Shown: piece by piece, positions 1 through 28,658 of the stretch
Position numbering within the stretch: the first letter of the stretch is position 1
Layout: the number at the start of each line of letters is the position of its first letter
Virus record (IMG/VR): IMGVR_UViG_3300025767_001799
Coordinates: 1-28,658 of that record
DNA: 28,658 bases
Reading direction: 5' to 3' (one strand)
Source: a virus
Taxonomy: Duplodnaviria; Caudoviricetes
Program-made: the position numbers and the translations under genes
Notes under the pieces: model-generated
Seen by the model: the letters and a program-made list of their open reading frames with translations, nothing else
Told to the model about the DNA's origin: nothing
Databases searched by the model: none

Positions 1-1380
1 TACGAGGGTCTAGATATTACTGAAATCTCTCTTGATATGCTTACTAAAAAGATTTCTAATTCTGGTATGTCAACTACTAAAAAGGCAAATAAGATGGATA
101 AAACAAAAAATGATCTTGCTGCAATGAAAGCAAGACTTGCTGGAAAGCCATCTCTTGCAAAAGAAGAAGTTGAGCTTGACGAAAACATTACAAAAATGTC
201 GAATGCTCGTTTAAAATACCATGCTACAAAGGGGTTTCCACACGGTTCTTATTCAAACGCTGAAGTAAAAGATGAGCACAAGCGCCGCATGCGAGTCGAA
301 CCAAACTACCACACGGTTAAGCCTTCTTTGAATGAAGCATATGAAGATAACGAACCTGCTTCACCTGATGAAGCGAGCATGGCACTCAAACAACTTGAGT
401 TTATTGAATATGCTGCAGAAGAAATGATGGATCACATTAAATCCGGTAAAGAATTCCCAGAATGGTTCCAGAATAAACTTTCAAAAGCGCACGGTGAGAT
501 TGAAGGTTTACATTCTTCTATGGGCGAACACGGTGAAGATGAAGAAGTAACTGAATCTGCTGCTATGGGCGCAGTTGCTAAAAAGATGAGTGACGATAGA
601 GCTAGAAACAAAAGCAATAGTAGTTCTAGTTCTTACGGAGGAAAAACAACTAAGTCGGCTGAACCATCAAAAGCATCGTCCTCCGGATCCGGAGGAAGAA
701 AAACTATGACTAAGCTTGAGGCGCATAAGGCACAATTATCCCGCGCCGCTGATCAGCATAATAAAACTGCAGCTCATCATGATAAGAAAAGCGAAAGTAT
801 TTTAGGTAAAATTACCGGATCAAATGCAAAACATAAAGCTGCTGCTGACCTGCATAGACAAGCAGCAACACATCTTAATTCTACTGTGAAAAACTATAAC
901 CAATCAAATCTTACCAAAGCAAAATCAGCCAGTGATGCAGCACACGCATCTACAAAAAAATTAAGTGAATCCCTGGAAGAGCAATCCAATCGCCGCAAAG
1001 GTGCTCCTAAGATGAAAGGTGACTTTGTTGCAATTCAACGCGCAAAAGACGCAGAACTTAACAAAGCCCTTGGTCGTACTAAAACAGGGCGTAAGAAACC
1101 AGTTCGCCAAATGACTTCTACTCAGCGTTCACTTGCTCAACTTCGCCGTGAAGAAACTGAACTCGATGAAGGTATTTCTAACAACATGCGCTTGATTAGT
1201 AAAATCAAAAACTCAGGTGTTGTTAAATCTGGTTCTATGTCCAAAGATACTAAACCGGCTCCTAAAAAAGAAGGTGTAAATACTGCTGATAGGAAACCAG
1301 AAAAGTACATCAAGCCTGATGGTAAGATTGGTATTCGTATGGTTCCAATGGACAAAAATATTGTGGATAAAGATAAGTAA
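1..1380 (+). CDS. Large charged modular protein, probable internal head/virion protein (5'-truncated by window)
   Basis: Frame is open from base 1, so the true start is upstream. Lys/Ser/Ala-rich modules are separated by acidic xxE motifs (EEVELDE, SLNE, EEVTE, LSE, LEE, TELDE) resembling T4 gp21 prohead-protease sites. Confidence 0.55.
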   Translation, partial: YEGLDITEISLDMLTKKISNSGMSTTKKANKMDKTKNDLAAMKARLAGKPSLAKEEVELDENITKMSNARLKYHATKGFPHGSYSNAEVKDEHKRRMRVEPNYHTVKPSLNEAYEDNEPASPDEASMALKQLEFIEYAAEEMMDHIKSGKEFPEWFQNKLSKAHGEIEGLHSSMGEHGEDEEVTESAAMGAVAKKMSDDRARNKSNSSSSSYGGKTTKSAEPSKASSSGSGGRKTMTKLEAHKAQLSRAADQHNKTAAHHDKKSESILGKITGSNAKHKAAADLHRQAATHLNSTVKNYNQSNLTKAKSASDAAHASTKKLSESLEEQSNRRKGAPKMKGDFVAIQRAKDAELNKALGRTKTGRKKPVRQMTSTQRSLAQLRREETELDEGISNNMRLISKIKNSGVVKSGSMSKDTKPAPKKEGVNTADRKPEKYIKPDGKIGIRMVPMDKNIVDKDK

Positions 1381-1386
1381 AATATT

Positions 1387-2781
1387 ATGATTATTACTCG
1401 TGATGTGATTAATAAAAATATTAATTATTATGATTATGGTAGTAATGAATACTATTCATACAAACAATTATCAGTTCGGATAGATTTTTTTAAAAATTTA
1501 CTGTTAGATTTTGGTTGTAAAAAGGGTGAAACTGTATTAATTGGATATGGGGCTGGAATAGATCAAACAGCACTACTTTTCGCTATTTGTGAACTTGGCA
1601 TGGTTATCATTATTAATGATTATAAGATTATAGATGATGATTTGGGGTTTATTGATCCTAAAAGTAAAATGTTAATGCCTATAAATTACTTTTTTGGATA
1701 TGATACTGATGAAGACATCAAGGTCAAATATTTTAAAAAAATATGCGATACCTATATAACATCCAATGAAGTTGAAAAATATAATAATTATTCTAAAAAT
1801 TCTTTAGTTTTATCAAACCCTGATGATGTTATATTGAAATGTACTAGTAGTGGAACTACTGGAACGCCCAAAAAAGTTGAACACACCCACAGGTTTTTAT
1901 ATAATATTTCTAAAAGAAATGCTTTATTTTTTAGTGGAAAGGTAGCTTCAATATGGAATTTAAATCATGGAAGTAGTGTTGCCACATACTTTTTACCAAA
2001 TCTTATGAGTAAAGATGTTAAAGAAGTTATTTCGGCAAATCCACTTGTATTGAAAGAACCTAATTTATGCTATAGTCTATTTGGTGATACTAATCATATG
2101 ATGATTCCATATACGCGCGATTTAATATTAAATATTGCGTTATACAAAATGCCAAATTTAACTTATTATACCTTAAGTTCTATACCATACGAAATAAAAG
2201 GCGCTTTTCAAAATAATAGGTGTAAAGATGTAATTTCGTTTTTCGGATGTAACGAGACTAGTGGCCCAATTTTTATTAATAAAGTTTCTTACACAAACTT
2301 TGATACTGATGCGTATCATTCGTTCGATGATTATTACAAAATAGAAAATTTAAACCCATTAACCGTTAAATTGAGTGAATATAATATAAACATAAATACT
2401 AATGATAATTTTGAGAAATTGACGCAGACTTCTTTTAAATTCAAGGGACGGTCTGATTTATTAAGAATAAACGGAAGACCTATACCTGATAAGTATAATT
2501 TATTAGATTTGGCATTTGAATACGCCTTAGTTTATGATATACTTCGCAATAAAATATATTTGGCCATCTGGCAACAAAACCGGATGATAGCAGATGAAAT
2601 GGAAATAAAAAACTTTGTTGATGACTTAAATGATATTTTGATAAAGAAATCTTATGGAGACCACTATATATCAAAGTTCGATATATTAAATAAAGCGGAT
2701 TTTATTGCCGGAGTTAAATTAGACCAAGAGTTTTTAAGATTCTATTTTAGAGAAAAAGTTAAAGAATATGCTAAATTTTAA
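1387..2781 (+). CDS. AMP-binding (ANL superfamily) adenylate-forming enzyme, acyl-CoA ligase-like
   Basis: P-loop signature TSSGTTGTPK, FGCNETSG (YGxTE-like), and FKGRSDLLRINGR (GRxDD-like). Visibly very AT-rich. Confidence 0.75.
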   Translation: MIITRDVINKNINYYDYGSNEYYSYKQLSVRIDFFKNLLLDFGCKKGETVLIGYGAGIDQTALLFAICELGMVIIINDYKIIDDDLGFIDPKSKMLMPINYFFGYDTDEDIKVKYFKKICDTYITSNEVEKYNNYSKNSLVLSNPDDVILKCTSSGTTGTPKKVEHTHRFLYNISKRNALFFSGKVASIWNLNHGSSVATYFLPNLMSKDVKEVISANPLVLKEPNLCYSLFGDTNHMMIPYTRDLILNIALYKMPNLTYYTLSSIPYEIKGAFQNNRCKDVISFFGCNETSGPIFINKVSYTNFDTDAYHSFDDYYKIENLNPLTVKLSEYNININTNDNFEKLTQTSFKFKGRSDLLRINGRPIPDKYNLLDLAFEYALVYDILRNKIYLAIWQQNRMIADEMEIKNFVDDLNDILIKKSYGDHYISKFDILNKADFIAGVKLDQEFLRFYFREKVKEYAKF

Positions 2782-3058
2782 AGGTTATATAACAGAAAGA
2801 GGCGAAGACTCTAAAGGCCATTTTATCAGCACCGAAAAGGGTGCTGGTATGACAGCCAAAGGAGTTAAGGCTTTTAGGAGTAAAAATCCTGGAAGCAAGC
2901 TTCAAACTGCTGTTACTGGAAAGGTAAAGCCTGGAAGTAAAGACGCAAAACGACGTAAGAGCTTTTGTGCAAGAATGACCGGGATGCCCGGTCCTATGAA
3001 GGATGAAAAAGGTAGACCAACACGTAAAGCAATGTCGTTAAAAAGATGGAAGTGTTAA
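2768..3058 (+). CDS. Conserved T4-like phage small basic protein, probably packaged in the head
   Basis: RRKSFCARM...RWKC motif that I recall from marine T4-like phages. The N-terminus MLNFKGYITE resembles the T4 capsid-targeting sequence. Confidence 0.65.
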   Translation: MLNFKGYITERGEDSKGHFISTEKGAGMTAKGVKAFRSKNPGSKLQTAVTGKVKPGSKDAKRRKSFCARMTGMPGPMKDEKGRPTRKAMSLKRWKC

Positions 3059-3330
3059 TGGCTGACTATAGCAGATTAGATCGGATTGAAGAAAAGATTG
3101 ACAAGTTAAACGATTCTATGGTTACTATTGCCAGAACAGAAGAAAAACTTGTGAATATTGAGCAAAAATATTCTGCTCAATATGATCGCATGAACAAGTT
3201 TTCTGAAAAACTTGATGCTCTTGAAAAGCTTACATCTGAAAATTCTCAGACGGTAAATACTATTAATAAACTCTTTTGGGTTGCACTAATTGCAGTGGTT
3301 GGTGCCATTGCCACTAACCTCTTAATGTAA
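3058..3330 (+). CDS. Coiled-coil protein with C-terminal transmembrane helix (XhlA/holin-like architecture)
   Basis: RLDRIEEKIDKL heptads and a C-terminal hydrophobic segment LFWVALIAVVGAIA. ATG at 3058 overlaps the upstream TAA. Confidence 0.55.
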   Translation: MADYSRLDRIEEKIDKLNDSMVTIARTEEKLVNIEQKYSAQYDRMNKFSEKLDALEKLTSENSQTVNTINKLFWVALIAVVGAIATNLLM

Positions 3331-3341
3331 GGAAACAAAAA

Positions 3342-4430
3342 ATGAACTATAAAGATATCTTAGCAATGGGTGAGGCATATAAGAAAGTTGCTGAAGCCGG
3401 TTGCAAAACTCCTAAAAAAGAAGCTATGGATCCAGTGAATGCCAAAGAACTTAAAGGCAAACACAAAGATCGTAAAGACAAAGACATTGACAATGATGGC
3501 GATGTTGATAAGTCTGATGAGTATCTTCACAAGCGCCGTAAAGCTGTTTCTAAAGCCATTAAAGGTAAAGGAACCGAGACTGAAGTTCAAACACAAGAAG
3601 CAGTTGAAGATATGGACGAAGGTTCAATCAAAGGATCTGGCACCGATCGTAAAGCAGTTCTTAAAAAAGCTTATCGTTCAGGCGAACAAAAAACTCGTGA
3701 TTTTTACAAAGGTACAATTACCCCAGCTCCTAAAACTAGTGATAAAGGAATTAAAAAGGCATTTGACAAAGGCACTGGATCAAATGATGGTAGCTCGGCA
3801 GCAAAAGGTGCCGCCCGTTCTACGTCCCAAGATACATTACGTGGAACAGAACATGGTAGATCAGAACCTTCGAATTCTGGTAAAACACACTATAAAACCC
3901 AAACTCATAGTAGTAAAATGAGTTCCATCCGTAACGCCAAAAAGGGTAAATTGCCTGAGTCTATTGGAATGGACGAAGCTAAAGATCATGGCAACATGAA
4001 CAACGGTTCTCCTTCAGGTGAAGGTCTTTCTCCTTCTGCAAAGAAAGAGCTTGCTAACAAAACGCCTATGAATCCAGCAACTGATGAATTAGCTACAAAT
4101 GCTCTTAACTTTAAGACCTTTAAAGCTATGACTAAAAAAGCAGCTATGCGTTCAAATGATAATGCCGCTGGTGATAAAAAAGCTATTGCATCTGCAACAT
4201 CAGTTAAAGAAGGTGCAACTGGCATGAATAAGCGTCATACTGTTGAAATTGATCACGATCACGAGCATGATCCCGATGCTAAAAAGCACAATATCCAGCT
4301 GGATCTTATCGGCAGTGGACCCTCGCGAGGGGCCCATGCAAGCGGTAAGAAAAAGGATCTTCAAAAGTATTTAGCTATACATTACGGGGGACGTGAACAT
4401 GCAAAAGAAGTTCATCCTGAAGTACATTAA
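3342..4430 (+). CDS. Modular charged virion/internal head protein
   Basis: Good SD (AAGGA). EF-hand-like DIDNDGDVDKSDEY motif. Repeated xxE junctions (MDE twice, VKE, LPE). Confidence 0.55.
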   Translation: MNYKDILAMGEAYKKVAEAGCKTPKKEAMDPVNAKELKGKHKDRKDKDIDNDGDVDKSDEYLHKRRKAVSKAIKGKGTETEVQTQEAVEDMDEGSIKGSGTDRKAVLKKAYRSGEQKTRDFYKGTITPAPKTSDKGIKKAFDKGTGSNDGSSAAKGAARSTSQDTLRGTEHGRSEPSNSGKTHYKTQTHSSKMSSIRNAKKGKLPESIGMDEAKDHGNMNNGSPSGEGLSPSAKKELANKTPMNPATDELATNALNFKTFKAMTKKAAMRSNDNAAGDKKAIASATSVKEGATGMNKRHTVEIDHDHEHDPDAKKHNIQLDLIGSGPSRGAHASGKKKDLQKYLAIHYGGREHAKEVHPEVH

Positions 4431-4477
4431 ACTGTTATGTCTGTAGATAAAACTCCCCTAAAAACAGGAAAATAATA

Positions 4478-4792
4478 ATGACTATTACACCTCCAGCATT
4501 TCAAAAAGACGCTGTCCCTTCATTGAAGGGATGGCATCACCCTAAGACTAATGAGCTTCTAAAATCCCAAAGAATTAGTCAGGCAGAGATTGACGAATTC
4601 AATGGCGTTTTAGTTGAACCAGAAGCTGAAGAAGAAATTGTTATAGATAGTACTAATGACATCCCTGATGAACTAGAAGCTATGACTAAGCGAGAGCTAG
4701 AAGCATATGCACGTGAGCATGGTGTAGAACTTGACCGTAGATTATCAAGAAAAAAACTATTAAACGAAGTATTTTCATTAGTAAAAAGATAA
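4478..4792 (+). CDS. Hypothetical protein with C-terminal HeH/Rho_N-like helical domain
   Basis: C-terminal LEAMTKRELEAYAREHGVELDRRLSRKKLL pattern. SD AGGA. Confidence 0.55.
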   Translation: MTITPPAFQKDAVPSLKGWHHPKTNELLKSQRISQAEIDEFNGVLVEPEAEEEIVIDSTNDIPDELEAMTKRELEAYAREHGVELDRRLSRKKLLNEVFSLVKR

Positions 4793-4796
4793 TTAA

Positions 4797-5168
4797 ATGA
4801 ATCATGATGATGATTTACTAGAAGAAGATCTGGTAATATTTGCAGCGAAACACTATTACTCGCCTTTAGGTAAAATCGACCCTGAAGAGTTTTATGCGGA
4901 TTTGAAAAGATTTAAATATATCAAGCGCCTTGTTAATAGGCATTTGGAAACTGGTGTGTTAGCCGACCGCTTGATATTAAACCATCTTATAGTCATTTTC
5001 AATGTATTTGGAAACTATGGCGCTATTAGGATTTTAGGTTTAAAGCTTACCGATGAGCAATGGACTGTAGTTAAGCCGTTTCTCCAGTTTTTGAAATATG
5101 TTCGTGATAACCAACTATCTGACATTGAATCGGATCAGATAGTAGTAGATAAACTTAAGAGGATATAA
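4797..5168 (+). CDS. Conserved T4-like phage hypothetical protein
   Basis: EFYADLKRFKYIKRL...RLILNHLIV motif that I recall from T4-like myoviruses. Tight gene packing. Confidence 0.65.
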   Translation: MNHDDDLLEEDLVIFAAKHYYSPLGKIDPEEFYADLKRFKYIKRLVNRHLETGVLADRLILNHLIVIFNVFGNYGAIRILGLKLTDEQWTVVKPFLQFLKYVRDNQLSDIESDQIVVDKLKRI

Positions 5169-5764
5169 TGGGTATTATCAAACGCGCCGGTGATTTAGTC
5201 TATACATTTAGATTTCTCACATTGCTCACTACACCATTCGATAAAACGAAAGCGTTTGAAGCTGGTATTATTGATGCTGATGGTAAACGCAACAAGCAAT
5301 TTAATACAAATACCATGGAAGACCGTGAAGCGTATAAGAACTTTTATACTCCTTTCCATAGACTTGTATTTAATGTAAAACGTCTTATGGCAAAGGCTCC
5401 TGGTGGAAGCAGTAGTATCGCTTCATATGCTGCCGGCTTATATCTTATTAAAGAAAACTATAGTGTATCAGAGAAAAAGATCCTTAAAGGTCTTGCTGAT
5501 ATTGGTATTGATTCAGCAGATTTACTTGCAGAAGAAAATCAGTGGTTTGTATTAGAAAATAATCAGTTATCACCTGGCGTCTATATTTTAAAGAATGAAA
5601 AAATCATTGATAATGTCGATATAATGGTTGCCAAAGGATCTAAAGTTAAAGTCGCTGAAGATTCTTTCCCAGTTGGTGATATTTTTGGAATGAATATTTA
5701 TGAAGCGACTCATATTAGAACAAATAAAAAAGTGTACATTACTTCATCGGAGATTGTTAGATGA
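5168..5764 (+). CDS. Conserved T4-like phage hypothetical protein
   Basis: YTFRFL...GIID..G...YTPFHRLVFNVKR motif. Stop/start overlaps on both sides. Confidence 0.65.
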   Translation: MGIIKRAGDLVYTFRFLTLLTTPFDKTKAFEAGIIDADGKRNKQFNTNTMEDREAYKNFYTPFHRLVFNVKRLMAKAPGGSSSIASYAAGLYLIKENYSVSEKKILKGLADIGIDSADLLAEENQWFVLENNQLSPGVYILKNEKIIDNVDIMVAKGSKVKVAEDSFPVGDIFGMNIYEATHIRTNKKVYITSSEIVR

Positions 5765-6342
5765 AACCAGAATGGAAAAGGGCTGGACGAAACGGCGAAT
5801 TAGAAATTAAATTTCCTACAGGGCGCCGTTTTAAAGTAGAAAAACATCTGGACGAGAATGAGCGGCATAAAGGTGAATGGAAAGTTATGGAATATAAAAC
5901 CGGTGGTTGGGTAGATGACTGGGAATGGATTGACACATATAAGCCAAAAGGTTTTGCTAAACAAAAAGCCATGCAGTTAGGTCAATATGATAAAAAGGGA
6001 AAAAAAGTAGCTGATTATTCTTCTACTTTCCAATATGAATCAGTATCTTATGAGTGTCAAAACTGTGCAGAATATGGCTCTGAGTTATGTAAAGATTGCC
6101 TTAATGAAAAAGAAATAGAAAACGAGCATCCTAACTGCGGTACTCCTGATTGCTGCGGCGAATGTGAAACTGCTAATGTAACAGAAGAACTTGGTATGAC
6201 TACGGCATCTGCAGGCATTCCACAGGATACAAAAGACATGGGACCTCGTTTCAAAGCACACAATGTCACTGACAGACGCCGCAGAAAAGACAAGTCGCCA
6301 GTTGTTCTAAAAAGATTTAGAAAGTATATGGAAGAAAAATAA
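5761..6342 (+). CDS. Hypothetical modular protein with Cys-rich segments
   Basis: ORF coupled to both neighbours. Contains CQNC...CKDC and HPNCGTPDCCGEC clusters. Confidence 0.6.
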   Translation: MKPEWKRAGRNGELEIKFPTGRRFKVEKHLDENERHKGEWKVMEYKTGGWVDDWEWIDTYKPKGFAKQKAMQLGQYDKKGKKVADYSSTFQYESVSYECQNCAEYGSELCKDCLNEKEIENEHPNCGTPDCCGECETANVTEELGMTTASAGIPQDTKDMGPRFKAHNVTDRRRRKDKSPVVLKRFRKYMEEK

Positions 6343-6749
6343 TGCTTAAGATTTATATTTTTCTAGCAGTATTGGCAGTATTTGGTGGTATAGGTTACGG
6401 TGCATACGCATACTATACTAGCACTCAGGCAACTATTGCATTATTAAGAGAAAACAACACAAAGCTTGTTATTGCTGCAGAAACACTACAAGATACTATT
6501 GATCAAATGGAAGCGAACCAAGCTCGAAATGAAGAACTTAATAAAGAGTTATCTTCTGCTCTTCAGAAAGCTGAAGGTAAACTTGACGGACTTCGTAAAC
6601 GTTTTAGTCAAATTGATATTGTTCGTGAAGCTCAAGCTGAACCAGACAAAATGGCAGAGAGAATCAATCGTGCCGTTGATAGACTTAGAGAGGAATTGAT
6701 GAATGAAACATCTACTGTGGATAGTTCCAGCAACACTGATTCTGAGTAG
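6342..6749 (+). CDS. Inner-membrane spanin (Rz-like)
   Basis: N-terminal TM helix followed by a long coiled coil. Overlaps the downstream lipoprotein gene. Confidence 0.7.
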   Translation: MLKIYIFLAVLAVFGGIGYGAYAYYTSTQATIALLRENNTKLVIAAETLQDTIDQMEANQARNEELNKELSSALQKAEGKLDGLRKRFSQIDIVREAQAEPDKMAERINRAVDRLREELMNETSTVDSSSNTDSE

Positions 6750-7065
6750 TTGCGGTGCTGGGTCTATTGACGAAAAGATCGTAACGCAAACAAAATACAC
6801 AAAGCAAAATATTCAGATTCAAGAGAGACCTAAACCTGTTGACTTTCCTGATACTGAATGGTTTGTGGTATCAGAAGAAAACTTTGATGAAGCCATGAAG
6901 AAAATTGAAGAACATGGCGGATCAGTTACCTTTATGGCTATTACGCCTAAGGGTTATGAAAACCTATCTATCGGAGTCGGCGAACTTCGAAGATATATCC
7001 TTCAACAGAAGGAAATTATTGCTTACTATGAAAAAGCAATAGAAGGCCCTACCCCTAAAAAATAA
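6703..7065 (+). CDS. Outer-membrane lipoprotein spanin (Rz1-like)
   Basis: Signal peptide with lipobox LILSS-C and a Pro-rich RPKPVDFP segment. 47-nt overlap with the i-spanin. Confidence 0.7.
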   Translation: MKHLLWIVPATLILSSCGAGSIDEKIVTQTKYTKQNIQIQERPKPVDFPDTEWFVVSEENFDEAMKKIEEHGGSVTFMAITPKGYENLSIGVGELRRYILQQKEIIAYYEKAIEGPTPKK

Positions 7066-7080
7066 TACAATATGTAGTAA
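7065..7080 (+). promoter_or_regulatory. NrdR-box-like site
   Basis: ATACAATATGTAGTAA matches the CWAYATRTWG core of the NrdR operator and lies upstream of nrdB. Confidence 0.5.
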
Positions 7081-7087
7081 CATTTTA

Positions 7088-7139
7088 TCTGGTTTCTGTA
7101 ATAAACGCGGTTTACAGAAACCAGAAAGCAATATATAAT
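7088..7139 (+). promoter_or_regulatory. sigma70-type promoter for nrdBA overlapping a 14-bp inverted repeat
   Basis: TTTACA (7111-7116), 17-bp spacer, TATAAT (7134-7139). Inverted repeat TCTGGTTTCTGTAA (7088-7101) / TTACAGAAACCAGA (7112-7125). Confidence 0.65.
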
Positions 7140-7232
7140 ACTACCAATTGAGTAATCATAGACAATTTAAAACGTTTCAGAATAGCAATATTCTGAGGGG
7201 TCGCCTTATTCGCTTTGCTGCAGGAGAAACAG

Positions 7233-8201
7233 ATGCTATTCGAAGAACAAATTTCCAGAAAACCAAATCACTATCCATGGACTAATGACTTTATTGAGGC
7301 CATTTGGAGTGGCTTTTGGACGCCTGAAGAGTTTAATTTTACATCAGACTATTCTAATTTTAAGACCGAAATGAATGCTCAAGAGAGGCAAATTCTAATC
7401 CGCACGCTTTCTGCTATTGGCCAGATTGAAGTAGCAGTCAAAACTTTCTGGTCTAATCTAGGTGATAACTTGCCACATCCAGCTCTTCGTGATCTCGGTT
7501 ATGCGATGGGCAACTCAGAAGTTATTCATAATATGGCATATGAGAAACTCCTAGAAGTTCTACAATTAAATGATATCTTTGAAGAAAACCTAAAAGATCC
7601 GGTTGTATCAGGCCGTGTAGAATATTTGCGCAAGTATCTTTCAAAGGTTTACAAAGACGATAAAAAGCAGTATATTTACGCTATTACACTGTTTACACTA
7701 TTCGTTGAAAATGTATCATTGTTCTCACAGTTCTATATCATTCTTCATATGAATAAGAATAAAGGTATTCTCAAAGATACAGCACAGCAAGTAAAGTATA
7801 CGCGTAACGAAGAAATGTTGCATGCTCAAGTTGGTATTAAACTTATCAATACAATGCGTCAAGAATACCCAGAGCTTTTTGATGCTGAAATGGAAGAGCG
7901 TATTGCTCATGAGTGTGAAGAGTCTATTCGTTGCGAATCAGAAGTAATCCGTTGGATTATGGGCGATTACGAAGAAAAAGGTTTGAACTCAGATATTCTT
8001 GTCGAGTTCATTAAAAAACGTATGGTTGAGTCACTAGAGCAAATTGGCTTTAATCATAACATTACGTACGACGAACATCTGATTAAGGAAACCAAGTGGT
8101 TTGACGAGGGTTTATACGGAACCAACATGGTTGACTTTTTCAATGGCAGACCAGTAGACTATGCCCGTGGTCAAGGCATCTCAGCAGACGATTTATTTTA
8201 A
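7233..8201 (+). CDS. nrdB: Ribonucleotide reductase beta subunit, class Id-like (NrdBi)
   Basis: FWTPEE, AIGQIEVAVKTFW, EVIHNMAY, ENVSLFSQF and EEMLH ferritin-like ligands, with a C-terminal DFF...DY. SD CAGGAG before ATG 7233. Confidence 0.92.
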   Translation: MLFEEQISRKPNHYPWTNDFIEAIWSGFWTPEEFNFTSDYSNFKTEMNAQERQILIRTLSAIGQIEVAVKTFWSNLGDNLPHPALRDLGYAMGNSEVIHNMAYEKLLEVLQLNDIFEENLKDPVVSGRVEYLRKYLSKVYKDDKKQYIYAITLFTLFVENVSLFSQFYIILHMNKNKGILKDTAQQVKYTRNEEMLHAQVGIKLINTMRQEYPELFDAEMEERIAHECEESIRCESEVIRWIMGDYEEKGLNSDILVEFIKKRMVESLEQIGFNHNITYDEHLIKETKWFDEGLYGTNMVDFFNGRPVDYARGQGISADDLF

Positions 8202-8211
8202 GGAAACATAA

Positions 8212-9855
8212 ATGGCATTTAAATGGCTAAACAATGACTCACGGACATTCCTCAGCCGTGGGTATCTGCAACCAGGCGTCACTCCTGAAGACCGCGTCCG
8301 CAAAATCGCTGAAGCGGCTGAAGAAATTCTAGATCAACCTGGCTTTGCCAAAAAGTTTTATGACTATATGAGTATGGGCTTTTATAGCCTATCCTCTCCT
8401 GTATGGTCAAACTTTGGTGAAGAAACGGGACTTCCAATTTCGTGTAATGGCGTTTTGGTTGAAGACTCTATTGAAGAGATCCTACAAAAAACAGCAGAAG
8501 TAGGTGTACAGACAAAGCTTGGAGCTGGAACATCTGGGTTCTTTGGCAACATTCGACCTCGTGGAAGTCACATTAAAGGAGGAGGAAAGGCTGATGGACC
8601 TGTTCATTACCTACGCATGTTTGACGTTGGCACTGACGTTATTTCTCAAGGTACCACTCGCCGTGGGGCTTTTGCTGGTTATCTTAACATTGATCACCCT
8701 GATATCATGGAATTCCTAGAGATTCGTGAACCTGGTGCAGAAATTCAAAATATCAGTCTAGGCGTAACTATTCCTGATGAGTGGATGCAATCTATGATTG
8801 ATGGAGATACTGACAAGCGTAATATTTGGGCAGCTGTGCTTCGTAAACGCAAAGAAACTGGTTATCCATATTTGTTCTTCTCTGATACGATTAATGATAA
8901 CAAACCTCAGGTTCTTAAAGACAAAAACCTTCCAATTTGGGCATCAAACCTTTGTTCAGAAATTGCACTTCCATCAAGTGTAGAATGGACGTTCGTATGT
9001 AACCTATCATCTATGAACCTTGCTACATGGGATAAATGGAAATATACAGACGCTGTAGAAACTCTCACATATTTCCTAGATGCTGTTATGGAAGAATACA
9101 TTCGTAAGACAGATGGGCTACGTTTCATGGAATCAGCTAACTTGTTCGCGAAGACTTGGAGAGCACTCGGTATTGGTCAGCTTGGTTGGCATACACTTCT
9201 ACAAAAGAAACGTATCCCGTTTGAGTCATTCCATGCCCTTGAACTTACTGAAGAAATTAGTAAGTTTATTGACGAGAAATCTCTTGAAGCTTCTAAAGAG
9301 ATGGCAGAGGAATATGGCGTTCCTTCAGGTCTTATGGGATACGGTGTTCGTAACCTTACACGATGCGCTATTGCTCCTACAACATCTTCTAGCTTTATTC
9401 TTGGACAAGTATCACCATCGATTGAACCACTTGCATCAAACTATTTTGTAAAAGATCTTGCTAAAGGATCTTTCACTTATAAAAACCCACATCTTATGGC
9501 TGTTCTAGAAAGTTATTCTAAGAACAATGATGAAACATGGGATAGTATTTTGATGAAGAAAGGTTCTGTGCAACACTTGGACTTCTTGACTCAGAACGAA
9601 CGTGATGTGTTTAAAACTTTCTCTGAGATTAGTCCTATTAACGTAGTACAACAAGCCGCTGCAAGACAGACATATATAGATCAGAGCCAGTCTTTGAACT
9701 TGATGATTCCGCCTTCAGCTTCTGCTAAAGATGTTAATGCGTTGATTATTGAGGGATGGCGACTGGGTATTAAAACATTCTATTACCAGCGGTCGTCAAA
9801 TCCTGCACAGGAACTTGTTAGGGATATTATGACCTGCGTCAGTTGTGAGGCATAA
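8212..9855 (+). CDS. nrdA: Ribonucleotide reductase alpha subunit (short, no ATP cone)
   Basis: SSPVWSN, LPISC, SNLCSEI catalytic loop, AIAPTTSSS, DQSQSLNL, KTFYY and a C-terminal CVSC. Confidence 0.95.
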   Translation: MAFKWLNNDSRTFLSRGYLQPGVTPEDRVRKIAEAAEEILDQPGFAKKFYDYMSMGFYSLSSPVWSNFGEETGLPISCNGVLVEDSIEEILQKTAEVGVQTKLGAGTSGFFGNIRPRGSHIKGGGKADGPVHYLRMFDVGTDVISQGTTRRGAFAGYLNIDHPDIMEFLEIREPGAEIQNISLGVTIPDEWMQSMIDGDTDKRNIWAAVLRKRKETGYPYLFFSDTINDNKPQVLKDKNLPIWASNLCSEIALPSSVEWTFVCNLSSMNLATWDKWKYTDAVETLTYFLDAVMEEYIRKTDGLRFMESANLFAKTWRALGIGQLGWHTLLQKKRIPFESFHALELTEEISKFIDEKSLEASKEMAEEYGVPSGLMGYGVRNLTRCAIAPTTSSSFILGQVSPSIEPLASNYFVKDLAKGSFTYKNPHLMAVLESYSKNNDETWDSILMKKGSVQHLDFLTQNERDVFKTFSEISPINVVQQAAARQTYIDQSQSLNLMIPPSASAKDVNALIIEGWRLGIKTFYYQRSSNPAQELVRDIMTCVSCEA

Positions 9856-9856
9856 A

Positions 9857-10012
9857 TTGAAAATAGCAGAATATATTTGCGAATGTGATTACTGCGACTC
9901 GGAAACCCGAGTCGTGGTAATTAACGAAAGAGAAGAACCATTGTTTTGTTCTATGTGTGGGCAAGAATCTAACCATGCTTTTCTTGATGGAGAAGAAGAT
10001 AGCGATGAGTGA
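9857..10012 (+). CDS. Small zinc-ribbon protein (51 aa, TTG start; not in ORF track)
   Basis: MKIAEYICECDYCDSETRVVVINEREEPLFCSMCGQESNHAFLDGEEDSDE has two CxxC pairs. GAGG SD. Fills the gap between nrdA and the next gene. Confidence 0.7.
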   Translation: MKIAEYICECDYCDSETRVVVINEREEPLFCSMCGQESNHAFLDGEEDSDE

Positions 10013-10595
10013 AAATTTTTATATTTTAAATAACTTTCCACAAGAGTTTTTGGATGAAGTAAGAAAATATTGGGATGAGAATCATACTAATATGGAAACG
10101 ATGGAGTGGGCCGGGGATCGAAAGGTGGCCGGCACTGTTACCAGAAAGAAAATGAAATCATATGATTTACCTGACGATTATCTTGTTAAAAAATTTAAAG
10201 AAATTTTTGATTCTCCTTTAGTCAAAGAAGGCTCTTTTGGGTATCTGTATTATGCGGCGGGTTCTGGCCATTTTATTCACCACTACGATATTGGCAGAAC
10301 GGCAGGCATTAATATGCCTGTTTGCGTGGATTATGACAATAGCGTTTTTTATTCCGGTGATAACGGGGAAGAATTAAATGACTCGGACTGGGATTCTATG
10401 TATCGTGGCGAAATGGAATTTGAGTTTAGACCAGAAAATTATAAATTTTATAATATGAGAAAACCTATTCTTTTTAATGCAAAATGCCCACACAATTTTG
10501 CTAATTGGGCGAATACAGATAGAGTTTTATTTACATTAAATTTTAGTTCTACAGCTAAAGAGATGAAAGAATTGCTTCCGCAAGAATGGTTTTAA
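10005..10595 (+). CDS. 2OG-Fe(II) oxygenase-like (double-stranded beta-helix) protein
   Basis: HYD...PHN...DRV facial triad/Arg pattern. Likely start ATG 10005 overlaps the upstream ORF end. Confidence 0.6.
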   Translation: MSENFYILNNFPQEFLDEVRKYWDENHTNMETMEWAGDRKVAGTVTRKKMKSYDLPDDYLVKKFKEIFDSPLVKEGSFGYLYYAAGSGHFIHHYDIGRTAGINMPVCVDYDNSVFYSGDNGEELNDSDWDSMYRGEMEFEFRPENYKFYNMRKPILFNAKCPHNFANWANTDRVLFTLNFSSTAKEMKELLPQEWF

Positions 10596-10646
10596 AGTTC
10601 CATATATAATACATAATGACACTTTAATGAATTGTTGATGTAACAT

Positions 10647-11063
10647 ATGTGGTACTATAATAATGAGGCTTACGAGCCATCTGAAGAAGACTTAAAGGAA
10701 TGGGTAGGATTTGTGTATGTTATTACCGATAAATCCAATAATAAGATGTACGTTGGAAAGAAGACGTTTTGGTCTAAACGAACATTACCTCCGCTCAAAG
10801 GCAAAACCCGTAAAAGAAGAAGTGTTGTCGAATCAGATTGGAAATCCTATTATGGATCCTCTGATCTGGTTAAGCAACTGTTACTTGAGGCCGGCGAACA
10901 AAACTTCCATCGTGAAATATTATACTTTTGTAAATCAAAGGGAGAGATGGGATACCTAGAAGCCAAAGAACAATTTGATAGAAATGTATTACTAGATGAT
11001 AGCTATTACAATGGTATCATTAACTGCAAAATACACCGGTCCCATGTTAAATCTTTAAAATGA
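10647..11063 (+). CDS. GIY-YIG family nuclease
   Basis: GFVYVIT...MYVGKK, YYGSS, and a conserved E and YN near the C-terminus. Confidence 0.75.
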   Translation: MWYYNNEAYEPSEEDLKEWVGFVYVITDKSNNKMYVGKKTFWSKRTLPPLKGKTRKRRSVVESDWKSYYGSSDLVKQLLLEAGEQNFHREILYFCKSKGEMGYLEAKEQFDRNVLLDDSYYNGIINCKIHRSHVKSLK

Positions 11064-11632
11064 AAACTATTAATTTAGATATTACGCATCGGTGTACACT
11101 CCAATGCATTAATTGTCAGAGATCAATTTATAAAAAAGTTCCTGGCTATGACATGCCTATTGAAGAATATATAAAGATAGCTGATTATTTTGATGCAATA
11201 AGATTTTGTGGAAATATTTCGGATCCAGTATTTAATCCAAATTTCATAGATTTTCTTCGAATAAACTATGAAAGAAATATTAAAACAAAAGTGCATAACG
11301 CTGCCACCGGAAAATCGCTAGATTGGTATAAGCGCGCCTTTGCCTCAAATCCGGATGCTTTATGGATTTTTGGTATAGATGGTTTACCAAAGGATAGCCA
11401 CATATACAGAAAAAACCAAAGGGGTCATGAGCTTTTTGAAGCTATGAAGCTATGTAATAGTATGGGGTTACATACTATTTGGCAACATATTATATTTAGG
11501 TATAACGAAAATACTATGGACGAATGCAAACGCATAGCCTTAGAAAATAATATAGAGTTAGTATTCATAAAATCAAATAGATGGCGTAAAGACGATCCAC
11601 TTAAGCCATTAAATCAGAATAATTACATATGA
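11060..11632 (+). CDS. Radical SAM protein (core domain only)
   Basis: CTLQCINC (CxxxCxxC), CGNISDP, FGIDG, and IIFRYNE. Confidence 0.85.
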   Translation: MKTINLDITHRCTLQCINCQRSIYKKVPGYDMPIEEYIKIADYFDAIRFCGNISDPVFNPNFIDFLRINYERNIKTKVHNAATGKSLDWYKRAFASNPDALWIFGIDGLPKDSHIYRKNQRGHELFEAMKLCNSMGLHTIWQHIIFRYNENTMDECKRIALENNIELVFIKSNRWRKDDPLKPLNQNNYI

Positions 11633-11940
11633 AGACACTTTATCCAAAATGCTTAGAAGATAATGGAGAGTTCGGCAACACGAGTACAGGGTATTTGTTA
11701 CCATGTTGTTGGTGGGATCAACCCGATTTATTTGAAAGTGATATAAGAGAATTATTAAAAGATAAATTTAAATTGAGTAATGCAAATTCCGTGGATGATA
11801 TAGTAAACTCAGATGAATGGTCTTCTTTTTATGATAATTTAAGAAACAACATTGGTCCGGATCATTGCTTTAACATGTGCGGCAAAGCTGGTAAAAATTA
11901 TGAAATAAAGTGTTTACAACTAAATAGTCCTATGGTATAA
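11629..11940 (+). CDS. Stand-alone SPASM/twitch-like auxiliary Fe-S domain
   Basis: PKC...GYLLPCCW...CFNMC. ATGA overlap with the radical SAM gene. Confidence 0.7.
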   Translation: MKTLYPKCLEDNGEFGNTSTGYLLPCCWWDQPDLFESDIRELLKDKFKLSNANSVDDIVNSDEWSSFYDNLRNNIGPDHCFNMCGKAGKNYEIKCLQLNSPMV

Positions 11941-11941
11941 C
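11913..11941 (+). promoter_or_regulatory. Early-type promoter
   Basis: GTTTACA, 17-bp spacer, TATAAC, then strong SD TAAGGAG. Confidence 0.65.
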
Positions 11942-11965
11942 AGTTATATCATAAGGAGACACACA

Positions 11966-12313
11966 ATGATTATCATTCACCAAATCAAACTCACTGAAGA
12001 TCAAATTGTGGCAGGACACACTGGGACGGTAGTTCCTGCTTTTGAAGCAAAAATGAGTGTTCAGTTTCGCGCCGATAACTTTAAGACTGAAAATTTTAAA
12101 TTCTACACAGAAACAGTCTCGGTAGACACTGATGATCTTGAAGTTGCCTTTGAAGCTACAAACTTGTGGAATATGCCACAGATTACAAAAAAATTCAGTG
12201 ATGCTGTCTACTCATCTTCAGTAGGTGATATTTTCCAGAAAGGTGATAGATACTTTATGGTTGATACCTTTGGATTTAAAGAGCTTTACTTCTTCGCAGA
12301 TGAGCTTATCTAA
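11966..12313 (+). CDS. Early hypothetical protein with YodL-like motif
   Basis: SSSVGDIF...YFMVDTFGF resembles the SxSVGD motif of YodL-like domains. Confidence 0.5.
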   Translation: MIIIHQIKLTEDQIVAGHTGTVVPAFEAKMSVQFRADNFKTENFKFYTETVSVDTDDLEVAFEATNLWNMPQITKKFSDAVYSSSVGDIFQKGDRYFMVDTFGFKELYFFADELI

Positions 12314-12316
12314 ATT

Positions 12317-12347
12317 ATAGGCAGGGTTTACATTCCCTGCCTATTTT
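12317..12347 (+). terminator. Intrinsic terminator-like hairpin enclosing a -35 box
   Basis: ATAGGCAGGG / CCCTGCCTAT 10-bp perfect stem, loop TTTACATT, followed by TTT. Confidence 0.6.
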
Positions 12348-12355
12348 AGTATAAT
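12327..12355 (+). promoter_or_regulatory. Early-type promoter for rnh
   Basis: TTTACA, 17-bp spacer, TATAAT. Confidence 0.7.
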
Positions 12356-12382
12356 GTATAGATTAAACAAAGGAAGTATACA

Positions 12383-13234
12383 ATGATCTTGATTGACTAT
12401 TCAGGCATCTCTATTGCCCCTATTGCTATGGGTGCAGTAAAGTGGGATGATGAAAACCTTATTCGCCACATGATTTTGAACAGTATTCGCTCATATCGCA
12501 AGAAGTTTAAATCATATGGCGACGTAATTATCGTAGGAGATAATGGCGGCAACTGGCGTAAAGACGTCTATCCTGAGTACAAAGGTAAACGAAATAAAAC
12601 TCGTGATGAGTCTAAAATTGACTGGGATGTGGCATTCAAAAGTATCAACCTAGTCTTAGATGAAATTCGTGGTAACTTTCCATATAAAGTTATTAAACAA
12701 TATGGTTGCGAAGCGGATGACACTATTGCAGAAATCACAAAGTGGACTCAAGAGTTTGGTAACTATGAGGAAGTTATGATCGTATCTGCTGATAAAGACT
12801 TCAAGCAGCTTCAGAAATATGGAAACGTGTCGCAGTATTCGACTATTACTAAAAAGCTGGTAAAGGTTGAAAACCCTCGCTTAGAACTTATGGAGCATAT
12901 CCTTAAGGGCGATCAAGGTGACGGTGTGCCCAATGTTCTTTCCGATGATAGAGTATTTGTTGAAGAACGGCGTCAAAACGTCCTATCAGCCAAGAAAAAG
13001 GCAGCTCTTTTAGAAGACCCTAAATCTTTGGGTGAAGAAGTATATCGCAATTATCTTAGAAATAAAAAGATGATTGATTTAACAGAAGACTCGGCGTGTC
13101 CTGAGTCTGTAAAACAAGAAATCATAAATAGTTTTGTAAGCCAAGATCCGTCTGGCAATAGTAAAAAAGTTATGAATTATTTAATTATGAAGCGTTGTAG
13201 GCTTCTATTGGAATGTGTGGGAGACTTTATTTAA
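12383..13234 (+). CDS. rnh: T4-type RNase H / 5'-3' exonuclease
   Basis: MILID, WRK..YPEYKGKR, EADD, SADKDFKQLQ, and GDQGDGVPN. Confidence 0.92.
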   Translation: MILIDYSGISIAPIAMGAVKWDDENLIRHMILNSIRSYRKKFKSYGDVIIVGDNGGNWRKDVYPEYKGKRNKTRDESKIDWDVAFKSINLVLDEIRGNFPYKVIKQYGCEADDTIAEITKWTQEFGNYEEVMIVSADKDFKQLQKYGNVSQYSTITKKLVKVENPRLELMEHILKGDQGDGVPNVLSDDRVFVEERRQNVLSAKKKAALLEDPKSLGEEVYRNYLRNKKMIDLTEDSACPESVKQEIINSFVSQDPSGNSKKVMNYLIMKRCRLLLECVGDFI

Positions 13235-13647
13235 TGGCACTAATGGTATATGAAGTTTTGGAAAAATTTGCCAAAGCTGAAACACGTAATGAAAAGATTA
13301 AAATTCTACAAGATAATAATAGTCAGGCGCTGCGTGACATTATTCAAGGTTCGTTAGATCCTCGTATCGTATGGTTGTTGCCTAAGGGCGATGTTCCATA
13401 TACGGCGTGTGACCCACATAACGCACCTACAACCCTACTAAAGAAACATAAAGACTTCTTATATTGTGCTAAAGGTGGCAAGGGCGATAATATGCCTTCC
13501 ATTAAGCGTGAAAAGATTTTCCTTGGGATTGTCGAGTCCATTCATCCTAAGGACGCAGAATTGGTGTGCAAAATGATTAACAAAAAGCCGCCAGTAAAAG
13601 GTCTAACTGTAAAACTAGCACAGGAGGCATTCCCTGGCTTGCTATAG
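13234..13647 (+). CDS. Conserved T4-like phage hypothetical protein
   Basis: WLLPKG.VPY...KREKIF...HPKDAEL motif that I recall next to rnh in marine T4-like phages. TAATG coupling. Confidence 0.7.
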   Translation: MALMVYEVLEKFAKAETRNEKIKILQDNNSQALRDIIQGSLDPRIVWLLPKGDVPYTACDPHNAPTTLLKKHKDFLYCAKGGKGDNMPSIKREKIFLGIVESIHPKDAELVCKMINKKPPVKGLTVKLAQEAFPGLL

Positions 13648-13676
13648 TTTAGACATTAATTTTAAACCTTAATCAG

Positions 13677-13709
13677 AAGTGTGTTCGTTTATGCGATCAC
13701 ACTTTTTTT
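13677..13709 (+). terminator. Intrinsic terminator
   Basis: AAGTGTG...CACACTT stem followed by a T run. Confidence 0.55.
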
Positions 13710-13725
13710 ATTTGGAGACAAACTT

Positions 13726-13899
13726 ATGGTTTCAGCAACAATCGACCGCTTAAAGAAAGATTCACGAAATCTCGGATGGGCAGCGGAGAGATATAGAAAA
13801 CAAGGAAGAACGGATAGAATGTATAAAGTATTAAATAAGAAAGCTTATCTAGACGACCAAATTGCTGAAATAGAAGAAACGCTCCTAATAGCTGCATAG
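13726..13899 (+). CDS. Small hypothetical protein (57 aa)
   Basis: SD GGAG before ATG 13726; helical charged sequence. Confidence 0.55.
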   Translation: MVSATIDRLKKDSRNLGWAAERYRKQGRTDRMYKVLNKKAYLDDQIAEIEETLLIAA

Positions 13900-13905
13900 T
13901 TATAC

Positions 13906-13950
13906 AATAGCCTCGGTTGCAAAAATAAATGCAATCGGGGCTATTTTTTT
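13906..13950 (+). terminator. Intrinsic terminator
   Basis: 16-bp stem AATAGCCTCGGTTGCA / TGCAATCGGGGCTATT (with G-U pairs) followed by a T run. Confidence 0.8.
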
Positions 13951-13951
13951 A

Positions 13952-13980
13952 TGTACAGCACTAATATTGTAGTGTAGAAC
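13952..13980 (+). promoter_or_regulatory. Early-type promoter (variant)
   Basis: TGTACA, 17-bp spacer, TAGAAC, followed by a TAAGGAG SD. Confidence 0.45.
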
Positions 13981-14004
13981 TTATATAACATAAGGAGATA
14001 CACT

Positions 14005-14196
14005 ATGACATTCATGACTTTCAATTCAAACCACGGTGTTCACGCAGCAACAAATTGCCTCGTAGATCTTACCATTCTTGAAACTCTCAACACATTTGTT
14101 GTATCGACTGAAAAAACTCAGGATGAATTTCAAACTTGGACCGATGCGGTTAAGTTTGCCGAGTGGAAATTTGGCGTTAAATTTAACCTAAAATAA
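14005..14196 (+). CDS. Small early hypothetical protein
   Basis: Strong SD TAAGGAG; lies between two promoters. Confidence 0.6.
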   Translation: MTFMTFNSNHGVHAATNCLVDLTILETLNTFVVSTEKTQDEFQTWTDAVKFAEWKFGVKFNLK

Positions 14197-14199
14197 GGG

Positions 14200-14227
14200 T
14201 GTACAAACCCTTCAAACTCTGTATAAT
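14200..14227 (+). promoter_or_regulatory. Early-type promoter
   Basis: TGTACA, 16-bp spacer, TATAAT. The -35 lies mostly in the loop of an AAGGGT/ACCCTT inverted repeat. Confidence 0.55.
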
Positions 14228-14260
14228 AAAGTTAACAACTTTAAGGTGGGACAGTATACC

Positions 14261-14821
14261 ATGAATATCTTCATTCTTGACAAAAATCCAATTCAAGCAG
14301 CACGACTTCAGTGTGACAAACATGTAGTAAAGATGATCGTAGAGTCTGCTCAGATGCTCTCTACTGCACATCGTATGCTAGACGGTGATGTGACTAAGAT
14401 CCCTTCAAAGTCAGGTAAACGTATGGTAAAGGCATGGACACTTCCAGACGAGCGTGAAGATACCATGTATAAAGCCGTTCATATGGGTCACCCTTGCACA
14501 GTATGGACTATGGAGTCTGTAGAAAATTATCGCTGGCACCATGAGCACTTTGTTGCACTATGCGACGAATATGAGTATCGCTATGGTAAGGTTCATGCAA
14601 CAGATAAACTTCTACGTTATTGGCTACATCAACCACCAAAAAATATTCCAAAGGTATCTATGACTCCATTTAAGCTTGCTATGGGTATTGCTCCAGAATG
14701 TATTAACGAAGCAGATCCAGTAGGTTCATACCGTTCATTCTATCAGACAAAGCAAGATAAATTCTCTATGGTTTGGACAAAACGTAAAACGCCAGATTGG
14801 TTCGAAAGAAAGGTAGCATAA
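14261..14821 (+). CDS. Pyrimidine-dimer DNA glycosylase (DenV/endonuclease V-like)
   Basis: MNIFILD...CDKHVVKMIVESAQMLST...HPCTVW...EYEYRYGKVH. Confidence 0.8.
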   Translation: MNIFILDKNPIQAARLQCDKHVVKMIVESAQMLSTAHRMLDGDVTKIPSKSGKRMVKAWTLPDEREDTMYKAVHMGHPCTVWTMESVENYRWHHEHFVALCDEYEYRYGKVHATDKLLRYWLHQPPKNIPKVSMTPFKLAMGIAPECINEADPVGSYRSFYQTKQDKFSMVWTKRKTPDWFERKVA

Positions 14822-15054
14822 TGAGACTTGATAATCTTACAAAAGACCAAGCAGACATGTGTGATATTATTTGGAATGTTGACACATATGACGAATTTAA
14901 GCATTTGTCAAAAGATTGGTCTGAAGAAAAACGTCAAATGGCAGTGACTCTAATGCATATTATGGGTTATGAAGATTTAGAACTAGAGATTGGAAAAATG
15001 CAAACATATCCCATTGCTGAAGCTATTATCCAAAAGGTTAAAAATGGAAGTTAA
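14821..15054 (+). CDS. Hypothetical protein
   Basis: TAATG coupling to the upstream gene. Confidence 0.55.
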   Translation: MRLDNLTKDQADMCDIIWNVDTYDEFKHLSKDWSEEKRQMAVTLMHIMGYEDLELEIGKMQTYPIAEAIIQKVKNGS

Positions 15055-15601
15055 TTTTCTTGGTCATAAGCTTTCATCTTTGCAGGAGTCTATTGTATAT
15101 AATGCAGTAGATTCGGCGCTTGATTTTCTCATGTCTAAAAGACTTAAGAAAACTATGATTATAGATATTCACATCGTCAAGGATTTGATTTATAAGAATA
15201 TGGTATGGGGTGATGTTGCTCCAGAAGATGAAGACCGATCACCTAAAATATTCGAACTTCGCCTGAACTATTCTGGCATTAAATCATTCGAAAAACTAAT
15301 GGAGACATTATCACATGAACTCGTTCACCTCACTCAGTTTGCTACTCGTCGTTTGTATTATTTTTCTGATGGTGACACAGCCAGATTTGATGGGCAACGA
15401 TATTCCCTTGATGATACAAAATACAACGACCGACCTTGGGAAATAGAAGCTTTTTGGCTTGAGTATCAAGTATTTGATCGTATAATGGAAGAGAATAAAA
15501 ACATTGCCAAATACATCGAAAAGAAAAGTCAAAAAGGCTGGGGATACTCAGCAGAATCAGAGCTTTTTTCAACAAAATCTGATTACGTTGGAGTCGCTTG
15601 A
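15044..15601 (+). CDS. Zincin-like metallopeptidase domain protein
   Basis: TLSHELVHLTQ (HExxH) and PWEIEA third-ligand motif. Confidence 0.7.
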   Translation: MEVNFLGHKLSSLQESIVYNAVDSALDFLMSKRLKKTMIIDIHIVKDLIYKNMVWGDVAPEDEDRSPKIFELRLNYSGIKSFEKLMETLSHELVHLTQFATRRLYYFSDGDTARFDGQRYSLDDTKYNDRPWEIEAFWLEYQVFDRIMEENKNIAKYIEKKSQKGWGYSAESELFSTKSDYVGVA

Positions 15602-15947
15602 ATTTGGCAAGGAAGGCACAAAACTTCGTTTAGTTGAATCAGAATCTGGAAAAACACGATATATACAACTGTGGTCTTCCCTATCTAAACAATGGAATAC
15701 CGCATATCGATATAATATCGAAATAGAATGGCAAAAGTGGAAAAAATTACATGCCCGTATATACGCTAAAGGACCTAAAAAGTCAAGACCAGTGGGACGT
15801 GACGTGCAGCTGGGACGAACTACAGACAATGCTAAACGAACAACCAGACGTAAAGCAGGTGCTGTCAGCCCCAAAGATAGTAAGCAGCCGAATGGGAAAC
15901 AACGATCTAAAAGTACCGGACGGATTCAAGGATCTGCTAAAAAATAA
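15504..15947 (+). CDS. Hypothetical protein overlapping both neighbours (start uncertain)
   Basis: It is the only + strand ORF in the track covering 15602-15750. Trp-rich globular middle and basic low-complexity tail. Confidence 0.4.
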   Translation: MPNTSKRKVKKAGDTQQNQSFFQQNLITLESLEFGKEGTKLRLVESESGKTRYIQLWSSLSKQWNTAYRYNIEIEWQKWKKLHARIYAKGPKKSRPVGRDVQLGRTTDNAKRTTRRKAGAVSPKDSKQPNGKQRSKSTGRIQGSAKK

Positions 15948-15990
15948 AGTTAAAAAAGGCTCAGGAAAGGGCAACACCGTTAATGTCTAG
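15751..15990 (+). CDS. FmdB-like small phage protein
   Basis: MPVYTL...APKIVS...VPDGFKDLL pattern, which I recall occurring upstream of phoH in T4-like phages. Confidence 0.65.
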   Translation: MPVYTLKDLKSQDQWDVTCSWDELQTMLNEQPDVKQVLSAPKIVSSRMGNNDLKVPDGFKDLLKNKVKKGSGKGNTVNV

Positions 15991-16672
15991 ATCATATTCT
16001 TCTAATGCTATTCGCATAGAGCATCTTCCATCATTCAACCCTTTGACTGAAAATCAGAAAAAAGCATATAATGATTGGAAAGATAATAAAAGCCATCTAG
16101 TACTTTCTGGTTCTGCCGGTACTGGTAAAACATACATGGGCATTCGCTTTGCTATGGAAGCCGTTCTCGATAAAGAAAGCCCATATGAGCAACTTGTAAT
16201 TGTACGCTCAATTGTGCCCTCGCGTGATATCGGATTCTTGCCGGGCATGGAAGAAAAGCTTGATCCATACAAGAAGCCATACCAACAGCTTTTGACTGAG
16301 ATTTTTAATAACAAAGAAGCGTGGTCTAAGCTTGAAGCAACTGGTCGTGTTGTATTTGAACCTACATCATTCTTACGTGGTACATCATATCATAATGCAA
16401 TTATCCTTGTTGATGAGATGCAGAACCTAAACTTTCATGAGCTTGATACCGTTGCTACCCGTGTAGGTAATAACTGCCGAATGATTATGTCCGGGGATTA
16501 TTACCAGTCAGACTTCGATAAAGAAGATGAAAAGAATGGTATTCTTACGTTCATGCGCATTGTCGAAGACATGGCCAAGTTCGAGATCACCGAATTTACA
16601 TGGAAAGATATTGTCCGCTCAGACTTTGTTCGTGACTATATTATGACGAAAGAGATGTTAGGAATTAAGTAA
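15983..16672 (+). CDS. phoH: PhoH-like ATPase
   Basis: GSAGTGKT Walker A, IGFLPG, LRG, DEMQN, GDYYQSD, and DIVRS. Confidence 0.93.
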   Translation: MSRSYSSNAIRIEHLPSFNPLTENQKKAYNDWKDNKSHLVLSGSAGTGKTYMGIRFAMEAVLDKESPYEQLVIVRSIVPSRDIGFLPGMEEKLDPYKKPYQQLLTEIFNNKEAWSKLEATGRVVFEPTSFLRGTSYHNAIILVDEMQNLNFHELDTVATRVGNNCRMIMSGDYYQSDFDKEDEKNGILTFMRIVEDMAKFEITEFTWKDIVRSDFVRDYIMTKEMLGIK

Positions 16673-17292
16673 TGGATAAAACTCAAATAGGTTTAGATTG
16701 GCTACAAAATCAAAGTGAAGATGTATTTTGTGAAAAGACTATTGTTGCAGACAAGGACCATCTTAAAACTCTTCAAAATTTAAGCCGTTCAGAAGAATAT
16801 CATAGCGGCTTTGCTGTGACTCCAGTGGGATCGTGGAAGATATTTCCTAAGCTTGAAGATCATCCGGATCTATATGAATACCTTGAAAAGAATACGTATC
16901 CATATGATCAGCCTATTGGATCTTATTGGATGAAGTGGTATGGACCAGGTCATTTTGCTGGTATGCACCAAGATCAATATGGATCTTATGCACAAAATGA
17001 TACGACTAATAGTGTCTGGTACGTAACATCTATACTTGTTGACTGCAAAAATATGGTTGGTGGAGAGTTAGTTATTGCTGGAGATACCTCGTTTTTGAAT
17101 ACACATGTTATTGCTGAAAGAATGAAAGTACTGAATATTACTACCCCGGGAAACGGAGCTTGTTGGAATCAATATACACAACATGGTGTTGCCGAAATTT
17201 TAGAAGGTGAAAGAGTAACATTGATGATCGCTAAAAAAAGTAATGAACCTAGAGACCCATATCTAATTAAGCAAGAGACAATTCAGGAATAA
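16672..17292 (+). CDS. 2OG-Fe(II) oxygenase
   Basis: HQD...GGEL...HGV...GERVTL (HxD...H...R). Confidence 0.75.
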   Translation: MDKTQIGLDWLQNQSEDVFCEKTIVADKDHLKTLQNLSRSEEYHSGFAVTPVGSWKIFPKLEDHPDLYEYLEKNTYPYDQPIGSYWMKWYGPGHFAGMHQDQYGSYAQNDTTNSVWYVTSILVDCKNMVGGELVIAGDTSFLNTHVIAERMKVLNITTPGNGACWNQYTQHGVAEILEGERVTLMIAKKSNEPRDPYLIKQETIQE

Positions 17293-17295
17293 ATT

Positions 17296-17469
17296 ATGGC
17301 TAAGTATACGCGTTTTGACCCTCGTAATAGAAAATATGGTCGTAACAAAGATCGATCTTTGAAAAAGGATATTAGGATCAGAGAAGCTGAAGATAATAAA
17401 GCTGAGAAATATTATGGCAAGAAAATAGAATGGGTGATTGTAGATGAGACCGAAGATCAGGGTGCTTAG
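17296..17469 (+). CDS. Small basic hypothetical protein (57 aa; not in ORF track)
   Basis: MAKYTRFDPRNRKYGRNKDRSLKK...; SD AGGA; fills the intergenic gap. Confidence 0.6.
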   Translation: MAKYTRFDPRNRKYGRNKDRSLKKDIRIREAEDNKAEKYYGKKIEWVIVDETEDQGA

Positions 17470-17722
17470 ATATATCAGGCGAGTATTGATTGCTACATCA
17501 ATTTTAGTTAATGTTATTTTAGGAGGTCCTTCTAATCAAACGTTCTCTGCGCGTAACCACGGATGGAAAAAGATTAACAAATATAATTTGGTATGGCTAA
17601 TCGATTTTTTGGTATTTTGGGACAATGATCATTGTATGATGAGTTGGTTATACTGGAAAACAGGAAAAAATATCCGAAAAGGCGGCGCAAGGTATATACA
17701 AAATAAAGCTAAGATGTTATGA
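17444..17722 (+). CDS. Conserved phage membrane-associated protein
   Basis: NVILGG..NQTFSAR...IDFL.FWD.DHC pattern. Confidence 0.55.
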   Translation: MRPKIRVLRYIRRVLIATSILVNVILGGPSNQTFSARNHGWKKINKYNLVWLIDFLVFWDNDHCMMSWLYWKTGKNIRKGGARYIQNKAKML

Positions 17723-18423
17723 AGCATAACAATGTTTTGATATATACGACGCCTAGAACTGGATCTACATTTCTTTTTGACGTTATAAGTGAAATTATAT
17801 GGAAAGGTAAAGACGAAAGCTTACGTATGACAATACCATTTGGTGGTTATGGAGGCGAGCCATTTTCCGAATGTAAAAATATTGGAAAAACCATAGATGA
17901 ATGTAATTTTTTGGCCGGCGGATCAAATCCCTTTGTTTTGAAATTAATGCATAACCATTTGCAAAAATTTACGGATGCAGATCTAAGTAAGTTTAAAGCT
18001 ATGTTAAAGAACAGAAACTTTTTTGTAATTTCTTTGACGCGCGAAGACTTAAAAAATCAAACGCTGAGTTGGTATATTGCTGTTCAAACTAAACAATTTT
18101 CAGAACAATCTTATCATCAGATCACCGGAGATTATGAATCTTTTTCCCATCAACTTAATTTTTTGCACGAGAACGTAGAAAATCATAAATCTAATAAATA
18201 TAATATTCCAATAGACCAAGAAATGGTTTATGAAAAGTTTACAGAATCAGATGAAATTACTATAGATAACGAAACATTTTCTTTAAAAAATATTTTGCCA
18301 AATATTAAAATTTTCAGAGCTTTACCAAAATACGAAAAGTTGCAAAATTTGAAAAAAGTTAATTCTTGGTATTCCAAATTAATGAAAGAAAAAAATCAGG
18401 AAGTGTTTACAAAACAAAGCTAA
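17719..18423 (+). CDS. Sulfotransferase-like protein (Stf0-like)
   Basis: 5'-PSB loop PRTGST and a later R.D...Q.LS motif. AT-rich. Confidence 0.65.
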   Translation: MKHNNVLIYTTPRTGSTFLFDVISEIIWKGKDESLRMTIPFGGYGGEPFSECKNIGKTIDECNFLAGGSNPFVLKLMHNHLQKFTDADLSKFKAMLKNRNFFVISLTREDLKNQTLSWYIAVQTKQFSEQSYHQITGDYESFSHQLNFLHENVENHKSNKYNIPIDQEMVYEKFTESDEITIDNETFSLKNILPNIKIFRALPKYEKLQNLKKVNSWYSKLMKEKNQEVFTKQS

Positions 18424-18434
18424 TGTGATAAAAT
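18406..18434 (+). promoter_or_regulatory. Early-type promoter
   Basis: GTTTACA, 17-bp spacer, TAAAAT with a TGn extension. Confidence 0.6.
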
Positions 18435-18459
18435 AAATTCATAATTGATAGGATATAAT

Positions 18460-19035
18460 ATGCGAATTTTGACTGATGTAGACGGCGTACTCTTGAATTG
18501 GGAATATGCATTCAACGTGTGGATGAAAAGCCACGGTTATGAAGAAGATCTTTCTTTGAGCTCAAGTGAATATGACATGGGTACTCGTTATGGAATTTCT
18601 GCCAAGAAAAAGCGTAAGCTAATTAAAATGTTTAATGAGTCGGCTGCAATTGGGTTTCTTCCTCCATTGCGTGATGCTATTCATTACGTGCGTAAACTAC
18701 ATGAGGAACACGGCTATGTGTTTCATGTAATCACGTCCCTTTCACTTGATCGTAATGCACAAATGCTTCGTGAGCAAAATCTAAAGAAATTGTTTGGCGA
18801 AACGGTATTTGAAAAGTTTGTCTATTGTGATACGGGAGCTGATAAAGACGAAGCTCTTGAGCCATATATTAACTCATTCGACGTATGGATTGAAGATAAA
18901 ATTGAGAATGCAGAACTTGGAATCGATTATAATCTAGACTCTATTCTTATTGAACATGGTCACAATATGCACTATGACGGTGTTCCACTCATGAAGAACT
19001 GGAAAGAAGTTTACGAATATGTCACAGGAGAATGA
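18460..19035 (+). CDS. HAD-family 5'(3')-deoxyribonucleotidase-like protein
   Basis: DVDGVL motif I, ITS motif II, K, and WIEDK motif IV. Confidence 0.8.
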   Translation: MRILTDVDGVLLNWEYAFNVWMKSHGYEEDLSLSSSEYDMGTRYGISAKKKRKLIKMFNESAAIGFLPPLRDAIHYVRKLHEEHGYVFHVITSLSLDRNAQMLREQNLKKLFGETVFEKFVYCDTGADKDEALEPYINSFDVWIEDKIENAELGIDYNLDSILIEHGHNMHYDGVPLMKNWKEVYEYVTGE

Positions 19036-19273
19036 TTTGCCAATTGTAATTCACTGCATTTGCTGTGAGGAAAAAATGGTAAATGCGAGCTATATGTATC
19101 CAGAAGGTAAAGCCGTAGTTCACCCAGAATACGGCACTGTATTCCAGTCTTCTGGGAACTACGGCTCTACAGTATTTGATCCGATGGACGGTTCTATTGC
19201 AGAAATTTGTATCTGCAATGACTGTCTTGAAGACAAGAAATGGGCAATGAATATTAAGGCATATAAACCATGA
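19019..19273 (+). CDS. Cys-rich hypothetical protein
   Basis: CICC...GNYGSTVFD...ICNDC; overlaps both neighbours. Confidence 0.55.
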   Translation: MSQENDLPIVIHCICCEEKMVNASYMYPEGKAVVHPEYGTVFQSSGNYGSTVFDPMDGSIAEICICNDCLEDKKWAMNIKAYKP

Positions 19274-19461
19274 GTATATTTGAAATTCTAAATCTTCGTA
19301 GTCAATGGGAAGAATTGGCACGGAATCTAAATACTGATATAGATAGTTCTATCTCAGGTCTTAAATCTTTTATTGAACATAGTTATAAGAGTAACCGATT
19401 TAAAGAAGGTTGGGCTGAAGCTATGGAAATTGCTGAACAAATCGTAGAAAACTCAAAATGA
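19270..19461 (+). CDS. Hypothetical protein
   Basis: Stop/start overlaps with both neighbours. Confidence 0.55.
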   Translation: MSIFEILNLRSQWEELARNLNTDIDSSISGLKSFIEHSYKSNRFKEGWAEAMEIAEQIVENSK

Positions 19462-20240
19462 AAAAGTTAATTTATCAGGTATATCTTGGAAAGAAATCTA
19501 AACTTTATGATCACTGTATTTCAAGTGTAGCAAAGTATGCAAAAAGAATTGGTGCTGAACATATCGTTCAGCGCACGCCGCTTCTTATGATTGCGCCAGA
19601 TCCATTTACATCAAATCGTAGCAAAGAGTCATACCAAAAGCACGGTGGGTTTCTCCCTATTTACGAAAAGGAAAACGCCTTCGCTTATTTTAAAGGTTAT
19701 GATCAAATTGCAATTATTGACGCTGACATTTATATCCGAGAAACTGCTCCAGATATTTTCGAAGACTTAGATCAAAAATATGATTTCGGAGCTGTGTTAG
19801 AGCGTGATATGCCTATGACTAATCAGTATCAAGCGAAGATAAAAAATTATTCTAACATGCAATATGGAATGAATCCTATTCGCCAGTTGTTTGATTGGAG
19901 TAATACTTCCGGAGCTAACTTTTATAATATGGGTATGATGGTTATGAACAAATCATTTGCTACTCATTTAAAAGGTCAAACTCCTATGCAATTCCTACGT
20001 AGACCTGAGTTTAAAGCATTCATTGATGGCGTCGGCGCATGGAAGTGGTCTACTGACCAAACTCTTCTCAATGTTTTTGTTAAAGAAAATAAAGTCAAAT
20101 GTAAAAATATGGATTGGAAGTGGAATGGACTTTATACCGCAAATCCATTTATTAACGAGTGCCATTTTGTACACTTCTTCTTGAAAGATAAGCTTCCAAA
20201 CCGTGGTGAGAATGTAGAAGATCTTATGAAGAATGTCTAG
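19458..20240 (+). CDS. GT-A glycosyltransferase (GT8/GT34-like)
   Basis: IIDADIY (DxD), YNMGMM, DQTLLN, WN, and HF. Confidence 0.75.
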   Translation: MKKLIYQVYLGKKSKLYDHCISSVAKYAKRIGAEHIVQRTPLLMIAPDPFTSNRSKESYQKHGGFLPIYEKENAFAYFKGYDQIAIIDADIYIRETAPDIFEDLDQKYDFGAVLERDMPMTNQYQAKIKNYSNMQYGMNPIRQLFDWSNTSGANFYNMGMMVMNKSFATHLKGQTPMQFLRRPEFKAFIDGVGAWKWSTDQTLLNVFVKENKVKCKNMDWKWNGLYTANPFINECHFVHFFLKDKLPNRGENVEDLMKNV

Positions 20241-20907
20241 AACTCTTTTTATACATACGCCAAAGGCAGCTGGAACTACGATAGCAGCGTCGTGCCCGGT
20301 CGTTTCGGTTTCTGAGAGATACTTTAGTAAAGATAAGATTAAAGAAGATAGGATGAATCCGAAATCATACTATACTCTTAATTCACCTCAATCATTCATA
20401 AAGCATGCACCATATAGTTACCTTGATAAACATCAAATTTCTAGATTTGATAAGGTATTTACCACAGTCAGAAATCCATGGTCTAGGTTGGTTTCCATGT
20501 ATCATCATGCCGATGCTATATCTCATAGGATCAATAAAACATGGTATTATCAAGATAAAATTTCATGGGACGAATATCTAAATAGGATGGATTCATTTAG
20601 AATGAATTCTTCGTATTATTGGAATCATCCATATGACCAATGGGGAATACAACTTGATTGGATATCTGTTGGAAGTAAAGTAAAAGGCGACGTTTTAAGA
20701 TACGAAAATTTGCAAGAAGATGTTAATGCATATTTTGATAAAAACATTATTTTGAATAAAGAGAATGCTGGTACCTATAATAAAGACTATAGAGAATATT
20801 ATACAAAAGAACAGCAACAAAGAGTAGCAGAGTGGTTTAGACTTGACATTGAATATTGGGGATTTACATTTGAATCTGGAGCTACTAGAAATTATTGGAC
20901 AAAATAA
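20233..20907 (+). CDS. Sulfotransferase (Sulfotransfer_2 type)
   Basis: FIHTPKAAGTT, VRNPWSRLVSMY, and RYENL. Confidence 0.85.
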   Translation: MSRTLFIHTPKAAGTTIAASCPVVSVSERYFSKDKIKEDRMNPKSYYTLNSPQSFIKHAPYSYLDKHQISRFDKVFTTVRNPWSRLVSMYHHADAISHRINKTWYYQDKISWDEYLNRMDSFRMNSSYYWNHPYDQWGIQLDWISVGSKVKGDVLRYENLQEDVNAYFDKNIILNKENAGTYNKDYREYYTKEQQQRVAEWFRLDIEYWGFTFESGATRNYWTK

Positions 20908-21620
20908 TGAATAAAATAAAGCATTTTGTGCATATACCAAAAAATGGTGGTTTGACTATCCGATATTCGCCATTTCTTAAAGACAGAATGATTGTGTCTA
21001 CATCAATGACGCATAAATCGGCTGAATATACGTCTGGCCTATTAGCTAAGATGCAGGAGACTGGTGATCATCCCGGTATTGAACACGCCCGTTGGAGAGA
21101 TATTAATCCGCAGTTGACCGAAAAATATCAATCATTTGCTATTATTCGTAACCCTTGGGATAGAGTTGTTTCAAGATACTTCTTTGCTAAAAAGGTTATT
21201 GAGGTAGAGAAAAAAGAATCATCATCATATGCTGATATTAGTTCATTTGAAGCATTTCTTGAGGAGCGCCATAAATGGGGAAATCAAGAATATATGTGGC
21301 ATAGAGCTATTCGTGGTTGGTATCCAGCGACGAATCATGTTACTGATGATTTTGGCATTTTAAAATGCGATATGTTATCATTCGAAAATTATAATAATGA
21401 TGTTTGCGATTATTTTAATTTAAAAGAAATGTCAAGAGCAAGGAATGTTACTGCACTAAACAAAGGTTCTTATAAAGACCTATATAATGGCAGAACAATC
21501 CAAATTATAGCTGACTGGTATAAATCTGATATAGATATGTTTGGATACGATTTTGATTCTGGTCCAACTAAAAACACTTGGAGACACACGCGTGAGCTAT
21601 TTGAAAGAACTATTCGATAA
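20907..21620 (+). CDS. Sulfotransferase (Sulfotransfer_2 type)
   Basis: FVHIPKNGGLT, IRNPWDRVVSRY, and D...FGY.F. Confidence 0.85.
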   Translation: MNKIKHFVHIPKNGGLTIRYSPFLKDRMIVSTSMTHKSAEYTSGLLAKMQETGDHPGIEHARWRDINPQLTEKYQSFAIIRNPWDRVVSRYFFAKKVIEVEKKESSSYADISSFEAFLEERHKWGNQEYMWHRAIRGWYPATNHVTDDFGILKCDMLSFENYNNDVCDYFNLKEMSRARNVTALNKGSYKDLYNGRTIQIIADWYKSDIDMFGYDFDSGPTKNTWRHTRELFERTIR

Positions 21621-22212
21621 GTATAATTGCGATAAAAGCGCAAAACATAATTATCATGAGGTATATGAATCTCTCTTTGAGCCTTATCAAAATGATCCCA
21701 TCAACTTCTTAGAAATTGGTGTTTTTAAAGGCGCCTCTACTGCAGCAATTCATGAATATTTTCCTAATGCTACGATTTATGGATTGGATATTTTTGAACG
21801 AGTTGATGTAAATGAAATTGATATTCTGAAAGAAGATAGGGTGAACTGGCTTAAAGGCAATTCACTAAATCCATCTATTGCTGATGCTATTGAAGCTAAA
21901 TGGCCAGGTATTAAATTTGATTTTATCCTTGATGATGGTGCCCATTGGCCAGAAGCAAACCGTAAGACTATGGAAAACATAATTCAGTTTCTTGCAGAAG
22001 ACGGCATTTATATTATTGAAGATGTGTTTCCTATGTCTATTATGACACAATCGGAACTTAATCTCCCTTGGCTAAAGCAATCTCCAGACAAATATGATAT
22101 GCTTAAGTATTATGAATTTGAAGATGCTATGAAAAAAACTGGTCTTGCAATTAACCGCTACGATCTTAGAGGAAGTAATGCTCCCGACAGTTATGTTGTG
22201 ACACTATCATGA
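21592..22212 (+). CDS. Class I SAM-dependent (sugar O-) methyltransferase
   Basis: DK...H.Y, FLEIGV, ILDDGAH, and YIIED. GTG start at 21592 after a GGAG SD. Confidence 0.8.
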   Translation: MSYLKELFDKYNCDKSAKHNYHEVYESLFEPYQNDPINFLEIGVFKGASTAAIHEYFPNATIYGLDIFERVDVNEIDILKEDRVNWLKGNSLNPSIADAIEAKWPGIKFDFILDDGAHWPEANRKTMENIIQFLAEDGIYIIEDVFPMSIMTQSELNLPWLKQSPDKYDMLKYYEFEDAMKKTGLAINRYDLRGSNAPDSYVVTLS

Positions 22213-22907
22213 GAGCATTTGGAATTACAATGTGGGATCATGAAGGATCCGAAAACGGATTTAAGAGACTTCAGCAAAGTTGGGAATCTTCTAAGCAATC
22301 GTTCCCATTAAAAAGATTTACTGCTATTACGTATGATGACAATTTAGATTACATTATGGATTCATATAAAATCAAATGGAATTACCCATGGGAAGAAGCA
22401 GAGCTTGACTGGACTTCTGGATTACTTAAAAGTCCGTATCCAACAAGAAATCCAAAAGCTAGAATTGCGTGTGCCCTTAGTCATTATGCTCTTTGGAAGA
22501 AATGTTACAATGAGGACGAATCAATTCTGGTCCTTGAACATGACGCAGTTTTTACTAAAACCTTAAATTATAAGTTTATTCTTGATTCAAAGTATGATAT
22601 AATTGGTATTAACGATCCTAGAGGTGCCACAAGAAAGTCGAGAGATTTCTTTATTGAAGTAGATAGAAATAAAGATTACATTCAAAGACCTCCCGTGATT
22701 GATAACATGCACGTCCCTCAAGGTATTGCTGGAAACAGTGCATACATAATGAAACCAAGTGGCGCTAAAAAGATGTTAGATCTGGTCCATGAATATGGAC
22801 TATGGCCAAATGATGCTCTTATGTGCAGACAACTTGTTCCTACTCTTGGCGTCACGAAAGAATATTATACAAAGGTATTAGGCTTCGGCTCAACAACATC
22901 GCTATGA
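22209..22907 (+). CDS. Glycosyltransferase family 25-like
   Basis: ACALSHYALW...LEHDA and AYIMKPSGAKKM. Confidence 0.8.
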   Translation: MRAFGITMWDHEGSENGFKRLQQSWESSKQSFPLKRFTAITYDDNLDYIMDSYKIKWNYPWEEAELDWTSGLLKSPYPTRNPKARIACALSHYALWKKCYNEDESILVLEHDAVFTKTLNYKFILDSKYDIIGINDPRGATRKSRDFFIEVDRNKDYIQRPPVIDNMHVPQGIAGNSAYIMKPSGAKKMLDLVHEYGLWPNDALMCRQLVPTLGVTKEYYTKVLGFGSTTSL

Positions 22908-23551
22908 AATCATATGTAATAACAATTCTAGATAATCCTCGGTCGGTTCAAGTAGCTGACCGATGTATAGCATCCGGTAAGAAGTTTGGTATTGACATTG
23001 AAAAGTTTGCAGCGGTAACACCAAAAACACATGACCCTGAGAAATATGCAGAGTCATTAGATATTCCTACCGATGGATTCAAAGAGATTTATTCTCGCTA
23101 TGAAAATTGCTTGTCTGCATTTCTTTCTCATTATCTTCTATGGGAAAAGTGTGTAAACTTAAATGAACAACTGCTAATTCTTGAGCACGATGCAATTATT
23201 GTCAATAACATTCCAGTCTTTGCTGGATATAAGTATCTGTTAAATCTTGGCGAACCTAGTTATGGAAGAGCAAGGCAACCTATGACACTTGGTGTTGGAC
23301 CTCTTACATCTAAGCAATACTTGCCTGGTGCTCATGGATATATGATTAAACCTTCAGGCGCTAAGATGCTTATGGACAGAGCACAACTAACAGCGATGCC
23401 AACTGATGTGTTTATTAATAAAACTAATTTTCCTTGGCTAGAAGAATATTATCCATGGCCTGTAAAAGCAGTCGATTCGTTTACTACAATTCAAAATAAG
23501 CATGGATGTGCTGCTAAACATAATTACGGTGTGACTTATGAAATCATCTAG
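22904..23551 (+). CDS. Glycosyltransferase family 25-like
   Basis: AFLSHYLLW...LEHDA, GYMIKPSGAK, and PTD. Confidence 0.8.
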   Translation: MKSYVITILDNPRSVQVADRCIASGKKFGIDIEKFAAVTPKTHDPEKYAESLDIPTDGFKEIYSRYENCLSAFLSHYLLWEKCVNLNEQLLILEHDAIIVNNIPVFAGYKYLLNLGEPSYGRARQPMTLGVGPLTSKQYLPGAHGYMIKPSGAKMLMDRAQLTAMPTDVFINKTNFPWLEEYYPWPVKAVDSFTTIQNKHGCAAKHNYGVTYEII

Positions 23552-24170
23552 ATTATTCATTACTGGTTGTGATTCTAATACAGAATGGATGCTTCCGTGG
23601 TTTGTTGAAAACTTTAAGAAATATATGCCAAATGAGCAATTGATGATTTTTGACTTTGGAATGGAGAGCAGTCTATACCCAGAACTTAGAAAGTCCCATA
23701 GAACGAGTGATGTCGGCTGGTTTAAAAAACCTAGTGCTATGATGAAAGCCTCTAACCATGCATATCAAGTTTGTTGGTTAGATACTGATTGCCATATTCA
23801 AGCAGATATTAGTGATATCTTTGATCATGTAGAAACAAATAAAATTGCTATGGCGGTTGATAAACCTTGGACGGATAGAAGGCAGGAAAAATGGCACAAT
23901 AGCGGTGTTGTTGCCTTCGAAGGTTGCCCATCTATTCTTGGCTTCTGGGCAACAGAGGTAGGTAGATTTCCTAAGGTCGGGGATCAAGAAGTTTTGCATG
24001 AAATGGTAAAAGATGGTATGAAAAGAATGATACATATCACAGACTTACCGCATGAATATAATACATTACGTCTTGATGTATTGGATGGAACTACTCCTAA
24101 GAATATCAAGGTTATGCATTGGACTGGTGCTAAAGGCAAAATGAAAATTAAGGAATTGATGAATGAGTAG
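23538..24170 (+). CDS. GT-A glycosyltransferase (GT8-like)
   Basis: WFKKP, WLDTD, NSGVV, GDQE, YN, and HWTG. Confidence 0.75.
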   Translation: MKSSRLFITGCDSNTEWMLPWFVENFKKYMPNEQLMIFDFGMESSLYPELRKSHRTSDVGWFKKPSAMMKASNHAYQVCWLDTDCHIQADISDIFDHVETNKIAMAVDKPWTDRRQEKWHNSGVVAFEGCPSILGFWATEVGRFPKVGDQEVLHEMVKDGMKRMIHITDLPHEYNTLRLDVLDGTTPKNIKVMHWTGAKGKMKIKELMNE

Positions 24171-24756
24171 AATTGTTCACGTTATTGGAAATGGTGATAA
24201 TTCGGCCTTGTATAAACCGGCAAAGGGTATTAAGATCACATGCAATCTTCCACCATTTTCCGTAGAAAATGTATATGGCTCTTGCATGGTTGATTTTAAA
24301 ATGATGCGAGCGATGCATGAAGGCAGCGTGCAAGTTCCAGGTGAATGGATTCTAGGATTCAGGCCTCACAAATATCTTGAGATGTATCCCAGCATGAGAC
24401 TACAATGGGCTAATCAAATTAAGGAGTTTTACCTTGACAAACCGCCTTATGTTGCAAATTATACCGACTTTAATTGTGGCCACATGGCTGTTCATTACTC
24501 GGCCAATAAACTTAAAGGCACCGAGATTCACATGTATGGATTTGATTCCATATTTGATTTCTCATTAAGAAGTTGTACTGATTTCTATTTACAATCAGAT
24601 CGTGGTGACACAAACAACATGAGATTGATTAATAACTGGCGACCAATTTGGAATGGCATTTTTAATCAGTTCAGTGAGACTCAATTCGTGCTTCATCATA
24701 AACACGCCGATGTTAAAATAAAAACCCCAGAAAACGTAGAAGTAGTAACTAAATAA
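24163..24756 (+). CDS. Sialyltransferase/Maf-like glycosyltransferase-related protein
   Basis: VIGNG N-terminal motif, CN, N.G..A, and IHMYGFD. Confidence 0.5.
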   Translation: MSRIVHVIGNGDNSALYKPAKGIKITCNLPPFSVENVYGSCMVDFKMMRAMHEGSVQVPGEWILGFRPHKYLEMYPSMRLQWANQIKEFYLDKPPYVANYTDFNCGHMAVHYSANKLKGTEIHMYGFDSIFDFSLRSCTDFYLQSDRGDTNNMRLINNWRPIWNGIFNQFSETQFVLHHKHADVKIKTPENVEVVTK

Positions 24757-25952
24757 TGGCAATTAATCTCACATTGAAGCAAGTTGACAACGTTATAACT
24801 AAAACTGAAGGTTATTGGGTTTATAACGATAAGGGTGAAAGATTTCTAGATCTTACGTCTGGAGGTTATGCGTTCCCATTGGGCTATGGTAATAAAGAAA
24901 TAGCAAGTGCGGTATATGAGTCATTAGTTACTGTTGGCAGATGCCATAATAGAATGGGATATACTATGCCACTTGTTGAAGAAATGGGAGATTTTCTTTG
25001 CGAGTCAGGCGGTTGGGAAAGCCATTGCTGGACTATTACCGGAACTAGTGCCGTTGAATGTGCCGTCAATATGGCAGATATGTATTGGGATAGAACTGGT
25101 GATGGTAGAAGAGGTATTCTTTCCTTTGGACTGGGATGGAACGGTGCCAGTAATCTTACTAAAAAAATGAGTGGTATGTATCCAGTAGAAGGAACTAGGG
25201 TACATATAGTCGATACTCCAATCTGGGAATTTGCTGAAGATCAGGCAGAAGAAGAAAAAATCACGCTCTTTGAAGTTGCTAAAAAAGTTGAAGAAGAAAA
25301 AGATATTGGTTCAATCATTATTAATCCGGCGCCTTGGTTCTATGGAGTTCATGTTTGGTCATTTGACTTTTGGAGAAAACTTAGAAAAATATGTGATGAA
25401 CACGGCTTACTACTGATTTTAGACGATGTTGCATCGTGTTGGGGAAAGGCTAAAGCATTCCATAGTCATGATACAATTCTACCACCGGATGTTAGATCTG
25501 ATATTTCGTGTTTAGGCAAAGCTATTACTGCTGGTTATGCACCACTTGCCGCAGCCGTGGCAAATAAGAAAGTAACTGAGGTTATTAGAGATGGATTTTC
25601 ATATGGCCATACGTTCCAACCTTTAGTCTCAGGCGTAGCTGCAATGAAAGCAACTACTCAAATTATCCAGAGAGATAATCTTTTGGAATACGGTCAAGTG
25701 ATTGAAGACCGTTTAAATTTGTTATTTCAAGAATTCGTTGAAGACGGTGAAGTATCCCATTATAATGCTCATGGGCTGTTAGGTATCATGTATTTAAAAG
25801 ATAAGAATGCAGAAATAAATCTAGCGGATAGATATTATGGTGAAAGCTATACACGAAAAAATACGCCGAACATCAGAGTTTGTGCCCCTTTGATTGCAGA
25901 TGATGAGTATTTCTTTGAATTAAAAAAATTAATGAAAGAAATGATAATTTAA
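24756..25952 (+). CDS. Class III PLP-dependent aminotransferase
   Basis: EGYWVY...FLDLTSG, GTSAVE, LLILDDV..WGK, D...LGKAITAGY (PLP lysine), and GHTF. Confidence 0.88.
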   Translation: MAINLTLKQVDNVITKTEGYWVYNDKGERFLDLTSGGYAFPLGYGNKEIASAVYESLVTVGRCHNRMGYTMPLVEEMGDFLCESGGWESHCWTITGTSAVECAVNMADMYWDRTGDGRRGILSFGLGWNGASNLTKKMSGMYPVEGTRVHIVDTPIWEFAEDQAEEEKITLFEVAKKVEEEKDIGSIIINPAPWFYGVHVWSFDFWRKLRKICDEHGLLLILDDVASCWGKAKAFHSHDTILPPDVRSDISCLGKAITAGYAPLAAAVANKKVTEVIRDGFSYGHTFQPLVSGVAAMKATTQIIQRDNLLEYGQVIEDRLNLLFQEFVEDGEVSHYNAHGLLGIMYLKDKNAEINLADRYYGESYTRKNTPNIRVCAPLIADDEYFFELKKLMKEMII

Positions 25953-25954
25953 GG

Positions 25955-25990
25955 TTTACACTAGTTTGAGCATGTGTTAGTATATAAATA
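25955..25990 (+). promoter_or_regulatory. Early-type promoter overlapping a T4 late-type TATAAATA box
   Basis: GTTTACA, 17-bp spacer, TAGTAT (TGn extended); TATAAATA at 25983-25990. Confidence 0.6.
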
Positions 25991-26015
25991 ATCTCTACAA
26001 TAGAGGATTAAACAT

Positions 26016-26072
26016 ATGCCACAATACGACGATCCCTGTGATTGTGTCGAACATTGGATTATGTATCTTTAA
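26016..26072 (+). CDS. 18-aa micropeptide MPQYDDPCDCVEHWIMYL
   Basis: AGAGGA SD; first ORF after the promoter; its stop overlaps the SD of the next gene. Confidence 0.5.
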   Translation: MPQYDDPCDCVEHWIMYL

Positions 26073-26081
26073 GGAAATGAA

Positions 26082-26546
26082 ATGAAACTATTGACGACAA
26101 CAATTATTGCCACAATGATGGCTCCCGTGGCCTTTGCTGGAGAAACAGTAAACGCTCGGGTTAAAGATCATTATAAAACAGTATATGAGCACATTCCAGT
26201 GACAAACCGCTACTGTGAAAACGTTGAAGTTCCTGTATATGGAACACGACAAAAGCAGGGCAACGCAGCTGAAGGCGCCATTCTTGGAATGATCATCGGT
26301 GGACTTGCAGGTAAAGCTGTCACTGGTAAAGATAATGGCGCTGCAGCTGGTGCTATTATGGGTGGAGTAATCGGTGCCGATAAAGGTGCCAAACCAAAGA
26401 ATGAAACAGTTGTTACTGGCTATCGTACCGAACGCCAATGCACTGACGTTACCGAATATGTGAACAATCCAAAAAATGTTTACGATTATTCAACTTTGGT
26501 GTTTACATTGGACGGAAAACAATATAGAATAGATTTTAATAAATGA
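26082..26546 (+). CDS. Exported glycine-zipper (2TM) protein
   Basis: Signal peptide ending AFA, GAILGMIIGG...GAAAGAIMGGVIG zipper, and a Cys pair. Confidence 0.75.
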   Translation: MKLLTTTIIATMMAPVAFAGETVNARVKDHYKTVYEHIPVTNRYCENVEVPVYGTRQKQGNAAEGAILGMIIGGLAGKAVTGKDNGAAAGAIMGGVIGADKGAKPKNETVVTGYRTERQCTDVTEYVNNPKNVYDYSTLVFTLDGKQYRIDFNK

Positions 26547-26553
26547 GGTTAAT

Positions 26554-26630
26554 GACTCCTTAGCTCAGCTGGATAGAGCAAGTGCCTTCTAAGCACTAGG
26601 TCGAGGGTTCGAATCCTTCAGGGGTCGCCA
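26554..26630 (+). tRNA. tRNA-Arg (anticodon UCU)
   Basis: Full cloverleaf: AGTGC-CTTCTAA-GCACT anticodon arm, TTCGAAT T-loop, encoded CCA. Confidence 0.95.
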
Positions 26631-26636
26631 TATTTT

Positions 26637-26721
26637 GTCAGTGCAGGTTTGCTCTTATCAATAGGTATCAAGGCGTCATACCATCAGATAAGTATGTGGT
26701 TCGATTCCACAACTGGTACCA
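26637..26721 (+). ncRNA. tRNA-like RNA with elongated non-canonical anticodon arm
   Basis: Acceptor GTCAGT/ACTGGT plus A-CCA; perfect T arm TGTGG-TTCGATT-CCACA; mini D hairpin GCA-GGTT-TGC; long stem CTTATC..GGTAT / ATACC..GATAAG. Confidence 0.6.
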
Positions 26722-26738
26722 ATTAAAAGGAACGATTG

Positions 26739-26915
26739 ATGACAGTGTATGCAATTGAACGTAACGGTAATCTGGTTAAACATTATGTTTTCGAAGGTGA
26801 CATTACTAAAATGCACACAAGACCACATTCGGTCGTTGATTTGACTTTTGATAATGAGAAATCAGCATTGGAAGTTGCAAATAAATTAAACGCTACTGTT
26901 GTTAAAGTAGCATAA
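26739..26915 (+). CDS. Small hypothetical protein (58 aa; not in ORF track)
   Basis: AAGGA SD; MTVYAIERNGNLVKHYVFEGD...VVKVA. Confidence 0.55.
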   Translation: MTVYAIERNGNLVKHYVFEGDITKMHTRPHSVVDLTFDNEKSALEVANKLNATVVKVA

Positions 26916-26931
26916 CAAAAGGAATTATATT

Positions 26932-27225
26932 ATGAAAAATTACTTTGATTTTAAAGGTAAAGCAAAACGTCAAGAATATTGGGCAGTACTTATTGCTTCA
27001 ATCGTTGCAGGTATTATCGGGATTGTTATTACTGAGACTATTCCACTTGTAGCACTTGTTGTTCTTGTTGTAACTCTTTGGGTATATCTTGCAACAACTG
27101 TTCGTCGTCTACGCGATGCTGACTTGCACCTTGCATGGATTATCACAGTATTTCTTCCGTACATCGCAACTGTTGCTGCCATTGTATTTGGCATTGTAGG
27201 CAGTGCAGAGCAGAAAGAAGACTAA
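26932..27225 (+). CDS. DUF805 family membrane protein
   Basis: YFDFKGKAKRQEYW...VRRLRD signature with TM helices. Confidence 0.85.
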   Translation: MKNYFDFKGKAKRQEYWAVLIASIVAGIIGIVITETIPLVALVVLVVTLWVYLATTVRRLRDADLHLAWIITVFLPYIATVAAIVFGIVGSAEQKED

Positions 27226-27226
27226 T

Positions 27227-27499
27227 ATGGAACCAGTAACTTTCGCATTTATGTTTCTAATCGCCGTAGCCATGGGTGAAGAGAATAAAACACAGGCCGA
27301 ATATATTGATGAGCTTCATTATGAAATTATTGAACTTGAGACTTCGACTGATACTTTGAAGGAAGAAGTTGCCGATCTTGAATCTTGGAACTATCGTCTA
27401 TCTGGTGAACTTGCAGACCTGGCTGGGCGAGAGAATATGAATAATGCCTCTCAGCAAGATCAGATTGATACTTTGATTCGTCGTGTAATGTCAGAATAG
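27227..27499 (+). CDS. Membrane-anchored coiled-coil hypothetical protein
   Basis: N-terminal hydrophobic stretch followed by an acidic heptad region. Confidence 0.55.
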   Translation: MEPVTFAFMFLIAVAMGEENKTQAEYIDELHYEIIELETSTDTLKEEVADLESWNYRLSGELADLAGRENMNNASQQDQIDTLIRRVMSE

Positions 27500-27572
27500 A
27501 TAATAAGCGTAATAAGAATGGTGTGGCGACCTAACACGCCCGTGTAGAGCCACGGTTAGCTCTACAACTTAT

Positions 27573-27655
27573 GCTCCCATGGTGGAACGGTAGACACGTT
27601 TGACTTAAAATCAAATGCCTAGTGCGTCCCGGTTCGAGTCCGGGTGGGAGTACCA
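27573..27655 (+). tRNA. tRNA-Leu (anticodon UAA)
   Basis: Cloverleaf with variable arm: TTTGA-CTTAAAA-TCAAA, TTCGAGT T-loop, CCA. Confidence 0.93.
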
Positions 27656-27675
27656 AATTTAAAATGAGACTAATT

Positions 27676-27813
27676 ATGAAATATTTGCTGATCTTTACCT
27701 TGTTGGCTGGTTGTGCTAATATACAAGACACCACGACAACTATGGATAAAGTGATAATTGCTACATCTCTTGTGGTCTTGGCGCTCGGCGCCTCCAAAAT
27801 AACGCGACAATAA
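27676..27813 (+). CDS. Small lipoprotein (45 aa)
   Basis: MKYLLIFTLLAG-C lipobox and a second hydrophobic helix. Confidence 0.55.
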   Translation: MKYLLIFTLLAGCANIQDTTTTMDKVIIATSLVVLALGASKITRQ

Positions 27814-27818
27814 TATAT

Positions 27819-27895
27819 GGTTTGTTGGTGTAATGGTTAGCACAAAGCGCTCATAACGCTTCAGGACGTGGGTTCAATTCCCCGACGAACTACCA
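27819..27895 (+). tRNA. tRNA with CAU anticodon (Met or Ile2)
   Basis: GGTTTGT/ACGAACT acceptor, AAGCG-CTCATAA-CGCTT anticodon arm, irregular T stem, CCA. Confidence 0.85.
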
Positions 27896-27982
27896 AAAAA
27901 ATATAAAAAAATACATTTTAACTCTAAAATAGACTGAAAAAACGTATATATAATGCTATAGATTAAAAGGAATACAACTTCA

Positions 27983-28087
27983 ATGACTATCCATTCCACA
28001 TATTCACTCCCGACAAAGAACGTGCAATCCCGCGAATGCTTTGCCATGGGTGGCTGGAATATTGATATTCACGAGAGGGTATTTTAA
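27983..28087 (+). CDS. Putative attenuator leader peptide (34 aa, contains all 20 amino acids)
   Basis: AAAGGA SD; MTIHSTYSLPTKNVQSRECFAMGGWNIDIHERVF*; stop lies inside the antiterminator arm. Confidence 0.7.
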   Translation: MTIHSTYSLPTKNVQSRECFAMGGWNIDIHERVF

Positions 28088-28124
28088 GAAGACATTTTTA
28101 ACAAGTCTGATTTTAACAACCCTC
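28075..28124 (+). promoter_or_regulatory. Antiterminator hairpin
   Basis: Nested pairings GAGGGT (28075-80) / ACCCTC (28119-24), TTAAGA (28084-89) / TTTTAA (28111-16), and AGAC (28090-93) / GTCT (28105-08). Confidence 0.6.
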
Positions 28125-28150
28125 CAAGTGAAAACTTCGGAGGGTTTTTT
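28118..28150 (+). terminator. Intrinsic terminator (attenuator)
   Basis: AACCCTCC-AAGT-GAAA-ACTT-C-GGAGGGTT with a GNRA loop, ending in a T6 run. Confidence 0.85.
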
Positions 28151-28155
28151 ATTAT

Positions 28156-28226
28156 GGTGTCACTGATGGTTCAGACGGTTCTCTCATAAGGAACTAGGGA
28201 AGATTCGATTTTTTCTGACACTACCA
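28156..28226 (+). tRNA. Compact tRNA with CAU anticodon and truncated D arm (71 nt)
   Basis: GGTGTCA/TGACACT acceptor, CTGA-TGGT-TCAG mini D arm, GTTCT-CTCATAA-GGAAC anticodon arm, GAAGA-TTCGATT-TTTTC T arm, ACCA. Confidence 0.7.
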
Positions 28227-28247
28227 AGAAAAATTTCAATTTAGGTG

Positions 28248-28276
28248 TTTACAAACCTTTTCGTTTAGTATAGAAT
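28248..28276 (+). promoter_or_regulatory. Early-type promoter
   Basis: GTTTACA, 17-bp spacer, TAGAAT, followed by a GGAG SD. Confidence 0.65.
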
Positions 28277-28303
28277 AACACTATCAACAATGGAGAATAC
28301 AAT

Positions 28304-28459
28304 ATGACACTTTCTTTTGATCCACTTGACCCATATGTAAAAATGGTGATGGAAATCTCTGATGAAACTCTTACTCGGTTCTTCGACTCAATGGGCATTG
28401 ATATCAATCTTGATGCTAATGACGAAGACGAAGGCGTTCTATACGATTGTGAAGCGTAA
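28304..28459 (+). CDS. Small acidic early protein (51 aa; not in ORF track)
   Basis: Own promoter and GGAG SD; MTLSFDPLDPYVKMVMEISDETLTRFFDSMGIDINLDANDEDEGVLYDCEA. Confidence 0.65.
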   Translation: MTLSFDPLDPYVKMVMEISDETLTRFFDSMGIDINLDANDEDEGVLYDCEA

Positions 28460-28474
28460 CAACAAATAAAATAT

Positions 28475-28551
28475 CTATGTATAGCTCAGTCTGGTAGAGT
28501 ATCGCACTTGGAATGCGAAGGCCGGAGGTTCGATACCTCGTAGGACAACCA
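28475..28551 (+). pseudogene. tRNA-Pro (UGG)-like gene with unpaired acceptor stem
   Basis: Normal D arm (TAGCTCAGTCTGGTAGAGT), TCGCA-CTTGGAA-TGCGA anticodon arm, T loop and CCA. CTATGTA and TAGGACA pair at only 3 of 7 positions. Confidence 0.65.
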
Positions 28552-28570
28552 AAATCCAAAGGAATATGTT

Positions 28571-28658
28571 ATGAAAAAAGTTGTAGAAAACGGCCTTGTT
28601 GCAGTAATCTATTCGCCAGGTTATGGCGCAGGTTGGGCAACTTGGGCAGATGGTGTAG
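28571..28658 (+). CDS. Conserved phage hypothetical protein (3'-truncated)
   Basis: AAGGA SD; VAVIYSPGYGAGWATW motif that I recall from diverse phages; runs off the window end. Confidence 0.65.
   Translation, partial: MKKVVENGLVAVIYSPGYGAGWATWADGV

Follow-up and report, generated by a model that had tools for sequence, protein, structure and literature searches.

Gene content and signals of the locus

The stretch of DNA analysed here, referred to as the window, is a contig fragment of 28,658 bp from an uncultured virus, with a completeness of about 14% as estimated by CheckV. All long ORFs of the window lie on the plus strand, and its genes include those for ribonucleotide reductase subunits and for an RNase H/flap-endonuclease-type exonuclease, whose best relatives (41-43% identity) come from T4-like marine myoviruses (Melnitz, HTVC008M, cyanomyophages). 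The last 2 kb of the window carry a tRNA array with interspersed small ORFs, and the features considered here are collected in Table 1. Other small ORFs with signals of their own are also found between the tRNAs of these arrays.

Table 1. Features of the leader module and of the neighbouring tRNA genes, with positions counted from the first nucleotide of the window.
Feature	Position	Strand	Details
tRNA-Arg	26554		ARAGORN
tRNA-Leu	27573		ARAGORN
tRNA-Met(CAT)	27819		ARAGORN
Promoter-like motif AAAACGTATATATAATGCTA	27939-27958	+	-10-like TATAAT at 27949-27954; no -35 match at standard spacing
SD-like AAGGA	27967-27971	+	11 nt upstream of ATG; read from the sequence
Candidate region 1 (5' UTR/RBS segment)	27969-27981	+	predicted partner of region 2 as long as region 3 is not yet transcribed
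Leader ORF	27983-28087	+	34 codons and TAA; product MTIHSTYSLPTKNVQSRECFAMGGWNIDIHERVF
Region 2 (GAGGGT)	28075-28080	+	5' strand of the antiterminator; ends 4 nt before the stop codon
Antiterminator hairpin	28075-28124	+	GAGGGT/ACCCTC (28119-28124) with inner UUAAGA/UUUUAA and AGAC/GUCU
Intrinsic terminator	28118-28150	+	12-pair stem with one bulged C, GAAA loop, U6 tract
tRNA-shaped gene, CAU anticodon	28156-28226	+	71 nt; reduced D arm; encoded CCA
Promoter-like site TTTACA-17-TAGAAT	28248-28276	+	consensus scan, 10/12 matches; downstream of the CAU gene
Damaged tRNA	28478-28548		Rfam

The leader ORF contains all 20 amino acids, the set being complete by D28, and uses 29 distinct codons in its 34 positions, in agreement with the preliminary description of this DNA, which had proposed that a pan-amino-acid leader gates a phage tRNA gene. 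Every amino acid occurs between one and three times, and codon runs are absent. Among the 112 ORFs of 28-40 aa in the window, it is the only one with 20 kinds of amino acids, the runners-up being one with 19 and two with 18. A surplus of G/C-ending codons relative to the AT-rich genome had been pointed out as well and is evident from the GC3 value of the leader, 0.52-0.53 as compared with 0.30 in the long ORFs of the window. Codons that are rare for the phage, namely CTC (Leu), CCG (Pro), and AAG (Lys), recur in the leaders of the family, which may be due either to the structure of the RNA or to a preference for sensitive codons.

The signals preceding the ORF are less regular. It had been described as equipped with a Shine-Dalgarno sequence, and an AAGGA is indeed present, but its distance from the ATG is long, exceeding the 7-8 nt found at two neighbouring genes. 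AAGGA or AGGA is retained in all aligned lineages, with a spacing of 11-14 nt in most of them and of 6 nt in L043. As to the promoter-like motif further upstream, its GTATATATA portion is invariant across five aligned relatives, and the same place is taken by TATAAATA in L036 and L043 or by TTGACT-N-TATAAT in L048. The motif was also considered as a recurrent phage promoter, which was rejected, as it occurs only once in the window and TATAAATA shows one occurrence against 3.7 expected by chance.

Local folding of the segment from the last nine codons through the 5' arm of the terminator reproduced the three pairings reported for the antiterminator with an energy of -13.1 kcal/mol, and the GNRA-capped terminator folded alone gave -16.5 kcal/mol, the antiterminator of the window lineage thus being the weaker of the two. 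The 5' and 3' arms of the terminator are called regions 3 and 4 in the following. The terminator ends 5 nt upstream of the CAU gene, as had been stated, and was missed by a simple terminator scan of the window, probably because of the bulged C.

The gene behind the terminator had been taken for a tRNA(CAU), and it is tRNA-shaped. It folds into a cloverleaf-like structure (-19.0 kcal/mol) with a D arm consisting of a 4-bp stem and a 4-nt loop and with no 8-9 linker, and its homologues in L036 and L048 (72 nt) are called as tRNA-Met(cat). The copy in the window, however, remained uncalled by ARAGORN, relaxed thresholds included, and gave no Rfam match at E<=1; the homologue in the related genome G001 reaches 24.7 bits against the RF00005 cut-off of 29. 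The gene is identical within the L006 group, in which the flanks are about 88% identical, and its anticodon loop CUCAUAA is invariant. Compensating changes, as read by eye, replace an acceptor G-C pair by A-T in L018 and a T-stem G.U pair by G-C in L007 and by A-U in L018.

Relatives of the module

Scans of viral and metagenome contigs with exact patterns (terminator, CAU tRNA, and a degenerate terminator pattern) recovered the module at 26 loci on contigs of uncultured marine phages. These loci fall into about six lineages and comprise 11 distinct DNA versions. In 11/11 of the latter, an ORF of 28-38 codons that starts with ATG is present at the same place and ends 28-33 nt upstream of the terminator core, the differences in length being whole codons. 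The preliminary description had proposed to look for the same arrangement in related phages, and ORF, hairpin position, terminator, and downstream tRNA are indeed kept together in 11/11 versions. The pN/pS values of the ORF range from 0.06 to 0.74 and stay below 1 in 20/20 pairs with pS>0; the window and L044, for instance, differ by four synonymous and one non-synonymous changes. None of the other overlapping ORFs checked for conservation was conserved, and a 57-aa ORF on the minus strand (27874-28047) was discarded as a real gene for the same reason. Conservation of the module and selection acting on it are evident from these sequence comparisons.

A profile search of 1.84 billion representative proteins added to this set, yielding seven short members, four of them new; the peptides P0003, P0005, P0008, and P0011 are known as peptides alone. 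Among GenBank phages, no DNA match to positions 27900-28300 was found, megablast with positions 20000-28658 returned only look-alikes of tRNA-Arg, tblastn with the peptide P0003 returned nothing at E<=10, and positions 1340-1620 of L036 gave only weak tRNA matches. The best of the latter, the tRNA-Met of phage Cr30, was rejected as a relative, as it is preceded by a 120-aa CDS and the leader module is absent. No cultured relative is therefore at hand. A neighbouring 398-aa protein used as query led to one identical contig ending inside the gene and to three relatives with 34-35% identity without the module. Two further patterns were hardly selective: of six new loci found with an 18-mer from the anticodon arm, five were unrelated tRNAs and only L033 belonged to the family, and eight of nine loci matching a degenerate pattern derived from the peptide were chance matches.

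The tRNA gene begins 5-13 nt past the U-tract in 10/11 versions, and in the eleventh (L043) a 26-codon hydrophobic ORF comes first, followed by the CAU tRNA. The first gene that would be gated is the 71-72-nt CAU tRNA in most versions and a tRNA-Cys in L044 and L048. A complete relative of 201,055 bp (G001) carries 24 tRNAs for 19 amino acids (ARAGORN) downstream of tRNA-Leu and the leader, and the leader terminator is the only strong plus-strand terminator inside this 24-tRNA array; in G002, the next terminator comes after the last tRNA of the array. The promoter claimed at 28248 of the window stands as a consensus match and should be read as just that. Its hexamers are the same as those of a site at 26502, which precedes tRNA-Arg, and TTTACA is retained in relatives. 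L044 lacks a promoter-like site between tRNA-Cys and the next ORF. Because of such promoter-like sites after the first tRNA in the window and in relatives, the reach of the module may be limited to one or two tRNAs. Six RNA runs contain parts of the window in the form of metatranscriptome contigs, which show neither ends nor strand and whose uncovered parts are uninformative; two contigs from RNA libraries (X19 and X20) bridge the terminator, read-through RNA and DNA carry-over being inseparable in these cases.

Composition of the leader and pairing of its RNA

The 13 distinct peptides of the family (28-38 aa) contain 20 kinds of amino acids in nine cases, 19 in three, and 18 in one, as compared with 14.6-16.3 kinds in random peptides of these lengths. 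The all-20 leader thus holds for 9/13 peptides, but is not a general property, since four go without one or two kinds. The chance of meeting all 20 kinds in 34 aa amounts to 1.3e-3 to 1.7e-3 under four composition models and to 6.9e-3 under a flat 1/20 model, so the previous estimate of about 0.5% was of the right order, and the per-peptide chance across the family ranges from 1e-3 to 2e-2. Shared ancestry was respected in a permutation test in which the consensus and shared derived residues were kept and the identities of the derived residues were permuted. An excess of amino-acid diversity among relatives, which had been suggested as a check on the initial proposal, was apparent from this test: the observed sum of 215 kinds compares with 196 +/- 3.2 in the permuted sets and was reached in 0/3000-4000 permutations. 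The result is robust to a slack of two columns and to the removal of the two most distant peptides, and with only the columns before region 2 considered, 0-3/3000 permutations reached the observed diversity. As the permutations never reach the diversity of the full set, replacements compensate one another to retain every amino acid, and those present only once (Leu, Lys, Asp, Pro, Gln, and Arg) shift their position rather than vanish.

These data bear directly on an alternative according to which the ORF is a usual gene for a small protein, equipped with a promoter and a terminator of its own and located in a tRNA array by chance. The peptide would then be the functional product, its diversity being inherited from an all-20 ancestor under purifying selection. 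The peptide does have a conserved motif (M-x-I-H-F-T-Y ... A-V-S-C-D-x-F-x-M-G-x-E-W ... E-G) and may for this reason have a role of its own, the pN/pS values below 1 and the other small ORFs between the tRNAs fit such a gene, and the window was chosen for its all-20 property, so that the first case is an ascertained one. However, fixing the conserved residues leaves the diversity unexplained, as the permutations show, and the leader peptide matched none of the PHROG families. The features of the RNA described below, that is, a pairing between the last codons and the terminator in every lineage with differing extensions, a motif surviving a change of frame, and a fixed distance from the stop codon to the U-tract, are likewise left without explanation, and this alternative is therefore considered unlikely.

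With the 3' arm of the terminator omitted, region 2 is predicted to fold onto region 3 in 9/9 distinct sequences. The local energies of the antiterminators in these nine sequences (-13.1 to -20.9 kcal/mol) overlap with those of the terminators (-13.6 to -19.3 kcal/mol), and the antiterminator persists in the full-length minimum-energy fold of 2/9. When the entire leader is considered, the best complement to region 3 is located within the last codons in 7/7 sequences tested, and shuffled leaders match the energy of this complement in 0-19/300 trials. The helix is lengthened differently in each lineage (GAGGGUUUU/AAAACCCUC, GAGGGUACCU/AGGUAACCCUC, and GGAGGCUC/GAGCCCUCC), the extensions being UUUU/AAAA in L037, UACCU/AGGUA in L036, and CUC/GAG in L048. 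An inner U-A pair of the antiterminator is changed to C-G in L041 and L043, with a concomitant change in the 3' arm of the terminator in L041. In the six-pair core of the antiterminator, 46/47 cells are paired and one pair covaries, a value reached by 16/500 shuffles; the terminator is paired in 108/108 cells of nine sequences, with three pairs changed on both sides. RNAalifold applied to six leaders recovered the terminator and two small hairpins within the ORF, and not the antiterminator or the large hairpin in the body of the ORF that appears in single folds. With regard to the covariation envisaged in the preliminary description, the antiterminator pairing is kept and contains one covarying pair, its core showing little variation, and it is missed by RNAalifold.

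The reading frame across region 2 is GAG AGG GTA in the window lineage as opposed to GAG GGT/GGC in L037, L036, and L043, and this difference in the frame of GAGGG indicates that the motif is conserved as RNA. The 3' end of region 2 is separated from the stop codon by 2-9 nt in 8/8 sequences, and the distance from the stop codon to the U-tract is 53-58 nt, again in 8/8. The position of region 2 also delimits what the leader could sense, because a ribosome stalled in or beside it would mask it and mimic completion of the leader. Such kinds, namely D28 in the window, the sole Glu in L037, and the sole Leu in L036, would thus go unsensed. In the remaining part, where a stall could be sensed, the window contains 19 kinds in 27 residues, and the other leaders 18/27, 19/29, 19/29, 20/27, 16/23, and 16/21; for the corresponding part of L043, the chance probability is only 0.06.

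A candidate attenuator of phage tRNA genes

Taken together, the module is best read from its sequence as a candidate trp-type attenuator with a pan-amino-acid leader. Leader ORF, terminator, and competing hairpin would form a ribosome-operated attenuator in which slow decoding of any of the diverse codons leads to read-through into tRNA genes, and we assign this reading a probability of roughly 0.58. An intrinsic terminator is present, a mutually exclusive antiterminator is found by structure prediction, and a regulatory codon run is lacking. Compared with the pan-amino-acid attenuator proposed at the outset, architecture, pairing, and diversity are retained in the family, but the presence of all 20 amino acids is not universal and some kinds would escape sensing.

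A ribosome reaching the stop codon would cover region 2, so that region 3 pairs with region 4 and transcription terminates at the U-tract, whereas a ribosome delayed at least four codons upstream would leave region 2 free to pair with the emerging region 3, and the terminator would fail. Because each amino acid occurs one to three times and no runs are present, the output of the leader would be set by the slowest decoding step, whichever charged tRNA this involves, rather than by a single amino acid. The tRNA genes as output would close a feedback loop on tRNA supply, as related phages carry downstream tRNAs for about 19 amino acids. Possible triggers may be falling levels of host tRNAs during infection, starvation, or a tRNA-cleaving defence, for which PrrC and PARIS had been put forward in the preliminary description. 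The strongest form of this idea, a universal decoding sensor in which a shortage of any charged tRNA flips the attenuator and switches on the phage tRNA genes, is more tentative and is given somewhat less than an even chance. Single codons confer only weak sensitivity to moderate starvation, and classical leaders rely on codon runs.

A related alternative retains the switch and changes its input: the leader may act as a general sensor or timer of translation and its coupling to transcription, with a balanced composition that avoids dependence on any single amino acid. It draws on the same architecture, agrees with the lack of codon runs, and has known counterparts in uORFs that, as far as the accessible parts of the respective reports indicate, sense general translation stress (toiL and bmrB). 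Moreover, as long as region 3 has not been made, a pairing of region 2 with the RBS region is predicted. The predicted pairing probabilities of its bases with region 1 are 0.41-0.99 in the window, 0.96-1.0 in L035, and 0.95-0.97 for 6/7 bases in L041, and lower in L037, L036, L043, and L048; the 5' UTR/RBS segment may correspond to region 1 of trp-like attenuators, and its predicted pairing makes the outcome in the ribosome-free state uncertain. Yet a leader avoiding dependence on single amino acids would be obtained more simply by omitting the rare ones, and Trp, Cys, His, and Tyr, among others, are kept or regained elsewhere in the peptide, which makes this alternative improbable as well.

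Still less probable is a sequence-specific arrest peptide in the style of TnaC or SecM, TnaC offering itself for comparison, in which a ligand-responsive ribosome held at or near the stop codon would set the choice between the hairpins. The conserved W, F-x-M-G, and E-G, located 3-14 residues from the C terminus, would suit such a peptide, but the C-terminal residues vary among lineages, as does the frame in which region 2 is read, little of the motif is present in the two most distant members, and an arrest at the stop codon would merely lock in termination. Very improbable, too, is a non-coding role of the region, as leader or processing element in a tRNA precursor, with an incidental ORF. 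Such a role might be suspected from the folding of the whole leader (z = -2.5 versus shuffles) and from its location between probably co-transcribed tRNA genes, but ATG, frame, and stop position are kept in 11/11 versions with an excess of synonymous changes and whole-codon indels, and conserved structure within the ORF is limited to small parts.

The attenuator reading can be set against several known systems. The leader-peptide attenuators of enterobacterial amino-acid operons are represented by trpL, hisL, leuL, thrL, ilvL/ivbL, and pheL. PMC1183508 is among the sources on this group. The module resembles trpL-type attenuators in its short leader ORF, in the combination of a terminator with a competing upstream hairpin, the 5' strand of which is formed by the end of the leader, in the distance of about 55 nt from stop codon to terminator, and in the possible pairing of regions 1 and 2. 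It differs from them by having 18-20 kinds of amino acids, used one to three times each, in place of a regulatory codon run, and by gating phage tRNA genes rather than those of biosynthetic enzymes. To our knowledge, ilvL, with three amino acids sensed, is the broadest classical case. The pheM attenuator of pheST and the T-box riboswitches of aminoacyl-tRNA synthetase genes each sense one amino acid or tRNA, the T-boxes binding tRNA directly and without a leader peptide. As in these systems, attenuation would make genes involved in decoding dependent on how much charged tRNA is available, but pheM and the T-boxes control synthetases and respond to one amino acid or tRNA only.

Why large phages carry near-complete sets of tRNAs, and when these are used, is an open question. 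According to the available parts of three reports (PMC10264068, PMC11464382, PMC11555353), phage tRNA arrays counter tRNA-targeting defence and replace depleted host tRNAs, which provides a reason for demand-driven expression. These reports, in the portions available, deal with the tRNAs themselves, and the element described here would be a cis-acting sensor upstream of them. A cis-acting switch reading ribosome speed over all amino acids would mean on-demand synthesis of phage tRNAs, would provide a mechanistic link between these and the loss of host tRNAs or tRNA-targeting immunity, and would amount to a built-in feedback loop steadying the tRNA supply of the infected cell. A literature search covering titles and the beginnings of abstracts revealed neither an all-amino-acid leader nor attenuation of phage tRNA genes; if the universal decoding sensor holds, the module would be the first known attenuator of tRNA genes and its leader the first one in which selection favours breadth over a single amino acid. 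As the module is self-contained within about 200 nt, it is directly testable in a defined translation system. Its use as a small reporter for the decoding capacity of a cell as a whole is also conceivable.

The nearest functional analogues are the general translation-stress uORFs toiL of topAI-yjhQ (10.1101/682021), bmrB of bmrCD (PMC4191407), and that of whiB7 (10.1101/2023.06.02.543512), as judged from the accessible parts of these sources. In these leaders, as in the attenuator proposed here, a stall anywhere in a short ORF activates the downstream genes without a tie to a single amino acid. Their triggers are antibiotics or one enriched residue, their targets are resistance or stress genes, and selection for a complete set of amino acids is not reported in the parts of those papers that were available. 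Breadth in place of codon runs would give attenuation a new design principle.

Organization of the tRNA arrays

The tRNA arrays of the window and its relatives are mosaics of shuffled cassettes, the features of which are listed in the table below. The location of the acidic ORF within the array varies among the relatives, and the ORF carrying a lipoprotein-type signal ends 5 nt upstream of tRNA-Met. The Rfam-detected tRNA of the window (anticodon TGG) has a broken acceptor stem, and ARAGORN made no call at its position; the tRNA-Cys of L044 occupies the same place, both preceding the same ORF (MKKVVENG...). The genes called as tRNA-Ile(tat) in three related loci have a length uncommon for tRNA-Ile, being longer than usual.

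Features of the tRNA arrays in the window and in loci on related phage contigs (L numbers); A1, DNA alignment with relatives
Feature	Position	Remarks
CAU tRNA	window 28156-28226; L036 1539-1610; L048 341-412	71-72 nt
Promoter-like site, then conserved element	L006 5130-5200; L048 ~250-330, minus strand; A1 columns 455-534	
tRNA, anticodon TGG	window 28478-28548	Rfam, 41.6 bits
tRNA-Ile(tat)	L006 3851-3944; L007 3261-3351; L043 896-986	ARAGORN, 91-94 nt
tRNA-His, odd anticodon atg	L044 917-990	called
49-codon ORF, lipoprotein-type signal (LLAGC)	window 27664-27813	between tRNA-Leu and tRNA-Met
Acidic ORF, 51 aa (MTLSFDPLDPYVKM...)	window 28304-28459; L006 4521-4699; L060 5029-5184	

The putatively gated tRNA and its surroundings

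In most lineages, a CAU tRNA again adjoins the leader, with Met or Ile2 as candidate identities. Its D arm consists of 4 bp and 4 nt and the 8-9 linker is missing in the window, L036, and L048; between the window and the L006 group the gene shows no differences, whereas the flanks share ~88% identity. On its 3' side, the relatives have in common a promoter-like site and, after it, a conserved element of ~40 nt, of the type GAGGACGAAGAGAT...ATCTCCTC, which may encode a small RNA or else mark where a tRNA precursor begins.

Leader codons and the terminator hairpin

Among the seven leaders compared (window, L035, L037, L041, L048, L036, and L043), the single Leu codon is CTC in five and the Pro codon is CCG in six, the positions of both residues shifting between leaders; these codons are rare in the genes of the window (RSCU 0.3 and 0.4, respectively). 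The terminator hairpin recurs with two differences in an RNA-library contig (record 2 of the metatranscriptome run X19, aligned to window 28118-28153), where both flanks are unrelated sequence, and a near-identical hairpin may therefore be present in another context.
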